In this document: positions 1 through 64,000 of the stretch, piece by piece
Numbering within the stretch: the stretch's first letter is position 1
Layout of the letters: every line of letters starts with the position of its first letter
Source of the DNA: Opitutia bacterium
GTDB taxonomy: Bacteria > Verrucomicrobiota > Verrucomicrobiia > Opitutales > Opitutaceae
Assembly: GCA_947472765.1 (NCBI GenBank)
Contig: CANJCM010000003.1
Location: 29,612-93,611 of the forward strand
Direction: 5' to 3'
Length of the DNA: 64,000 bases
The notes under the pieces: generated by a model
Databases searched by the model: none
Told to the model about the DNA's origin: nothing
Seen by the model: the letters and a program-made list of their open reading frames with translations, nothing else
Program-made: the position numbers and the translations under genes

Positions 1-4
1 CGAT

Positions 5-1423
5 TTGATTATCGCCGAGGCGCATGTGCGCGATCTCACGGCCCTCGCGCCGGTCGCGGCCACGCCCGAGGGGCGGCGCGGGTTCACGGGCCTCCGGCAA
101 TGGGTCGAGAGCGACGACTTCTACCTGCATCATCTCGGCGTGAATGCGGTCGAGCTGCAGCCGGTGCACGAGTTCGATAACGTGACGACGGACGAGTACC
201 ACTGGGGGTACATGACGAACAACTTCTTCGCCCCGGAATCGAGCTATGCGCTGGAGCCGGCGCGCGCCTCGGGGTTGAAGGAATTGCAGGCACTGGTGAC
301 GGCGTTTCACCGGCGCGGCATCGCGGTCATCATCGACGTCGTGTTCAACCATCAGGGCGTGCCGGCGCACCTGATGTTCGTGGACCGGCTGTATTACTTC
401 GAGCAGGACGCCCAGGGAAACCTGGCCAACTGGAGCGGTTGCGGCAACGACCTGCGGGCGCGCTCCGCGATGGCGCGGCGGCTGATCATCGATAGCTGTC
501 TCCACTTGATCGATGCCTTCGGGGTGGATGGCTTCCGCTTCGATTTGGCGGAGCTGCTCGGCGTCGACGTCCTGCGCGAGATCGAGGCCGCGCTGAAACG
601 GGTGAAGCCCGACGTGATTCTGATCGCGGAGCCGTGGAGCTTTCGCGGTCACATCGCGGGGACCTTGCGCGACACGGGCTGGGCTTCCTGGAATGACGGC
701 TACCGCGACTTCGTCCGCGGCTACGTGCGCGGCGACGGCACGGCGCAGCGCATGGAGTACTTCCTCCGCGGCTCGCCCTGGTATTTTGCGAAGTGGCCGG
801 CGCAGACGATCAACTACACCGAGTCACACGACGACCGGACGTGGATCGATGTGATCACCGAGAATCCGGGCAGCGACGGCTTCCGCCCGACCTCCAACGA
901 TCGCCGGCGCACGCACCTGATGGCGGCGATTCTCTTCATGTCGATCGGCGTGCCGATGGTGTCGGCCGGCCAGGACTTTCTCCGATCGAAGCACGGCGTC
1001 ACGAACACCTATCAGCGCGGGGACCTCAACGCCCTCGATTACCACCGGCTGCATCGCTTCCGTTCCACCCACACTTATTTCGCGGATTGGATCGCGTTCC
1101 GGCGGAGCGAAGTGGGGCGGTTGCTGCGGCAGTGGGCCCGACCGAGCGAAGGTTTCTTCACCTTCTTTCACGCCCCCGGGTCCCCGGCACTGGTTGTGCT
1201 CTATAATGCCGACCGGTCTCAGGGACCGAATCGCCTGCTCTTTGCCATCAATCCCACCTTCAGCGATGAAACCATCGAGGTTGGCAGGGAAATCGCCGCC
1301 GCCAGCTGGCTGCAGCTCGCCGACCACGACCAGTTTTATGCCCGTCGTGGTCCCTCCGCACCGGTCACGGCGGAATTTGTCGTTCCGGCGCTGAGTTGCG
1401 GACTCTGGCAGAGCAGCGGCTAG
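5..1423 (+). CDS. GH13 alpha-amylase-family debranching enzyme (pullulanase/GlgX-like), C-terminal part; 5' end outside window
   Basis: Frame is open to the left window edge. GH13 conserved regions are readable in the translation: VIIDVVFNHQG, GVDGFRFDLAE, ILIAEPWS, INYTESHDD. Confidence 0.85.
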   Translation: MIIAEAHVRDLTALAPVAATPEGRRGFTGLRQWVESDDFYLHHLGVNAVELQPVHEFDNVTTDEYHWGYMTNNFFAPESSYALEPARASGLKELQALVTAFHRRGIAVIIDVVFNHQGVPAHLMFVDRLYYFEQDAQGNLANWSGCGNDLRARSAMARRLIIDSCLHLIDAFGVDGFRFDLAELLGVDVLREIEAALKRVKPDVILIAEPWSFRGHIAGTLRDTGWASWNDGYRDFVRGYVRGDGTAQRMEYFLRGSPWYFAKWPAQTINYTESHDDRTWIDVITENPGSDGFRPTSNDRRRTHLMAAILFMSIGVPMVSAGQDFLRSKHGVTNTYQRGDLNALDYHRLHRFRSTHTYFADWIAFRRSEVGRLLRQWARPSEGFFTFFHAPGSPALVVLYNADRSQGPNRLLFAINPTFSDETIEVGREIAAASWLQLADHDQFYARRGPSAPVTAEFVVPALSCGLWQSSG

Positions 1424-1435
1424 GCCGAGCCCGTT

Positions 1436-2728
<1,293 letters not shown>

Positions 2729-2747
2729 GCCAACTCGCACTCACTTC

Positions 2748-2816
2748 GACCGCGAAGGGCGCCAAGGCTCGCGAAGCACTCGCGCCACCCTGGTGACCTT
2801 CGCGGTCAATTTTTTT
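2748..2816 (+). terminator. Terminator/attenuator-like hairpin plus T7 tract between gap and pgk
   Basis: Perfect 11-bp stem GACCGCGAAGG (2748-2758) / CCTTCGCGGTC (2797-2807) with a 38-nt loop. It is followed by AA and seven T (2810-2816), 3 nt before the pgk ATG. Confidence 0.45.
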
Positions 2817-2819
2817 CCC

Positions 2820-4082
2820 ATGGCCAAATTCAAGACGATTCGCGACCTCAAGCTGGCGGGACGCCGTGTCCTAATCCGCGTCGATTTCAATGTCCCCCAG
2901 GACAAGAAGACCGGCGCCATCACCAACACGCAGCGGATCACCGCCGCGTTGCCGACGATCAAGTACGCCCTCGATCAGGGCGCTTCCGTCGTGCTGATGT
3001 CGCACCTCGGCCGTCCGGACGGCAAGAAGGTCGCCAAGTTCTCGCTCCAGCCGGTCGCGACCGAGCTCGAGAAGCTTCTTGGCCGCAAAGTCACCTTCCT
3101 CGACGACTGCGTCGGCCCGGCGGTCGAGGCCGCGTGTGCGCCTGGCAAGTTGAAGGCTGGCGACGTCGTGCTGCTTGAGAACCTGCGCTTCCACATCGAG
3201 GAAGAGGGCAAGGTGAAGGTCGAGAATCCCGATGGGACCGAGACCAAGATCAAGGCCGATCCCGAGCAGGAAAAGGCGTTCCGCGCCTCGCTCTCGAAGC
3301 TCGGTGACGTCTACGTCAACGACGCGTTCGGCACCGCGCACCGCGGCCATTCGTCGATCGTCGGCGTCGCGCTTTCGGAGAAGGCCGCGGGTTTCCTGAT
3401 GGAGGCCGAGCTCAAGGCGTTCGCCAAAGTCATGGACAATCCGGAACGTCCGCTGCTCGCCATCCTCGGCGGCGCGAAGATCAAGGATAAGATTCCGCTG
3501 ATCAAAAACCTGATCGAGAAGGCCGACAAAATCATCATCGGCGGCGGGATGGCCTACACCTTCCACAAGCAGCTTCGCGGCATGAAGATTGGCTCCAGCC
3601 TCTTCGACGCCGAAGGCGCGACGATCGTGGGCGAACTCGAGGCCAAGGCGAAGGCGCGCGGCGTCGAGCTGATCCTCCCGATCGATTTCGTGGCGGCGGA
3701 CAAGTTCGATCCCAACGCCAACACCCAGCCGGCGACGCTCGAGAGCGGCATTCCCGACGGTTGGGAAGGCCTCGATGCCGGCCCGAAGTCGATCGAACTC
3801 TACCGCAAGGCGATCCTCGCCTCGAAGACCATCGTCTGGAACGGCCCCGCGGGCGTGTTCGAGTTCGACAAGTTCGCCGTGGCCACGAAGGCCATGGCCG
3901 ACGCGATTGCTGAAGCGACCGCCAAGGGCGCCACGACGGTGGTTGGCGGCGGTGACACCGCGACCGCGGCCAAGAAATTCAAGGTGGCCGACAAGGTCAC
4001 CCACTGTTCGACCGGCGGCGGCGCGAGCCTCGAGTTCCTCGAAGGCAAAGTGCTGCCCGGCGTCGCGTTCCTGGAGAGCTGA
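2820..4082 (+). CDS. pgk: Phosphoglycerate kinase
   Basis: Motifs [43 protein letters not shown]. Start moved to ATG 2820 ([10 protein letters not shown]). Confidence 0.96.
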
Positions 4083-4097
4083 CGCTCTCTGGGTTTT

Positions 4098-4218
4098 GAG
4101 TTTGGCGTTCGGAGTTTCGAGTTTCGTACTCCGAACGACAGCCCTGACACCCAGAACTCAGAACTCAAAACACAGAACGCAAAGAGACTCCAAACCCCAA
4201 ACTCCGAACACCAAACTC
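4098..4218. repeat. Intercistronic inverted repeat (20-nt arms) spanning the pgk-tpiA spacer
   Basis: GAGTTTGGCGTTCGGAGTTT (4098-4117) is complementary at 19 of 20 positions to AAACTCCGAACACCAAACTC (4199-4218). An inner 9-bp hairpin lies at 4107-4136. The right arm ends 2 nt before the tpiA ATG. Confidence 0.8.
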
Positions 4219-4220
4219 AT

Positions 4221-4991
4221 ATGATTTCCCGGAAGAAACTCATCGCTGGCAATTGGAAGATGAACAAGACGTCCGCCGATGCGGCGACGTTGGTGGGCGA
4301 CCTCGTGTCGGCCATCGGCAAGCAGAACGACGTCGATGTCGTCGTATGCCCTCCATTCACCTCGCTCGAGAGCGCCGGCAAGGTGCTCGAGGGTTCGACC
4401 GTGAAGCTCGGCGCGCAGAACATGCACCCCGAGGCCAGCGGCGCCTTCACCGGCGAAATCTCGGCCCCGATGCTGCGGGCGCTCTTCGCGACCTACGTCA
4501 TCCTCGGACACAGCGAACGCCGGAGTTACTTCGCGGAGACGGATGCCTTCATCAACAAGAAGGTGCACGCCGCGCTGAAGAACCAGCTTCGCCCAATCCT
4601 CTGTGTCGGCGAGACCCTCGCCGAGCGTGAGTCCGGCTCGACCTTGAAGGTCGTGCAGACCCAGACCGAGCTCGGCCTCGAAGGCGTGAGCAAGGAACAG
4701 GCGGCCAGTCTCGTCATTGCCTACGAGCCCGTCTGGGCGATCGGCACCGGCAAGGTGGCGACGACCGAGCAGGCGCAGGAAGTCCACGCCTTCATTCGCG
4801 ATTTGCTGACCAAGCTCTACACCGCGCCCGTCGCGCAGAAGGTGCGGATCCTTTACGGCGGCTCGATGAAGCCGGCGAACGCGCCGGAATTGCTCGCGCA
4901 AAAGGACATCGACGGCGGTCTCATCGGCGGCGCGAGCCTCGAGGCCCGCAGCTTTGTCGAACTGGTCAACGCCGCGATTGCGGTGAAGTAA
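4221..4991 (+). CDS. tpiA: Triosephosphate isomerase
   Basis: IAGNWKMN, ILGHSERR, AYEPVWAIGTG, ILYGGS motifs. Confidence 0.96.
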   Translation: MISRKKLIAGNWKMNKTSADAATLVGDLVSAIGKQNDVDVVVCPPFTSLESAGKVLEGSTVKLGAQNMHPEASGAFTGEISAPMLRALFATYVILGHSERRSYFAETDAFINKKVHAALKNQLRPILCVGETLAERESGSTLKVVQTQTELGLEGVSKEQAASLVIAYEPVWAIGTGKVATTEQAQEVHAFIRDLLTKLYTAPVAQKVRILYGGSMKPANAPELLAQKDIDGGLIGGASLEARSFVELVNAAIAVK

Positions 4992-5002
4992 GGACGGCGT
5001 TC

Positions 5003-5062
5003 GGGCGCGCACGAGGCGCGCCCCTACAAATGCCTTCGTAGGGGCGGGGCTCGTCCTCGCCC
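5003..5062. repeat. REP doublet (REPIN-like), GTAGGGGCG subtype
   Basis: GGGCGCGCACGAGGCGCGCCCCTAC and GTAGGGGCGGGGCTCGTCCTCGCCC lie in inverted orientation 10 nt apart. Each unit is GTAG plus an imperfect palindrome. Confidence 0.8.
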
Positions 5063-5095
5063 GAATTGCCGGCGTACGCCGAACACCCCCGCCCT

Positions 5096-5128
5096 GACGG
5101 GCACCCCTCTTTTTGGAGGGGACCTTGG
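5096..5128. repeat. Family G fragment (GGCACCCCTC..GAGGGGACC hairpin unit)
   Basis: GACGGGCACCCCTCTTTTTGGAGGGGACCTTGG resembles the 5' part of the longer units at 26696 and 32768. Confidence 0.4.
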
Positions 5129-5287
5129 TCCGCGTACTCGTAATGGGCGGCCAGAAAAGTTCCCGTCTCGCGTCGGTTGTCGAACTTGGTCCGGGGCAGG
5201 GAGGTTGGCTTCCGCCGGGTCGTAAGACGCCGCGAAAAAAACCTTGCCGTCCCCAGCGCCACTCGCGACGTTCCGCGTTCCCTGTTT

Positions 5288-5373
<86 letters not shown>

Positions 5374-5460
5374 GTTTTCCGCGGCGCGGAGAACTTCGGT
5401 TTCGCGGTGCGAAACCCGGATGGGATTTTACCAGACCAAGGTTTTCGCAGCGCGAAAACC
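5374..5460. terminator. Three tandem GC-rich hairpins between convergent tRNA-Tyr and radC
   Basis: GTTTTCCGCG/CGCGGAGAAC (5374-5394), GGTTTCGC-GGT-GCGAAACC (5398-5416), GGTTTTCGC-AGC-GCGAAAACC (5440-5460). The last one touches the radC stop codon. Confidence 0.5.
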
Positions 5461-6230
5461 TAGAGCATCCCCGCTTCGCGGAAGCTGAAGAAGCCACGGC
5501 CGGTGGGATCAGCACCGGCGCGGCCGATGATGAGATGGTCGATCAACTCGATATCGACCGCGCGGGCCGCTTCGCGGAGCTGCCGGGTGACTTGCAAGTC
5601 TGGCGCACTTGGTGCCGGGTCGCCGCTCGGGTGGTTGTGGACGCACACGATGGCCGACGCCGATTCGCGGACGGCGGTGCGAAAGACTTCGCGGGGGTGG
5701 GCCAGGGCGGCGGTCGCGGTGCCAGACGTGACCTCGACGCGCTTGAGCAGCCGGTTCTTCCGGTTGAGGCAGAGCACCCAGAATTTCTCCACCTCGAGTC
5801 CGGTGACGAACGGCTGCAGGTACGCGGCCACCAGTTCCGCCCGGTTGAGCAGCGGGGCTTCGCCGGCTTGCTGGATGACCACGCGACGGGCGATCTCCAT
5901 GACCGTGACGAGTTGGAGCGCCTTGACCGGACCGATGCCGCGAAGACGGCGGAAGTCCTCGGTTCGCCAGGTGATTAGACCTGCCAGGCTTCCGGCCTCA
6001 GCGACGAGGCGCGACGCGAGGGTCAACACATCCTGACCCTGTGTGCCGCTCCGCAGCAGCATCGCGAGCAGTTCGGTGTCGCTCAACGCCCCCGGCCCAT
6101 GCTGTTCGAGTCGCTCCTGCGGCCTTTCCGCCACGGCGGTTTGGCGCAGCCGGTTCGGCTGGGAATAGGCTTCCGGATTGGGCGGCGCCGGAGTCGGCGG
6201 GGAAACGTTCACGGGAGGAGAGGGGAGCAA
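5460..6230 (-). CDS. radC: RadC-family JAMM protein (UPF0758)
   Basis: ERPQERL...LSDTELLAMLLRSG N-terminal HhH region and HNHPSGDPAPSAPD JAMM motif. ORF-track start is TTG, so the true start is uncertain. Confidence 0.85.
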   Translation of the reverse strand: MLPSPPVNVSPPTPAPPNPEAYSQPNRLRQTAVAERPQERLEQHGPGALSDTELLAMLLRSGTQGQDVLTLASRLVAEAGSLAGLITWRTEDFRRLRGIGPVKALQLVTVMEIARRVVIQQAGEAPLLNRAELVAAYLQPFVTGLEVEKFWVLCLNRKNRLLKRVEVTSGTATAALAHPREVFRTAVRESASAIVCVHNHPSGDPAPSAPDLQVTRQLREAARAVDIELIDHLIIGRAGADPTGRGFFSFREAGML

Positions 6231-6316
6231 CCGGCCGGCGATGGACCGCGGTGGCTCCGCGTCCTTGGATGAAGCGAAGAAGGGCGAAGGCGACGGTCGC
6301 CGAACCCCGAATCAAG

Positions 6317-6447
6317 GGCCACGACTGAAACGTGGCCCTGCCCGTGAGGGCAGGGATTCGAGACGTGATGTCAGGCTGAAAGACGATTCTCAATCATGCC
6401 GTCCCGCTGCTCACGCAGCGGGCGACGAAGCCAGCTTAGGAATCCAG
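6317..6447. mobile_element. Family B MITE-like element, copy 1 (two-hairpin module)
   Basis: Contains GTGGCCCTGCCCGTGAGGGCAGGGAT and GTCCCGCTGCTCACGCAGCGGGC hairpins and ends in TTAGGAATCCAG. Homologous to 23342, 36559 and 57735. Confidence 0.75.
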
Positions 6448-6529
6448 TAATACGTGAACGTGCGTAGGGGATATTTTTCCGTGGGAGAGTGATGACTCCC
6501 TATGTCAGCACGGCTGACCGATCTGTAAG

Positions 6530-7090
6530 GTGCGCGCCGTGATTTTCGCACCCGGCACCCAAAACCCTTTCCGGCACCTGTTGGCGGTGGTGGTTTTGGT
6601 CGGCAGCCTCCTCGCCCCGGGTTGTGCGACGGTTCCGCGGGTCGCGGAAAGCCGGCCGGTGTTGAAGGCCGATTTGACGCCCGTCGCCGTGGAGCTTTCT
6701 CCCCGCGAGGCATGGCACCGTGCCGAGGCGTATGCCCAGGCGCATCCGGGCAGCAAAGTGATGGTCGGCCGCGGCGGCTCGATGCTTCCGCAGTATGAGG
6801 ACCGCACCATCCTCGTCGTGCAGGCGATGGAGCAGTCTGAACTCCGGCAGGGAATGACCGTGGTTTTCTTCGGCGATTCCGGCCGTCAAGTCGCCCACAC
6901 GCTGCTTGCGCCTTCGCCGCGAGGCTGGGTCGCGATGGGTATGGGCAACGCCGAGCCTGATCGCACCCCGGTGCGGTACGGAAATTATGTTGGCACCGTA
7001 ATCGGCGCCTTCCGGCCCCGCACCGACCTCGCCGACCAGGAGTCTCCCGTCGTAGCCATCAACGGAGAGCGCCTCGCGGTCATTGATTAA
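6530..7090 (+). CDS. Secreted S24/S26-like peptidase-fold protein (possible lipoprotein)
   Basis: GTG start. Hydrophobic leader ending LLAPGC. GGSMLPQYEDRTILVV resembles the GxSMxP nucleophile motif of signal-peptidase-like enzymes, and RQVAHTLL sits where the general base motif lies. Confidence 0.55.
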   Translation: MRAVIFAPGTQNPFRHLLAVVVLVGSLLAPGCATVPRVAESRPVLKADLTPVAVELSPREAWHRAEAYAQAHPGSKVMVGRGGSMLPQYEDRTILVVQAMEQSELRQGMTVVFFGDSGRQVAHTLLAPSPRGWVAMGMGNAEPDRTPVRYGNYVGTVIGAFRPRTDLADQESPVVAINGERLAVID

Positions 7091-7145
7091 GGAGTTCGAG
7101 GGAAACCCGTGCGGGTTGCTCTCAAAGTCAGGAGGTCAGACTCCC

Positions 7146-7183
7146 GGCAGGGTTGGAATCCCTGCCCTCACGGGCAGGGCCAC
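7146..7183. repeat. Family B fragment (single CCCTGCCCTCACGGGCAGGG hairpin)
   Basis: GGAATCCCTGCCCTCACGGGCAGGGCCAC matches the first hairpin of family B in reverse orientation. Confidence 0.7.
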
Positions 7184-7293
7184 CCGACCAATCCCAGAAG
7201 TCCCAGTAGAGCGAGATCTCCGAATTCCAAGATCACCGCCCTCCGCGCGCTCAGCCTCAGCCCATAGGGTTTCGGGCGCAGCCCGAAACCCTC

Positions 7294-8379
7294 TTAGTAG
7301 TGCTTCACGTAGCCGTTGCGGCGAAGCCGCTCGAGCCAGCGTTCCTGATTCACGCGCGACATTTGCTGGATGAGCATGCGCTCGATCTGGTCGCGGACTT
7401 CATTCAGCGGCTGGATGCCGGCGAACTTGCGGTCCTCCACGAAGAGGAGGAAGCAGCCTTCGGGTAGCACGAGCGGCTCGGAGGCCTCGCCCGGCTTGAG
7501 ATTGAAGGCGACGTCGCTGAATTCCGATTTGAAGTCCGAGCGGCGCATCATGCCCCAGTCGCCACCCTTGGCGCGCTTGGCATCGCGGCTGAACTCCTTC
7601 GCCAGGTCCTCGAATTTTTCGCCGGCCTTGAAGCGGGCCAGGATCTTGTTCGCCTGAATGAGCAACTGCTGGTCGTTCTCACCCTCGGGACGCGTCAGCT
7701 GAATCAGGCGCAGATGGACTTCGTCCTCCCGATAGAACCGATCCTTGTTCTCATTATAGAAGGTCTCGATCCGGACCGGGCTCACGATGCTCTCCGACTT
7801 GCGCTGCTGGCTGCGCATGTAGCTGTAAATGATGTCCTCCTCGACCTCGCGTTCGAACTCGCGCGTCGTGAGTCCCATCGAGCGCAGGTAGGCGAGGAAC
7901 TTGGAACGGTCGTTGTCGAACTGCTCCGAGAGCCGGTTCGCGATTTCGTTTTCGACGTAGCTCCGGGGAATGTGCTTCTTCTCGTCCTTCCGGAAATCTT
8001 TGATGATCAGGACGCGGTCGATGAGGTCCTGAATGACGCTGTCCTGCAGGGTCGTGAGGCGGTCATCGAGTTCCTTCTGGCTCTTGGCCTCGGCCTGAAG
8101 CTGCTGGAACAGGGGGGCGATTTCGCGGGTGACGTCGGCGACCGTGATGATTTTGTCCTCGGCAATCGCGACGATACCGTTGGCAAAGCGAAGGTTAAGC
8201 GAGTCGGACGGGTTCGGCGCCGGATTGGCGACCGGGTTGACCGGCTGGGCCGCGGGCTGCGCCGCCTGGGCCGCCGGCTGGCCGAAAGTCGGAAGAGGGG
8301 TGCCATTCTGGCCGAAAGCCACGGTGCCGAATGCGGCCGCAAGCAGCAGGGAGACGAAGTGGCGGGGACGGAACGTCAT
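7294..8379 (-). CDS. SurA/PpiD-like periplasmic chaperone with parvulin PPIase domain
   Basis: Signal peptide MTFRPRHFVSLLLAAAFGTVAFGQ. Parvulin-like C-terminal part: FSRDAKRAKGGDWGMM...FNLKPGEASEPLVLPEGCFLLFVEDRK. ATG 8379 overlaps the mfd stop (ATGA). Confidence 0.8.
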   Translation of the reverse strand: MTFRPRHFVSLLLAAAFGTVAFGQNGTPLPTFGQPAAQAAQPAAQPVNPVANPAPNPSDSLNLRFANGIVAIAEDKIITVADVTREIAPLFQQLQAEAKSQKELDDRLTTLQDSVIQDLIDRVLIIKDFRKDEKKHIPRSYVENEIANRLSEQFDNDRSKFLAYLRSMGLTTREFEREVEEDIIYSYMRSQQRKSESIVSPVRIETFYNENKDRFYREDEVHLRLIQLTRPEGENDQQLLIQANKILARFKAGEKFEDLAKEFSRDAKRAKGGDWGMMRRSDFKSEFSDVAFNLKPGEASEPLVLPEGCFLLFVEDRKFAGIQPLNEVRDQIERMLIQQMSRVNQERWLERLRRNGYVKHY

Positions 8380-11300
8380 GAAGTCGGCAGATTGTCCAAA
8401 AAGGTACAGATTTCTCGCAACCGTAGGAGGGGCTTGGGGCTGGTCAACCTTGGAAACCGGGTGCCGAGCTGCACCCAGTCGTCCCGGCGGCCGGAGTTCC
8501 GCAGGCACTTCAAACGATTGGACTCGGTCTCGACTGAAACGATCCCTTTTTGTTCCGCCCGGATTCGGACTTCCGTGATCGCGAACAGCGCCCGGACATC
8601 GTCGCCGAACTTCCCGAACCGATCGCGCAACTCAGCCTCGATCTGCTTCAACGTGGTCAGGCTGTCGGCCATCGCCAGCTTGCGGTAGAAATCGATCCGC
8701 AGCCGTGTCTCCGAAAGGTAACTCGGCGGGATCCGGGCCTGGATTTTCCGGACTTCCACGACTTCCTCGTCCTCGGCGTCCTTCAACGCCGTGTAGCCGT
8801 CGACATGGCGGCCGGTTCGTCCCGGGGTCTCCATCGCGGTACCTTTGGATTTATCGGGCAGCGCCGGGCCGGCCTCGCCCACGATAACGAAATCGAGCTT
8901 CACGCTGGCGCGGATCGCGGCGGCGGTCTTCTCGCCCTTCAGCCGGGCGACCGACTGGCGGAGGAGCTGGCAGTAGAGTTCAAAGCCGACGCCGACGATG
9001 TGACCGCTCTGCTCGGCGCCCAGGAGATTGCCGGCGCCGCGGAGTTCGAGGTCGCGCATCGCGATCCGGAAGCCCGCACCGAGCTGGTTGTGCTGTCGCA
9101 TCGCTGTCAGCCGCTGACGGGCGATCTCGAGCAGTCGCGTGTGCCGGTGGAGCAGGAGGTAGGCGTAGGCTTGGTGCTTGAACCGGCCGACCCGGCCGCG
9201 GAGCTGGTAAAGTTGGGACAACCCAAAGCGGTCGGCTCCCTCGATGATGATCGTGTTGCAGTTCGGAATATCGAGGCCGCTCTCGATGATCGTGGTGCAG
9301 ACGAGCATTTGATAACGCTTCGCCACGAAGTCCGTCATGATGTGCTCGAGGTCGGCCGGCTCCATCTGACCGTGGCCGACGCCGATCGTGAGGCCGGGCA
9401 GAAGTTCGCGCAGCCGGGCCGCGACGAGCTCAATCGTCTGAACGCGATTGTGCAGGTAGAAGACCTGTCCGCCGCGGCGGATTTCATGGTGCACCGCGTC
9501 CACGACGATCTTCTCGTCGTAGGTCTTGACGATCGTCTGGATCGGATGGCGGTTGCCCGGGGCCGTCTCGATCACGCTGAGATCGCGGGCACCGGTCAGC
9601 GCCATGTAGAGCGTGCGCGGAATCGGCGTTGCGCTCATCGAGAGCACGTCGACCGTCGCGCGCATCCGCTTGAACACTTCCTTGTGCTTCACGCCGAAGC
9701 GCTGCTCTTCGTCGATGACGACGAGCCCGAGTTCCTTGAACTGGACGTCGGCCTGGATGAGCCGGTGCGTGCCGATCAGGATGTCCACCTGGCCTTCCTT
9801 CGTGGCTTGCAGGATTTTGTTCTGTTCGGCCCGCGAGCGAAACCGGCTGACCATCTCGATCGCCACCGGGTAGCCCGCCATCCGCTCGCGAAACGTGTTG
9901 AGATGCTGCTGCGCCAGCACGGTCGTCGGCACAAGCAGCGCGACCTGCCGGCCGCCTTGCACGGCTTTAAAGGCGGCGCGGATGGCGACCTCGGTCTTGC
10001 CGAAACCGACATCGCCACACACCAGCCGATCCATTGGACGGGTCTTCTCCATGTCCTGCTTTGCCTCGCTGATGGCCCGGAGCTGATCGCGCGTTTCCGT
10101 GAACGGGAACGACGCCTCGAATTCCTTCTGCCAGGTGTTGTCCTCGGCGAACGCGTGGCCCGGCTGCGCCTCGCGGGCCGCGTGGATGCGGAGGAGTTCC
10201 GCCGCGAGATCGATCGTCGCCCGCTCGGCGGCCTGGCGCGCCTTTTCCCAGCGCTGAGTGCCGATCCGGCCGAGCTGCGGGCGGGACTTGCTGAGTCCGA
10301 CGTAGCGGCTGATCAGATGCGACTCCTGCAACGGCACGTGCAGCGTCACGTGGTCGTCGAACTCGAGCGAGATCACCTCCCGCATGCCCTGCGCGGTGTC
10401 GAGCTTGGTCAGCCCGCGGTAAAGCGCGATGCCGTGCTGCAAGTGCACCACGAAGTCGCCTTCCACCAGTTCGGAGAAATCGAGCAGTTGATCGATCTGC
10501 GCGCGTTGGGCCACGGCGCGGACATTCAACTGCGGACGCCGCTGGCGCTGGCGCCCGAAGATTTCGGTCTCGGTGACGAACACCTGACCGAGGTGGCACG
10601 GGTCTCCCGACCCGTGGATGGCCTTTGACCGACCGATCTTCACGGGTCGGGAGACCCGTGCCACGGGGGAGGGCGGACGATCGGCGGCGGTCGCGGCGGC
10701 GGTCAGCGCGGCCTGTGCGGAGTAGGTGATTCGAAAGCCCTCGTTGAGGGTGCCGCGGACCCACTTCGGCTGAATGCCCTTCAACACCGGATCCTCATCG
10801 AGAATTTCGCGGGTGCGCTGTTCTTCTCCGGCTTTCGAAACGACGAAGGCGATGTCGAACCCGGCTTTCCTCCAGCCAGCGACTTGGTGGAGGAATTCGC
10901 GGCGCGCGTCTTCCTCGACCTGCAGCCGTTCCTGCGCGACCAGGGCGTCGTCGGGATAACGGCGGTGGTGCACGAGGCTCTCGGTGTTCCACGTGACGTC
11001 ATCCTCGCAGCCGTCAAACAGCGCGGTCGCTTCGTCGAGGTCGCTGATCCCGTACGCCTCACCGCAGCGTTCGAGCAACGGAGTGAGTCCATCCGTTCCC
11101 TCCCGGGCAAAACCGCTGAACTCCTCCTCGAGCGCCGCCGGCTCGATGAACACGAGCCGGGCGGTTGGCGCGAGGTAGTCGGCGAGCCCCGTGCGCGAGG
11201 GATCGAGTTTCACCCGCGGTGAAGCGGCGAGGCTGATGCTCTCGACACTCGCGCCTGAGCGCTGGCTCACGGGATCGAATTCGCGAATCGCCTCAATCTC

Positions 11301-11879
11301 GTCGCCGAAGAAATCGAGCCGGTAGGGCGTGTTCGCCGTCACCGGGTAGATATCGATGATGCCGCCGCGAATCGCGTACTGGCTCGGCGCCTCACACACG
11401 GCCTCGGCGTCGTAGTCGAGCCGGTGGAGTTGTTCGAGCAAGCCCTGGAACGGCTGCGTCTGTCCGCGGGCCAGCGTGAGTTCCCTCGTGGCGAACTCCT
11501 CGAGCGCCGGCACGGCCTGCAACAGCGCCGCCGGCGTCGTGACCACCACCAGCGTGTCGGGTGTGGCACTGAGCCCGCGAATCGCCCGCAGCCGCGAGAG
11601 CACGGTGAGCCGATCGCTCGAGGCGGCGAAGGCCTCGCGCATGTCCCGGCTGTCCGGCATCGACTCGGGAAACACCAGCGTGCGCATCGGCCGGGCATCG
11701 CTTGCGGCCGAGTGGAAAAGCGCGATGTCCTCGGCAAGATGTTCGGCCGCGTTGAGGTCCTCGGCGACGACGAGCCAGACCGGGGCCGGCTGCGCGCGAC
11801 AAAGTTCGGCGACCACCGCGCCACGAGCGGGCGGGCAGACCCCGGTCAGCTTGTGGCGCCGAGCGGTCGGAACGGGCAT
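8376..11879 (-). CDS. mfd: Transcription-repair coupling factor Mfd
   Basis: VCGDVGFGKTEVAIRAAF (Walker A), VIDEEQRFGV (DExx), SATPIPRTL, QLRGRVGR, TRG motif region, C-terminal D7. N-terminal homology favours ATG 11879 over ORF-track 11960. Confidence 0.95.
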   Translation of the reverse strand: MPVPTARRHKLTGVCPPARGAVVAELCRAQPAPVWLVVAEDLNAAEHLAEDIALFHSAASDARPMRTLVFPESMPDSRDMREAFAASSDRLTVLSRLRAIRGLSATPDTLVVVTTPAALLQAVPALEEFATRELTLARGQTQPFQGLLEQLHRLDYDAEAVCEAPSQYAIRGGIIDIYPVTANTPYRLDFFGDEIEAIREFDPVSQRSGASVESISLAASPRVKLDPSRTGLADYLAPTARLVFIEPAALEEEFSGFAREGTDGLTPLLERCGEAYGISDLDEATALFDGCEDDVTWNTESLVHHRRYPDDALVAQERLQVEEDARREFLHQVAGWRKAGFDIAFVVSKAGEEQRTREILDEDPVLKGIQPKWVRGTLNEGFRITYSAQAALTAAATAADRPPSPVARVSRPVKIGRSKAIHGSGDPCHLGQVFVTETEIFGRQRQRRPQLNVRAVAQRAQIDQLLDFSELVEGDFVVHLQHGIALYRGLTKLDTAQGMREVISLEFDDHVTLHVPLQESHLISRYVGLSKSRPQLGRIGTQRWEKARQAAERATIDLAAELLRIHAAREAQPGHAFAEDNTWQKEFEASFPFTETRDQLRAISEAKQDMEKTRPMDRLVCGDVGFGKTEVAIRAAFKAVQGGRQVALLVPTTVLAQQHLNTFRERMAGYPVAIEMVSRFRSRAEQNKILQATKEGQVDILIGTHRLIQADVQFKELGLVVIDEEQRFGVKHKEVFKRMRATVDVLSMSATPIPRTLYMALTGARDLSVIETAPGNRHPIQTIVKTYDEKIVVDAVHHEIRRGGQVFYLHNRVQTIELVAARLRELLPGLTIGVGHGQMEPADLEHIMTDFVAKRYQMLVCTTIIESGLDIPNCNTIIIEGADRFGLSQLYQLRGRVGRFKHQAYAYLLLHRHTRLLEIARQRLTAMRQHNQLGAGFRIAMRDLELRGAGNLLGAEQSGHIVGVGFELYCQLLRQSVARLKGEKTAAAIRASVKLDFVIVGEAGPALPDKSKGTAMETPGRTGRHVDGYTALKDAEDEEVVEVRKIQARIPPSYLSETRLRIDFYRKLAMADSLTTLKQIEAELRDRFGKFGDDVRALFAITEVRIRAEQKGIVSVETESNRLKCLRNSGRRDDWVQLGTRFPRLTSPKPLLRLREICTFLDNLPTS
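10593..10664. mobile_element. Family A palindromic element, copy 2, in frame inside mfd
   Basis: 72 bp (24 codons), with arms near-identical to the intergenic copies. Translated as VARVSRPVKIGRSKAIHGSGDPCH without breaking the mfd frame. Confidence 0.8.
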
Positions 11880-11969
11880 GAAGGAAAAGGAGAAAGCGAA
11901 TTTGTCCCGAACCGCAAGGCGAGCGACGCGCGGTGCGCGTCGCCTGAGGGAGACAGGCATCAGTCATCC

Positions 11970-12040
11970 TGTCATTCTGAGCGCAGCGAAGAATCCACGC
12001 GCGGCGATCTCTTGGATTCTTCGCTGCGCTCAGAATGACA
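11970..12040. repeat. Family C palindrome (TGTCATTCTGAGCGCAGCGAAGAATCCA inverted pair)
   Basis: Perfect 28-bp inverted repeat (11970-11997 / 12013-12040) with a 15-bp spacer, just upstream of mfd. Degenerate copies at 27973 and 31504. Confidence 0.9.
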
Positions 12041-12063
12041 TCGTCAAGTGGTGGTTGGTCGAC

Positions 12064-12123
12064 GGGCGTGCACGAGGCCCGCCCGTACAAAAGGCATCGT
12101 AGGGGCGGGCCTTGTGCACGCCC
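12064..12123. repeat. REP doublet (GTAGGGGCG subtype)
   Basis: GGGCGTGCACGAGGCCCGCCCGTAC and GTAGGGGCGGGCCTTGTGCACGCCC in inverted orientation, ending 4 nt before the rnc stop. Confidence 0.75.
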
Positions 12124-12127
12124 GACT

Positions 12128-12823
12128 TCAGCCGTTCTGCAAAACGTCCAACGCCACGCGCGCCGCGGCTTCCTCCGCCGCCTTCTTGGACGGGCCGCAG
12201 CCGACCCCGAGGGCGCGATCAAGCAGGTGGACCTCGACCGAGTATTCGCGGGCGTGATCCTCGCCGGTGATTTGAACGACCTCGTAGCGGACGGCGTTGT
12301 TGCCATGCACGGGCTGAACAAGTTCCTGCAACCGGCCCTTCGGGTTGTCGTCCTTTTCCATGGGAGCGAGACGCGCCGACAGATCGCCGTATATGCCTCG
12401 GACGATCTCCCGTGAGCATTCGAAACCACCGTCGAGATAAACCGCACCGACCACGGCCTCGAACGCGTCACCGAGTGAGGAGGCGCGATTGCGGCCACCG
12501 GTCGATTCCTCGCTGGCGCCAAGTCGGAGGCATGAGTCCAGGCCGATTTCGCGGGCGAGCGCCGCTAGGATCGTCCCATTCACAAGGAGGGCCCGTCGCT
12601 TGCTGAGCAGTCCTTCTCGATCGTCGGGGAACAGCCGGTAAAGATCCTCGGCCAGTAGAATCTGTAGTACCGCGTCACCCAGAAATTCCAGCCGCTGGTT
12701 ACTTTCCCCGGCGTCGGGGTGATCCGGTAGATAGGAGAGGTGGGTGACGGCGCGTTCGAGCAGGTGACGGTCCCGAAAGACGTGACCGAGGCGGGTCTGG
12801 AACTGGTCAAGCAGATCGCTCAT
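12128..12823 (-). CDS. rnc: Ribonuclease III
   Basis: NQRLEFLGDAVL signature, SLGDAFEAVVGAVYLDGG, C-terminal dsRBD (GPSKKAAEEAAA). ATG 12823 overlaps the upstream permease stop (ATGA). ORF-track 12128..13525 is a frame fusion. Confidence 0.95.
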   Translation of the reverse strand: MSDLLDQFQTRLGHVFRDRHLLERAVTHLSYLPDHPDAGESNQRLEFLGDAVLQILLAEDLYRLFPDDREGLLSKRRALLVNGTILAALAREIGLDSCLRLGASEESTGGRNRASSLGDAFEAVVGAVYLDGGFECSREIVRGIYGDLSARLAPMEKDDNPKGRLQELVQPVHGNNAVRYEVVQITGEDHAREYSVEVHLLDRALGVGCGPSKKAAEEAAARVALDVLQNG

Positions 12824-13605
12824 GACGACGCGCTGGCGTAGCGGCGCAGCCCGCGGTTGAACACCCAGACCGTGAAGGCGAACCAGGCACTCGCGAGGAC
12901 GAAGAGCCAGACCGCCCAGCGCCATTCGAAGCCGTGGAGCAGCGTGCGGGCGGGAGTGTTGCTCACGACGACCACCGGCAGCACCCAGACAAAGAGCGTG
13001 TTGGTGATCCCTTTGAACGCTTCCCGCGGCAGCCGCGAAAACTCCGTGAGGGTGAAATAGCCGCCTTCGACACCCTGCGCGCTCGTGAGCCAGAACACCA
13101 GCGAGGTGGAGAGCACGAGAATGCTGTAGTGGATCGCGAGCCCGCAAATGAGCATGAACAGGTAGAGCGCGACATCGAGGACACCGGGATGGAGCCCGAG
13201 CTGGCGCACCGCGTAAATCACCACGCCCCCCGCCACGAACGAGTTGATCAACCCATCGGGATCGAGCTTTCGGGTCGTGGCCATGAACATGACGTTCCCG
13301 GGCTGGGCGAGGAAGAAGTCGAAGTTCCCGGTCCGCACATTCCGGCCCATCTCGAAGATGCTGCTCCAGAAGAAGCCCATCAGGAGTCGCTGCACGATCA
13401 TCGAAGTGCCCACGAGCAGGACCATCTCGTACTTGCTCCAGCCCGCGATCGACTCCGTGTGCTGGTAGATGACGGAGACGAGCAGCAGGTTCACCGTCAT
13501 CCAGAACAGCTCGACCAGCGACCACACGAAGAAGTCACCCCGGAACATCAGCGTCCGGATGATCGAGTAGCGGGCGGTCGCGAGCCAGATGCGCACGTAA
13601 CTCAT
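12820..13605 (-). CDS. ABC-2 family transporter permease (DUF990/ABC2_membrane_6-like)
   Basis: Six predicted hydrophobic segments and a family-typical N-terminus MSYVRIWLATARYSIIRTLMFRGDFFVW. Start moved to ATG 13605. Confidence 0.75.
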   Translation of the reverse strand: MSYVRIWLATARYSIIRTLMFRGDFFVWSLVELFWMTVNLLLVSVIYQHTESIAGWSKYEMVLLVGTSMIVQRLLMGFFWSSIFEMGRNVRTGNFDFFLAQPGNVMFMATTRKLDPDGLINSFVAGGVVIYAVRQLGLHPGVLDVALYLFMLICGLAIHYSILVLSTSLVFWLTSAQGVEGGYFTLTEFSRLPREAFKGITNTLFVWVLPVVVVSNTPARTLLHGFEWRWAVWLFVLASAWFAFTVWVFNRGLRRYASASS

Positions 13606-13637
13606 TTTGGATTTTGGATTCTCGATTTTGGATTTTA
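13603..13637. repeat. Family E word repeat (GATTTTGGATTCTCGATTTTGG orientation), copy E1
   Basis: ATTTTGGATTTTGGATTCTCGATTTTGGATTTT abuts the permease start codon. It is the inverted partner of E2 at 13798-13832. Confidence 0.8.
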
Positions 13638-13683
13638 GCGGAGCCAACCCATTCAATCACGCGATCACCTGGCGGGCGCGCAC

Positions 13684-13742
13684 GAGGCGCGCCCCTACGA
13701 AATCCGTGTAGGGGCGTGGCTCGTCCACGCCCGGATGGTAAC
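13684..13742. repeat. REP doublet (GTAGGGGCG subtype)
   Basis: GGGCGCGCACGAGGCGCGCCCCTAC (identical to the 5003 unit) plus GTAGGGGCGTGGCTCGTCCACGCCC, 9 nt apart. Confidence 0.85.
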
Positions 13743-13797
13743 GCTGTCGCGCCAAAACGTCGAACGGGCAAAATGAGATGGAAAGCGGCATCGCCTC

Positions 13798-13832
13798 AGA
13801 AATCGAAAATCGAGAATCCAAAATCGAAAATC
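13798..13832. repeat. Family E word repeat (AAAATCGAGAATCCAAAATC orientation), copy E2
   Basis: GAAATCGAAAATCGAGAATCCAAAATCGAAAATC ends 3 nt from the stop codon (TCA at 13836-13838) of the minus-strand permease gene. Confidence 0.85.
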
Positions 13833-13835
13833 CCC

Positions 13836-14648
13836 TCAGCCTCCCACGGCCGTGTGCCGGCGCAGGCCGCGGACCCAGAGCAGATGTCCGAGTCCCAGCA
13901 GCAGGACCACCCAGAAGAGTTCAATCGCCAGGCCGCGGGAAATGTCGGCGACATCGTTGAGCCGGCCGGTGATAATCGCGCCCGGGAAATACATCTGGTA
14001 GTAGAACGGCAGGTATTGCGCCGCTTCGAACACCCGCGGTGGCAGCAAATCGAGTGGGAAGACCTGGCCGCCGAGCACTGTTTCGATCGCGAGCGACAGG
14101 ATGACGAAGCCCTGAATCTCGAGAAACCAGAACGTCAGCATGCCGAAACAGTAGGCGATGCTGAATTGAATCAGGGCCGACAGGAGCAGCGCTGGCACCG
14201 CGAGACCGAAGCGCCACCACTCGATCGGGAAAGTCATGTAGTCCTTGAGAATCGGCATCGCGATCAACAGCGGGATGAACACGAGGGCGCCCGAGACGAG
14301 CCGCGCGGCGACGAAGATGCTGAACCGATAGAGGAAGTAGTTAATCGGCTTGAGCAGGAACTGGTTGATCAACCCGTTCCGGATTTCCTCGCTGATCTGG
14401 TAGTCCTCGTTGAACGCGCTGATGAAGAACTGGAGCACGAGCAGCGTGATGAAGTACGTCAGCGTCTGCCGCAGATCGAAGCCGCCGATCTTTCCCGCGC
14501 CGGCGAACGCCGCGCCCCAGAGGATGAACACGACCGCGAGGTGGAACAGCGAGAAGAAGCCCCGGACCGCGAAGTTCCACCGGTAAACCAGGTTGCTCTG
14601 CAGCCCGATCAGGAAGGCGTGGCGGTATTTGTTGAGCGCGGCGAGCAC
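13836..14648 (-). CDS. ABC-2 family transporter permease (DUF990-like), second subunit
   Basis: Multi-pass membrane protein with family-typical N-terminus NKYRHAFLIGLQSNLVYRWNF. Paired with the 12820-13605 permease. Confidence 0.75.
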   Translation of the reverse strand: MLAALNKYRHAFLIGLQSNLVYRWNFAVRGFFSLFHLAVVFILWGAAFAGAGKIGGFDLRQTLTYFITLLVLQFFISAFNEDYQISEEIRNGLINQFLLKPINYFLYRFSIFVAARLVSGALVFIPLLIAMPILKDYMTFPIEWWRFGLAVPALLLSALIQFSIAYCFGMLTFWFLEIQGFVILSLAIETVLGGQVFPLDLLPPRVFEAAQYLPFYYQMYFPGAIITGRLNDVADISRGLAIELFWVVLLLGLGHLLWVRGLRRHTAVGG

Positions 14649-14650
14649 GG

Positions 14651-14684
14651 GAGAAGTTGAGAGTTGAGGGATGAGAGTTGAGAG
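14651..14684. repeat. Family I word repeat (reverse complement of CTCTCAACTCTCATCCCTCAACTCTCAACT)
   Basis: 30 nt identical, in reverse complement, to 31370-31399. Lies between the parA-like stop and the permease start. Confidence 0.85.
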
Positions 14685-14709
14685 CCCGCCTGGACTTCCT
14701 CAACGCATC

Positions 14710-15495
14710 TCACTTTGCAGCCAGCCCGAAGCGCTCGATCATTTCCACGGTCAGGGCCCGGTACGCCGTGGCGCCGACGCCGTTCGGGTCGTAGGCGAAA
14801 ATCGGTTTGCCGAAGCTGGGCGCCTCGCCGAGGCGGATGGTGCGCGGGATGACGCTCTTGAAGATCTTGTCGGGCAGGTGCTGACGGACCTCGTCGACGA
14901 CCTGTTTGGCGAGGTTGGTGCGCGAATCGAACATCGTCATCACGATGCCTCCGACCTGAAGGGCATCGTTGATGTGGGCGGTCTTGAGTCGCTCCACGTT
15001 CCGCAGGATCTGCCCGAGCCCCTCGAGCGCCATGTATTCGCATTGGAGTGCGATCAGGAGGTAATCGGCGGCGGCAAGACTGTTCATCGACAGCAGGCCG
15101 AGCGCGGGCGGACAGTCGATGATGATGACGCGGTAGCCGTTGGAATTCCGCACCGGGTCGAGCACGGTCTTTAGGCGCGCCAGGTAATTCTCCGACTGGG
15201 CGAGCTCGATTTCGGCGGCGGCGAGATCCTCTTCACTCGGCACGAGCGCGAGATGCTCGTAGGCCGTCGGCGTGATCATCTCGAAGAGCGAACCCTCACC
15301 CCGCAAAGGGCCGTAAATGCTTTTGCCGGCCTGCTTTTCCACGCCCACAGCGCTGGTGGCACTGGCCTGGGGATCGAGGTCGATCAGCAGCGTGTGGATC
15401 TTCTTCTCGGCGAGGGCCGCCGCGACGTTGACGGCGGTGGTGGTCTTGCCGACGCCGCCTTTTTGATTGGCGATGGTGAAAACGGTACAGGGCAC
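14710..15495 (-). CDS. parA: ParA/Soj-family partition ATPase
   Basis: IANQKGGVGKTTTAVNVAAALA deviant Walker A, LLIDLDPQ, IIIDCPP. Probable GTG start at 15495 (VPCTVFTIANQKGG). The ORF-track extension to 15684 has no homology. Confidence 0.85.
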   Translation of the reverse strand: MPCTVFTIANQKGGVGKTTTAVNVAAALAEKKIHTLLIDLDPQASATSAVGVEKQAGKSIYGPLRGEGSLFEMITPTAYEHLALVPSEEDLAAAEIELAQSENYLARLKTVLDPVRNSNGYRVIIIDCPPALGLLSMNSLAAADYLLIALQCEYMALEGLGQILRNVERLKTAHINDALQVGGIVMTMFDSRTNLAKQVVDEVRQHLPDKIFKSVIPRTIRLGEAPSFGKPIFAYDPNGVGATAYRALTVEMIERFGLAAK

Positions 15496-15723
15496 GAGCG
15501 GATTAACCGGTGCGCCGCCGCGCGAGTCTAGCGTGAAGTGAATCCCCCGCCCGTCGGCTGGGACGCTTCCGTCATCTCTTTCCTGATTATGGCTGAATTG
15601 ACCGCGGACCCGGCATTGGCGTCTAGCGCGATCTCGGCGGTCCGGAGTCCCTGTCCCAAAAATGGCCGGCGGCACTCTGAGCATTCGCTGCCGAAGACCG
15701 AAACAAGCACTGGTTCCGAACCT

Positions 15724-16011
15724 TCACAGCGCGATTGCGACGGCCTCGAGGGCAGCGGAGAAATTGGGCAATTTCTTGCGTCGGGCGTAGGCTTGGAAAC
15801 GGCGCACGGCGTCAGGCGACAACTTGACGGTTTTGCGCAATTTTCCCTCCGGTTTGCGCCCTGCGCCCGGTCGCGCGCCGCCGTGGGTGAGAGTGGCCCG
15901 GGCACCGTCGAAGTAGTTGAGCACGTCCTTGCCCGCGCCGAAGCGGGCCTCAAGGTTGCGGGGCGTCGTCCCTGTCTTGGCGGAAGAATTTTTCGAAGAG
16001 GGCTTTTTCAT
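15724..16011 (-). CDS. Small CopG/BrnA-like antitoxin-like protein (orphan)
   Basis: 95 aa. NLEARFGAGKDVLNYFDGARAT followed by a basic region and a RHH-like tail (KLSPDAVRRFQAYARRKKLPNFSAALEAV). No cognate toxin ORF next to it. Confidence 0.45.
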   Translation of the reverse strand: MKKPSSKNSSAKTGTTPRNLEARFGAGKDVLNYFDGARATLTHGGARPGAGRKPEGKLRKTVKLSPDAVRRFQAYARRKKLPNFSAALEAVAIAL

Positions 16012-16236
16012 TTGGCAGAATCCCAGTCGAAACTAACCTTTGAAAAGGTACTCACGTTATCAAGGTCGGCAAGCAATTTGGCTGAATCCAGCCGGCCGGC
16101 GCCCAAGCCCGCGCGCAACGGCGTCCGGGCTCCAAATTAGGGGGAAGTGAAACCACCTCCCCACGCCGCCACCCACCGGGCCAGGCCATGGGTTTGGAGC
16201 TGGGCCATGCCCCACACCAGCCCGGAGACCGGTCCT

Positions 16237-16590
16237 CTAAGCCCTCTCGATCGCGTCGGCGACAAACTGATTCAGGCTCTCGTTGCGCGAGCCCGCCTTG
16301 AGCGCAGCTTTCTGGTGCAATTCAGGCGAGACGCGCACGACGAACTTGCCGCTATACCTCTTGCCGCGCGCCGGTGGCGGCAAGGGCCGGCCCTCGCGCA
16401 GGAAAATCTCCACCCACTCCTCGACAATGCGGGTGAGCTGTTCGAGCACCCTTGCTTCGGTCGGGCCGTGACAGGCCCGGCCAATGACGGGAGGGGCGCT
16501 GCCAATGTAACAGTTATCCTCGTCGCTCCATTCAATGACTTTCAAATACCGCCGGGCGGCCGCCTGAATTTCCTTCCTTGTGGGTTTCAT
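16237..16590 (-). CDS. hicB: HicB-family antitoxin
   Basis: N-terminal HicB fold (YLKVIEWSDEDNCYIGSAPPVIGRACHGPTEARVLEQ) and C-terminal RHH-like tail (YSGKFVVRVSPELHQKAALKA...SLNQFVADAI). Start overlaps the hicA stop (ATGA). Confidence 0.85.
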   Translation of the reverse strand: MKPTRKEIQAAARRYLKVIEWSDEDNCYIGSAPPVIGRACHGPTEARVLEQLTRIVEEWVEIFLREGRPLPPPARGKRYSGKFVVRVSPELHQKAALKAGSRNESLNQFVADAIERA

Positions 16591-16790
16591 GGTTCAGAGC
16601 GCTGAGATTGATCGATGGCCTTCCTGACCTGCTTTTCCTGATAGGGGTGCGCGTCGTCGCCGGGATTGCCCGAAAGAGTTACACGGGGACCGTACAGATG
16701 CTCGAAGTTGCGGTGACTGCCTTTTCCTCCCCGGTCGGAAAAACCGGCGTCTTTCAAGTCCGCGATTAACTGACGAATCTTGCGGGGCAT
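16587..16790 (-). CDS. hicA: HicA-family mRNA interferase toxin
   Basis: MPRKIRQLIADLKDAGF...GKGSHRNFEH...GDDAHPYQEKQVRKAI matches the HicA (YcfA-like) pattern. ATG 16790 preferred over the TTG at 16796. Confidence 0.85.
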   Translation of the reverse strand: MPRKIRQLIADLKDAGFSDRGGKGSHRNFEHLYGPRVTLSGNPGDDAHPYQEKQVRKAIDQSQRSEP

Positions 16791-17030
16791 GGTCAAGTAT
16801 CAAACTGATACTACATGGCAGCCAAGGGAGAGCGACTGGGAGCGCCGGTCGAGTTGCCCGACGAACGGGCTCCCCTGGGTGACACGCATCGGGATCATCC
16901 GGCAGGTCAGCACGGGACACGGGGTTGCTACAACAGCTGCCCGGACCCGAATCAGGGGGATTCGTCGGTCTTGGTCGGTCGTGCTTGCGCCTCTGCGTCC
17001 GGGCGACCAATTTTTCATTACCCCCCCCCA

Positions 17031-19781
17031 ATGATCCCTCATGGTTCCAGTGTGCTGGGCTGTTTCTTGCTCGCGTTGGGCCTCGGGCCAGCGCTGTCCC
17101 TCCACGGGGCGGCGACCCTGCCCGAGAATGAAGTGCTCGCCTTTACCGATCGCTATTGCTCGAGCTGCCACAACGACGTGGACAAGGAAGGCGGGCTCGA
17201 TTTGACCGCCCTGAAGTATGCGCCGGACGAGCCGGCGAACTTCCTCACCTGGGTCAAGGTCCACGATCGGGTCCGGGATGGCGAAATGCCGCCGAAGGAA
17301 AAGAAGCGTCCCGCGGCCGCCGATGTCGGCGCCTTCGTGAAGGTGCTGAATTCATCGCTGACGACATTCGACCGCGCACTGGTGGCGGGAGAGGGCCGCG
17401 CCCCGCGGCGCCGGCTCAACCGCACCGAATACGAGAATGCCGTGCGGGATCTCTTCCAGGCGCCCTGGCTCGATGTGAAGACGAAGCTGCCGGAGGACGG
17501 TGAGAGCGCGCGTTTCAACAAATCCAGCCAGGCGCTCAGTGTTTCGTTCGTGCACATGAAGCAATACATGGTCGCCGCCGAGAGTGCGATCAGCGCGCTC
17601 ATGGGCGTCGAGTACGTGCGGCCGCCCACGACGACGAAGCGTTATTATGCGCGTGATATTCCGGGCATGACCAATTTCGGCCCCAACAACGCCCGGAGTA
17701 AATTTCCGGTCCTGGACCAGGGGCCCCAGCCCGAGATCCTTCGTGGTCAGGCTCCGACCACGGTCGGCGAGAGCGACCCCGTGACCCGCGAACTCGAGGC
17801 CGTGGGCTGGACCGCCAGTGATTATGAAGCCTTCCCGACGGACTGGCGCAGCTTCCGGGTGCCGGTGACGGGAAGGTACCGCGTCCGCTTCAGCGGTCTC
17901 ACCGTGTGGGTGGGCGGCGGTGGAAGACCGCGGGGTAATGCGCCCGAACCTGCCGCCAAGGCGACGCCGGCCGGCAAAGGCGCGGGCCCGGCCGCCCCGC
18001 CACGGATGAACGAACCGCGCTGGTACAACTCGGATTACGAGAAAATTTTCCCGGGTCGCCGCGACGAGCCGATTCATGTGTATGCGCGGGGCTCGGCGGG
18101 GAAGCTATTGGGAACCTTCGACCTCACGCCCGAACCCGCGGTGCACGAACTCGACTCTCTCTGGTTAACGACGGGGCAGATTCTGGTCACGGACTCGGTG
18201 CGGTTCTTCCGCACCCGGCCGGTTCCGCGTAACAGCTGGACGAACGCTTTGGTGCAGCGGGATGGCGCGCCCGGGGTGGCCTTTCGCTGGATTGAAGTCG
18301 ATGGTCCGCTCTACGACGAATCGTCCCGCGCCGGCTACCGGCTGCTCTTTGGGGACCGGTCGATGAAAAAAGTCGGGAAGAACGAACCCGGCGTCGCCAT
18401 CGAAGTCGCGAACCCCGCCACCGGCGCCGGTTATGCCGCCCGCGGGATGGGGCAGACGATGCGGATTTCCGTGGAGGTCGAGTCGGCCAATCCTTCCGAA
18501 GACAGCGAGCGCCTGCTGCGCGATTTTCTCCCGCGGGCGTTTCGGCGGCCGGTGGCGGAGGGCGAGGTCCAACGCTATCTCTCCCTGTTTCAGGAGAGCA
18601 TGAAGACCGGGCTTGGTTTTGCCGGCGCGATGCGGGGGGCTTACACTGCAATCCTGGCCTCACCCGACTTTGTCTTTATCGATGAGCCCAAAGGCCGGCT
18701 CGATGATTATGCGCTGGCCACGCGGCTCGCGCTCTTCCTCTGGAATTCGACGCCCGACGAGACCCTGCGCCAGCGTGCAGCCCGGGGGGAGTTGAGCCGG
18801 CCCCAAGTTCTGCGCGCCGAAACCGAGCGCATGCTCTCCGATCCGAAAGCCCGCCGGCTGACCAGCGCGTTTCTCGATTACTGGCTCGATTTGCGGAAGA
18901 TCAACGACACGACGCCGTCCGAGTCGCTCTACAACGATTACTATCTCGACGATGCTTTGGTGGAAGCGGCGATCGATGAGACGCGCCTTTACTTTGCCGA
19001 CTTGCTCCAGCGTGACCGCCCCGCGCGGGAGGTGGTCGATTCCGATTACACCTTCTTGAACGAGCGTCTGGCGGAGCACTACGGCATTTCCGGCGTCAGT
19101 GGCGTGGCCATGCGGCCGGTCGCGCTTCCGGTGGACAGTCCGCGGGGCGGCCTGATGACCCAGGCGAGTGTGCTCAAGGTGACCGCCAATGGGACCACCA
19201 CTTCGCCAGTGATCCGCGGCGCGTGGATGTTCGAGCGAATTCTCGGCCGCCAGATCCCGCTGCCGCCCGCGGCCGTCCCGGCCGTGGAGCCCGACACGCG
19301 TGGGGCCGTCACGATTCGCCAGCAACTCGAGCGGCACCGGGCCGACGAGAGTTGCGCCGCCTGTCATCGGAAGATCGATCCCGCCGGGTTTGCGCTCGAA
19401 AACTTCGACATCATGGGTGCCTGGCGTGATCGCTATCGCAGCGAAGCCGGTTTGGGGCTGCCCGAGACGTTCACCCGTTTCGGCAAGAACGGGGCGCCCC
19501 TGACTTACCGCTTCGCGCTGCCGGTCGACGCCAGCGGCCAGTTGCCTGACGGCCGACCGTTCCAGGACATCGGAGAACTGAAGGCTCTGCTCCTGAAGGA
19601 CGAAGCCCAGATCGCGCGGAATCTTACACGGCAGCTGCTGACCTATGCGACGGGGGTGCCGGAACGCTTCAGCGACCGCGCCATCATCACGCAAATTCTG
19701 GAGCGCGCCAAATCCAGGCAATACGGCGTGCGCTCCTTGGTGCACGAGTTAATCCAGAGCGATCTGTTTCTAAACAAATAG
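17031..19781 (+). CDS. DUF1592/DUF1595/DUF1587/DUF1588/DUF1585-type large secreted heme-c-motif protein (paralog 1)
   Basis: Signal peptide after ATG 17031. CSSCHNDVDKEGGLDL (CxxCH). C-terminal HRADESCAACHRKIDPAGFALENFDIMGAWRDRY (DUF1585-like). Alignable along its full length with 37026-39806. Confidence 0.85.
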   Translation: MIPHGSSVLGCFLLALGLGPALSLHGAATLPENEVLAFTDRYCSSCHNDVDKEGGLDLTALKYAPDEPANFLTWVKVHDRVRDGEMPPKEKKRPAAADVGAFVKVLNSSLTTFDRALVAGEGRAPRRRLNRTEYENAVRDLFQAPWLDVKTKLPEDGESARFNKSSQALSVSFVHMKQYMVAAESAISALMGVEYVRPPTTTKRYYARDIPGMTNFGPNNARSKFPVLDQGPQPEILRGQAPTTVGESDPVTRELEAVGWTASDYEAFPTDWRSFRVPVTGRYRVRFSGLTVWVGGGGRPRGNAPEPAAKATPAGKGAGPAAPPRMNEPRWYNSDYEKIFPGRRDEPIHVYARGSAGKLLGTFDLTPEPAVHELDSLWLTTGQILVTDSVRFFRTRPVPRNSWTNALVQRDGAPGVAFRWIEVDGPLYDESSRAGYRLLFGDRSMKKVGKNEPGVAIEVANPATGAGYAARGMGQTMRISVEVESANPSEDSERLLRDFLPRAFRRPVAEGEVQRYLSLFQESMKTGLGFAGAMRGAYTAILASPDFVFIDEPKGRLDDYALATRLALFLWNSTPDETLRQRAARGELSRPQVLRAETERMLSDPKARRLTSAFLDYWLDLRKINDTTPSESLYNDYYLDDALVEAAIDETRLYFADLLQRDRPAREVVDSDYTFLNERLAEHYGISGVSGVAMRPVALPVDSPRGGLMTQASVLKVTANGTTTSPVIRGAWMFERILGRQIPLPPAAVPAVEPDTRGAVTIRQQLERHRADESCAACHRKIDPAGFALENFDIMGAWRDRYRSEAGLGLPETFTRFGKNGAPLTYRFALPVDASGQLPDGRPFQDIGELKALLLKDEAQIARNLTRQLLTYATGVPERFSDRAIITQILERAKSRQYGVRSLVHELIQSDLFLNK

Positions 19782-19883
19782 GATTGGCCATCCCTTGATC
19801 TGCTGAAGCGTTACCCCCAAGCAGCGAAGTCCGACTCCCGTTTTAACCTTCCCCTTTTTTTCACCGCCCCAACCTGTCCCGTC

Positions 19884-21233
19884 ATGCATAAAAAGCCCCT
19901 CGCGACCGCCCCTTTTATTTGCACCCGAGCGCCGATGTCGCGCCGCCACTTCCTGCGTGGTACCGGCGTCGCGCTGGCCCTCCCATTCCTCGACACGATG
20001 CGTCCGGTGTTTGCCGCCGCGCCGGCGAGCGACTCACCTCTCGCTCGAAATGCGAAGCCGCGCCGGTTCTTCGCCATCTGCAATAATCTGGGCGTCCTGC
20101 CGCCTGCCTTTTTTCCGACCGGCAGCGGGCGCGACTACGTGGCGTCTCCCTACCTCGAACTGCTCCAGGACCACCGCAACGATTTCACCGCCTTCAGCGG
20201 CGTTTCGTTCGCCGGAGTCGATAGCGGACATCCGGGCGACATCTGTTTTCTGACGGCCGCTCCGCACCCGAGCTCCTCCGCGTTCCGGAACACGATCTCC
20301 CTCGACCAGTTCATTGCGGACCGCATCGGAGTCCTTACCCGCTTTCCCTCGATCACCCTCGCGGTCAACACCCGCAGCCGCAGTCTCTCCTATTCCTCGA
20401 CGGGCGTGGGCGTCCCGCCGGAGGACAAGGCGGCAGAGATTTTCAAGCAGCTCTTCGTCCAGGGCGATCCCAGCGAGGTGGATGCCCAAGTCCGACAGCT
20501 GCAGCTGGGGCGCAGCATCCTCGACACCATCAGCGAGCGCGCGAAGGAGGTCCAACGGCAGGCGAGTGCCTCCGATCGGAATCGGCTCGATGAATATTTC
20601 ACGAGTGTGCGCGATCTGGAAAACCGCCTGCATGCCTCCCAGGGCTGGGAAAGAAAGCCGAAGCCTGTGGTGCAGGCGAAAGAGCCGGTCGATCCGGCCA
20701 ATCCGGCGCAATACATGGAAAAGGTGGCGGTGATGTACGATCTGACCCGACTCGCCTTTCAGACCGATTCCACCCGCAACATCACCCTAATGCTCGATAG
20801 CGTGTCCACGCCCACGTTGGAGGGAGTGCCCGATATCAACATCACCGATGGCTATCACAACCTGTCGCACCACGGCAAATCGCCCGAAAAGCTGAGCCAG
20901 TTGCGCGCGATCGACATGATGCACATGAAGCTGCTCGCGAAACTCTTTGGCGACTTCAAGGCCGTGAAGGAAGAGGACGAATCGCTGCTCGATCGCTCCA
21001 TGATCCTTTACGGTTCGAATATGGGTGACGCCAATTCCCATGTGAACACGAACATGCCGGTCCTCTTTGCCGGCGGTGGGTTCAGGCACGGGCAACACCT
21101 CGCCTTCGATACTCTTCCGGAACGCAACTATCCTCTGGCAAACCTGCTGGTTTCCATTCTGCATCGCTTGGGCATCGAGGAGGACAAGTTCGCCTCCTCG
21201 ACCGGCACGATGCGTGGTTTGGAACTGACGTAA
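19884..21233 (+). CDS. DUF1552 protein with twin-arginine signal (paralog 1)
   Basis: [22 protein letters not shown] motif. Clear paralog of 39849-41195. The C-terminal GGGFRHGQH region resembles DUF1501-type proteins. Confidence 0.85.
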
Positions 21234-21269
21234 GCTTTAACCCCTGTGAGCTGAATTCTCGAAGTACCC

Positions 21270-21635
21270 ATGAAAAGACGTGAATTTATTGGACTCGTAG
21301 CCGTCGGCGCCGCCGGCGCGGTGTTGCCGGCCGCAGCCTCGTATTTGCCGGCCGCGGCTCATCCCCGGCTGCTCGATATCCTGCATGATGACGAGCTCGT
21401 GCGGGAGATCGGCCGGAGCTATCGCGAGATGGCGTCCGGAGAGAATGACGTGCGGGTCCTCACGGAGGCGATTCTCGCCGACCGCACCGGATCGGTTTCC
21501 GCGGCGCTGAGCGCCCGCCTGGACCAGCAGGTGAAGGACGATTTCACTCTGGGCCGGACCGTGAAAGTCAATGGCTGGATTCTCTCCGTGACCGAAGCGC
21601 AGCAGTGCGCGTTGTATTCGTTGCAGGCGCCCTGA
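21270..21635 (+). CDS. Small TAT-signal subunit of a flavoprotein dehydrogenase complex (hitch-hiker subunit-like)
   Basis: MKRREFIGLVAVGAAGAVL twin-arginine leader. 121 aa. Lies 33 nt upstream of a signal-less GMC flavoprotein gene. Confidence 0.6.
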   Translation: MKRREFIGLVAVGAAGAVLPAAASYLPAAAHPRLLDILHDDELVREIGRSYREMASGENDVRVLTEAILADRTGSVSAALSARLDQQVKDDFTLGRTVKVNGWILSVTEAQQCALYSLQAP

Positions 21636-21668
21636 CCCAATCGACCAGACAAATCTTCCAAGTACCCC

Positions 21669-23234
21669 ATGCACATCGACGCACGAACGCTGGACAACGG
21701 CAGCCTGATCGAAGGCGACCTCTGTATTATTGGCACTGGCGCCGCCGGCCTCAGCATTGCGCTGGAATGGGTCGCGGCGGGACGGAAGGTCATCCTGCTG
21801 GAAGCCGGCGGTTTCGACCCCGAGGCGAGGATGCAGGCGCTCTATCGCGGCGCTTCACTGGACCGGCCCTACTATCCGCTGCAGGCGGCGAGATTGCACT
21901 ATTTCGGGGGCACGACCGGCCACTGGGCGGGATACTGCTCGCCCTTCGATCCGATCGACTTTGTGAAACGCGATTGGGTCCCGCACAGCGGCTGGCCGAT
22001 CACCCGCGCGGACCTCGACGTTTACTATGCCCGCGCCAACAAGCTCCTCGAACTGGGGCCTTACGAGATGTACAATCCCTCCAATTGGGAGGGGTTGGAT
22101 CCCGAGGTGAGAAGGCTGCCGCTCGACGGCAAGGTCTTCTATCCGAAGATGTGGCAGTTCAGCCCGCCGACCCGGATGGGTACGATCTATCGCGACCAGA
22201 TCGTGAAGTCGGACAATGTTCATCTCTACACCTACGCGAAAGTGGTCGAGGTCGTGCCGAACCGCGACCTGAACGCGATCGAGGGGTTGCGGGTGAAGAC
22301 CATCGACGGCAAGGAGCATCAGGCGCGGGCTCGGCAGTATGTCGTGGCCTGTGGTTCGATCCACAGCGCCCGGCTGCTGCTCGCGTCGAACAGTCGCGCC
22401 CCCAACGGCGTCGGCAATCAGAACGACAACGTCGGCCGATTCTTCCAGGAGCATTTCGAGATCATGACGGCGCAGTTGACCTTCGAGAAGCCGCCGGCCG
22501 CCAAGATTTATACGATTTCCACGATCGGTGACATCCGGGCGCGGGCCGAAATGGCCTTGTCGGGGGATGTGCAGACGAAGCATCGGATTCTCAATGGTAC
22601 CGCGTCGTTCCGCCCGGGGGTCATCACGGGCAGCGAACAGAGCCGCTTTGCGACGTTTTCCGCCGATGCGGTGGCCAATGTGGAAGCGAGACGGAAGGCG
22701 GAGCGGGAGAGGGGGAAGGCGAAGGCCGGCGGCGCGGCCCAAGCCAAGGCGGCGCCGGACGGTCCATCCTTGTCCTACGTCGCTGCCACTCGACAGGAGC
22801 AAACGCCCAATCCCGAATCCCGCATCGTGCTCGATGCCGAGAAGGATGAGCTTGGGATGCCGCTGGCCAACCTGCGCTGGAAGTTCACCAAGCTCGACAA
22901 GCGGTCGATCCGCATTTTCTACGAGTTGCTCGGGCAGGAATTGGGGCGCGCCGGGTTGGGCCGCGTCCAGGTCATGGACTGGCTGCTGGACGGCAACGAC
23001 GAGAGCTGGCCCAGTATTCTCGCCGCGGGCTGGCACCATATGGGCACCCTCCGCATGGCGGAGAATCCGAAAGAAGGGGTGGTCGACGCCAACTGCAAAG
23101 TCCATGGTCTCTCGAACCTGTTTGTCGCGGGCGATCCGGTCTTTTCCACCTCCGGAGCCCCCAATCCGACGCTGACGGTGGTCGCCGTGGCGCTTCGTCT
23201 GTCGGATCACTTGAAGAACAAAGTGTTGGTCTGA
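21669..23234 (+). CDS. GMC-family FAD-dependent oxidoreductase (no own signal peptide)
   Basis: DLCIIGTGAAGLSIALEW...LLEAGG FAD-binding fold. C-terminal HHMGTLRM...VVDANCKVHGLSNLFVAGDPVFSTSGAPNPTLT GMC signature region. Confidence 0.88.
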   Translation: MHIDARTLDNGSLIEGDLCIIGTGAAGLSIALEWVAAGRKVILLEAGGFDPEARMQALYRGASLDRPYYPLQAARLHYFGGTTGHWAGYCSPFDPIDFVKRDWVPHSGWPITRADLDVYYARANKLLELGPYEMYNPSNWEGLDPEVRRLPLDGKVFYPKMWQFSPPTRMGTIYRDQIVKSDNVHLYTYAKVVEVVPNRDLNAIEGLRVKTIDGKEHQARARQYVVACGSIHSARLLLASNSRAPNGVGNQNDNVGRFFQEHFEIMTAQLTFEKPPAAKIYTISTIGDIRARAEMALSGDVQTKHRILNGTASFRPGVITGSEQSRFATFSADAVANVEARRKAERERGKAKAGGAAQAKAAPDGPSLSYVAATRQEQTPNPESRIVLDAEKDELGMPLANLRWKFTKLDKRSIRIFYELLGQELGRAGLGRVQVMDWLLDGNDESWPSILAAGWHHMGTLRMAENPKEGVVDANCKVHGLSNLFVAGDPVFSTSGAPNPTLTVVAVALRLSDHLKNKVLV

Positions 23235-23341
23235 GCCAGGCGACGCGACGTGCCGGTCCGGGCAGCACGGGATCGAGTGCCAAACTCGATCCGCAGTGAT
23301 GCCGGGACCGTCGCCGGGCGTTGATTATTGAGACTCGTCTA

Positions 23342-23430
23342 TCAGCCTGACATCACGTTTCGGATCCCTGCCCTCACGGGCAGGGCCACGTTTCAGTCGT
23401 GGCCCGCTGCGTGAGCAGCGGGAGGATTGG
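23342..23430. mobile_element. Family B MITE-like element, copy 3 (reverse orientation, rearranged modules)
   Basis: TCAGCCTGACATCACGT..GGATCCCTGCCCTCACGGGCAGGGCCACGTTTCAGTCGTGGCC matches the reverse complement of copy 1. It is followed by the CGCTGCGTGAGCAGCGGG hairpin. Confidence 0.75.
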
Positions 23431-23494
23431 CGTGCCAATATGCGTCAGTCCATTGGGCGAGCCTCAATCGGTCGGGCCTTTGGGCCCCCCCTGA

Positions 23495-24646
23495 TTACCG
23501 GAACGAGCCGAAGTGCAACGGCTCCTTGATCCGCGGATCGTCCAGCGTCTGGAAGGTCGAGACCACGTCGAAATTCGTCCAATCGCGGAGTGCCCACACG
23601 ATCTGTCTGGCGGGGGTGACTTCAATCGCCTGCACCGGCGCCCAGAGTTCGCCGTCCGGCGTGTCGCCCGGCACCCAGGCCGTTTCGTTGTTCACCGTGA
23701 TCAGAGTGTTGCCGTTGGCCAGCCGGGTCGACGACTGCATCTTGTCGATGAGGTAGCCCTGAGCCTCGATTTCCTTCTGATTCATTTGCCAGACCGTCTT
23801 GCCCTGCGGGTCGAGTTCGATCGTGCCGATGTCGATCCGCATCGAGGTGACGAGGGTGTTGCCGTTCTTCAGCCGCTCGACCGACCACGGCCGCGGCACC
23901 ATTGCGAACCAGGTTTCCTTCCCGTGCTCGTCATACTCGGCCACCTTGTCCGCGTTGGTATAGGCGACGAGGGCGGTACCTTGGGGCGTCAGCCGCATCC
24001 GGCGCATCTGCATGTGCACGGAACGCGCCTCACTCTTGTTCGCGGTCTTCGCGACCGGGATTTCGACCTCCTTCTCGATTTTTCCCGTCGTGATGTTGGC
24101 AACAACGATATGCGCGGCGGGGTCGCCGTTGCGGAGGAAGACCACGCGGTCCTTGCCCACCGGCTGCACGCCGTCGATCTCGTGCCCCTCGTCGCGGCTT
24201 TCGCTTGGGCCGCGAGCGGGCGGCTTCACGTCATACCTCCAGACGATCTTTTTGTCCGGACTGATGATCTTCACTCCGTGGGCGTGCCCAAGCAGCAGGT
24301 TGCCGTTCGGCAGCATCGTGCCGTCATAGTAATTACCCCTGATTTCCGGATTAAAATAATTCCACACGACCTGGCCGTTCTTCACCATGACGATGCCCTT
24401 CTTGTCCCGCTGCGACTGGACGCCCGACACGAAGAAATCGTGCTGCTTGAGTCCCTTGCCCGGCAGGTTCGCCGGCGCCTGAGGTTTGTTGAAGCCGCCG
24501 GGATGAGCCGTCTTGGCGGCGGAGCCTTTGGCTCGCTCCAGCGCCTCCTTGGAAGGCGTGAACGGTTTGTCCTGGGCCGAAATGAGGCTCGTCAGCGCGA
24601 GCGCGGCGAAACTGACACCAAGCGAAGATAAGAAGGGGTTTTTCAT
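23495..24646 (-). CDS. Secreted beta-propeller repeat protein (function unknown)
   Basis: Signal peptide MKNPFLSSLGVSFAALALTSLISAQD. Recurrent NGN(L/T)L(L/V/I) strand motifs (PNGNLLLG, KNGNTLVTS, ANGNTLITV) typical of propeller blades. Confidence 0.7.
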   Translation of the reverse strand: MKNPFLSSLGVSFAALALTSLISAQDKPFTPSKEALERAKGSAAKTAHPGGFNKPQAPANLPGKGLKQHDFFVSGVQSQRDKKGIVMVKNGQVVWNYFNPEIRGNYYDGTMLPNGNLLLGHAHGVKIISPDKKIVWRYDVKPPARGPSESRDEGHEIDGVQPVGKDRVVFLRNGDPAAHIVVANITTGKIEKEVEIPVAKTANKSEARSVHMQMRRMRLTPQGTALVAYTNADKVAEYDEHGKETWFAMVPRPWSVERLKNGNTLVTSMRIDIGTIELDPQGKTVWQMNQKEIEAQGYLIDKMQSSTRLANGNTLITVNNETAWVPGDTPDGELWAPVQAIEVTPARQIVWALRDWTNFDVVSTFQTLDDPRIKEPLHFGSFR

Positions 24647-25107
24647 GATGGGGCAGGAACGGAGCATGCGCTTCATCCGGCGCGCTCACAATCCCCAAAG
24701 GCTTGGGGAGGCTTATCTGAGCCCGATGGGCATCACGCCCTGCCGGCTCGTTGAAGACGCGAAACTGCCCATCACGGCCGAAGCTCGCTAACTTTTCTGC
24801 GCCTTTTTGCGGCCAGCTCCGCCGGCGGGCGGAACTACGAACCCGGAGGCCCGGGATCTCCACTCTCAGCCCTCAACTCCAACCCCGGCTGCGATCGGCT
24901 TCACGCCAGCAAAGATCGGGACTTTGAAGCGAGGTCTCAGGCGAAAAATCGACCGGAATATGATTCGCAGCGGATCGGAGTACCTGGCTTTCGACGCGCG
25001 TCGCTTGCTCAGGGCAATTTTTTCGCGGGGCTCGTTGGTGGCTGCGCCATCCGCAGCCCAGTCGCCGGCGGGAGCAGTTGCCCTCCTGCGCCGAGGCTAC
25101 GGAGGGC

Positions 25108-25141
25108 ATCCTTCGCCTTCGCCTCGCTATGGCGAAGGATG
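25108..25141 (-). terminator. Hairpin at the 3' end of tRNA-Cys
   Basis: CATCCTTCGCC / GGCGAAGGATG 11-bp stem with a 12-nt loop, immediately downstream of (and overlapping 2 nt with) the tRNA 3' end. No U-tract. Confidence 0.3.
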
Positions 25142-25214
25142 GAGGCGCGGGTCGGAATTGAACCGACGCATAGAGGTTTTGCAGACCTCGGCCTTACCAC
25201 TTGGCTACCGCGCC
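25140..25214 (-). tRNA. tRNA-Cys (anticodon GCA)
   Basis: 75 nt. Acceptor GGCGCGG/CCGCGCC, anticodon stem GAGGT/ACCTC with loop CT-GCA-AA, T-arm GTCGG-TTCAATT-CCGAC, encoded CCA. Confidence 0.93.
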
Positions 25215-25491
25215 GTACTCCCAGAGCGGCGGAACTTGCAGGAAAGAATTCGGACTCGCAAGAACTGAAATGGCCGCGGCGTCGGCCTCGCGTCGTTTTC
25301 ACGTGGCCCCGATCCTAAGGGCCGGGATGCCGCAATGGCGGCGCGCAAATTTGTCCCGCTGCGGACTATCAGGTCCGCCGCGGAATTCGGATCGCAACGA
25401 CCTGAAATTACGGATTTCGCCGGTCGGAGACCAGTGCTACTGGAGGAGAAATTCTATTGGCTCGCTCCGATGCGGCTGGCTCCATCGCGCC

Positions 25492-26610
25492 ATGAGTGTT
25501 CCGATCACTTCGTCGCCCTCGCCGGACTTTCCCGGCCTCGTGGCGGCGTTCGATCTGAGGGGCCGGTTCGTCGGCGCGACGGCGGACGGCAGCGGACACA
25601 TCAACGACACCTACGCGCTCACGTTTGAGCACGGTGGCCAGCGTTCCCGCTACGTCCTGCAGCGAATCAACTCCTTCGTCTTTCGCCAGGTGCCGGAACT
25701 GATGGAGAACGTCCGCCGCGTGACGGAGCATCTTCGCTCGCACCCGGCGCGGCGGCCGGGGCAACGAGCACTCGAACTCATTCCGACCCGTGCCGGCGGG
25801 GACGTGTATCGCGACGCCGAGGAAAATTGGTGGCGGGTGTACGTCTTCCTCGAGGGTACCCACACGGGCGAGCGGGTCGTGCGGGCGGACCAGGCGCACG
25901 ATGCGGCGCAGGCGTTCGGCGACTTTCAGCGGCTGCTCAACGATCTTCCGGGATCGCGGCTGCACGAAACCATCCCCGGGTTTCATCACACGCGTCGGCG
26001 GTTCGAGGCGCTGCAACGCGCGGTCGCTGCTGACGCGCATGGGCGGGTCGCCGCGGCGCGCGATGTCATCGACGCCGCTCTGGCGCGCGAGTCGATGGTC
26101 GATGTTTTTCAGGATCTGCAGGCGTCCGGGCGGATGCCGGAGCGGATCGCGCATAACGACACCAAGCTTGCCAATGTCATGTTCGACGACGCGACCGGCG
26201 TGGCCGTGTGCGTCATCGATCTCGACACCGTGATGCCGGGGCTAGCCCCGAACGACTTCGGGGAAATGGTGCGCTCGGCCACGAATCCGGGTACCGAGGA
26301 TTCGCGCGAGATTGCCGGACTCGAGGCGCGGCGGCCGATTTTCGAGGCGCTGCTCGAGGGCTATCTCGCCTCGGCCGGTTCGTTCTTAAACCAGACCGAG
26401 CTCGAATACCTGCCGTTCGCCGGCCGGCTCATGACCTACGAAAACGGCATCCGCTTCCTCGCGGATTTCCTCGAGGGCGACATCTACTACAAGATCAGCC
26501 GGCCCGGACAGAATCTCGATCGCGCGCGGAATCAGCTGGCACTGCTGGCTAGCCTCGAGGCGCAACAGGCCGACTTTGCCGCGATGGTACGCAAGCTGGC
26601 GCGGCCGTAG
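25492..26610 (+). CDS. APH-fold sugar kinase, N-acetylhexosamine 1-kinase (NahK)-like
   Basis: GSGHINDTYALTF...YVLQRINSFVFRQVPELMENVRRVTEHL and HNDTKLANVMFD catalytic loop, IDLDT. Start moved to ATG 25492; the ORF-track extension overlaps tRNA-Cys. Confidence 0.75.
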   Translation: MSVPITSSPSPDFPGLVAAFDLRGRFVGATADGSGHINDTYALTFEHGGQRSRYVLQRINSFVFRQVPELMENVRRVTEHLRSHPARRPGQRALELIPTRAGGDVYRDAEENWWRVYVFLEGTHTGERVVRADQAHDAAQAFGDFQRLLNDLPGSRLHETIPGFHHTRRRFEALQRAVAADAHGRVAAARDVIDAALARESMVDVFQDLQASGRMPERIAHNDTKLANVMFDDATGVAVCVIDLDTVMPGLAPNDFGEMVRSATNPGTEDSREIAGLEARRPIFEALLEGYLASAGSFLNQTELEYLPFAGRLMTYENGIRFLADFLEGDIYYKISRPGQNLDRARNQLALLASLEAQQADFAAMVRKLARP

Positions 26611-26695
26611 ACTCGAATTGGCTCACGCGGAGGCGCGGAGACGCGGAGCAGGTTTCAATTCTGATCGTGGAGTCGCGCACCCACCCCGGCGCTGC

Positions 26696-26812
26696 GTGCC
26701 ACTCATCTCCAAGAGGGGACCTTCAAGTAGGTGCGAAAAATTATGCCCGCCTTGGTAGGAGATCCCCTCCCGAGCTTGAACGATGCAGTGAAATGTAGGG
26801 CCGCCGCCGTTC
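26696..26812. repeat. Family G composite unit ending in a GTAGGGCCG REP head
   Basis: ..CATCTCCAAGAGGGGACC..AGGTGCG..GATCCCCTCCCGAGC..GATGCAGTGAAATGTAGGGCCG is collinear with 32768-32860. Confidence 0.6.
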
Positions 26813-27059
26813 GTCTAGCTCAGAGCCTTTATTTTATGCGAACTGCAGGCTCACGGCGAAACGGAGGTAATCCCGGGCCCTGAGCCAGTCGAAGGGCGCC
26901 GGCCCGACACCGATCCGTGGACGTTCCTTCCCACGTTAGGCGCCCTGGACGGTGGGGGCACCGTCCCTCCATGGAGTGCTCTTTGGGAGGGGAGCGAACT
27001 GAAGTCTGAACGATCCGCCTACCAAGGAGGGCGGGTGCCCACACCCGCCGATCTCGTTC

Positions 27060-27090
27060 CACTGCATCGTTCCGGCTCCAGAGGGGTACC
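27060..27090. repeat. Inverted partial family G unit (partner of 26758-26790)
   Basis: CACTGCATCGTTCCGGCTCCAGAGGGGTACC matches the reverse complement of 26758-26790 at about 22 of 31 positions, including a perfect 13-mer. Confidence 0.55.
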
Positions 27091-27149
27091 CGCAGGGCGG
27101 GGTGTGTTAGCTTGGCTGCGAGCGCAAAGCCGCCGAGAAACCGCCGGCG

Positions 27150-27171
27150 AAAAAAACCCCGGCCGCAGGCC
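27150..27171 (-). terminator. Weak intrinsic-terminator-like hairpin plus U7 after the SDR gene
   Basis: Minus-strand sense right after the stop: CGGCC-TGC-GGCCG GGG TTTTTTT. Confidence 0.4.
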
Positions 27172-27172
27172 G

Positions 27173-27940
27173 CTACGGTTTCTGCGGAGCAGAAACCGGG
27201 AGGTAGGCGCGCGTCGGTCGGATCACCAATTCCTCGATCAGCGCGCGGGGATGAAGCGTGACTGCGAAGAGCACCGCCGCAGCGACGTCCTCGGCCTGCA
27301 ACATCAGCGGCCGCGACTCCGCCGGCGGCGGCACGGGACGCTTGTCGAGGATCGGCGTGTTGATGTCGCCGGGGCAGATGCACACGCCGCGGATGCCGTT
27401 CTGCCGTTCCTCCTCGTTGATGGCCTGGGTGAGGGCCCGCATGCCGAACTTCGAGATCGCGTAACCGGCGCCGGCTTTGGCGGACACCTTGATGCCCGCG
27501 TCCGAACAGATGTTCACGATCGTGCCGGTGCCGTTGGCGCGCATGCCGGGCAGGAACGCCTGAACAGCAAAGAGACTGCCATCGATGTTGGCGGCCATCA
27601 CCGAGCGATAGTCCTCGCGCGAGAGCACGGAAAGCGCGCGTTTCGGAATGTTGATCCCCGCGCCGTTTACCAGCACGTCGACGCGGCCGTACTTCTTGAG
27701 GATCGCCGCCGCCGCAGCATCAAAGGCCGCCGCATCGCCCACATCGCACGGAAAGGCCGTGAGCTGTTTACGCGATGCAGCGGGTGCGAGCTGGATCGTT
27801 TCCTTCAACGCGTCGGCGCGACGGCCGAGCAGGGCGACCTGCCAGCCTTGGGCGGCGAGTTGATGGACCGTGGCGCGACCGACGCCGGAACCGGCTCCGG
27901 TGACAACGGCGACGCGGGTGGGAGATTTTTTGGAAGCCAT
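27173..27940 (-). CDS. Short-chain dehydrogenase/reductase (SDR)
   Basis: VAVVTGAGSGVGRAT (TGxxxGxG), NGAG, and the YAISKFGMRAL catalytic YxxxK. Confidence 0.9.
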   Translation of the reverse strand: MASKKSPTRVAVVTGAGSGVGRATVHQLAAQGWQVALLGRRADALKETIQLAPAASRKQLTAFPCDVGDAAAFDAAAAAILKKYGRVDVLVNGAGINIPKRALSVLSREDYRSVMAANIDGSLFAVQAFLPGMRANGTGTIVNICSDAGIKVSAKAGAGYAISKFGMRALTQAINEEERQNGIRGVCICPGDINTPILDKRPVPPPAESRPLMLQAEDVAAAVLFAVTLHPRALIEELVIRPTRAYLPVSAPQKP

Positions 27941-27972
27941 GGGGAGGAAAGAGTCGGGGAGGGTTCAACTTT

Positions 27973-28052
27973 TGTCATGGTGGGCGCAGCGAAGAATCCA
28001 GGTCGCGAGGTGCGCCGTTCAGATGGTAACTTCGCTGGCGCTCAGAATGACA
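27973..28052. repeat. Family C palindrome, degenerate copy
   Basis: TGTCATGGTGGGCGCAGCGAAGAATCCA ... GGTAACTTCGCTGGCGCTCAGAATGACA. Confidence 0.7.
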
Positions 28053-28073
28053 GACGTGGGGTGATTGTCCGCG

Positions 28074-29111
28074 TCAGGGCGTCAGGATAACCTTCATATA
28101 CTTCCCGCCGTCCTTGGCGCTGAGCTTGTCGAACCAGACTGCGCCCTCGGACAAAGGCACGACTGCCTCGATCATCGGCTTCACGTTGATCACGCCCTTC
28201 GCAATCAGATCGAGGCAGAGCGGATATTCGCCCGCGCTGCCGCAGGTGCCGGTGAGCGTGATTTCCTTGGTCACGACGGCCTGGAGTGGGAAGTCCTGGG
28301 TCTTCGGCGAGAGGTTGCCGACGAGCACGCAGGAGCCGCCGCGCTTGAGTACGCCGATCGCGAGATTGACGGTCGCGGTGAGTCCGACGACTTCGAGAGC
28401 AACATCGGCGCCGAGTCCATCGGTGAGCTTCAAGACCTCCGCGGTCACATCGACCTTGCCGGAGTTCAAGGTATGCGTGGCGCCGAGCTGCTTCGCGAGG
28501 GCGAGGCGGTTGTCGGCGAGGTCGACGGCGATAATCTGGCGGGCGCCGGCCCATTTCAGGGCCTGAACGACGAGCAGTCCGATCATGCCGCTGCCGATGA
28601 CGACGGCGGTGTCTTTCTTCGCGGACTTGATCCGCTGGACCGCGTGAACCGCGATCGAGACGGGCTCGACCATGGCCGCCTGGTCAAACGGCAGCGTGTC
28701 AGGGAGGCGGTAGAGAATGCGGGCGGGCAGGGCGAGTTTCTCGGCGAATGCGCCGTGCTGTTTGTATTCGATCGGAGAGACGCCGACGACGCGGCGGTTC
28801 TCGCAAAGATTTACCTGGCCCGTCTGGCAGAAGCGGCAGCCGCCACAGTAAATCGTCGAGTCGAAGGTGACCCGATCGCCGGCACGCCACTGCGTCACCT
28901 TGGGGCCGGCGGAGACAATCTCTCCCGCGGCCTCGTGTCCCATGATCAGCGGCGGGTGCCGGCGCCCGGAGGAACCGTCCCAGCCGTGGATGTCGCTGCC
29001 GCAAATGCCGCAGGCGCGGATGCGGAGGAGGACTTCGTCGTCAGCCGGTTTCGGTTCCGGGAAGTCGACGACATCGAGTTTGGAATGAGCGGAGAGCAGG
29101 AGAGCTTTCAT
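28074..29111 (-). CDS. Zinc-dependent medium-chain alcohol/polyol dehydrogenase (MDR)
   Basis: CGICGSDIHGW, GHEAAGEI, structural-zinc Cys cluster CGGCRFC, VIGSGMIGLL Rossmann motif. ATG 29111 (MKALLLS) preferred over ORF-track TTG 29129. Confidence 0.88.
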   Translation of the reverse strand: MKALLLSAHSKLDVVDFPEPKPADDEVLLRIRACGICGSDIHGWDGSSGRRHPPLIMGHEAAGEIVSAGPKVTQWRAGDRVTFDSTIYCGGCRFCQTGQVNLCENRRVVGVSPIEYKQHGAFAEKLALPARILYRLPDTLPFDQAAMVEPVSIAVHAVQRIKSAKKDTAVVIGSGMIGLLVVQALKWAGARQIIAVDLADNRLALAKQLGATHTLNSGKVDVTAEVLKLTDGLGADVALEVVGLTATVNLAIGVLKRGGSCVLVGNLSPKTQDFPLQAVVTKEITLTGTCGSAGEYPLCLDLIAKGVINVKPMIEAVVPLSEGAVWFDKLSAKDGGKYMKVILTP

Positions 29112-29123
29112 CGAAAGGGGAAC

Positions 29124-29235
29124 GTTCAACCTTCAACGCCGAACGCTCAACGCTCAAGTTGGAGCACGGCGTTTTGCCGTCCGTTGTCCGGGAAACTTGA
29201 AAGTTGAGGGTTGAAAGTTGGACGTTGAGCGTTGC
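29124..29235. repeat. Intercistronic TCAAC/GTTGA word-repeat inverted arms (yjhG-adh spacer)
   Basis: The left arm is rich in (C)TCAAC words and the right arm in GTTGA words. AACGCTCAACG (29142-29152) is perfectly complementary to CGTTGAGCGTT (29223-29233). Confidence 0.6.
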
Positions 29236-29240
29236 CGCGG

Positions 29241-31229
<1,989 letters not shown>

Positions 31230-31283
31230 TAAATCGCCAGGCTGCCTCGCCGCAGCGAAGTAGCACTTCGCACCCCTGGGATT

Positions 31284-31323
31284 GGAACACAGAGGGCGCA
31301 GAGGTGAAGAGAGGTCGCAGAGG
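31284..31323. repeat. Family H direct repeat, copy 1 (GGAACACAGAGGGCGCAGAGG...)
   Basis: GGAACACAGAGGGCGCAGAGGTGAAGAGAGGTCGCAGAGG. A similar copy is at 31401-31440. Confidence 0.7.
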
Positions 31324-31369
31324 CGATTTGGAGTTCAGCGACTTCGCGCCGTTCCGACCACCCGTTCTG

Positions 31370-31399
31370 CTCTCAACTCTCATCCCTCAACTCTCAACT
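31370..31399. repeat. Family I word repeat CTCTCAACTCTCATCCCTCAACTCTCAACT
   Basis: 30 nt identical to the reverse complement of 14655-14684. Confidence 0.85.
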
Positions 31400-31400
31400 C

Positions 31401-31440
31401 GGAACACAGAGGACGCAGTGGATAAGAGAGGGCACAGGGG
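31401..31440. repeat. Family H direct repeat, copy 2
   Basis: GGAACACAGAGGACGCAGTGGATAAGAGAGGGCACAGGGG. Confidence 0.7.
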
Positions 31441-31503
31441 GATGGATGGGTTCAGATCAGTGCAGCGCCGCGGCTCCGAACGGCGAAAGACGGCGTGCAC
31501 TTG

Positions 31504-31583
31504 TTGTCATTCTGAGCGCCGCGAAGAATCCACTCCTCTGGGTTGAGTGATGCCATGGATCCTTCGCTCCTCTCAGGATGACA
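31504..31583. repeat. Family C palindrome, degenerate copy
   Basis: TTGTCATTCTGAGCGCCGCGAAGAATCCA ... TGGATCCTTCGCTCCTCTCAGGATGACA. Confidence 0.75.
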
Positions 31584-31591
31584 GACGACTC

Positions 31592-31626
31592 AATCCAAAA
31601 TCGAGAATCCAAAATCGAAAATTCGA
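31592..31626. repeat. Family E word repeat, copy E3
   Basis: AATCCAAAATCGAGAATCCAAAATCGAAAATTCGA directly abuts the stop codon (31627-31629) of the minus-strand gene. Confidence 0.85.
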
Positions 31627-32166
31627 TCACCTCTGATTCTTCAAAAACTCCCGCCAGCGATCCATCAGCCCGTGACGGCTGAGAATGGCGTGGAATCGAT
31701 CGACATCGAGGACGTCGGCGGCAGCGAAATCCAGCACGCGGGCATTCGCGCGGCCGGTCTGAAAAGCGAGGGCCGCGAGGTGATCGGCCGTGAAGACGCG
31801 GGCCGGATGGCCGTCTAAGTTGCGGAGGGGGGCCTCGCGCAAGGCCTCCTCGAGCAGGGGCGTCGACGGCGGCACGAACAGCGCCTTGGTGTCGCCGATC
31901 CGCATGAACTGGCCCTCGAAGATCGCGCCCTTGCCGAGCAGGTACTCGAAGATCCGCGTCGGGCTGACGATTAGCTTGCCCGGCAGGGTGGGTAGGGGAA
32001 CGACGATTTCCAGGTGTCGCGGGCTGACTGCCTCGAGGTAAAGGCTCGTCGCGGAGTCGCCGGCGACGGCGTAGTTCTCAATCACGCCGTCGGCCTGCAT
32101 CTCGTTAATGACGGGGATGGCTTCCTGAAAGTTCACGCGGGCAGGGAAATCACGGATTTGGCCCAT
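31627..32166 (-). CDS. Hypothetical protein, nucleotidyltransferase-fold-like with degenerate catalytic motif
   Basis: YAVAGDSATSLYLEAVSPRHLEIVV occupies the position of the GG-x-A...T-x-D-x-D NTase motif, with the Asp residues replaced. C-terminal GRANARVLDFAAA resembles the GR-x-KD motif of small MNT-like proteins. Start moved to ATG 32166. Confidence 0.4.
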   Translation of the reverse strand: MGQIRDFPARVNFQEAIPVINEMQADGVIENYAVAGDSATSLYLEAVSPRHLEIVVPLPTLPGKLIVSPTRIFEYLLGKGAIFEGQFMRIGDTKALFVPPSTPLLEEALREAPLRNLDGHPARVFTADHLAALAFQTGRANARVLDFAAADVLDVDRFHAILSRHGLMDRWREFLKNQR

Positions 32167-32269
32167 AACCAAAATGAAGCCGGCGCGGGGCGCAATCTTG
32201 CGCGGACTCGCCAACGCGTCCGGCTCGTGGCACGAATGCGAGGAGATGACCGCCGGGCCGCCGCACACC

Positions 32270-32722
32270 ATGATCCGTTCCTACGAGGAGTCCGACTGGC
32301 CCGAAATCTGCCGGGTTTACGACGCCGCGAAGCCGCTGGAGTTGATCATGGACGGAGTACAGCCCTCGTTTCCGCCGCTCGCGGCGGACAAGATGTGGGT
32401 GGATAATTTCCGGAGTAACCACGTGTTCGTGGCCACGGACGGCGACCGTCTCACGGGATTCGCCGGCTACACCGGACCGTACATCGGCTGGATGTTTGTG
32501 GATCCCGCCTGTTTTCGGCGCGGGATCGGTCGGGCGCTGCTCCGACGCCTGCTCGAGGAAATCGACGGCGACGCCTGGCTCTGGTCGTTGAAGGGAAACG
32601 ACCGGGCGGCGGCGCTCTATCGCAACGAAGGCTTCGAGCCGATCGATGAGCGTCCCGCGAAACACGGTGACCGTTCATGTACGGCGGTGATCTGGCAGTA
32701 CACGCCGAAGCTCCCTGATTGA
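32270..32722 (+). CDS. GNAT-family N-acetyltransferase
   Basis: WMFVDPACFRRGIGRALLRRLLEE (Q/RxxGxG/A acetyl-CoA motif A) and AAALYRNEGFEP motif B. Start moved to ATG 32270. Confidence 0.85.
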   Translation: MIRSYEESDWPEICRVYDAAKPLELIMDGVQPSFPPLAADKMWVDNFRSNHVFVATDGDRLTGFAGYTGPYIGWMFVDPACFRRGIGRALLRRLLEEIDGDAWLWSLKGNDRAAALYRNEGFEPIDERPAKHGDRSCTAVIWQYTPKLPD

Positions 32723-32767
32723 ACGGCGCCGTTGCCAGTTCGTCTGGCGCGGGCCACATCCTCCCTT

Positions 32768-32846
32768 CGGGCACCCCTCTCCAAGAAGGGATCCAATCGA
32801 GGTGCGTCCCACAGGTCCCCTCTCGAGCCGGAGTGTGCAGTTGAAT
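32768..32846. repeat. Family G composite unit
   Basis: CGGGCACCCCTCTCCAAGAAGGGATCC..AGGTGCG..GGTCCCCTCTCGAGCC..GTGCAGTTGAAT is collinear with 26696-26793. Runs directly into the REP doublet at 32847. Confidence 0.6.
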
Positions 32847-32918
32847 GTAGGGCCGGCGCTCGCCGCCGGGCCGCTTCGCGAATGAAATCCGTGGCCTGCC
32901 GACGAGCGGCAGCCCTAC
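32847..32918. repeat. REP doublet (GTAGGGCCGGCG subtype)
   Basis: GTAGGGCCGGCGCTCGCCGCCGGGCC ... GGCCTGCCGACGAGCGGCAGCCCTAC in convergent orientation. Confidence 0.85.
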
Positions 32919-32968
32919 AAGTGAATCGGCTCGGCGCGCACGGCGCCTCCGCCCAGGCTGGGCGCACG

Positions 32969-33283
32969 ATGGAACTCTCCCAATTGACCGAGCGTGCGAT
33001 GGAAATCCGCCGCCGTTTTGCGGCGCACGAGCGCACAAATTCCGCCGGTCGCGAATGGACCCGCGAGGAAATCATGCAGGGCTTCGTCGGCGACATTGGC
33101 GACCTGATGAAGCTCGTGATGATGAAAGCTGGCGTCCGACCGGGCTCGGACGTCGACGCGAAACTCGCGCACGAGTTGTCCGACTGCCTTTGGAGCGTGC
33201 TCGTCCTCTCGCGACTCTACGGGATCGATCTCGAGCGCGAATTCCTGAAGACGATGACCGAGCTCGAGGCGAAGCTGGACTGA
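32969..33283 (+). CDS. MazG-like nucleotide pyrophosphohydrolase domain protein
   Basis: 104 aa. Four-helix MazG pattern with GFVGDIGDLMK and LAHELSDCLWSVLVLSRLYGIDLE (ExxE/D-type metal motif region). Start moved to ATG 32969. Confidence 0.7.
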   Translation: MELSQLTERAMEIRRRFAAHERTNSAGREWTREEIMQGFVGDIGDLMKLVMMKAGVRPGSDVDAKLAHELSDCLWSVLVLSRLYGIDLEREFLKTMTELEAKLD

Positions 33284-33293
33284 GTCCCGGCAC

Positions 33294-33362
33294 CACTAAT
33301 TGACACCTATCGGCCACCCATTTTCAGCGGCTCGGATTAGTGCGCATTAGTGTGAATTAGTG
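33294..33362. promoter_or_regulatory. Phased ATTAGTG repeats (three direct copies at 10-bp spacing plus one inverted copy)
   Basis: ATTAGTG at 33336, 33346 and 33356; CACTAAT at 33294. CCACTAAT/ATTAGTGG form an 8-bp inverted pair. Lies between convergent gene ends. Confidence 0.4.
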
Positions 33363-33375
33363 GTTCAAATCCGAA

Positions 33376-34065
33376 TCACGGCGCTGGCCGCCCGAACACC
33401 TCGACCTCGCAATAGTGATTCAACTCGTCGGACGTGTTTCCGTTGGAGTAGAGCCGCACGTATCGACCGGTCGCGCCCTTGGCGTCGATCAGGCGGCCCT
33501 GAAAATTCTCGATGTAGGCGGGATCGGAACCGGCGCCCAGCTTGGCCGAGTTGTTCTCGTCGTTGTTATAGATCGTGCGGACGCCCTGCTTGAATTCGGC
33601 GTCGTCGGAAACCTGGAGAATCACGTCGTGGTAAACGCGGGCCTGGGAATGGAAGTGCCACACGACAATGACCGCGAGATTGGCGCGGGCTCCGAGATCG
33701 ATCTGCACCCATTGCAGATTCGGCCCGAGTTCGACGAACGTGCCGTCGCCGCCGGACTTGTCGCCATCGGTGATGAACGACAACTCGCCGATCGTCGGCA
33801 GCGCGTCGCTGCTGGTCACGGTCCTGCCCTTCGAGAGCAGAACCGTGCCTGCCGGGACCATGAAGTCGGGCCGGCGTCCGGGCGCGGCCTTCTCGAGATT
33901 CGGCAGCTGGATCGGCCGTGGCGTGCCGGAGAACAGCGGGCGTGGCAGTTCGATCTTCAACGGGACCTTCTCGTCGGCGGCCCGGCCCGTGAAGACCACG
34001 GCAGGAAGCACGAGCAGCAGGGCGGAAATGCGAAACGCGGAGCGGGCGAAAGGTAGCGAAACCAT
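33376..34065 (-). CDS. Secreted F5/8 type C (discoidin) domain protein
   Basis: Signal peptide MVSLPFARSAFRISALLLVLPAVVFTGRA. LQWVQIDLGARANLAVIVVWH and GRYVRLYSNGNTSDELNHYCEVEVFG are typical discoidin-domain strands. Confidence 0.75.
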   Translation of the reverse strand: MVSLPFARSAFRISALLLVLPAVVFTGRAADEKVPLKIELPRPLFSGTPRPIQLPNLEKAAPGRRPDFMVPAGTVLLSKGRTVTSSDALPTIGELSFITDGDKSGGDGTFVELGPNLQWVQIDLGARANLAVIVVWHFHSQARVYHDVILQVSDDAEFKQGVRTIYNNDENNSAKLGAGSDPAYIENFQGRLIDAKGATGRYVRLYSNGNTSDELNHYCEVEVFGRPAP

Positions 34066-34127
34066 GGGGGCGACGGAAATGCTAGGGGTAGAGCGGAGCG
34101 CCGCAAGTGTGGGTGTTTTGCTCAACC

Positions 34128-34220
34128 GGGCGTGCTCGAGCCACGCCCCTACGATTCAGGCGGAGCCTAATGCAATTGGCGGACCGACAATCCTTGTAGG
34201 GGCGCACCTCGTGTGCGCCC
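34128..34220. repeat. REP doublet (GTAGGGGCG subtype, 43-nt spacer)
   Basis: GGGCGTGCTCGAGCCACGCCCCTAC ... GTAGGGGCGCACCTCGTGTGCGCCC. Confidence 0.75.
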
Positions 34221-34240
34221 TGAATGCCCTTCGGTTGACC

Positions 34241-35617
34241 TTACACCACAAAGTCCGATGGCTCGAACGTCAGCATCCGCCGCGCGGCGACGGCTTCGTT
34301 CACCTTCAACACGGTGACGGCCGTGGCGAACGCGGACTCGGCCGGACAATTGAGCGGCGTGCCGTGGCGGATGGCCTCGAAGAAGTTCTCGAGGTGCGGC
34401 TGATGGATCGCCTTGTCGAGCGTGACGGGAATATCCCAAGCCGACAGTTCGGCCGTTTCGCGCACATCGACGGTCGTCGAGCGGGACGGCCCGCCGATCT
34501 TCGGGCGCGGTTTTTCCCACGGCTTCAACGGTACGGGCGCGCCCTCGCCGGAACCGGGCCGCGAGATGTACGCCTTGTTCACCCATTGGTCCCACTCCGG
34601 AGCGCGGGCTTCGCGGTACAGCTTCGTGTAACTCGGGTTCTCCGACATCTTGAGCGCGCCTTCGTCACCCATGAAATATTCGTGGTAGCCGCCGCCCGCG
34701 CTGGTCGTGGTGAGCACCTGATACGAGGCGCGCACGGTGCCGGACGGCGTCGGAAATTCGTAGATCGCCATCACGTTGTCGTACCACTCGTGGGTCCGGT
34801 AGTAATCTGCGCCGCCGCCCGCGAGGACCGAGGTGGGATTCGCGCCGAGCATCCAGTTGAAGACGTCGATCTGGTGCGCCCCGAGATCGGAGATCGGACC
34901 ACCGGCGTAGCGCTTGAACCACCGCCAATTCCGAAACTCGTGCATGTTGGCGTAGCCGTAGGCCTGCAACTTCGCTTCGGGCAGGGCCTGATTCGCCGGG
35001 AAGCCGAGATCGTCGGTGACGGCGCGATTCCACTGGCCCGTCGCATTCGTGATTCGACCGAGCAGGTGCGCCTCGCGAACGAGTTTGTCGCGGGCATGGA
35101 GGTAACGCGGGTTGCTCCGGCGCTGGTGTCCGATCTGGAGGAGTTTGCCGGTTTCGCGCGCGGCGAGGACCATCGAGCGGGCGCCGGCCACGGTGTTGGA
35201 CATCAGTTTCTCGCAGTACACGTGACGGCCGGCTTTGAGCGCGGCGATCGTGTGCTCGGCGTGCATGAAGTCGGGCGTCGCCACCAGGACGGCATCGAGA
35301 TCGGGGATAGCCGACAGCATCTCACGGTAGTCCTCGAAGGGCTTCGCGTCGTGGCTGAACTTTTTCAGCAACCGCTCCGCGTAGGTGCGGTTGTACGGCC
35401 AGATGTCGCACACGCCCTTGAAGCGCAGATCGGGAATCTTGAGCGCGGCGTTGAGCAGCACGCGGCCCTGTTCGCCGCAGCCGATGAGGGCGACGTTGAG
35501 CGGTGCCTGCGAACTGGCGCCCCGGGCGAGGTAGGGCACCGCGACGAGGACGGCGCCGAGCTTGGCGCTCGTGCTGAGAAAGTCGCGCCGGGTAAGCAGG
35601 GGAGGGGAGTCGGCCAT
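34241..35617 (-). CDS. Gfo/Idh/MocA-family oxidoreductase with twin-arginine signal
   Basis: LTRRDFLSTSAKLGAVLVAV TAT leader, VALIGCGEQGR Rossmann motif, VYCEKLM (EKP-like) motif. Start moved to ATG 35617. Confidence 0.88.
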   Translation of the reverse strand: MADSPPLLTRRDFLSTSAKLGAVLVAVPYLARGASSQAPLNVALIGCGEQGRVLLNAALKIPDLRFKGVCDIWPYNRTYAERLLKKFSHDAKPFEDYREMLSAIPDLDAVLVATPDFMHAEHTIAALKAGRHVYCEKLMSNTVAGARSMVLAARETGKLLQIGHQRRSNPRYLHARDKLVREAHLLGRITNATGQWNRAVTDDLGFPANQALPEAKLQAYGYANMHEFRNWRWFKRYAGGPISDLGAHQIDVFNWMLGANPTSVLAGGGADYYRTHEWYDNVMAIYEFPTPSGTVRASYQVLTTTSAGGGYHEYFMGDEGALKMSENPSYTKLYREARAPEWDQWVNKAYISRPGSGEGAPVPLKPWEKPRPKIGGPSRSTTVDVRETAELSAWDIPVTLDKAIHQPHLENFFEAIRHGTPLNCPAESAFATAVTVLKVNEAVAARRMLTFEPSDFVV

Positions 35618-35665
35618 TAGGGCGTCGTTCAGGAGACGGGAGGAACGCAAAAGTTCAACGGGTCC

Positions 35666-36112
35666 TCAGTCACGCCAGAGGGCGAACCGGTTGTGCGTCG
35701 ACAGCGCGAGGGCACCGGCGAAAAGGCCCACATGAATTCCGAGCCAGGCCACGCCCTCGCTTTCCTGCACGGCCATCAGGCCGAACGAGAGCCCGACGTA
35801 AACGAGCCCTCCGAGGAAAAGCGCGGTGCGGGTGCGAACCCCGAGCAGGATCGCGGCGCCAAGGAGGACGAGCACGTAGCCGAGGGAATGGGCGAAGTTG
35901 CGCGTCATCCAGAGAGGCAGGAACGACGCACTCGTGATGCCCTGCGCCATCCGGCCCATGTTCTCGTAGTAGTTGCCGAAGGAGTAGACGCCCTTCAGTT
36001 CGAATTTCTCGATGCCCGCGAGCAGCGTGCGCAGTCCGAGGAAAAGCCGCAGCAACAGGAAGGCGGCGGTCAGTTCACAGCGCCGGGCGGCGGAAAGCGG
36101 GGAGTCGGACAT
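35666..36112 (-). CDS. DoxX-family small membrane protein
   Basis: 148 aa with four hydrophobic segments. LLLRLFLGLRTLLAGIEKF is typical of DoxX/DoxD-like proteins. Start moved to ATG 36112. Confidence 0.65.
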   Translation of the reverse strand: MSDSPLSAARRCELTAAFLLLRLFLGLRTLLAGIEKFELKGVYSFGNYYENMGRMAQGITSASFLPLWMTRNFAHSLGYVLVLLGAAILLGVRTRTALFLGGLVYVGLSFGLMAVQESEGVAWLGIHVGLFAGALALSTHNRFALWRD

Positions 36113-36244
36113 GGGCGTTGGGTACGGTTCGAAAATTGGGCCGAAGCGCGAGGGGTGCAACGATTGAGAAAAGTGGAGAGCCGGGCTCCATTGCCGCGCC
36201 TCTTGCCATGGGGGGCCGGTGTCCCCACCGGCCGCATTCAGAAA

Positions 36245-36270
36245 GTAGGGCCAGCGCTCGCCGCCGGGCC
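36245..36270. repeat. Solo REP (GTAGGGCCAGCG subtype)
   Basis: GTAGGGCCAGCGCTCGCCGCCGGGCC. Confidence 0.75.
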
Positions 36271-36272
36271 TC

Positions 36273-36290
36273 AATCCAAAATCGATAATT
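36273..36290. repeat. Family E word repeat, short degenerate copy E6
   Basis: AATCCAAAATCGATAATT, about 60 nt downstream of the tRNA-Phe 3' end. Confidence 0.5.
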
Positions 36291-36349
36291 TCCTACACTC
36301 GCCCTCCATCGAACGCCCGTTCCGAGGGCCGGACATGGGCGAAATTAAG

Positions 36350-36425
<76 letters not shown>

Positions 36426-36558
36426 GCCGAAGGAAGGGCGAACAAACGCACCCCGCTTGGGCGCGTCAACGGGAAAGTCGGGCGCCCCGGTTCGCGCGGG
36501 ATTGCCAGTGCGCAGGTTCGTGGTGGCCTGCCCGTCAAGCCGGGGCCGAACAAGCTTC

Positions 36559-36705
36559 GTTGTCATCCCATCCTTGGATTCCGAATTTGTTTGGCTCGGC
36601 GTGGCCCTGTCCGTGAGGACAGGGATTTCTCGATCGCTCTGCATGAAGTCGTCCCGCTGCTCACGTAGCGGGCTACGACGCCAATCGGGTCCTCCCCGAA
36701 CTTCG
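36559..36705. mobile_element. Family B MITE-like element, copy 4
   Basis: TTGTCATCCCATCCTTGGATTCCGAA..GTGGCCCTGTCCGTGAGGACAGGGAT..GTCCCGCTGCTCACGTAGCGGGC is collinear with copy 5. The right end is degenerate. Confidence 0.75.
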
Positions 36706-37025
36706 TGAACTTCGAAACCACTGCATTTCACCGCGTACCATGAAGGTACGGCGACGAGCGGAAAATTCCCCGAAAACATGTCCGCAATACGGGCAGACCG
36801 GGCAAAGCCGTTGACGCCACTTTGGCCGAAAATCACGGTAATTGACGCACTGGAGTGAACCCCGCGTCCGTGGTTGTTTTCGCTGATTATCCCCCGGGGC
36901 TCGCGGGCTCTCACCACCGCTCGCGCACCTTGTCTTTCGGCCTTCGGCCGTTACCTTAAAAACTCTGCCTCCCCGCCGCGGCCCCCGGTCGTGAATTTCC
37001 GTTCCCCTTTTTTGCTGCGTTTCCC

Positions 37026-39806
37026 ATGAGCTCTTCCCCGCAAAGTCCCGTGTCGCGTCGCCCCTTGTTTTGGAGTCTCGCGACGGTTGCCCTCTTCGCC
37101 GGTCCCAGCCTCCGCGCCGCGGACGATACCCTCGACGCCGAGACGCTCGCCTTCACTGACCGGCACTGCTCGAGCTGTCACAACGACGTCGACAAGGAAG
37201 GCGGCCTCGACCTGACCTCGCTCTCCTACAATCCCGGCGATGCGGTGAACTTCCAGACGTGGGTTAAAGTCCACGACCGCGTGCAGTCAGGCGAGATGCC
37301 TCCGGCAGAGAAAAAGCGGCCGACCGCGCCGGAACTCGGTGGCTTCGTCAAGGGACTTGCGACGCGCCTGACGGCCCATGAAACGCAGCTCACCGCGCGC
37401 GAAGGCCGCGCCACCCAGCGCCGGCTCAATCGCGCCGAATACGAGAATGCCTTGCGCGACCTCCTCCAGATTCCGTGGCTGCAGGTGAAGGATCAATTGC
37501 CCGAGGACGGCGAAGCGCACCGTTACAACAAGGTCGGCGACGCCCTTGAGGTCTCATATGTGCAAATGGCGCGGTACATGAGTGCGGCCCGCTACGCGGT
37601 GACCGAGACGCTCCGGGCCAAGCTCGCCCAGGTCCCCACGACCACAAAGCGCTACTACGCCCGCGAGCAGTCCGCGATGACGGGCCGCTTCAACAATTAC
37701 GACAACGGCCTGTCATTCACCAACCGGGCCACGACTCCGCTTATCGGAACCACGACGCCCCAACCCGAAGTACGTGCCCGCCGTGCACCGGTGACCGTCG
37801 GCGATTCCAATCCCGAGCAACGAGAGCTCGAGGCGGTCGGCTGGATCCATGGCAATTACCCGGCGGCCATGACGACCGGCTTCACCAACTACCGGGCGCC
37901 GGTCGCGGGTCGCTACCGGATCCGGTTTAGCGGCTACACCATCTGGGTCGGGCCGTACGGCCATCTGCAGCCGTTCAACAACAACCGCGTCGTCGGTCAT
38001 CCCCCGGCCATCCGCTGGGTGGAGCCGAACTTCGACGACATTTCCGAGGGCCGCGGCCCGGAACCGATCACGATTTCCACGCAGGGCGCGCAGGTGAACC
38101 GCCGGCTCGGGGCTTTCGATCTCACGACCGAGCCCAAGGTCCACGACCTCGGCGAAATCGAACTCTACGCGAACGACACCATCATCGTCGACGCATCCCG
38201 GTTCTTCCGTTCGCGGCCGACCGTGACCCGTGGCATCTGGACCAATCCACTCGCGCAACGCGACGGCATGCCGGGTGTGGCGTTTCGTTGGATGGAGGTC
38301 GAAGGCCCGCTCCAACCCGAGGCCGTCACGGCCGGCTACAAGGCCCTCTTCGGCGATCTGCCGATTAAACGCGTCGCGGACAAGGAAGCCGGAGTGACTG
38401 TGCCTGGTGCGATTCCGCTGCTCGAGTCGCCTTTCGACGCCGGCCGGGGTGGCCGCGGTCGCGGGCGAGGCGGCCGGGCGGCCGCGGCCCCGGACCCGAA
38501 GTTCGAGGTGGTTTCCACTCAGCCGGAGAAGGACGCCGAGCGTCTGCTCCGCAGCTTCATGGCCCGCGCGCTGCGCGGTCCGGTCGACGAGGATCGCGTG
38601 CAGCGTTACCTCGGCCTCTTCAAGTCCCACTTTGCCGGCGGGACCGGTTTCGCCGACTCGATGCTGACCGCCTACACGGGCGTGCTTGCTTCCCCGGGCT
38701 TTGTCTTCGTGCAGGAAAATCCCGGCCGCCTCGACGACCACGCGCTGGCTACCCGGCTCGCGCTCTTCCTCTGGAATTCCGAGCCCGACGTGGCCCTGCG
38801 CGAACGCGCGGCGAAGGGCGAACTCCAGAAGCCCGAGGTGCTGCGCGCCGAGACCGAGCGTCTGCTCAATGAGCCCAGGGCGAAGCGGTTCGTGAACGCG
38901 TTCACTGACTACTGGCTCGACCTCCGCAAGATGGAGGACACCACGCCGTCCGTCACTCTCTACAACGACTACTATCTCGACGACATGCTGATGGATGCGG
39001 CGCAGGACGAGACGCGCCTCTTCTTCGGCGACCTCGTCCGGCAGAATCTTCCCGTTCGCAACATCGTCGACTCCGACTTCACCTATCTCAACGAGAACCT
39101 GGCTCTGCATTATGGCATCCCCGGCGTCGAGGGCATCGCGATGCGCCGCGTGAAGCTTCCCGCCGGCAGCGTGCGGGGCGGCCTCATCACGCAGGCCAGC
39201 ATCCTCAAGATCACGGCGAACGGGACGACCACCTCGCCCGTGCTGCGCGGGGTCTGGGTGACGGAGCGGATCATGGGCTTCCCGATTCCGCCGCCGCCGG
39301 CCGCCGTCCCGGCCGTGGAGCCGGACACGCGCGGGGCGACCACGATTCGCCAGCAGATCGAGAAGCATCGGGCGGACGAGAGCTGTGCGGTGTGTCACCG
39401 CAAGCTCGACGCCCCCGGTTTTGCGCTCGAGAGCTTCGATGTGATGGGCGGCTGGCGGGATCGCTACCGCGGCATCTCGGCCGACGTCGCGCCCGAGCTC
39501 GGTTTCGGCCGCAACGGCCATCCCTTCGCCTTCTATTACGCGCTGCCGGTGGATCCGAGCGGACGTCTGGTCGACGGACGGCCCTTCAAGGATGTGCGGG
39601 AATTCAAGCAGCTCCTGCTGAAGGATGAACCGCAACTCGCGCGCAACCTCGCGCGGCAGCTCACCGTTTTCGCGACCGGCGCGCCGATTCGTTTCACGGA
39701 TCGCGAGCGGATCGAGGAGATCGTCCGCTCGACCAAGGCCCAGCAATACGGCCTGCGCAGCATCATCCACGGGGTGGTCCAGAGCGACCTCTTCCGGAAC
39801 AAGTAA
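37026..39806 (+). CDS. DUF1592/DUF1595/DUF1587/DUF1588/DUF1585-type large secreted heme-c-motif protein (paralog 2)
   Basis: Signal peptide, CSSCHNDVDKEGGLDL, HRADESCAVCHRKLDAPGFALESFDVMGGWRDRY. Carries a Gly/Arg-rich insert (GRGGRGRGRGGRAAAA) that is absent from paralog 1. Confidence 0.88.
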   Translation: MSSSPQSPVSRRPLFWSLATVALFAGPSLRAADDTLDAETLAFTDRHCSSCHNDVDKEGGLDLTSLSYNPGDAVNFQTWVKVHDRVQSGEMPPAEKKRPTAPELGGFVKGLATRLTAHETQLTAREGRATQRRLNRAEYENALRDLLQIPWLQVKDQLPEDGEAHRYNKVGDALEVSYVQMARYMSAARYAVTETLRAKLAQVPTTTKRYYAREQSAMTGRFNNYDNGLSFTNRATTPLIGTTTPQPEVRARRAPVTVGDSNPEQRELEAVGWIHGNYPAAMTTGFTNYRAPVAGRYRIRFSGYTIWVGPYGHLQPFNNNRVVGHPPAIRWVEPNFDDISEGRGPEPITISTQGAQVNRRLGAFDLTTEPKVHDLGEIELYANDTIIVDASRFFRSRPTVTRGIWTNPLAQRDGMPGVAFRWMEVEGPLQPEAVTAGYKALFGDLPIKRVADKEAGVTVPGAIPLLESPFDAGRGGRGRGRGGRAAAAPDPKFEVVSTQPEKDAERLLRSFMARALRGPVDEDRVQRYLGLFKSHFAGGTGFADSMLTAYTGVLASPGFVFVQENPGRLDDHALATRLALFLWNSEPDVALRERAAKGELQKPEVLRAETERLLNEPRAKRFVNAFTDYWLDLRKMEDTTPSVTLYNDYYLDDMLMDAAQDETRLFFGDLVRQNLPVRNIVDSDFTYLNENLALHYGIPGVEGIAMRRVKLPAGSVRGGLITQASILKITANGTTTSPVLRGVWVTERIMGFPIPPPPAAVPAVEPDTRGATTIRQQIEKHRADESCAVCHRKLDAPGFALESFDVMGGWRDRYRGISADVAPELGFGRNGHPFAFYYALPVDPSGRLVDGRPFKDVREFKQLLLKDEPQLARNLARQLTVFATGAPIRFTDRERIEEIVRSTKAQQYGLRSIIHGVVQSDLFRNK

Positions 39807-39848
39807 GCCTTCAATTTAAAACCCAACGCAGTCGAAAGAGACCCACCT

Positions 39849-41195
39849 ATGAAAACGAAGCGTCCCCTCCCTTACGCCCCCTTCGTCGCCACCCGCACTC
39901 CGATGTCCCGCCGGCATTTTCTGCGCGGCACCGGTGTCGCGCTCGCCCTGCCGATGCTCGATGCGATGCTGCCGCGTTTCGCGCGGGCGGCGGAGTCGTC
40001 CAGCGCGCTCGCGCCCGGCGCAAAGCCGCGCCGGATGTTCGCCATCTGTAACAATCTCGGCCTGCTCCCGGATCAGTTTTTCCCGAAGGGCCCGGGCGGT
40101 CGCAGTTACGTGATGTCACCGTACCTCAAGCATCTTGAGGGCCACCGCAACGACTTCACCGTGTTCAGTGGCGTCTCGCATCCGAGCGTCGACGGCGGCC
40201 ACCCGGCCGACATCTGTTTCCTGAGCGGAGCACCGCATCCGGCGAGCAGCTCGTTCCGTAACACCATCTCGCTCGATCAGCACATCGCCGAGAAGATCGG
40301 CAACCAGACGCGCTATCCGTCGATCACGCTCGCCGTGAACACCCGGGCGCGGAGTCTCTCCGCCACCAGCACAGGCGTGGCGATTCCGCCGGAGGATCGC
40401 GCGTCGGACGTGTTCAAGCAGCTCTTCCTCCAGGGCAGCGCGGACGAAGTGCAGGCGAAGATTCGCGAAATCGACACCGGCCGCAGCATCCTCGACACGA
40501 TCGCGGGCGACGCGAAAGACCTGCAGCGCTCGATGAGCAACCGCGACAAGGAGCGCCTCGATCAGTACTTCACCAGCGTGCGCGACCTCGAGGGCCGCCT
40601 GAAGGTCACTCGCGGTTGGGAACAGAAGCCGAAGCCGGTCGTGAAAGCCCCGGTGCCCGTCGATCCCACGAGCCCGGCGCAGTTCACGGAACGCGTGCGC
40701 GTCATGTTCGATCTCACCCGTCTCGCCTTCGAGAACGACTCGACCCGCCTCGTTACGCTCCTGCTGAGCAGCGTCACGACGCCCGTCGTCGAGTTGCCGG
40801 ACTTCGCGATCAAGGACGGCTACCATGACCTCTCGCACCACGGCAATTCGCCCGACAAGCTGGTCCAGCTCCGCGCGATTGAGGAGTGGCACATCAAGCT
40901 GCTCGCCAAGCTCTACACCGATCTCAAAGCGGTGAACGAGGGCGGCGATTCGCTCTTCGACCGCACGATGGTCCTCTACGGGTCGCAGTTCGGCAGCGCG
41001 GCGTCGCACGTCTGCACGAACATGCCCGTGGTATTCGGCGGCGGCGGTTTCAAGCACGGCCAGCACCTCGCCTTCGACACCGAGAAGAATTATCCGCTGA
41101 CGAATCTGTTCGTCTCGATGCTGCATCGGATGGGCCTGGAGGAGGACAAGTTCTCCTCGTCGACCGGCACGATGCGCGGCCTTGAGATGACCTGA
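39849..41195 (+). CDS. DUF1552 protein with twin-arginine signal (paralog 2)
   Basis: [19 protein letters not shown]. Collinear with 19884-21233 over its entire length. Confidence 0.88.
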   Translation: MKTKRPLPYAPFVATRTPMSRRHFLRGTGVALALPMLDAMLPRFARAAESSSALAPGAKPRRMFAICNNLGLLPDQFFPKGPGGRSYVMSPYLKHLEGHRNDFTVFSGVSHPSVDGGHPADICFLSGAPHPASSSFRNTISLDQHIAEKIGNQTRYPSITLAVNTRARSLSATSTGVAIPPEDRASDVFKQLFLQGSADEVQAKIREIDTGRSILDTIAGDAKDLQRSMSNRDKERLDQYFTSVRDLEGRLKVTRGWEQKPKPVVKAPVPVDPTSPAQFTERVRVMFDLTRLAFENDSTRLVTLLLSSVTTPVVELPDFAIKDGYHDLSHHGNSPDKLVQLRAIEEWHIKLLAKLYTDLKAVNEGGDSLFDRTMVLYGSQFGSAASHVCTNMPVVFGGGGFKHGQHLAFDTEKNYPLTNLFVSMLHRMGLEEDKFSSSTGTMRGLEMT

Positions 41196-41279
41196 GTTCG
41201 CTGCCTGGCCGTGAGGGTCGTTCGCTCCGGCGGACGGCCCCCGGCGAGTTTCGCCACCCCCTCTGAGTCTTCCCCTTTC

Positions 41280-42374
41280 ATGAACCCTGTTCGTCGTCTC
41301 TCCCTCGTTCTCGTCGGTGCACTCGCCGCTGCGGCCAGTCCCATTGTGCTCCTGGCCCAGGAAGCGCCGGAGTCGCCGGAAGCTTCGGGCGCCTTTTCGG
41401 AGGCCGAACTCGGCGCGCTCAAGCCGATCGATGCTGCGATCGCCCGCTTCGACGCGCTGCTCGCGACGGTCAAGGATGTGCACGAGAAGGCGGCGGTTAA
41501 GAACTTCCTCGATGCGCTGAAGGATCGCCGGCACCAGCTGCGGCCGGGCTTTGACGCGTCAATTTCCGACAACCTCCGCCTCGACGTGGAAATCGAGTAT
41601 CAGCGCCTGGTGGCATGGCTCGCTCCGCTCAAGCCGACGCGGGGCAATCGCCGCGACATCACGATTCCGCTTCCGGCCGTGGCCGCGGCCATGCCCGCCA
41701 AAGCCGCCGCGCTGACCGCCGCCGAAACGAAGGACGGCTGGCAGCTCCTGTTCGATGGCCAGTCGCTCAAGGGCTGGCGCGGCTATGGCCGCAAAGAGCT
41801 GCCCAAGCTGCCGTACGGCTGGGAAGTGAAGGACGGCGTGCTTCACGCCATCGCCGCGGATAAAAAATCCGGCCTGAAATTCGACGACTTCCGCAAAGGC
41901 GAACTCATCACCGAACGCCAGTACACCGACTACGAACTCTTGTGGGAGTGGCGTGTGGCGAAGGGCGCGAACAGCGGCCTCAAGTATCTCGTGACGGAGA
42001 AGCGGCCGAATGCGCCGGGCGTGGAATTCCAGATGGCGGACGAGCTTTCGAGCAACAATCCCAATCGTGATCGGCTGCACGACACGGCGGGTTTTTATGC
42101 GATCATTGCGCCCGCGAAAGACATCCCGTTGAAGCCGGCCGGAGAATGGAACACCTCGAAAATTTTGGTGCGCGGCAACCACCTCGAGCACTGGCACAAC
42201 GGCAAGCTGGTCATGAGCACTGAACTCGGCGGAGCCGAGGTGAAGGCCGGGGTGGCGAAAAGCAAATTCAAGGACGAGCCCGGCTTCGGCGAAAAGATCC
42301 CCGGCCACATCATGCTCACGTATCACGGCGACGAAGCCTGGATCCGGAGCATGAAGATCCGGGAGCTGAAGTAG
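41280..42374 (+). CDS. Secreted DUF1080 (3-keto-disaccharide hydrolase-like) domain protein with N-terminal helical extension
   Basis: Signal peptide MNPVRRLSLVLVGALAAAASPIVLLAQ. DGWQLLFDGQSLKGWRGYG, ELLWEWRVAKGANSGLKY, EWNTSKILVRGNHLEHWHNGKLV, ITLTYHGDEAWIRSMKIREL. Start moved to ATG 41280. Confidence 0.85.
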   Translation: MNPVRRLSLVLVGALAAAASPIVLLAQEAPESPEASGAFSEAELGALKPIDAAIARFDALLATVKDVHEKAAVKNFLDALKDRRHQLRPGFDASISDNLRLDVEIEYQRLVAWLAPLKPTRGNRRDITIPLPAVAAAMPAKAAALTAAETKDGWQLLFDGQSLKGWRGYGRKELPKLPYGWEVKDGVLHAIAADKKSGLKFDDFRKGELITERQYTDYELLWEWRVAKGANSGLKYLVTEKRPNAPGVEFQMADELSSNNPNRDRLHDTAGFYAIIAPAKDIPLKPAGEWNTSKILVRGNHLEHWHNGKLVMSTELGGAEVKAGVAKSKFKDEPGFGEKIPGHIMLTYHGDEAWIRSMKIRELK

Positions 42375-42421
42375 GCGGGTCCGCTTTCGGAAGGCGGAGG
42401 TAGGAAAGCGGCGGGTCGCAT

Positions 42422-42493
42422 GTAGGGCTGCCGCTTGTCGGCAGGCCACGGTTTTCATTTTGGAGGCGGCCCGTCGGCGAGCGACGGCCCTAC
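42422..42493. repeat. REP doublet (GTAGGGCTGCCG subtype)
   Basis: GTAGGGCTGCCGCTTGTCGGCAGGCC ... GGCCCGTCGGCGAGCGACGGCCCTAC. Confidence 0.85.
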
Positions 42494-42538
42494 AGCGCCC
42501 GACGGGTGGGGCGTGTTGCCCGCATCCTCCGCGCCTCG

Positions 42539-42580
42539 ATTCCGAAATCCAAAATCGAGAATCGAGAATCCCAAATCCAC
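42539..42580. repeat. Family E word repeat, copy E4
   Basis: ATTCCGAAATCCAAAATCGAGAATCGAGAATCCCAAATCCAC directly abuts the SNF2 stop codon (42581-42583). Confidence 0.8.
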
Positions 42581-44983
42581 TCAGGCTTCGAGCAGCGACT
42601 TCAGATCCGTCAGCGTCAGCTTCGCCGAGATTGCATCGCTCGCCTCGAACACGCCGGTCAGCAACGCGCGCTTTTCCGCCTGCAGCCCGAGCACCTTTTC
42701 CTCGACCGTGCCCGCGGCGATCAGCTTGTAGCTTGTCACCACGCGCTGCTGTCCGATGCGGTGCGCGCGATCCGTCGCCTGCGCTTCGGCGGCGGGATTC
42801 CACCACGGATCGAAATGCACTACGGTGTCAGCGCCGGTCAGGTTGAGGCCGGTGCCGCCGGCCTTGAGCGACAGCAGGAAGAGCGGAATTTCCGGGCTCT
42901 GTTGAAACCGATCGACCTGGGCCTGTCGCTCGCGGGTCGGCATCGAGCCATCGAGGTAACAGTAGCCGAGTTCCTGCGCGTCGAAGTCGGCTCGCAGCAA
43001 CGCGAGCAGTGAGGTGAACTGGGAAAAAATCAGGATGCGGTGACCGTCGTCGACGGCCTCCGCCACGAGTTCGCGCAGCACGTCGAGTTTCGCGGAGTCG
43101 GCGAACTCCACCGGGCGGGCTGAAGTCACCTTTGCAGTGGGATCCTCTTTCATGACCAACCGCGGGTCGCAGCAGATTTGTCGCAGCCGGAGTAACTGGG
43201 TGAGCGCCGCGAATTTGACCGCGCCCTCGCTGGCGCCGCTGGCCTCGAGGTCGAAGAGCTCGCGCTCCGAACGTTCTCGCGTCTCCTGATAAAGCCGGGC
43301 CTGGGCCGGAGTGAGTTCGCACCAGAGGACCTGCTCCAGCTTGGCCGGCAGGTCCGGTGCGACCGCCAGCTTCGTGCGACGCAGAATGTACGGGGCGGTC
43401 TGCGCCTTCAACCGCTCGTCGAACCAGTTGCGCTCGTCGCCCCGCGTGCCGGCGGGAACCCGCGTCAGGTAACCCGGCAGCAGGAAGTCGAAGAGCGAGC
43501 GCAGATCATCGAGGGAATTCTCGATCGGCGTGCCGGTGAGCAGGAACCGGCAACGCGCCCGCAGCGCGCGGAGGGCGGCGGCATTCTGCGAGCGGCGATT
43601 TTTGATGTGCTGGGCCTCGTCGGCGATCACGCAGGCGAAGCTCACGGCGACGAACCGCTCCTGGTCGCGGGCCAGCGTGCCGTAACTCGTGATAATCAGA
43701 TCGTGGGCCGCAAACTCCGCCGGCGTGGTGAGCCGCCGCTCGGCGTGATGGACGAAAACGCGCAGTTGCGGGGCAAAGCGCGCGGCCTCGCGACGCCAGT
43801 TTTCCAAGAGTGAAGCGGGTGCGACCACGAGGTTGGGGCCCGAGGAACGCAGCGCCGTGAGCAGAGCCAGGGCCTGGAGGGTTTTTCCTAGACCCATCTC
43901 GTCGGCGAGAATTCCGCCGAGTTCCTGCTGGCAGAGATGCCAGAGCCACGCGACCCCGAGGCGTTGGTAAGGTCGGAGCAGTTCCGTCAGCCGCGGATCG
44001 ACCGGAGCCGCCGCCAGCGTCGACAACGTGCGCAGGCTTGCCGTGCGGGTCCGCCACGACTCTGGCGCGGCAAAGTTGGGTGACAGCTCCGCGAGTATCT
44101 CCTGCGCATCCGCCGCCGCCGCGCGGCTGACGCGCTGGGTCTTCCGGGCCGCGAATCCCGCCGTGGGGTCGCCGGCCAGCTTGCGCTCCGCCAGCTGCAT
44201 CCGCTCGAGCGTAGCGGGTTCGAGCAGGTAGATTTTTCCGGCGTGCTCCAGGTAGCCGCGGCTGGTCGCGACGGCGGCGCGCAACGCGGCCTCGTCGGCG
44301 GCGCCGGCGCGCAACTCGAGCGTGACAGCGTATTCGTTGCCGGCGGCCTCCACCTTCGTCGCGACCTCGGCCGCGGCCAGGTGCGCGGTGTTCTTCTCGA
44401 AGGCCGGCGTCAGCTCCGCGCCGAACTGCTGCGCGAGCCGCTGCCGGTGCGTGGCGAGAAAGTTCAGCGTCTTGTGCCGGTCGCGCAGCCACCACTTGCG
44501 GTTCGACGGCTCGAGGACGAAGCCGTGCTCCTTCACGAGGGCGAGGGCGTCGGCGTAGCGCGAGTGCTCCCGCGAAGGCAGCGTGAGGGCGAGAAAGTGC
44601 TCGGAGCCGTCCACGATCAGCGGCGTCGCGGCCGGTCCGGTGGGCCGCCGGACCGGGGCCGCGATGGACCGGCCTCCTGCACCTGCGGTGGCGGGTGCGG
44701 TTGGCTCGTTCGCGAGCAGCGCGGCGTGGCGCCAGGGGCCCATCCGGCCGTCCTCGACAAAAATTGCCTGGCTACCCGCCGCCTTCGCCAGTTCCCGCAG
44801 TTGCGCTCGGGACAGTTGGATGAACCGGGGCGGGGTGGGGCTGCCGGACCAGCGTTGAATCAGCGCCAGCACCGGCAGCCACTCCGGTGCAAAGACTGCT
44901 CCGGGATCCAAGTCCACGCGCAGCGGCACCGCATCGCGGCCGGCGGCAGCGACGAGATTGGGCGGCAAATGAAGGCGGAGCAT
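42581..44983 (-). CDS. SNF2-family helicase/translocase (800 aa) with uncharacterised N-terminal domain of about 330 aa
   Basis: LRPYQRLGVAWL, ILADEMGLGKTLQALALL (motif I), VIADEAQHIKN (DEAQ), LLTGTPIENSL, helicase-C part ILIFSQFTSLL, GGTGLNLTGADTVVHFDPWWNPA, QATDRAHRIGQ. ORF-track 42581..45694 is a fusion; start set to ATG 44983. Confidence 0.9.
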   Translation of the reverse strand: MLRLHLPPNLVAAAGRDAVPLRVDLDPGAVFAPEWLPVLALIQRWSGSPTPPRFIQLSRAQLRELAKAAGSQAIFVEDGRMGPWRHAALLANEPTAPATAGAGGRSIAAPVRRPTGPAATPLIVDGSEHFLALTLPSREHSRYADALALVKEHGFVLEPSNRKWWLRDRHKTLNFLATHRQRLAQQFGAELTPAFEKNTAHLAAAEVATKVEAAGNEYAVTLELRAGAADEAALRAAVATSRGYLEHAGKIYLLEPATLERMQLAERKLAGDPTAGFAARKTQRVSRAAAADAQEILAELSPNFAAPESWRTRTASLRTLSTLAAAPVDPRLTELLRPYQRLGVAWLWHLCQQELGGILADEMGLGKTLQALALLTALRSSGPNLVVAPASLLENWRREAARFAPQLRVFVHHAERRLTTPAEFAAHDLIITSYGTLARDQERFVAVSFACVIADEAQHIKNRRSQNAAALRALRARCRFLLTGTPIENSLDDLRSLFDFLLPGYLTRVPAGTRGDERNWFDERLKAQTAPYILRRTKLAVAPDLPAKLEQVLWCELTPAQARLYQETRERSERELFDLEASGASEGAVKFAALTQLLRLRQICCDPRLVMKEDPTAKVTSARPVEFADSAKLDVLRELVAEAVDDGHRILIFSQFTSLLALLRADFDAQELGYCYLDGSMPTRERQAQVDRFQQSPEIPLFLLSLKAGGTGLNLTGADTVVHFDPWWNPAAEAQATDRAHRIGQQRVVTSYKLIAAGTVEEKVLGLQAEKRALLTGVFEASDAISAKLTLTDLKSLLEA

Positions 44984-45113
44984 GATGACGAGTTCCCAGT
45001 TGGAAGGCGGTTTGGCCGCAGAAAGGAAGAAGCTGGTTGGCGACGGAACGCGTCGCAGGCAAGGCCGGGCGCGTTCGCGAGGCGCGGCGAATCGTTGCGA
45101 TTCAACTTTTCCG

Positions 45114-45142
45114 GGAATAAACCCACCGCCGCGTTCTCTGTC
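45114..45142 (+). promoter_or_regulatory. Putative ECF-type promoter (GGAATAA-N16-TCTGTC)
   Basis: GGAATAA (45114-45120), a 16-nt spacer, then TCTGTC (45137-45142), 9 nt upstream of the ECF sigma ATG. Resembles the GGAAC-N16-TCTGA style of group IV sigma promoters. Confidence 0.3.
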
Positions 45143-45151
45143 TCCAAGCGA

Positions 45152-45703
45152 ATGAACAACGAGGTCTTCACGCAACTGGTCGATGCGCATTACGCCGCGC
45201 TCTACCGGTTTGGTCTGAGCCTGGCGCGGAATGGCACGGACGCTTCCGACCTCGTGCAGCAGACGTTCTTTATCTGGGCGACCAAGGGTGAGGCCCTTCG
45301 TGACACCAGCAAGGCGAAGTCGTGGCTCTTCACGACGCTCTACCGGGAGTTTCTCCGCAGCCGCCGTCGCGATTTGCGCAACACCTCGATCGAGGACCTG
45401 CCGGTGGCGGAACAGGACATTGCCGCCGATGAAGTTGACCGCGTGGCCCGGCTCGACGCCGCGACCGTGATGGTGGCGCTGCAATCGGTGGATGAAAATT
45501 TCCGCGCGCCGCTCACGCTCTACTACCTCGAGGACCTGTCTTACCTCGAGATTGCCGACGCGCTCGGGGTGCCCATCGGCACTGTGATGTCGCGGCTGTC
45601 CCGCGGAAAGGCGCAGTTGCGGGCCGCCCTTGCCCGCGAGGAACAGGCCGCCACCGCCAAGGTAATCGCATTTTCCACGCCGAAGTCCGGCCAAGCATCA
45701 TGA
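45152..45703 (+). CDS. ECF (group IV) RNA polymerase sigma factor
   Basis: Region 2 (DASDLVQQTFFIWATKG...WLFTTLYREFL) and region 4 HTH (LYYLEDLSYLEIADALGVPIGTVMSRLSRGKAQLR). Start set to ATG 45152. Confidence 0.92.
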   Translation: MNNEVFTQLVDAHYAALYRFGLSLARNGTDASDLVQQTFFIWATKGEALRDTSKAKSWLFTTLYREFLRSRRRDLRNTSIEDLPVAEQDIAADEVDRVARLDAATVMVALQSVDENFRAPLTLYYLEDLSYLEIADALGVPIGTVMSRLSRGKAQLRAALAREEQAATAKVIAFSTPKSGQAS

Positions 45704-46443
45704 CGAACATCGAGGCGAAGTTTGTGCTCTCCGCATATCGGACCAACGGCAGCGACGCCCAGGATCCGGCCATGCAGGAGGCGCTCGAGCAGGCGAAGCG
45801 CGATCCCGCGCTCAGTGCGTGGTTCAGCCTGGATCAGGCCCACGCTGCGGCGACGGCGACCCGGCTGCAGGAGATCCAGCCGCCGGCTGGGCTGCGCGAA
45901 GCGATCCTGGCGGGAGTGCGGGCGGGCCAGAATGCCGCTCCGCGTCGGGTTCAGTCCTGGCGGCGTCCGTTGATCTTGATGGCGGCGGCGAGCATCGCGG
46001 TGCTGTTGACGGCGTTGTCATGGTGGCGCTTCAGTCCCGTGCACGGGGCGACGCTCGATGCTTTCGCGGTCAATTTTGTCGCGCGGGGTTTCGTTCTCGG
46101 AGAGCGCAGCGCCGATGTGGGGCAACTCAAGGCGTGGCTCGCGGCCCGCCGCAGTCCGCTGCCGGCGGAGCTGCCCGCAGGCTTTGCGAACCTGCGCGCG
46201 CTCGGCTGCCGCAACCTGAAATACGACGGGCACGACGTCTCGCTCGTCTGCTTCGAAGCGGGCGGGAGGGAATTCCATGTCTTCGTCGCCCGGCGCGAAG
46301 ATTTTCCCGGTCGCGGCAGCGAACGAATTGCGCCGGCCCTCGATCCCAAGCGCCAGCTCGTGGCCACCGCGTGGTCCGACGCGCACAATCATTACGTGAT
46401 GGTAAGCGACGGTTCGGTGGAAGACGTGAAGCGTCTGCTGTGA
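45700..46443 (+). CDS. Putative anti-sigma factor (single-pass membrane protein)
   Basis: ATGA overlap with the sigma gene. Cytoplasmic N-terminal helix region, one TM segment (LILMAAASIAVLLTALSWW), periplasmic C-terminal domain. Confidence 0.6.
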   Translation: MTNIEAKFVLSAYRTNGSDAQDPAMQEALEQAKRDPALSAWFSLDQAHAAATATRLQEIQPPAGLREAILAGVRAGQNAAPRRVQSWRRPLILMAAASIAVLLTALSWWRFSPVHGATLDAFAVNFVARGFVLGERSADVGQLKAWLAARRSPLPAELPAGFANLRALGCRNLKYDGHDVSLVCFEAGGREFHVFVARREDFPGRGSERIAPALDPKRQLVATAWSDAHNHYVMVSDGSVEDVKRLL

Positions 46444-46655
46444 GCGGACGACTCGGCGTCTCCTTTTTACAATTACGCCGGCGAATCTGCGCCGTTCTGA
46501 CTCGTTTACGCTCACCGGACTCGACGTGAGTAGCTTTCCCACTCGGCGGGCAAACCTCACGGGCCGTGTGACTAACCGGTCGGTTCCGTGAATAGTACGG
46601 GAAAATTCCCGGTACGGGCTGCACAAATATCAAACGCCCGGGGTCAGGCCCGGTT

Positions 46656-47135
46656 GTGAACACATCCCTGGCTCCCAAATCCCGTACCGGTTCGCGCGTC
46701 GTCCTGGCGTTCTTGCTGCCTCTCGCGGCCCTGACGAGCACGGCGCAGGCGTCGATCCGCTGGGCGACCCTCGAGGCGATCCATCATCTGGAGAATCCGC
46801 GCAACCTCACGCGTCCCGGTCCGCGCGGTGAGTTGGGCGCCTATCAGTTCCGGTCGTCGACGTGGCGGATGCACACGGAGATTCCGTTCCGGCAGGCGAT
46901 TGAGCGCACGGCCTCGGACATTGTGGCCGTGAAGCATTACGATTGGATTCATCGGGGCCTGGCGCGGGCGGGCGTGCCGGTTACGCCGTACAACATCGCG
47001 CTCGCCTGGAACGGCGGACTCGCGGCGACGATTACCGGCCGGGCGCCCGCCGCCGCCCACGAATACGCGTCGCGGGCCGCCAATCTCGCCGTTATCTTCG
47101 ATCAACAGACCCGGCAGATCGCCTCGGCAAACTGA
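46656..47135 (+). CDS. Small secreted lytic-transglycosylase (SLT)-like protein
   Basis: GTG start. Signal peptide ending TSTAQA. AIHHLENPRN...GELGAYQF resembles the SLT catalytic Glu and GxxQ motif. Confidence 0.55.
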   Translation: MNTSLAPKSRTGSRVVLAFLLPLAALTSTAQASIRWATLEAIHHLENPRNLTRPGPRGELGAYQFRSSTWRMHTEIPFRQAIERTASDIVAVKHYDWIHRGLARAGVPVTPYNIALAWNGGLAATITGRAPAAAHEYASRAANLAVIFDQQTRQIASAN

Positions 47136-47146
47136 CGGTAATCAAC

Positions 47147-47218
47147 GTAGGGCCGGCGCTCGCCGCCGGGCCTCAGTCTTTACCGAAACCGAGGCCTGCC
47201 GGCGAGCGGCAGCCCTAC
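47147..47218. repeat. REP doublet (GTAGGGCCGGCG subtype)
   Basis: GTAGGGCCGGCGCTCGCCGCCGGGCC ... GGCCTGCCGGCGAGCGGCAGCCCTAC. Confidence 0.88.
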
Positions 47219-47295
47219 AGGACTTTGATGTACGGTCCGGCGCCATGCAGGCGTGGACGCGAGCCCACCGTCCCTCCCGCCGTCAGCGCGCAAGC

Positions 47296-47326
47296 GAAAA
47301 TCGAGAATCCAAAATCCAAAATCCGA
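47296..47326. repeat. Family E word repeat, copy E5
   Basis: GAAAATCGAGAATCCAAAATCCAAAATCCGA directly abuts the DUF1501 stop codon (47327-47329). Confidence 0.85.
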
Positions 47327-48778
47327 TCACGCCAGCATCTTCTTAATCAATTCGCCGTGGACGTCCGTCAGCCGGAAGTCGCGCCCCTGAAACCGATACG
47401 TCAGCTTCGTGTGTTCGAGGCCGACCAGGTGGAGGAGGGTGGCGTGGATGTCGTGAATGTGCGCCCGATCGGCGACGGGATTGAACCCGAGTTCGTCCGT
47501 TTCACCGAGCACGTACCCGGCCTTCGTGCCGCCACCGGCGAACCACATGGTGAACGCATCGATGTGATGATTGCGGCCGGTGGTGTCGCGATTCTCGCCC
47601 ATCGGCGTGCGGCCGAATTCGCCGCCCCAGACGACGAGCGTGTCCTTGAGCAGCCCGCGTTGCTTGAGATCCTGCACGAGCGCCGCCTGGCCCTGATCGA
47701 CCTCGCGGCAGACCTTTTCGAAATCGCCCTGCAGGTTCTCGCCCGGACCGCCGTGGCTGTCCCAGTTCGTGTGATAAAGCTGCACGAAGCGCACGCCGCG
47801 CTCGATCAGCCGGCGGGCGAGCAGGCAGTTGCGGCCGAACGAGGGCGTGTCCTTTTCCACGCCGTAGAGTCGCATCGTGTCCGCGTTTTCCTTCGACAAA
47901 TCGATCAGCTCCGGCGCGCTCGTCTGCATCCGCGCCGCCATCTCGTACGAGGCGATGCGCGTGTTGATCTCCGGATCGCCGGTCTCCATCGCATGGCTCA
48001 GGTTGAGGTCGCGGATGGCATCGAGCGTCTGCCGCTGGCGGGCGGCCGAGACGCCCTCGGGCGTCGTCAGGTTGAGGATCGGTTCGCCATTCCCGCGGAA
48101 CGGGACGCCCTGGTAGGTGGTCGGGAGGAAGCCCGAGCCCCAGTTCACGGCGCCGCCGCGCGGTCCGCGCGGGCCGGACTGCAGCACGACGAACCCCGGC
48201 AAATCCTGCGCCTCGCTGCCGAGCCCGTAGTTGAGCCAGGCACCCATGCTCGGACGGCCGTACTGGCCCGAGCCGGTGTTCATGAAGAGCTTCGCGGGGG
48301 CGTGATTGAAGAGCGTCGCGGCGCACGACTTCACCAGCGTGATGTCGTCGACGATTTTGGCCGTGTGCGGAAACAGGTCGGACACCCACATGCCGCTCTT
48401 GCCGTGTTGGGTGAACTTCCGGCGGCTGCCGAGGAGGTTCGTGCCGTGGCTCGTGTCCATGAACGCGAACCGCCGGCCCTCGAGAAACGAGGCGGGGATC
48501 GGCTGACCGTTCAGGTCGATCAACTTCGGCTTGTAGTCGAACAGGTCGAGCTGGCTCGGCCCGCCCGCCATGAAGAGATAAATGACGTTCTTCGCCCGCG
48601 GGGCGAAATGCGGCGGCTTCGGGGCCAGCGGATTCTCCAGCGTGGGCGTCGCGCCGAACGCGCGGGATCGGTCGAGCATCGAGGCGAGCGCCATCCCGCC
48701 GAGCCCCATCCCGCAGCGGCTGAAAAAATGCCGGCGCGTGAGCTGCCGCTGGAATTCCTGAGGAGAGGGAGCGTTCAT
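47327..48778 (-). CDS. DUF1501 protein (sulfatase/alkaline-phosphatase-like) with twin-arginine signal
   Basis: LTRRHFFSRCGMGLGGMALASML TAT leader. YHTNWDSHG, VVWGGEFGRTP, GRNHH, FAGGGTKAG. ATG 48778 overlaps the upstream stop (ATGA). Confidence 0.88.
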   Translation of the reverse strand: MNAPSPQEFQRQLTRRHFFSRCGMGLGGMALASMLDRSRAFGATPTLENPLAPKPPHFAPRAKNVIYLFMAGGPSQLDLFDYKPKLIDLNGQPIPASFLEGRRFAFMDTSHGTNLLGSRRKFTQHGKSGMWVSDLFPHTAKIVDDITLVKSCAATLFNHAPAKLFMNTGSGQYGRPSMGAWLNYGLGSEAQDLPGFVVLQSGPRGPRGGAVNWGSGFLPTTYQGVPFRGNGEPILNLTTPEGVSAARQRQTLDAIRDLNLSHAMETGDPEINTRIASYEMAARMQTSAPELIDLSKENADTMRLYGVEKDTPSFGRNCLLARRLIERGVRFVQLYHTNWDSHGGPGENLQGDFEKVCREVDQGQAALVQDLKQRGLLKDTLVVWGGEFGRTPMGENRDTTGRNHHIDAFTMWFAGGGTKAGYVLGETDELGFNPVADRAHIHDIHATLLHLVGLEHTKLTYRFQGRDFRLTDVHGELIKKMLA

Positions 48779-51207
48779 TCGCGGGTGATCGTTTCGTCGA
48801 GGTTGAGCAGCACGCGGGCGAGGGTGGTCCACGCTTCCGCCGTCCGGGCAGCGGGTTCGCCGGAGGCCGAGTCCTGAATCGTCTGGAAGAGCGTGACGAG
48901 CCGATCGCGTTCGTCGGTCCGCGGTGAACGTGAGGTGCAGAGACGGAAGGCGTATTCAATCTGCGCGGCCAGCGGACCCTTGGACTCGCGCCCGACCCGC
49001 TGCCCGAGCGCCTGGGCAAACTCGAGGAACTGGGTGTCGTTGAGCAGGGTGAGCGCCTGCAGCGGCGTGTTGGAGCGGAGCCGGCGGGTGCAGGCGCTGA
49101 ATGCGTCCGGGGCGTCGAAGACCGAAAGCGCCGGATGCGGGGTCGCGCGCCAGAAGTGCGTGTACAATCCGCGACGATGGCGATCGGGACCCGTGCTGGG
49201 CTGCCAGTTGCGCTTGATCTGCCCGAGACTCATCACGCCGTCGGGTTGCGGCGGAAAGACGGGCGGGCCGCCCAGCTTCGGCTCAAGCAAGCCCGACGAC
49301 GCCAGCGCCACATCGCGGATAATTTCGCCGTCGAGCCGCAGCCGCGACTGCCGGGCGAGCAGCTTGTTTGTCGGGTCGGTGACTTCGAGGTCGGGGCGGA
49401 CGTGCGAGGACTGCCGGTAGGTGGAAGAGAGGACGATCGTCCGATGGAGGGCCTTGAAGCTCCACTTTTGTTCGACGAGCTCGGTCGCGAGCCAGTCCAG
49501 CAGTTCGGGATGGGACGGCGGGATGCCCTGGGTGCCGAAATCGTTCTCCGTTTCGACAATCCCCAGGCCGAAGTACTGCTGCCAGACGCGATTCACGAGG
49601 ACGCGCGTCGTGAGCGGGCGGGCCGAGCTGAAAAGCCACCTGGCGAGATCCAGCCGGTTGGGGTTCGCGACCTTGAGGGGTTCGAAGATGGCCAGCGTGC
49701 CCGGCGACACCTTTTCGCCGTGCCGCGTGAAGTCGCCCTTGATGAGAAGAAAGCTTTCCCGCGGCACCGGCAGCTCCGACATCACCAAGGTGGTGACCGG
49801 GGAGGGCGCCTTCTCGAGTCTCGTGAGTGTCTCGTTCGCGGCCTTGAATTCCTGATCGTCCGGGTTGAAGGCGGCATAGCACGCACGTTTCTGCGGCAGG
49901 GTTTGCTTGTCCCAGGGAATACCGAAGGCACCGCGTACGGTGTTCGGCATCTTGATGCGTTGTTCCGCGGGCATGGCTTCCATCCATTCGAAAACCGCCT
50001 TCCCGCGATTGCCGACATAGCGTTCGACGACGCCCCGCGCTTCCTCGAGCTCGCGTTCCTCGAATTCCTTGCCGGTGAGTTCGTCCGGGAAGGCGAGGGC
50101 GCCGCCGGGCGACGACTTGCCGTGGCCTTCCTCGACCGTGCTGTTGAAGAACGCGAAGAGCTGGTAGTACTCGCGTTGGGAAATCTGATCGAACTTGTGG
50201 TCGTGGCACTGCGCGCACCCGACGGTCAGCCCGAGGAACGCGGAGCCGAAGGTGCTGACGCGGTCCATCACGGATTCGATCCGGAACTGCTCCGGATCGA
50301 TGCCGCCTTCCTGGTTGATCTGGGTGTTGCGGTTGAAACCGGTGGCGACGCGCTGCTCGACGGTCGGCTGGGGCAGGAGATCGCCGGCGAGCTGCTCGGT
50401 GACGAATTGATCGAACGGCTGGTCGCGGTTCAGGGCGGCCACGACCCAGTCGCGGTATTTCCAAATCTGCCGCGGCGCATCGATGCTGTAGCCGTTGGAG
50501 TCGGCGTAACGGGCGACGTCGAGCCAGACGCGACCCCAGCGTTCGCCGTAGTGCGGCGAGGCGAGCAGGCGGTCGACGGCGCGTTCGTAGGCGTTGGGCG
50601 CGGTGTCGGCGAGGAACGATTCGATTTCCGCGGGCGTGGGCGGAAGCCCGGTCAGATCGAGCGACAGGCGGCGCAGCAATGTGGTGCGGTCCGCCTCGGG
50701 GGAGGGCGCAATTCCTTCGCGTTCAAGCCGGGCCAGGACGAATTGATCGATCGGGTTGCGCGGCCACGTCTTCTGTCGCACGGCGGGAGGCGCGCTGCGC
50801 ACGGGCGGGACGAAGGACCAATGTGTGTAGACGCCGGGAGGCTCGCTGCCCGGCACGCCGCTCGCGCCTTCGTCGATCCAGGTACGGAGAATTGCCACCT
50901 GCGCTTCGGCCAGCGGCGGCTTCTTGTACGGCATCTGCGGGATGTCGCGGTGCGCGCCGGTGACGACCTTCAGCAGCAGGCTGTCGGTGCCGCGGCCGGG
51001 GACGACGACATCGCCGCTGTCGCCACCCGCGAAAAGAAACTCACCGGTGTCGAGGCGCAGTCCGCCTTCCTGTTTCGCGTCGCTGTGGCACCGGGTGCAG
51101 TGCTGCGTGAGCAGCGGTTTCACGTCTCGCATGTAATCGACCGTGGCGGCGCGGGCGGAGAGTCCGAGGAGCAGGACGGCGGCGACAAGCAGTGGAGTGG
51201 GGCGCAT
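48775..51207 (-). CDS. Planctomycete-cytochrome-c (PSCyt) / DUF1549 / DUF1553 (PSD1) large secreted protein
   Basis: Signal peptide, then DVKPLLTQHCTRCHSDAKQEGGLRLD (CxxCH). DUF1549-like RRLSLDLTGLPPT. CAQCHDHKFD. DUF1553-like C-terminal part. Confidence 0.88.
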   Translation of the reverse strand: MRPTPLLVAAVLLLGLSARAATVDYMRDVKPLLTQHCTRCHSDAKQEGGLRLDTGEFLFAGGDSGDVVVPGRGTDSLLLKVVTGAHRDIPQMPYKKPPLAEAQVAILRTWIDEGASGVPGSEPPGVYTHWSFVPPVRSAPPAVRQKTWPRNPIDQFVLARLEREGIAPSPEADRTTLLRRLSLDLTGLPPTPAEIESFLADTAPNAYERAVDRLLASPHYGERWGRVWLDVARYADSNGYSIDAPRQIWKYRDWVVAALNRDQPFDQFVTEQLAGDLLPQPTVEQRVATGFNRNTQINQEGGIDPEQFRIESVMDRVSTFGSAFLGLTVGCAQCHDHKFDQISQREYYQLFAFFNSTVEEGHGKSSPGGALAFPDELTGKEFEERELEEARGVVERYVGNRGKAVFEWMEAMPAEQRIKMPNTVRGAFGIPWDKQTLPQKRACYAAFNPDDQEFKAANETLTRLEKAPSPVTTLVMSELPVPRESFLLIKGDFTRHGEKVSPGTLAIFEPLKVANPNRLDLARWLFSSARPLTTRVLVNRVWQQYFGLGIVETENDFGTQGIPPSHPELLDWLATELVEQKWSFKALHRTIVLSSTYRQSSHVRPDLEVTDPTNKLLARQSRLRLDGEIIRDVALASSGLLEPKLGGPPVFPPQPDGVMSLGQIKRNWQPSTGPDRHRRGLYTHFWRATPHPALSVFDAPDAFSACTRRLRSNTPLQALTLLNDTQFLEFAQALGQRVGRESKGPLAAQIEYAFRLCTSRSPRTDERDRLVTLFQTIQDSASGEPAARTAEAWTTLARVLLNLDETITRE

Positions 51208-51275
51208 CGACCTTCACAGCGTGGGCGAAAATGGACGTCGGGCAACGCCGGGATGGAAAGTTTCTCGGCGCCGAT

Positions 51276-51309
51276 GATGGAGCCTGAAGCCAGGAAACCA
51301 GGAATCGGA
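51276..51309. repeat. Family F repeat (GATGGAGCCTGAAGCCAGGAAACCAGGAATCGGA)
   Basis: A 20-nt identical core (GATGGAGCCTGAAGCCAGGA) is shared with 63122-63146. Confidence 0.65.
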
Positions 51310-51419
51310 GGAGGGAACCGCGGGCGAGGCTGCCCGGCGGTAGCTGCGGTTGAGCGGGAGGTCATGCTTTGATTGCAGCCTGTCCCGGCGGTGCCAGTTT
51401 CGCCTCAACCCCTCGCTCC

Positions 51420-52502
51420 GTGAAACTCCTCGCCCGCCTGTCGTTGATACCCTTCCTCCTCCTCAGTTTCGCCGCGGCCGCGGCGAGACCGATGATCTCA
51501 ACGGTTGCAGGGGACGGCCGTCAGGGTCCGACGTCCGACGGCGCTCTGGCGACGGCGACCCAGGTCGACAACCCCTTCGGCGTCGTGCGCGGCCCGGATG
51601 GCGCGCTCTGGTTCTGCCAGTACACGGGGCAGGTCATCACGAAGATCACCGCCGATGGCCGCATCCACGTGGTCGCGGGCAACGGGAAGAAGGGCTACTC
51701 CGGCGACGGCGGGCCGGCGCGCGAGGCGAATTTCAATCTCCCGCATGAACTGCGCTTCGATCGCGCGGGCAACCTCTTCATCGCCGACATGCAGAATCAC
51801 GCTGTCCGGCGCGTGGACGCGAAGACTCAGGTGATTACGACCGTCGCGGGGACCGGCCAGCCGGGCTACACGGGCGATGGCGGTCCGGCGGCGAAGGCGC
51901 AGTTGAACCAGCCGCACAGCATCCAGTTCGGACCCGACGGTTCGCTCTACATCTGTGACATCGGCAACAATGTCATCCGCCGGATTGATCCCGCGACCGG
52001 CCACATCGCGACCTTTGCTGGAACCGGGAAGGCGGGTCCAACGCCCGATGGTTCGCCGATTGCCGGAACTCCGCTCGCGGGCCCGCGCTCCCTCGACTTC
52101 GACGTCGCCGGCAATCTCTGGCTCGTCACCCGCGCGGGCAACCAGGTCCTGAAATTCGATCTGCGCGCCGGTAGAATCCATCACATCGCCGGGACGGGCG
52201 CGAAGGGTTACACCGGCGATGGCGGTCCCGCCCGTGACGCCACGTTCAACGGGCCGAAGGGAATCGCGGTCGCGGCGAACGGGGACGTCTACCTCGCCGA
52301 CACCGAGAATCACGCGATTCGAATGATCGAGGCGAAGACCGGAATCATCCGGACGGTCGCGGGCACCGGCGAAAAAGGCGACGGCCCGGAAGGCGATCCG
52401 CTGCAGTGTAAACTGGCGCGACCGCACGGCGTGTTTATCGACACCGACGGTTCGCTGCTGATCGGCGATAGTGAGACGCACCGGTTGCGGGTGGTAAAGT
52501 AG
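51420..52502 (+). CDS. Secreted NHL-repeat beta-propeller protein
   Basis: Six repeats of the type TVAG(T/D)G..GY(S/T)GDGGPA..A.LN.P..I..D..G.LYI.D..N..IRRI. Probable GTG start 51420 giving signal peptide (M)KLLARLSLIPFLLLSFAAAAA. Confidence 0.85.
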   Translation: MKLLARLSLIPFLLLSFAAAAARPMISTVAGDGRQGPTSDGALATATQVDNPFGVVRGPDGALWFCQYTGQVITKITADGRIHVVAGNGKKGYSGDGGPAREANFNLPHELRFDRAGNLFIADMQNHAVRRVDAKTQVITTVAGTGQPGYTGDGGPAAKAQLNQPHSIQFGPDGSLYICDIGNNVIRRIDPATGHIATFAGTGKAGPTPDGSPIAGTPLAGPRSLDFDVAGNLWLVTRAGNQVLKFDLRAGRIHHIAGTGAKGYTGDGGPARDATFNGPKGIAVAANGDVYLADTENHAIRMIEAKTGIIRTVAGTGEKGDGPEGDPLQCKLARPHGVFIDTDGSLLIGDSETHRLRVVK

Positions 52503-52567
52503 GGCTGCCGCTCGCCGGCAGGCCTCGCCCACATTCCGATAGGCCCGGCGGCGAGCGCCGGCCCTAC
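52499..52567. repeat. REP doublet (GTAGGGCTGCCG subtype) whose GTAG head overlaps the NHL gene stop codon
   Basis: GTAGGGCTGCCGCTCGCCGGCAGGCC ... GGCCCGGCGGCGAGCGCCGGCCCTAC. The TAG stop is at 52500-52502. Confidence 0.88.
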
Positions 52568-52615
52568 GGTGTAAAGGCGTTCGCAGAACGAAGGCACGAC
52601 ACCCGGCGCGGCCCG

Positions 52616-52636
52616 TTGTCATCTGTTAGATGACAA
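52616..52636. repeat. Solo 21-bp palindrome TTGTCAT-N7-ATGACAA (P1)
   Basis: TTGTCATCTGTTAGATGACAA between the convergent NHL and ffh gene ends. The half-sites match the outer termini of family B copy 5. Confidence 0.8.
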
Positions 52637-52657
52637 AGTGGCAGGGGCCGACCCGCC

Positions 52658-54001
52658 TCACATCCCCGGGAACTGGCCGCTGCGCTTCATTGCTTCCATC
52701 TGGCGCAGCATCTTCTTGTCCCCGCCGCCCTTGAACATGCGCATCATCTTTTGCATCTGCTGGAATTGCTTCAGCAGTTGATTCACCTCGACGATCTTCA
52801 CACCGGCGCCGTTCGCGATGCGCTGACGGCGGCTGCCGTTGAGGATGTCGGGCTTGCGGCGCTCCTGCTTGGTCATCGACTTGATGATGGCTTCGGTGCG
52901 GGCCATCTGCTTGTCGGCGCCCTCGGGTAATTGCATGCCGCTCATGCCCGGCATCATGCCGAGGATGCTCTGCATCGAGCCCATCTTTTTCACCTGCTGC
53001 ATCTGCGAGAGGAAGTCCTCGAGGTCGAAGTCGGCCTTCTTGAGCTTCTCGGCCATCTTCTCCGCTTCCTTCTGGTCGATGTGCTCCTGCGCCTTCTCGA
53101 CGAGCGATACGACGTCACCCATGCCGAGAATGCGTGACGCCAGCCGGTCGGGATAAAATGTGTCGAAGTCGGTCGTCTTCTCGCCGGTGCCGATGAATTT
53201 GATCGCCACGCCGGTGACGGCCTTGATCGAAAGCGCCGCACCGCCACGCGTGTCACCGTCGAGCTTCGTCAGGATGAGTCCGGTAAGCGTGAGGGCGTCG
53301 TGAAAGGTCTTCGCGACATTGACCGCCTCCTGGCCGAGCGCGCCGTCTGCCACGAGCAGCACTTCGTCGGGCTGGATGGTGGCGCGGAGTTTCTTCACTT
53401 CCTCGATCAGGTCCGCGTCGATCTGCAGGCGGCCCGCCGTGTCAAAGATCACGCAGTCGGCGCCGGCGGCTTGAGCCGCCTCCAGGCCGCGCTTGCCGAT
53501 GGCGGGCACGTCCTTCGAATTGCGATCGGCATAGAAGCCGAGCTCCTCCTGCTTCGCCAGAATCTCGAGTTGGTCGATGGCGGCGGGACGATACACGTCG
53601 CCGGCGACGACGAACGGCCGGTAGCCGCGCTTTTTGAGCAGCTTGCCGATCTTGGCGGTGGAGGTCGTTTTGCCGGAGCCGTGCAGACCGACCATCAGGA
53701 TCTTCAGCGGACGCGCGGTGGAAAGATTCGTGGTGCCCTCGCCGAGCAGGCGGACGAGTTCGTCGTGGATGATTTTGACGACCTGCTGGCCGGGCGCGAC
53801 GCCCTTGGTGACTTCCTGGCCGACGCACTGCTGCTGGACGCGTTCGACGAACTCGCGCGCCACCTTGAAGTGGACGTCGGCGGCGAGCAGGGCCGTGCGC
53901 ACTTCCTTGAGCGCCTCGGCCATGTTTTCATCGGACAGCTTGCCGACGCCGCGCAGGTTGCGGAGGGCGTGGCCGAGTTTTTCGGTCAGGGATTCGAACA
54001 T
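52658..54001 (-). CDS. ffh: Signal recognition particle protein Ffh
   Basis: N domain, G domain ([33 protein letters not shown]), Met-rich M domain ([17 protein letters not shown]). Confidence 0.97.
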
Positions 54002-54291
54002 GGGAGCGCGTAATGGACACTAATCCCGAAGGATTTCCAACCCGGAGTGCTGGGGCCGGGCTAAATCACCGCGTTACGTCCTGAGGCCGTGCTCTTCGCC
54101 GCCGGGCCCTACTTTGGTGCAGTCGATTCAGCTGAACTCGTCGTCGCCGAGTTCGCCCGCGATTTCGCGCCTTTGCACTAGCGGTACGACTGCGCCGGGC
54201 GTTCGGGATGGTCGGTGTGCCGGCCGGCCGGGCCACGGCCGAAAATAAGGGTGGATTACTCGTTTCCTTCTCTGCGACACTCACGAGGTCT

Positions 54292-54780
54292 ATGAACCCT
54301 GTTCTCAAGCTCTTGATCGACGGCGGCAGTCTCACGGCGGGCCAAATGGCCACGGTCGCGGGGCTGTCGGAGGCCGAGGTTAACCAGCACCTGGAACAGT
54401 TGAAGAAGGACAAAATCTTCCTCGGCTGGCGCCCGGTCATCGACCTTTCGCACGAGGCCGCCGCCTCGATCGCCGTCCGGGCCGTGATCGAAATCAAGGT
54501 CACGCCGGAGCGCGGTGGCGGGTTCAACCGGTTTGCGGAGCGCCTCGCGCGTTTCGACGAGGTCGAATCCTGTTACCTGATGTCGGGCGGCTACGACCTG
54601 CTCGTATTCGTCAAGGGACCCTCGCTGCAGAAGGTCGCGTCGTTCGTGTCCGAGAAGCTCTCGACGATCGAGGGCGTACTCTCGACCTCCACTCACTTCA
54701 TGCTCCGCTGCTACAAGGAGCATGGGTTCCTGCTCGACGGCGGAGAGGGTCCGACGACCCGCCTCAACGTCGCCCCCTAA
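54292..54780 (+). CDS. Lrp/AsnC-family transcriptional regulator
   Basis: N-terminal wHTH (LTAGQMATVAGLSEAEVNQHLEQLKKDKIF) and C-terminal RAM/ACT-like domain (VESCYLMSGGYDLLVFVKG). Start moved to ATG 54292. Confidence 0.85.
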   Translation: MNPVLKLLIDGGSLTAGQMATVAGLSEAEVNQHLEQLKKDKIFLGWRPVIDLSHEAAASIAVRAVIEIKVTPERGGGFNRFAERLARFDEVESCYLMSGGYDLLVFVKGPSLQKVASFVSEKLSTIEGVLSTSTHFMLRCYKEHGFLLDGGEGPTTRLNVAP

Positions 54781-54798
54781 CAGGGAACACCGATTGCC

Positions 54799-55989
54799 AT
54801 GAGCACCGACCCAAAGAAATGGGTGGCGGGACACGTGTCCACGCTGCCGAAGAGCGGTATTCGCGACTTTTTCGAACTGGTGGCCAAGATGAAGGGCCAG
54901 GACGTGATTTCGCTTGGTGTGGGCGAACCCGATTTCGTCACGCCGTGGAACATCCGCGAGGCCGCCATCTACGCCCTCGAGCGCGGCAAGACCTATTACA
55001 CCTCCAACCTCGGCATGCCCGAGCTGCGCAAGGAGATCTCCACCTACGTCGAGCGTCATTTCGGGATCAACTATCGCTACGACGATCAGATCATTGTGAC
55101 CGTCGGCGTGAGCGAGGCCCTCGATCTCGCGTTCCGCGCCTTCTGCAATCCCGGCGACAAGGTGATGTTTCACCAGCCGTGCTACGTCAGCTACGCGCCG
55201 AGCGTGACGCTGGTGCATGGCGTGGGCATCGCGGTGCCGACGTTCGCCAAGGATAATTTTGCGCTGACGGCCGAGGCTCTGCGCGCGGCGTGGCAGCCCG
55301 GGGCGAAAATCCTGATGCTGAACCTGCCGTGCAATCCGACGGGCGGCACGTGCACGAAGGAGCAGCTCCAGAAGATCGCGGACTTCTGCCGCGAGAAGGA
55401 CCTGCTCGTGCTCAGCGACGAAATTTATTCCGAGCTCACGTTCGAGGGCACGCACACGAGCATCGCGAGCCTGCCCGGCATGGCGGAGCGGACGATTTTC
55501 CTGCACGGCTTCTCCAAGGCTTTCGCGATGACCGGCTGGCGGATCGGTTACGCCTGCGGCCCGGCCGTGCTAATCGACGCGATGATGAAGGTGCACCAGT
55601 ACGCGATGATGTGCGCTTCGATCATCGCCCAGGAGGGCGCCCTCGAGGCCCTCAAGAACGGCTGGGACAGCGTGCTCAAGATGCGCGAGCAGTACCATCG
55701 CCGCCGCGACCTCATCGTCCGCCGGTTCAACGAAATCGGCCTGAGCTGCCATCTGCCGCGCGGCTCCTTCTACGCCTTCCCGAATGTGACCGCCTCCGGT
55801 CTGACCGAGAAGGAATTCGCCGTCGGCCTGCTGGAGAAGCACAAGGTTGCCGTTGTCCCGGGTGTCGCCTTCGGGGAAAATGGCGCCGGCCACGTCCGTG
55901 CCTGTTTCGCCACCAGTTACGAGCAACTCGTCGAGGCCTGTGATCGCATCGAACGTTTTGTCGGCTCCGCCGGCAAAGCCGGAAGATAG
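54799..55989 (+). CDS. Class I/II PLP-dependent aminotransferase (Asp/Ala aminotransferase-like)
   Basis: SLGVGEPDF, NLPCNPTGG, SDEIYSEL, and FSKAFAMTGWRIGY (PLP-Lys motif). Confidence 0.92.
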   Translation: MSTDPKKWVAGHVSTLPKSGIRDFFELVAKMKGQDVISLGVGEPDFVTPWNIREAAIYALERGKTYYTSNLGMPELRKEISTYVERHFGINYRYDDQIIVTVGVSEALDLAFRAFCNPGDKVMFHQPCYVSYAPSVTLVHGVGIAVPTFAKDNFALTAEALRAAWQPGAKILMLNLPCNPTGGTCTKEQLQKIADFCREKDLLVLSDEIYSELTFEGTHTSIASLPGMAERTIFLHGFSKAFAMTGWRIGYACGPAVLIDAMMKVHQYAMMCASIIAQEGALEALKNGWDSVLKMREQYHRRRDLIVRRFNEIGLSCHLPRGSFYAFPNVTASGLTEKEFAVGLLEKHKVAVVPGVAFGENGAGHVRACFATSYEQLVEACDRIERFVGSAGKAGR

Positions 55990-56043
55990 CGCGGTGATCA
56001 GTCGGTTACATTTTCAGCATCCGCATTCCGCGCTCTCTCCATC

Positions 56044-57501
56044 ATGTCCCGCATCGTTGCCATCGTCGGTCGTCCCAATGTTGGCAAAAGCCGGCTCTTC
56101 AACCGCCTCGCGCGGAAGCGGATTTCCATCGTCCATGATCAGCCGGGTGTGACCCGTGATGTGATCTCGGCGGAGATCGCCGACGGTCGCTACACGCTGC
56201 TCGATACGGGCGGGATCGGTTATCAGGGCATCGACACGCCCGCGGCGCTGACCAAGGCCTCGGAGGCCCAGGTCGACTTCGCGATCTCCACCGCCGGTCT
56301 CATTCTCTTTGTCATCGACGGCCTCGGCGGGCTGACGTCGCTCGACGAACGCATCGCCCAGCGGTTGCGCAAGAGCAAGCGGCCGGTCCGGCTCGTGGTG
56401 AACAAGGCGGACTTCGACGATGACAAGGTCGACCTGGCCGGCGCGTATCGGCTCGGTTTCGGCGAACCACTGCGCGTCTCGGCCGAGCATGGCCGCGGCG
56501 AAACCGAACTGCGCACGGCGATTATCGAAGTGCTCGGGGCGGCCCCGGTGGTCGAGGAAGTGCCAGCTGGGACCAAGACCGCGGCCGATCCGCTCTGCAT
56601 TTGTTTCATTGGACGTCCGAACGTGGGCAAATCCTCACTCAGCAACCGGCTCCTCCAGAGCGATCGCCTGATCGTGAGCGACATGCCGGGCACGACGCGT
56701 GATTCGATTGAACTGCCGTTCACCTTCAAGGGCCGCGACAACAAGCAGTATCCCTTCCGGCTCATCGACACCGCGGGCATCAAGGCCGCGACCAAGCTCG
56801 CTTCGCCCGTCGAATATTTTTCCCGGCTGCGCTCGCTCGATGCGATCAAGAACACGGACGTCGTGTTCCTCGTGCTCGACGCGATGGAAGGCGTGACCCA
56901 GCAGGACAAAGCCATCGCGGGCGAGGCGATCAAGGAGGGCAAGCCCATCGTCATCGTCGTCAACAAGTGGGACCTCGTGCAGCAGGCCTTCAAGAAGCAG
57001 GGCGGTTTCGCGCCGTACAAGGACGAGCGGGATTATCGCTCCAAGTACGAGTACGCCCTCTTCGAAAGGCTCTTCTTCACGCCCGGTTCGCCGGTAATCT
57101 TCGTCTCGGCCATGTCGGGCTTCGAAATCGATCGCATGCTCAATGCGGCGGTGAAGTTGAACCGCACCCTCGACAAGAAACTGCAGACGGGCCGGCTCAA
57201 TCAGGTGCTCGGTCACCTGGCGGAGCGCACGCCGCCGGCCGCGATCGCGGGCCGTCGTTTCCGGGTGTACTATGCGACGCAGACCAGCACGCGTCCGTTC
57301 CGGATTAAGCTGTTTTGCAACCGCGAGGAAAAACTCACGGAGCAGTATCGCCGTTACCTCGAGGCGGGGCTCGTCAAGGAGTTCGATCTCGCGGGCTGTC
57401 CGGTCTTCTTCGACCTGGTCGGCAAGCCGGCCCGCGAAGACGGCAAGAGCGGTCGCGACCCGCGCGGCAAGACGCGGCGCGGCTTGGTGCAGGACGATTG
57501 A
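56044..57501 (+). CDS. der: Ribosome-associated GTPase Der (EngA)
   Basis: Two tandem GTPase domains (GRPNVGKSRLFN / DTGG / NKAD and GRPNVGKSSLSN / DTAG / NKWD) plus a KH-like C-terminal domain. Confidence 0.96.
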   Translation: MSRIVAIVGRPNVGKSRLFNRLARKRISIVHDQPGVTRDVISAEIADGRYTLLDTGGIGYQGIDTPAALTKASEAQVDFAISTAGLILFVIDGLGGLTSLDERIAQRLRKSKRPVRLVVNKADFDDDKVDLAGAYRLGFGEPLRVSAEHGRGETELRTAIIEVLGAAPVVEEVPAGTKTAADPLCICFIGRPNVGKSSLSNRLLQSDRLIVSDMPGTTRDSIELPFTFKGRDNKQYPFRLIDTAGIKAATKLASPVEYFSRLRSLDAIKNTDVVFLVLDAMEGVTQQDKAIAGEAIKEGKPIVIVVNKWDLVQQAFKKQGGFAPYKDERDYRSKYEYALFERLFFTPGSPVIFVSAMSGFEIDRMLNAAVKLNRTLDKKLQTGRLNQVLGHLAERTPPAAIAGRRFRVYYATQTSTRPFRIKLFCNREEKLTEQYRRYLEAGLVKEFDLAGCPVFFDLVGKPAREDGKSGRDPRGKTRRGLVQDD

Positions 57502-57628
57502 GCGGTAGCACCGGCTGCCGCGAATACCGCAAGGCGCCGGTCACCGCGCCGCCACCCCGCCGGACGACCGCACCACGGTCTCCCTCTGCCTCCGTCCGCG
57601 TACCCTACGACCCGCCGGCCGACTCATT

Positions 57629-57649
57629 TTGTCATCTATCAGATGACAA
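57629..57649. repeat. Solo 21-bp palindrome TTGTCAT-N7-ATGACAA (P2)
   Basis: TTGTCATCTATCAGATGACAA. Confidence 0.8.
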
Positions 57650-57682
57650 CCCTGGCATTTTCCCTCCGGGTGGCTGGCTCCG

Positions 57683-57703
57683 TTGTCATTTAATGGATGA
57701 CAA
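57683..57703. repeat. Solo 21-bp palindrome TTGTCAT-N7-ATGACAA (P3)
   Basis: TTGTCATTTAATGGATGACAA. Confidence 0.75.
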
Positions 57704-57734
57704 ACGCACAGCGTGTCCGTCGGAGTTCGCTCTG

Positions 57735-57888
57735 GATGTCATCTGTTACCTGGATTCCGAAGTTAAACGGATTGGCGTGGCCCTGTCCGTGAGGACAGGG
57801 ACTTCGTGATCGCTTCGCTTAAAGCCGTCCCGCTGCTCACGCAGCGGGCTACGAAGCCAACTTCGGAATCCAGGTGTCAGATGACATC
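57735..57888. mobile_element. Family B MITE-like element, copy 5 (most complete; clear terminal inverted repeats)
   Basis: GATGTCATCTGTTACCTGGATTCCGAAGTT ... AACTTCGGAATCCAGGTGTCAGATGACATC. The 16-bp CCTGGATTCCGAAGTT core pair is perfect. The interior carries the two family B hairpins. Confidence 0.85.
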
Positions 57889-58004
57889 GGAGCTAGGGGC
57901 TCCTGAGTAGCGGTCGTTTGTGTTACGCGGGGAGGGCCTTCTGGATCGGGTACGAGGCGGTCTCCGCGCAGTTGTCCGCTGTCCCACGGCCGCTCTTTAC
58001 GTCG

Positions 58005-59018
58005 CTACTTTTTCTGCTGCCGCTGGCGGTATTCCTCACCGGCCATGATCGCGGCGCGGAGATCGCGTTCGGTCCCGCCTTCGCGGCGGAGCAGTCGCTC
58101 GTAGGCGGCGTAGCCCTGGGGATCAGGTTCGCGTCCTAGCAGATCGCGATAGGCGCGGGTGATGGTTTCCCGTACTTCGCGGTCACGGCCTTCCTGGCTG
58201 CGCCGCAGTTCCTCGCGGATCCGGCCCTGCGTCCAGCCGTCACGCCACTTGTTGCGATAGGCGGCGAGTCCGGACGGATCGGGCTCGCGACCGAGCACAT
58301 CGCGGTAGGCACGGGCAATGGCGTCCTCGGGCTTGATCGCGCGGGCCTCGGCGCTGCGTTGCAAATCCTCGATCAACTGCCGCTCGGACCAGCCCTCGCG
58401 CACCAGGATCTCGCGGTAATGGCGGAGGCCGGACGGGTCGGCGCGGCGAACCAGCACCTCCTGGTAGGCCCGCTGGACGACGATCTCAGCGCTCCGGGGC
58501 GTATAGCGGGGCGGTGGTGGCCGGGGCGGCGGTGGCGGAGGTGCCGCCGGCGTGGGCACGACATAGACCGTCGTGGGAGCGGCGTCCTGGCGAACGGGCG
58601 GAGGAGATGACGTGACTCTCGGTCCGGTGACAGCGAGGGAAGCGATCGCCCGATCCCAGGTGCCACCGCCATCGCTGCCGCGGGAAGTGGCGTAGAGATC
58701 GGCGATGCTGGCGCTGACGTCGAGGGAGTCGCCCGAGAAGCCGGGGGCGCTGTAAATCCTGGCGGTGGCGGTGCCCTCCACGCGGATGGAGGAAATGGCG
58801 AACGTCCACGGCCGTTGATCGGAGCGCTTGACCCGATCGAGCGTGTCGAGATTGGCGCCGGCTTCGACGGTCAGCGCCTCGCCGCGGAAGTTGGGCTCGG
58901 TGAAAAACGTGACCCGATTGGCGCCCACGGTGGTGATCTGAGCGCGCAGGAATCCAGACGTGGCGAGGATCAGGAAGAGCAGGCCGGAGAGAAGTCGAAG
59001 GAGGGAACGCGGGGGCAT
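58005..59018 (-). CDS. Secreted protein: beta/gamma-crystallin-like domain + Pro-rich linker + three DUF4214-like repeats
   Basis: Signal peptide. FTEPNFRGE and YSAPGFSGD fit the Greek-key (Y/F)xxxxFxG motif. PPPPPPRPPPPR linker. Three repeats of AYRDxLGREPDPxGxxxY. Confidence 0.7.
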   Translation of the reverse strand: MPPRSLLRLLSGLLFLILATSGFLRAQITTVGANRVTFFTEPNFRGEALTVEAGANLDTLDRVKRSDQRPWTFAISSIRVEGTATARIYSAPGFSGDSLDVSASIADLYATSRGSDGGGTWDRAIASLAVTGPRVTSSPPPVRQDAAPTTVYVVPTPAAPPPPPPRPPPPRYTPRSAEIVVQRAYQEVLVRRADPSGLRHYREILVREGWSERQLIEDLQRSAEARAIKPEDAIARAYRDVLGREPDPSGLAAYRNKWRDGWTQGRIREELRRSQEGRDREVRETITRAYRDLLGREPDPQGYAAYERLLRREGGTERDLRAAIMAGEEYRQRQQKK

Positions 59019-59114
59019 GCGGAACGTTGACGGGTAGGTCCTTGGACGCTGGGGAAGGGTTCCGCGGTTTTCAATCCACGGTGAGGTGCCGGTACGCTGG
59101 GGAGGGACTGCGGC

Positions 59115-59191
59115 GTGGCATGGGTCTCCTGACCCATGAAAGCGGAGCGGTCTCGCGTTCTGATCTTCACGGGTCGGGAGACCCGTGCCAC
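59115..59191. mobile_element. Family A palindromic MITE-like element, copy 3
   Basis: GTGGCATGGGTCTCCTGACCCATG ... CACGGGTCGGGAGACCCGTGCCAC, between the 58005-59018 gene start and the histidine kinase stop. Confidence 0.8.
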
Positions 59192-59201
59192 CAAGGCCCC
59201 T

Positions 59202-60584
59202 CTACGGCGCGGGGAGACGAACGAGGAAGCGGGCGCCGCCGCCCGGGCCGGAGGAGACACTCACGGTGCCGCCATGGGACTCCACCATGGCCTTTACGAG
59301 ACTCAGCCCGAGGCCGAGTCCGCGTTGGGAACGGCTGGCGTCGCCGCGATAGAGCCGGCGGAAGATGGCGTCGCGTTCGTGCTCCGGCACGCCGGGACCG
59401 TTGTCGGAGACGACGATGGTCGCGGCGCCGGTCTCGAGCCGCGTCGCAATCGTCACGCGCCCGCCGGCGGGCGTGTACTTCAGTGCGTTGTCGAGGAGGT
59501 TGTTGACCGCCTGGCCGAGCCGGATCGAATCGGCCTCCCATTCCACCGGACCGGGTTGATCGACGATGACCTGGATCCGGCGCTCCTCCGCGACCTCGCG
59601 ATAAAGGTCCACGGCGCGATCAACGAGGGTCCGCAGGTCAACGCGGTCGCGGTTGAGTTTGAGCGCCCCGGCCTCGGCCGCCGAGACATCGAGCAGCGTC
59701 TCCAGCAGGTGCAGCAGGCGATCGGACTCGTTGACGCAATCCGCGAGGGCGCCGCGGACCTCGGCCGGATCACCGGTGTCGTGGAGCGCGAGTTCGGCCG
59801 TGCCGCGGAGACGCGTGAGCGGCGTGCGGAGGTCGTGGGCGATGTTGTCGAGCGTCTCGCGGAGTACGCGCACGTGGGCGGCGTTCTTGTCGAGGAGGGT
59901 GTTGAGCTGCCGGGCGAGAGTGGCGATCTCGTCGCGGCGTTCCGAGGGCGGCACGCGCGCCTCGAGCTCGCCGGTTTCCAGGATGCGGCGGACGGTGTCG
60001 GCGAGCTGGCGCAGCGGATGGGTGGCCCGCCACGCGAGGAGCAGGCCGATGCCGGCCGAAAGCACGAGGGCGCCGGCGCCGACCACGACGAAGGCGCGAC
60101 GCAGCGGAGCGAGCAGTGCGGAGCGGCTCTCGGTCAGGCGACCCACCTGAAGGACGCGTCCGTCGGTGAGCCCCAGCTGGGCGATCGTGTAGTCGCGAAT
60201 GTCATTCTGCGGGAAACGCACGACTTCGCGCTTCATCGCGTACCCGGGGATCGGAAGCTGCCGGACCTCGGTCTCGATCCAGTCCTGCGGATAAACAAGG
60301 AATCCCGCGGTGCCATCGGGATTGATCAGCCGCACGAAGAACGAGTGGGCGTCCGGTGAAGTGTCGTTTTCCAGGCGGGCGCGAAGCAGTGCCGGCCCGC
60401 CGAATTCATAACCGTTGGCGAGGGCCTCCGCGCGTCTTTCGATCGCGGCCTGGTCGCGCTGCTCGAGGGCGTTGCCGAGCAGGTAGTACAACTCGCCGAA
60501 CAACGCCGCCGCGCCGAGCGCGAACACCAGCGCGTAGGGTACGGCGAGCCGAAGCGCGAGGGACTGTCGCAACCGATCAAACAT
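59202..60584 (-). CDS. Sensor histidine kinase (two TM segments, HAMP, HisKA, HATPase_c)
   Basis: H-box LDNIAHDLRTPLT, N-box NLLDNALKYTP, G-boxes DNGPGVP and GLGLGLSLV. Confidence 0.92.
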   Translation of the reverse strand: MFDRLRQSLALRLAVPYALVFALGAAALFGELYYLLGNALEQRDQAAIERRAEALANGYEFGGPALLRARLENDTSPDAHSFFVRLINPDGTAGFLVYPQDWIETEVRQLPIPGYAMKREVVRFPQNDIRDYTIAQLGLTDGRVLQVGRLTESRSALLAPLRRAFVVVGAGALVLSAGIGLLLAWRATHPLRQLADTVRRILETGELEARVPPSERRDEIATLARQLNTLLDKNAAHVRVLRETLDNIAHDLRTPLTRLRGTAELALHDTGDPAEVRGALADCVNESDRLLHLLETLLDVSAAEAGALKLNRDRVDLRTLVDRAVDLYREVAEERRIQVIVDQPGPVEWEADSIRLGQAVNNLLDNALKYTPAGGRVTIATRLETGAATIVVSDNGPGVPEHERDAIFRRLYRGDASRSQRGLGLGLSLVKAMVESHGGTVSVSSGPGGGARFLVRLPAP

Positions 60585-61254
60585 TCTGGAGGGGGCGGAA
60601 CGTGTAACCCACGCCGCGCACGGTTTCGATCCGGCGGTGGTCGGGATCGATCTTGGCGCGGAGCCGCGACATCACGACGTCCACGACGTTGGTCTGCGGG
60701 TCGAAACTGTAATCCCAGACGTGCTCGAGAATCATGGTCTTCGTCACCGGCCGGCCGGCGTGGCGCAGGAGAAATCCGAGCAGCGCGAATTCGCGGGGCT
60801 GCAACTCCACGGATTGCCCGGCGCAGCTCACCTCCCGCGTGACGAGATCGAGCGTGACGTCCCCGGCGACGAGCCGCGTCGTCTCCGGCGATTGCGTGGC
60901 CCGTCGGATCAGCGCCTGCACTCGCGCCACGAGTTCCGAAAAGGCGAACGGCTTCGTCAGGTAATCGTCGCCGCCGGCCTGCAGGCCCTTGATCCGATCG
61001 TCGACCGAACTGCGGGCGCTGAGAAACAGGACTGGCGTCGGCTTGCGCGCGGCCCGCATTCGCTTCACGAGGCTGATCCCATCGAGCTTCGGCAGCATCA
61101 CGTCCACGATCGCGGCGTCGTACTCGGTCGATTCCACGAGGGCGAGGCCGGTCTCGCCGTCGGCCGCATGGTCCACGGCATAGCCGGACTGCTTGAGTCC
61201 GCGGACCACGAAGGAGGCGATTTTGGCATCATCTTCGACGACGAGGACGCGCAT
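60577..61254 (-). CDS. OmpR/PhoB-family response regulator
   Basis: MRVLVVEDD receiver domain (DAAIVDVMLPKLDG, KP motif) and winged-helix output (LTLREFALLGFLLRHAGRPVT...VRGVGY). 8-nt overlap with the kinase gene. Confidence 0.93.
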   Translation of the reverse strand: MRVLVVEDDAKIASFVVRGLKQSGYAVDHAADGETGLALVESTEYDAAIVDVMLPKLDGISLVKRMRAARKPTPVLFLSARSSVDDRIKGLQAGGDDYLTKPFAFSELVARVQALIRRATQSPETTRLVAGDVTLDLVTREVSCAGQSVELQPREFALLGFLLRHAGRPVTKTMILEHVWDYSFDPQTNVVDVVMSRLRAKIDPDHRRIETVRGVGYTFRPLQNV

Positions 61255-61387
61255 GGCGGAAGTTGTCCGAGGCGGAGGGGGCGAGGCAAGTGCGGTCGGG
61301 AGGAGCGGCGGTCTGGGACGAAAACGGCCCCGGCCGCGTGAAGCGGACCGGGGCCGGTTAATATCGCTGCGGGGTTATGGTGGTCGG

Positions 61388-62908
61388 TTACGAGTTGGAC
61401 TTGCTGGTGCCGGACTCGTCCACGACCACGAAGATGGTGGTGCCCCGCGACCAAAGTCGGAGGAGGGTCTTCTTGCCTTCGGCCTTGGCGCTGAGCTCGA
61501 CGGCCTGCTCGGCGGAAGCGACGGGCTGCTTGTTCAATTCGAGGATCACGTCGCCCTCGCGGAGACCGGCCTTGGCGGCGGCGGATTCCGGAGCGACGCT
61601 CGTGATCACGGCGCCCTTGAGCCGGGCGGGCAGGTTGAGCTGGGTGCGCGTGTCGGCATCGAGATCGTTGACGGCGACGCCATTCAGCACGCCTTCATCG
61701 TCCTGGTCGTTCGAGGAGAACGCGTCCTTCGTCCGGTTGGAGCGGCTGTTCGGGCGCTCGCCGGTCTTGGCGGTGAGCTGCTGCTTCTTGCCGTCACGCA
61801 GAATGTCGAGGGTGACCTTGGAGCCGGGAGCGATCGAGCTCACGGCCATGGTCAGGTTGTTCGCATCGGCGACAGGCTGGCCGTTCACGGCGGTGACCAC
61901 GTCGCCTTCCTTCACGCCGGCCTTGTCGGCGGGGCCGCTGTTCACGACCTCGGCGACGATCGCACCTTTGTTGTCCTTCAGGTTGAACGATTCCGCGAGG
62001 GCGGGCGTGACGCTCTGGATGCCGAGGCCCAGGTAGCCGCGGACGACCTTGCCGTTCTTGACGAGGCCTTCCGTCACCTGGCCGACGAGATTGGCGGGCA
62101 CGGCGAGGCCCACGCCCTGGAAGCCGCCGTTGCGGCTCAGGATCGCGGTGTTGATGCCCACGAGCCGGCCATCGACGTCGACGAGCGCGCCGCCGGAATT
62201 GCCCGGATTGATGGCCGCATCGGTCTGGATGAAGTCTTCGTAGCCCTGCACATCGGCGAGGATGCCGACGCGGCGGCCCTTCGCGCTGACGATGCCGCTG
62301 GTGACGGTTTCGCCGATCCCGAATGGATTGCCGATCGCGAGCACGCGATCGCCGACCTCGATCTTCGAGGTGTCGGCGAAGGTGACGGCGGGCAGGTCCC
62401 TGGCGTCGACCTTGATGACGGCGAGGTCGGTCTGCGGGTCGCGGCCGACCACCTTGGCGGTGAACTCGCGCCCGTCGGTCAGCGCGACCGTGACGGTGTC
62501 GGCACCTTCGACGACGTGGTTGTTCGTGGCGATGTAGCCGTCGGCGCTGATGATCACGCCGGAGCCGAGGCCGGACTGCGGCCGGCTCTCGGGCATTTCG
62601 GGCATTCGTCCGCCGAAGAATTCGCGGAGCATGGGATTGTCCATCCCCTGCATGTCACCGCGCGACATTTTCTTCGCCTTGGTCTCGGTGGTGATCTTCA
62701 CGACGCTCGGGGCGACGCGCTTCACGACCTGGGAGAAGCTGGCGGCCTCGAGGTTGCCGCGATTCACGGGCTGGACGTCACGCTTGATGGCGACATCGGG
62801 TTTGGACTGGGCGGCCTGGACGCCGGCGAAGATGCCAGCGAGGGCAAGCGCTCCGGCCGCATAGTAGGCGCGGCGGCGAAAGAGGAGACGGTGAAAGAGT
62901 TGGTTCAT
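61388..62908 (-). CDS. htrA: HtrA/DegP-family periplasmic serine protease with two PDZ domains
   Basis: Catalytic triad context (ATNNHVV, DLAVIKV, GNSGGALV) and two PDZ-like segments. Confidence 0.93.
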   Translation of the reverse strand: MNQLFHRLLFRRRAYYAAGALALAGIFAGVQAAQSKPDVAIKRDVQPVNRGNLEAASFSQVVKRVAPSVVKITTETKAKKMSRGDMQGMDNPMLREFFGGRMPEMPESRPQSGLGSGVIISADGYIATNNHVVEGADTVTVALTDGREFTAKVVGRDPQTDLAVIKVDARDLPAVTFADTSKIEVGDRVLAIGNPFGIGETVTSGIVSAKGRRVGILADVQGYEDFIQTDAAINPGNSGGALVDVDGRLVGINTAILSRNGGFQGVGLAVPANLVGQVTEGLVKNGKVVRGYLGLGIQSVTPALAESFNLKDNKGAIVAEVVNSGPADKAGVKEGDVVTAVNGQPVADANNLTMAVSSIAPGSKVTLDILRDGKKQQLTAKTGERPNSRSNRTKDAFSSNDQDDEGVLNGVAVNDLDADTRTQLNLPARLKGAVITSVAPESAAAKAGLREGDVILELNKQPVASAEQAVELSAKAEGKKTLLRLWSRGTTIFVVVDESGTSKSNS

Positions 62909-63121
62909 GGTTGGAGTGGGTCTGTTGCGGAGGAAGATGCCACACCCAGGTCTCCCGCGGCTTTCGCGAGGATTACAGAACTGTAATCTTTGCGTTTCGC
63001 CGTTCTGCGAACGGCGAAACGCCAGGCCTCGGCGAGGCGGGCGCCCTTGGGGCGGACGTCGGAGCTTCCCCTCTCCGCGGGAACGAAGCGGGTGGAAGGC
63101 GAACGGACGGAGACCAATTCA

Positions 63122-63231
63122 GATGGAGCCTGAAGCCAGGAAGCCATGAACCAGCAGTGGCGCCAGCACCGTGGGAACGAAGGCCGCGGTTGAAGGGTAG
63201 GATCGATCCGATTCCTGGCTTCCCGGATTCG
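63122..63231. repeat. Family F repeat pair (direct copy plus partial inverted copy)
   Basis: GATGGAGCCTGAAGCCAGGAAGCCA (63122-63146) and TCCGATTCCTGGCTTCCCGGATTC (63209-63231). GAAGCCAGGAA/TTCCTGGCTTC are inverted. Confidence 0.55.
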
Positions 63232-63320
63232 GGCTCAATCCCGGCTCGCTCGAGCCAGTTGGAGGGATGGTCGGAGCCGCAGCGCCATCCAATGGGAGAC
63301 CGACCCAACCCGCGCTCTAC

Positions 63321-64000
63321 TTACCTCAATCGGGGCAGCGCGAGTTCGCGAACCCAGATATTCCGGAAAGCGAGCGGGTTGCTGTGATCCTGCAACTGCA
63401 GCGGCAGCTTGGCCGCGTGGGGCGCGTAGGCGGGGTAGCCCCGGTAAGTGGTCGCGCCCTTGATTTCGACGTCGTGCAGCACGAGCACGCCGTTGTGGAA
63501 GACGGTGACGCGGGCCGGGGTGTCGACGACTCCGGTTGGGCCGAAGCGCGGGGCGACAAAGACAATGTCGTAGCTCTGCCACTCGCCGGGTGGCCGCGAC
63601 GCGTTCACCAGCGGGATGTGCTGCTTGTAAACGGAGCCGGCCTGGCCGTTCACATACGTCGGGTTTTTGTAGGAATCGAGAATCTGCACTTCGTAGAGTC
63701 CCATCAGGAAAACCCCGCTGTTGCCGCGGCCCTGGCTGTCGCCCTTGACCTCGGCGGGCGTGCGAAACTCGAGGTGAACCTGGCTGTCGCCGAACGCCGC
63801 CTTCGATTGGATGTACCCGCTCTTCGGAGTCACGACGAGGTTTCCGCCCTCGAGAATCCAAGGCGCCGGGCCGCCCTTGACGGACTCCCAAGCGTCGAGG
63901 TTCTTCCCGTTGAACAGCACGATCGCATCAGAGGGAAGGCCGTTGGCCGGTGCCGAAACCACGGGAGGCACGGGCGTCCAAATCTCCGTCAGTTCCGGCG
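63321..64000 (-). CDS. DUF1080 (3-keto-disaccharide hydrolase-like) domain protein; 5' end outside window
   Basis: Frame is open to the right window edge (..PELTEIWTPVPPVV..). AIVLFNGKNLDAWES, VHLEFRTP, GNSGVFLMGLYEVQILDSY, PLQLQDHSNPLAFRNIWVREL. Confidence 0.88.
   Translation of the reverse strand, partial: PELTEIWTPVPPVVSAPANGLPSDAIVLFNGKNLDAWESVKGGPAPWILEGGNLVVTPKSGYIQSKAAFGDSQVHLEFRTPAEVKGDSQGRGNSGVFLMGLYEVQILDSYKNPTYVNGQAGSVYKQHIPLVNASRPPGEWQSYDIVFVAPRFGPTGVVDTPARVTVFHNGVLVLHDVEIKGATTYRGYPAYAPHAAKLPLQLQDHSNPLAFRNIWVRELALPRLR

Follow-up and report, generated by a model that had tools for sequence, protein, structure and literature searches.

A REP doublet translated in frame within the D3 loop of Mfd in an Opitutaceae genome

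We have analyzed a perfect 72-bp palindrome that lies in frame within the gene for the transcription-repair coupling factor, mfd, of an Opitutaceae bacterium. The locus raises the question of what this palindrome is, how it came to be translated as part of a highly conserved protein, and whether the protein makes any use of it. The analysis covers a single stretch of 64 kb, referred to here as the window, together with related loci from other genomes. The reading that we favour, with a probability of roughly 0.8, is that a doublet of repetitive extragenic palindrome (REP) units, from a family that depends on a REP-associated tyrosine transposase (RAYT) for its movement, landed in the D3 loop of mfd and is now a weakly constrained passenger. 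The element would consist of two inverted GTGG-headed REP stem-loops from a family dispersed in the Opitutaceae and moved by a tyrosine (HUH/Y1) transposase, and one copy would have entered the mfd coding sequence in the common ancestor of the window organism and two sister lineages. Its present effect would be to add 24 mostly basic, unstructured residues to Mfd and a very stable hairpin to the mRNA and DNA.

The palindrome and its host gene

The element occupies positions 10593-10664 on the minus strand and is exactly 72 bp, or 24 codons, in length. Two 24-bp arms, complementary at 24/24 positions, enclose a 24-nt spacer. Each arm is a REP unit of 24 nt, GTGG + CACGGGTC + TCCC + GACCCGTG, in which a head of the GTAG type that marks REPs is followed by an 8-bp stem (CACGGGTC/GACCCGTG) closed by a TCCC loop. 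On the coding strand, unit 1 (10641-10664) codes for VARVSRPV, the spacer (10617-10640) for KIGRSKAI and the inverted unit 2 (10593-10616) for HGSGDPCH. The complete peptide, VARVSRPVKIGRSKAIHGSGDPCH, spans residues 433-456 of the Mfd ORF, and its net charge is close to +4. An initial annotation had described a 72-bp palindrome in frame within mfd and had given the same translation; both statements are borne out, as is its claim of a very stable hairpin. The predicted RNA fold of the mfd copy has an energy of -67.7 kcal/mol (z = -9.6), and the hairpin of the 72-mer alone -62.9 kcal/mol. Each arm also forms a small stem-loop of its own, with the GTGG head outside it, and the two arms are inverted head-out. 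An Rfam scan of positions 10300-12300 at permissive E-values matched no known RNA family; the best hits were sub-threshold generic hairpins (miRNA precursors, VA RNA) that scored at most 34 bits vs gathering scores of 62-114. The annotation had named the element MITE-like, but REP doublet (REPIN) is the more fitting term. We refer to its family as family A.

Matches to the 24-mer GTGGCACGGGTCTCCCGACCCGTG are found in the window at 1436-1459(+), 10593-10616(+), 10641-10664(-) and 59168-59191(-), and with 3 mismatches at 59115-59138(+). These 5 matches compare with 0.00 expected from 100 dinucleotide shuffles. The three copies that it listed, two intergenic and one in mfd, are thus recovered, and all three are head-out doublets paired by inversion, as in REPINs. 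Copy 1 (1436-1509) has a 27-nt spacer, lacks 1 nt of its right arm, and lies 13 nt past the stop codon of a plus-strand gene (5-1423). Copy 3 (59115-59191) is a heterodimer with a 29-nt spacer, 11 nt past the stop codon of a minus-strand gene (59202-60584); its left arm is a CAT...ATG variant that preserves the within-arm stem. Both intergenic copies therefore begin 11-13 nt beyond the stop codons of genes with coding-like GC3.

The only long coding-like ORF at the insert is on the minus strand (8376-11960, 1194 aa) and is that of Mfd. Pfam matches to UvrB_inter (ORF residues 161-245), RID (499-554), DEAD (623-784), Helicase_C (823-927) and TRCF (1072-1152) make up the complete Mfd/TRCF domain set in canonical order, and the insert lies outside all of them. 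Its identity to 119 TRCFs of Opitutaceae is 78-92%, and the segment from D3 to RID matches E. coli Mfd in the PDB with E = 4e-14. The consensus of the orthologues begins MPVxTxxRHKLTG, which suggests that the real start is M28, at window position 11879; the listed ORF would then include 27 surplus codons, and the probable gene is 8376-11879. The mfd DNA is identical, insert included, in two further metagenome assemblies, and the insert is therefore not an artefact of assembly. The gene rnc lies directly upstream. The annotation had also called mfd essential, a description that does not hold for model bacteria, in which the gene is dispensable.

A variable loop and the history of the insert

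The doublet is located in the C-terminal part of a hypervariable loop (10587-10721, minus strand; ORF residues ~414-458) between the motifs NEGFRIT and VFVTETE. When loop length is counted from after NEGFRI/V up to the GLV strand, it varies between 15 and 68 aa among 120 orthologues, and most Opitutaceae loops, including the basal ones, have ~15-23 aa. The loop of the window Mfd has 49 aa, vs a 6-residue turn at the insertion point in E. coli Mfd (PDB 2EYQ, 6X26; Deaconescu 2006, Kang 2021; EHGF-VDTVRN-LALICESD), in agreement with the annotated expectation that canonical Mfd has only a short loop at this point, directly ahead of the linker that leads to the RNAP-interacting domain. In the alignment to E. 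coli Mfd, NEGF corresponds to EHGF (~431-434) and VFVTETEIFGR to LALICESDLLGE, and the insert falls within the final strand-loop-strand unit of D3. A HMMER pairing of the insert residues AIHGSGDPCH with E. coli AEHGFVDTVR was judged spurious, the true anchor being the upstream NEGF/EHGF. A full-length AlphaFold2 model built with 52 close homologues was poor globally (mean pLDDT 54, pTM 0.41), and only its local result for D1-D3 was used; there, residues 420-454 are coil with pLDDT <50, between D3 strands at 409-412 and 458-463. The insert is thus predicted to sit in a disordered, length-variable surface loop at the end of D3; a surface loop is also what the annotation had proposed. D3 has been described as "non-conserved, lineage-specific ... 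unknown function" (PMC7864632).

Alignment of the orthologues confines the homologous 24 codons to the closest clade, which consists of three 90%-identity clusters (P0001-P0003); in the remaining ~110 Mfd proteins of Opitutaceae the sequence at the site is unrelated or far shorter. Their absence from most relatives is what the annotation had anticipated for a mobile element. Within the clade the insert is fixed, being present in 12/12 full-length members of the three clusters with no loss seen. Its spacer is homologous to those of the P0002 and P0003 lineages, as seen at the loci L102 and L103, which carry the same insert (AAGATCGGTCGGTCAAAGGCCATC in the window, AAAACCGGTCGGTCAAAGACAGCC in L103 and AAGTCCGGCCGGTCAAAAGCATTG in L102). 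Between the window and L102 the insert differs at 17/72 nt (24%), vs ~14.5% for the gene, and the predicted hairpin energy is -62.9 kcal/mol in the window, -54.4 in L103 and -26.6 in L102. Because divergence is faster in the insert than in the gene as a whole, and because the hairpin has decayed in the L102 lineage, we regard the doublet as a tolerated passenger rather than an exapted part of Mfd. The annotation had left the choice between "tolerated" and "exapted"; the first term has support and the second has none.

The alternative that survives best, although it is unlikely, is that the insert has been co-opted: the basic 24-residue loop would serve Mfd in contacts with DNA, RNAP or UvrA, or the hairpin would regulate mfd, and selection would maintain it. 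In its regulatory form the hairpin could be a target of RNase III, whose gene rnc is the upstream neighbour, or could act as a translational or transcriptional pause. Several observations are of the kind that co-option predicts. The window copy retains two perfect arms with the family consensus, though the insertion predates lineages ~15% apart in mfd DNA, and such old, perfect arms could be due to gene conversion or to a constrained hairpin instead of pure neutrality. In the comparison with L103 the arms, with 4/48 differences, are better kept than the spacer, with 6/24, which counts against neutrality, and the L103 substitution A6>C is mirrored in the partner arm. Fixation in all 12 sequences, the charge of the peptide, the conserved rnc-mfd synteny and the REP doublets that are present in the rnc-mfd spacer as well point in the same direction. 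Against these stand the loss of most of the hairpin in the L102 lineage, the divergence of the insert in excess of that of its gene, the lack of an insert in most orthologues (some with loops of just 15-18 aa), and the unrelated REP families, with unrelated peptides, that occupy the same place in other lineages. Family A is, moreover, translated as part of unrelated proteins and in frames other than the one used in mfd, and D3 has no known function. A count of variants common to both partner arms (4 shared, 93 not) was not used on the matter of long-hairpin selection, since it is biased by the choice of loci for having one exact arm.

The sequence comparisons as a whole therefore fit a tolerated, weakly constrained passenger, presumably evolving near neutrality. 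The insert probably survived because its length is a multiple of three, because no stop codon interrupts its GC-rich arms in the frames that are known to be used, and because its target is the one part of Mfd that would tolerate almost any sequence, a disordered loop of variable length at the end of the non-conserved domain D3. The history that it records is one of single gain, fixation, retention of frame and slow decay, with the permissive loop re-colonised in sister lineages.

Other REP families in the same loop

Doublets of four more families, B, C, D and E, are found in the same Mfd loop of other Opitutaceae, all palindromic and all with copies outside mfd as well. Perfect inverted repeats of at least 12 bp are present in 8/81 loops (8.9 kb), vs 10 in 254 kb of the remaining ORF sequence. 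Nested composites of the form E[A]E also occur, in which REP doublets lie within one another. With at least four other REP-type families in one loop, and with doublets that can nest, the loop is therefore best seen as a recurrent landing site, and that the same Mfd loop carries these families is, on sequence comparison, the new point of this analysis. The repeated strikes would find a likely explanation in the permissiveness of the loop and in the insertion of doublets into or beside existing REP hairpins.

These families might instead be diverged or gene-converted descendants of one ancient insert, a reading that we consider improbable. Families A and D do have the core GGGTCTCCCGACCC in common, the downstream junctions fall within 1-4 codons of the conserved G-L-V-V-V strand, and the NJ tree by which independent events were called is shallow, star-like and poorly resolved. 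The arms of families C and E are unrelated, however, and short loops of 15-23 aa that lack any palindrome are found in many interleaved lineages. In several copies the palindrome is perfect or almost so, for instance in one with 28-bp perfect arms (L105), and these copies are therefore likely to be recent arrivals. Family A itself has entered the loop a second time in a distant orthologue (P0040), where an independent 57-nt copy with a different spacer and upstream junction is found amid neighbours with short loops.

Recurrent insertion could be taken further. It is possible, though we hold it only tentatively, that the D3 loop and the rnc-mfd spacer form a true hotspot across the Opitutaceae, in which at least five families have arrived independently within a few codons by homing into REP hairpins. 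A bolder version would have the hairpin within mfd used for autoregulation, via an RNAP pause or RNase III cleavage, and sensed by rnc and mfd. If the hotspot is real, the protein loop would act over long periods as a "nursery" whose selfish palindromes replace one another and continually rewrite a stretch of a highly conserved protein.

Dispersal of family A and related systems

Among the matches listed, stretches of GTDB genomes with the exact 24-mer number more than 101, almost all of them from Opitutaceae/Verrucomicrobiota, and single metagenome-assembled genomes carry dozens of family copies (for example JACRKC01 and CAMDOD01). A blastn comparison of the window with 101 listed stretches containing the 24-mer gave none from the window organism among the matches listed. 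Across 105 sources there are 187 arm matches, which include 68 head-out doublets; their spacer lengths fall into two groups, around 8-11 nt and 20-25 nt. Copy 1 of the window is not among the 68 because of the deletion in its right arm. Double changes that preserve the within-arm stem are seen in 13 of these doublets.

A transposase was found beside an exact copy only in L067, from a related Opitutaceae genome, and it is a RAYT. Its gene (3953-4585, minus strand) matches NF047646 with 82.3 bits (cutoff 80) and PF01797 with E = 1.7e-8; its ATG is preceded by an exact doublet at a distance of 9 nt, and on its 3' side the gene has a REP end, CCGTGCCAC. Searches of the 64-kb window by tblastn, with the L067 protein and with an E. 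coli RAYT sequence, found no RAYT gene there, a result that counts against the favoured reading. By its family, the doublet would be mobilised by a RAYT through single-stranded DNA. A classical MITE, that is, a deletion derivative of an IS with terminal inverted repeats for a DDE transposase and flanking target-site duplications, would likewise be short, palindromic, multicopy and non-coding by itself, but is highly improbable here. The flanks of the three window copies carry no direct duplications, each arm folds on itself as a REP unit headed by a GTAG-type tetranucleotide, and arms often occur singly (51 of the 187 are unpaired). In 1.2 Mb of loci no IS was seen that could be the parent, with a DDE transposase and terminal inverted repeats like these arms, and the one transposase found to adjoin an exact copy is the RAYT. 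What was first described as a mobile, palindromic, MITE-like element is accordingly a mobile palindromic repeat and not a MITE.

REPIN-RAYT systems are reportedly made up of inverted REP doublets that form long hairpins and are classically extragenic (Bertels & Rainey 2011, PLoS Genet 7:e1002132; Nunvar et al. 2010). Family A resembles them in its long-hairpin doublets, in the RAYT flanked by the same REPs in L067, in the lack of target-site duplications and in a mostly extragenic location near the 3' ends of genes. It differs from classical REPINs in that ~8% of the sampled copies are in frame within genes, and its RAYT linkage comes from the related genome. Besides mfd, the genes in which copies are read through include those for YjeF_N, iPGM, Pkinase, DUF3516 helicase and TIR-TPR proteins. 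A GC3 screen flagged 23 doublets in "coding-like" ORFs, of which we retained only the ones whose flanks both had coding-like composition; most of the 23 were stop-to-stop over-extensions or shadow frames and were dropped. Representatives of the retained host genes gave Pfam domain matches.

Insertion of this kind is already known, and not new for the Opitutus group, because in-frame REPs of O. terrae PB90-1 were published in 2013 (Di Nocera, De Gregorio, Rocco 2013, BMC Genomics 14:522; PMC3733652). That genome contains ~70 intragenic GTAG REPs, with both uvrA genes, DNA ligase, recD and dnaE2 among the hosts; they are often dimers that code for 20-30 aa, and one family has GTGG heads (PMC3733652). 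The two cases concern the same bacterial family, the same kind of element and read-through in known genes, many of them for DNA repair; the organism is another one, and the stem sequence is different though related. The encoded peptides are very similar (VARASRP, GTGVPPV, WHGRPAR and HGRDARAT in O. terrae; VARVSRPV, GTGLPTR and TGRETRAT in family A). The gene mfd is absent from the REP-decorated genes of that study, neither "mfd" nor "transcription-repair" occurring in its text or supplements, and it reports neither several families recolonising one loop across species nor nested doublets (PMC3733652). Mfd thus joins the DNA-repair genes (uvrA, ligase, recD, dnaE2) with translated REPs in relatives of Opitutus.

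Rickettsia palindromic elements (RPEs; Ogata et al. 2000, Science 290:347) offer a second parallel: as summarised in PMC10969869, these selfish palindromes are inserted in frame in many unrelated genes, usually in surface loops, and are compatible with the fold and function of the protein. The likeness to family A is one of behaviour only, since RPEs belong to alphaproteobacterial endosymbionts, RPE-1 measures ~100-150 bp and is presumably unrelated in sequence, and the heads of RPE-4 and RPE-6 are CGTC vs GTAG/GTGG; the CGTC-type elements have no link to a RAYT (PMC3733652).

The Mfd loops of the Opitutaceae offer a natural series for the study of protein length variation by selfish palindromes, of REPIN targeting to hairpins and of the effects of intragenic hairpins on expression. 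For annotation, the peptides VARVSRPV, GTGLPTR, GSGDPCH and TGRETRAT in proteins of Verrucomicrobiota mark REP-derived segments and not conserved motifs.

Anatomy and family of the repeat in mfd

The 24-mer GTGGCACGGGTCTCCCGACCCGTG has five matches in the window (both strands, up to 3 mismatches), against 0.00 expected from dinucleotide shuffles. Its arms form head-out inverted doublets at 1436-1509 and 59115-59191, both intergenic, and at 10593-10664, inside the minus-strand mfd gene. These results confirm the three-copy repeat reported in the initial annotation, with one copy read through in frame as 24 codons. In the mfd doublet, a 24-nt spacer separates two perfect 24-bp arms (72 bp in total); its RNA is predicted to fold as a single hairpin (-67.7 kcal/mol, z = -9.6), as stable as had been proposed. 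The intergenic copies start 11-13 nt past the stop codons of genes with coding-type GC3. Identical mfd DNA occurs in two further metagenome assemblies (0 differences in 3585 nt) and thus the insert is not an assembly artefact.

The repeat had been described as a MITE-like mobile palindrome. It does belong to a palindromic repeat family, here called family A, but is better classed otherwise than as a MITE. Each arm consists of a GTGG head followed by CACGGGTC, TCCC and GACCCGTG and forms a small stem-loop on its own; the 72-mer is therefore two inverted REP-like units, that is, a REPIN. Target-site duplications are missing from the flanks of all three copies in the window. A REP-associated tyrosine transposase (RAYT) gene was not found within the 64-kb window, and the linkage is seen instead in a relative, the Opitutaceae MAG locus L067. 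A 210-aa ORF there matches NF047646, 'REP-associated tyrosine transposase', with 82.3 bits (cutoff 80) and PF01797 with 1.7e-8, and has the HVH and Y motifs. On its upstream side, 9 nt separate the ATG from an exact doublet, and a REP end (CCGTGCCAC) is present on the 3' side. The architecture is thus that of a REP/REPIN-RAYT system rather than of a TIR-plus-TSD MITE.

The exact 24-mer is present in at least 101 stretches of GTDB species genomes, nearly all from Opitutaceae or Verrucomicrobiota MAGs. The listed stretches and the window together contain 187 arm matches, 51 of them unpaired, and 68 head-out doublets, with spacer lengths peaking at 8-11 nt and 20-25 nt. One arm of 13 of the 68 doublets carries the double change C7T + G22A, which preserves the within-arm stem; the window copy at 59115-59191 is a heterodimer with such an arm. 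Exact copies also occur in Planctomycetota-binned contigs from two Phycisphaerales MAGs (L031, L040) and an Isosphaera MAG (L050), which could reflect mis-binning or true sharing of the REP family across PVC phyla.

Position and history of the insert

The minus-strand ORF at 8376-11960 encodes the complete Mfd/TRCF domain set in canonical order, and its product shares 78-92% identity with 119 Mfd proteins from Opitutaceae. Mfd had been called essential, which it is not in model bacteria. The true start is probably M28 (MPVPTARRHKLTG, window 11879), because the orthologues begin MPVxTxxRHKLTG. The longest ORF has 27 extra codons upstream of M28 (11879-11960); this extension, MPVSLRRRAPRVARLAVRDKFAFSFSF, has no counterpart in relatives and is probably untranslated. 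The conceptual translation of the element is VARVSRPVKIGRSKAIHGSGDPCH, ORF residues 433-456, flanked by the conserved motifs NEGFRIT and VFVTETEIFGRQRQRR. The insert is outside all Pfam matches, between UvrB_inter (161-245) and the RNAP-interacting domain, RID (499-554). Read from the alignment, this is the end of domain D3, immediately ahead of the linker to RID, where E. coli Mfd has 6 residues, VDTVRN (anchors NEGF/EHGF and TETEIFG/CESDLLG), in agreement with the short loop initially suggested for canonical Mfd. Kang et al. (PMC7864632) characterise D3 as non-conserved and lineage-specific, with an unknown function. Measured from after NEGFRI/V up to the GLV strand, the loop is 15-68 residues long in 120 Opitutaceae orthologues, with a basal state of about 15-23, and 49 in the window protein. 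AlphaFold2 predicts coil with pLDDT <50 for residues 420-454, between strands at 409-412 and 458-463, as expected for the suggested surface loop, in a model that is globally poor (pLDDT 54) and reasonable for D1-D3.

The insert is absent from most orthologues. As the proposed alignment showed, homologous 24 codons are found only in the closest relatives, P0002 (92% identical) and P0003 (87%). The spacer peptides of the three lineages are likewise homologous (KIGRSKAI, KSGRSKAL, KTGRSKTA), which points to a single insertion predating their split. Across the three 90%-identity clusters, each of the 12 full-length sequences contains the insert. The window insert differs from that of the sister-lineage locus L102 at 17/72 nt (24%), compared with about 14.5% for the whole of mfd, and the computed hairpin energy goes from -62.9 kcal/mol in the window to -54.4 in locus L103, which also carries the insert, and -26.6 in L102. 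Faster divergence and hairpin weakening, in a small sample, are what a passenger under weak constraint would show. The same sample mildly suggests constraint on the insert, or gene conversion: the window arms remain a perfect pair and match the family consensus, the arms are better preserved relative to L103 (4/48 differences) than the spacer (6/24), and one L103 substitution has a matching change in the partner arm. Of the initial alternatives, tolerated or exapted, the divergence and hairpin weakening favour tolerance, and exaptation is not upheld.

Family A has entered mfd elsewhere as well. The P0040 orthologue (80% identical; genome JACRKC01, with many family copies) has a 57-nt doublet with a 9-nt spacer, at the same distance to the downstream GLVVV strand and with a different upstream junction; its neighbours in the tree have short loops and thus it is an independent insertion. 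Other in-frame copies, with coding-like composition on both sides, lie in YjeF/Nnr of two genomes (L020, L046), a cofactor-independent phosphoglycerate mutase (iPGM; L037), a Ser/Thr kinase (L083), a DUF3516 helicase (L035) and three TIR-TPR proteins (L003, L033, L045), with Pfam matches confirming one representative per host protein (L020 and L003 where there are several). Some occupy the same site in homologues of different genomes. The arms are translated in several frames (VARVSRPV, GTGLPTR, HGSGDPCH, TGRETRAT, RVGRPVP), giving in hosts other than mfd peptides such as VARVSRPV..TGRETRATP, GTGLPTR.. and GMGLPT..RVGRPVP.

Recurrent REP insertion in the Mfd loop

DNA of 85 further mfd loci revealed doublets of four other REP families in the loop. 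Family D (arm GTAGGGCGGGGTCTCCCGACCCCGCC; peptide CRAGSPDPA...RRGRETPPY) occurs in L105, L108/L109, L114 and L115, family C (GTGGGCGGGGTGCCCTCACCCCGC; WAGCPHPA...RGEGTPP) in L110, L119, L126, L133 and L143, family E (GTAGGAGCCTGCTCGCAGGCGAT; RSLLAGDS...ASKLAP) in L123 and L171/L172, and family B, with a decayed, C-like arm, in L185. Their heads are GTAG or GTGG, and each family is also found outside mfd at other loci. Of 81 loops (8.9 kb total), 8 contain perfect inverted repeats of at least 12 bp; the remaining 254 kb of ORF extents hold 10, several of these being at the 5' edge and really in the rnc-mfd spacer. By peptide motifs, a REP family can still be recognised in the loops of 26 of the 120 orthologues. 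Other loops resemble remnants that have decayed or lost a part; compare SCRTESPY in P0034 with SCRAGSPDP...RETPPY of family D.

REPs also nest. At L075 1935-2047, L087 7357-7475 and L091 2095-2212, a family-E doublet holds a short family-A doublet (56-58 nt) in its loop, and an E arm directly adjoins an A doublet in some ten further loci; the arrangement stems from a composite mobile unit or else from REPINs that repeatedly inserted into REPIN loops. In L126 and L122 there is an extra insertion within the family-C copy of the Mfd loop. The rnc-mfd spacer of L123 (806-1396) contains a REPtron: a RAYT-like ORF (1056-1373), possibly N-terminally truncated, with HVH and YLNPY motifs, bounded by inverted family-E arms at 806-828 and 1374-1396. 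The adjacent mfd is the L123 gene with the family-E doublet in its D3 loop.

From what is established for REP/RAYT systems and for HUH transposases of the IS200/IS605 type, a RAYT would have mobilised the doublet as single-stranded DNA, which then inserted in mfd. Its persistence is probably owed to a length that is a multiple of three, the lack of stops and a loop nearly free in length and sequence. Such permissiveness is the best explanation of the recurrence, perhaps helped by insertion of REPs within or next to REP hairpins already there. Putative side effects are a very stable mRNA hairpin, which ribosomes would have to melt and which is a candidate RNase III target (rnc is the gene upstream of mfd), and a DNA palindrome liable to deletion.

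Translated REP inserts of this kind are already known, and Mfd is added here as a host. Di Nocera et al. 2013 (PMC3733652) catalogued GTAG and CGTC REPs and listed about 70 intragenic GTAG REPs for O. terrae. They reported that dimers, which code for 20-30 aa, make up more than half, that many of the host genes serve replication or repair, and that a GTGG head is carried by the majority of one O. terrae family. Among the hosts are both uvrA genes, DNA ligase, recD, dnaE2 and helicases. The peptides in that study, VARASRP, GTGVPPV, WHGRPAR and HGRDARAT, are close to those encoded by family A. Mfd is missing from the host list. The classic parallel is that of the Rickettsia RPEs (Ogata 2000, via PMC10969869). 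Multi-family colonisation of one Mfd loop, nesting and a RAYT beside mfd were not found in the open-access papers and bioRxiv preprints searched. The interest lies in the possible hotspot and its turnover pattern more than in the single insertion.

Other repeats in the window

The rnc-mfd spacer of the window has a perfect 28-bp inverted doublet of TGTCATTCTGAGCGCAGCGAAGAATCCA with a 15-nt spacer (11970-12040), some 90 nt before the position where mfd probably starts. Its family recurs at 31505-31583 and 27973-28000, in L102 (949-1096, the equivalent rnc-mfd position) and in L061. A third family, GTAGGGGCGGGCCTTGTGCACGCCCG, is found at 12063-12124, 5002-5063, 13673-13733 and 34127-34152, and thus the window harbours at least three REP families. 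It forms head-to-head dimers with GTAG heads inward, one beginning 4 nt past the rnc stop, and also occurs in L068, L096, L103 and L038. An inverted-repeat scan further detected a cluster of imperfect inverted and direct repeats of GAGTTTGGCGTTCGGAGTTT-like units, unrelated to the REP families, at 4088-4219.
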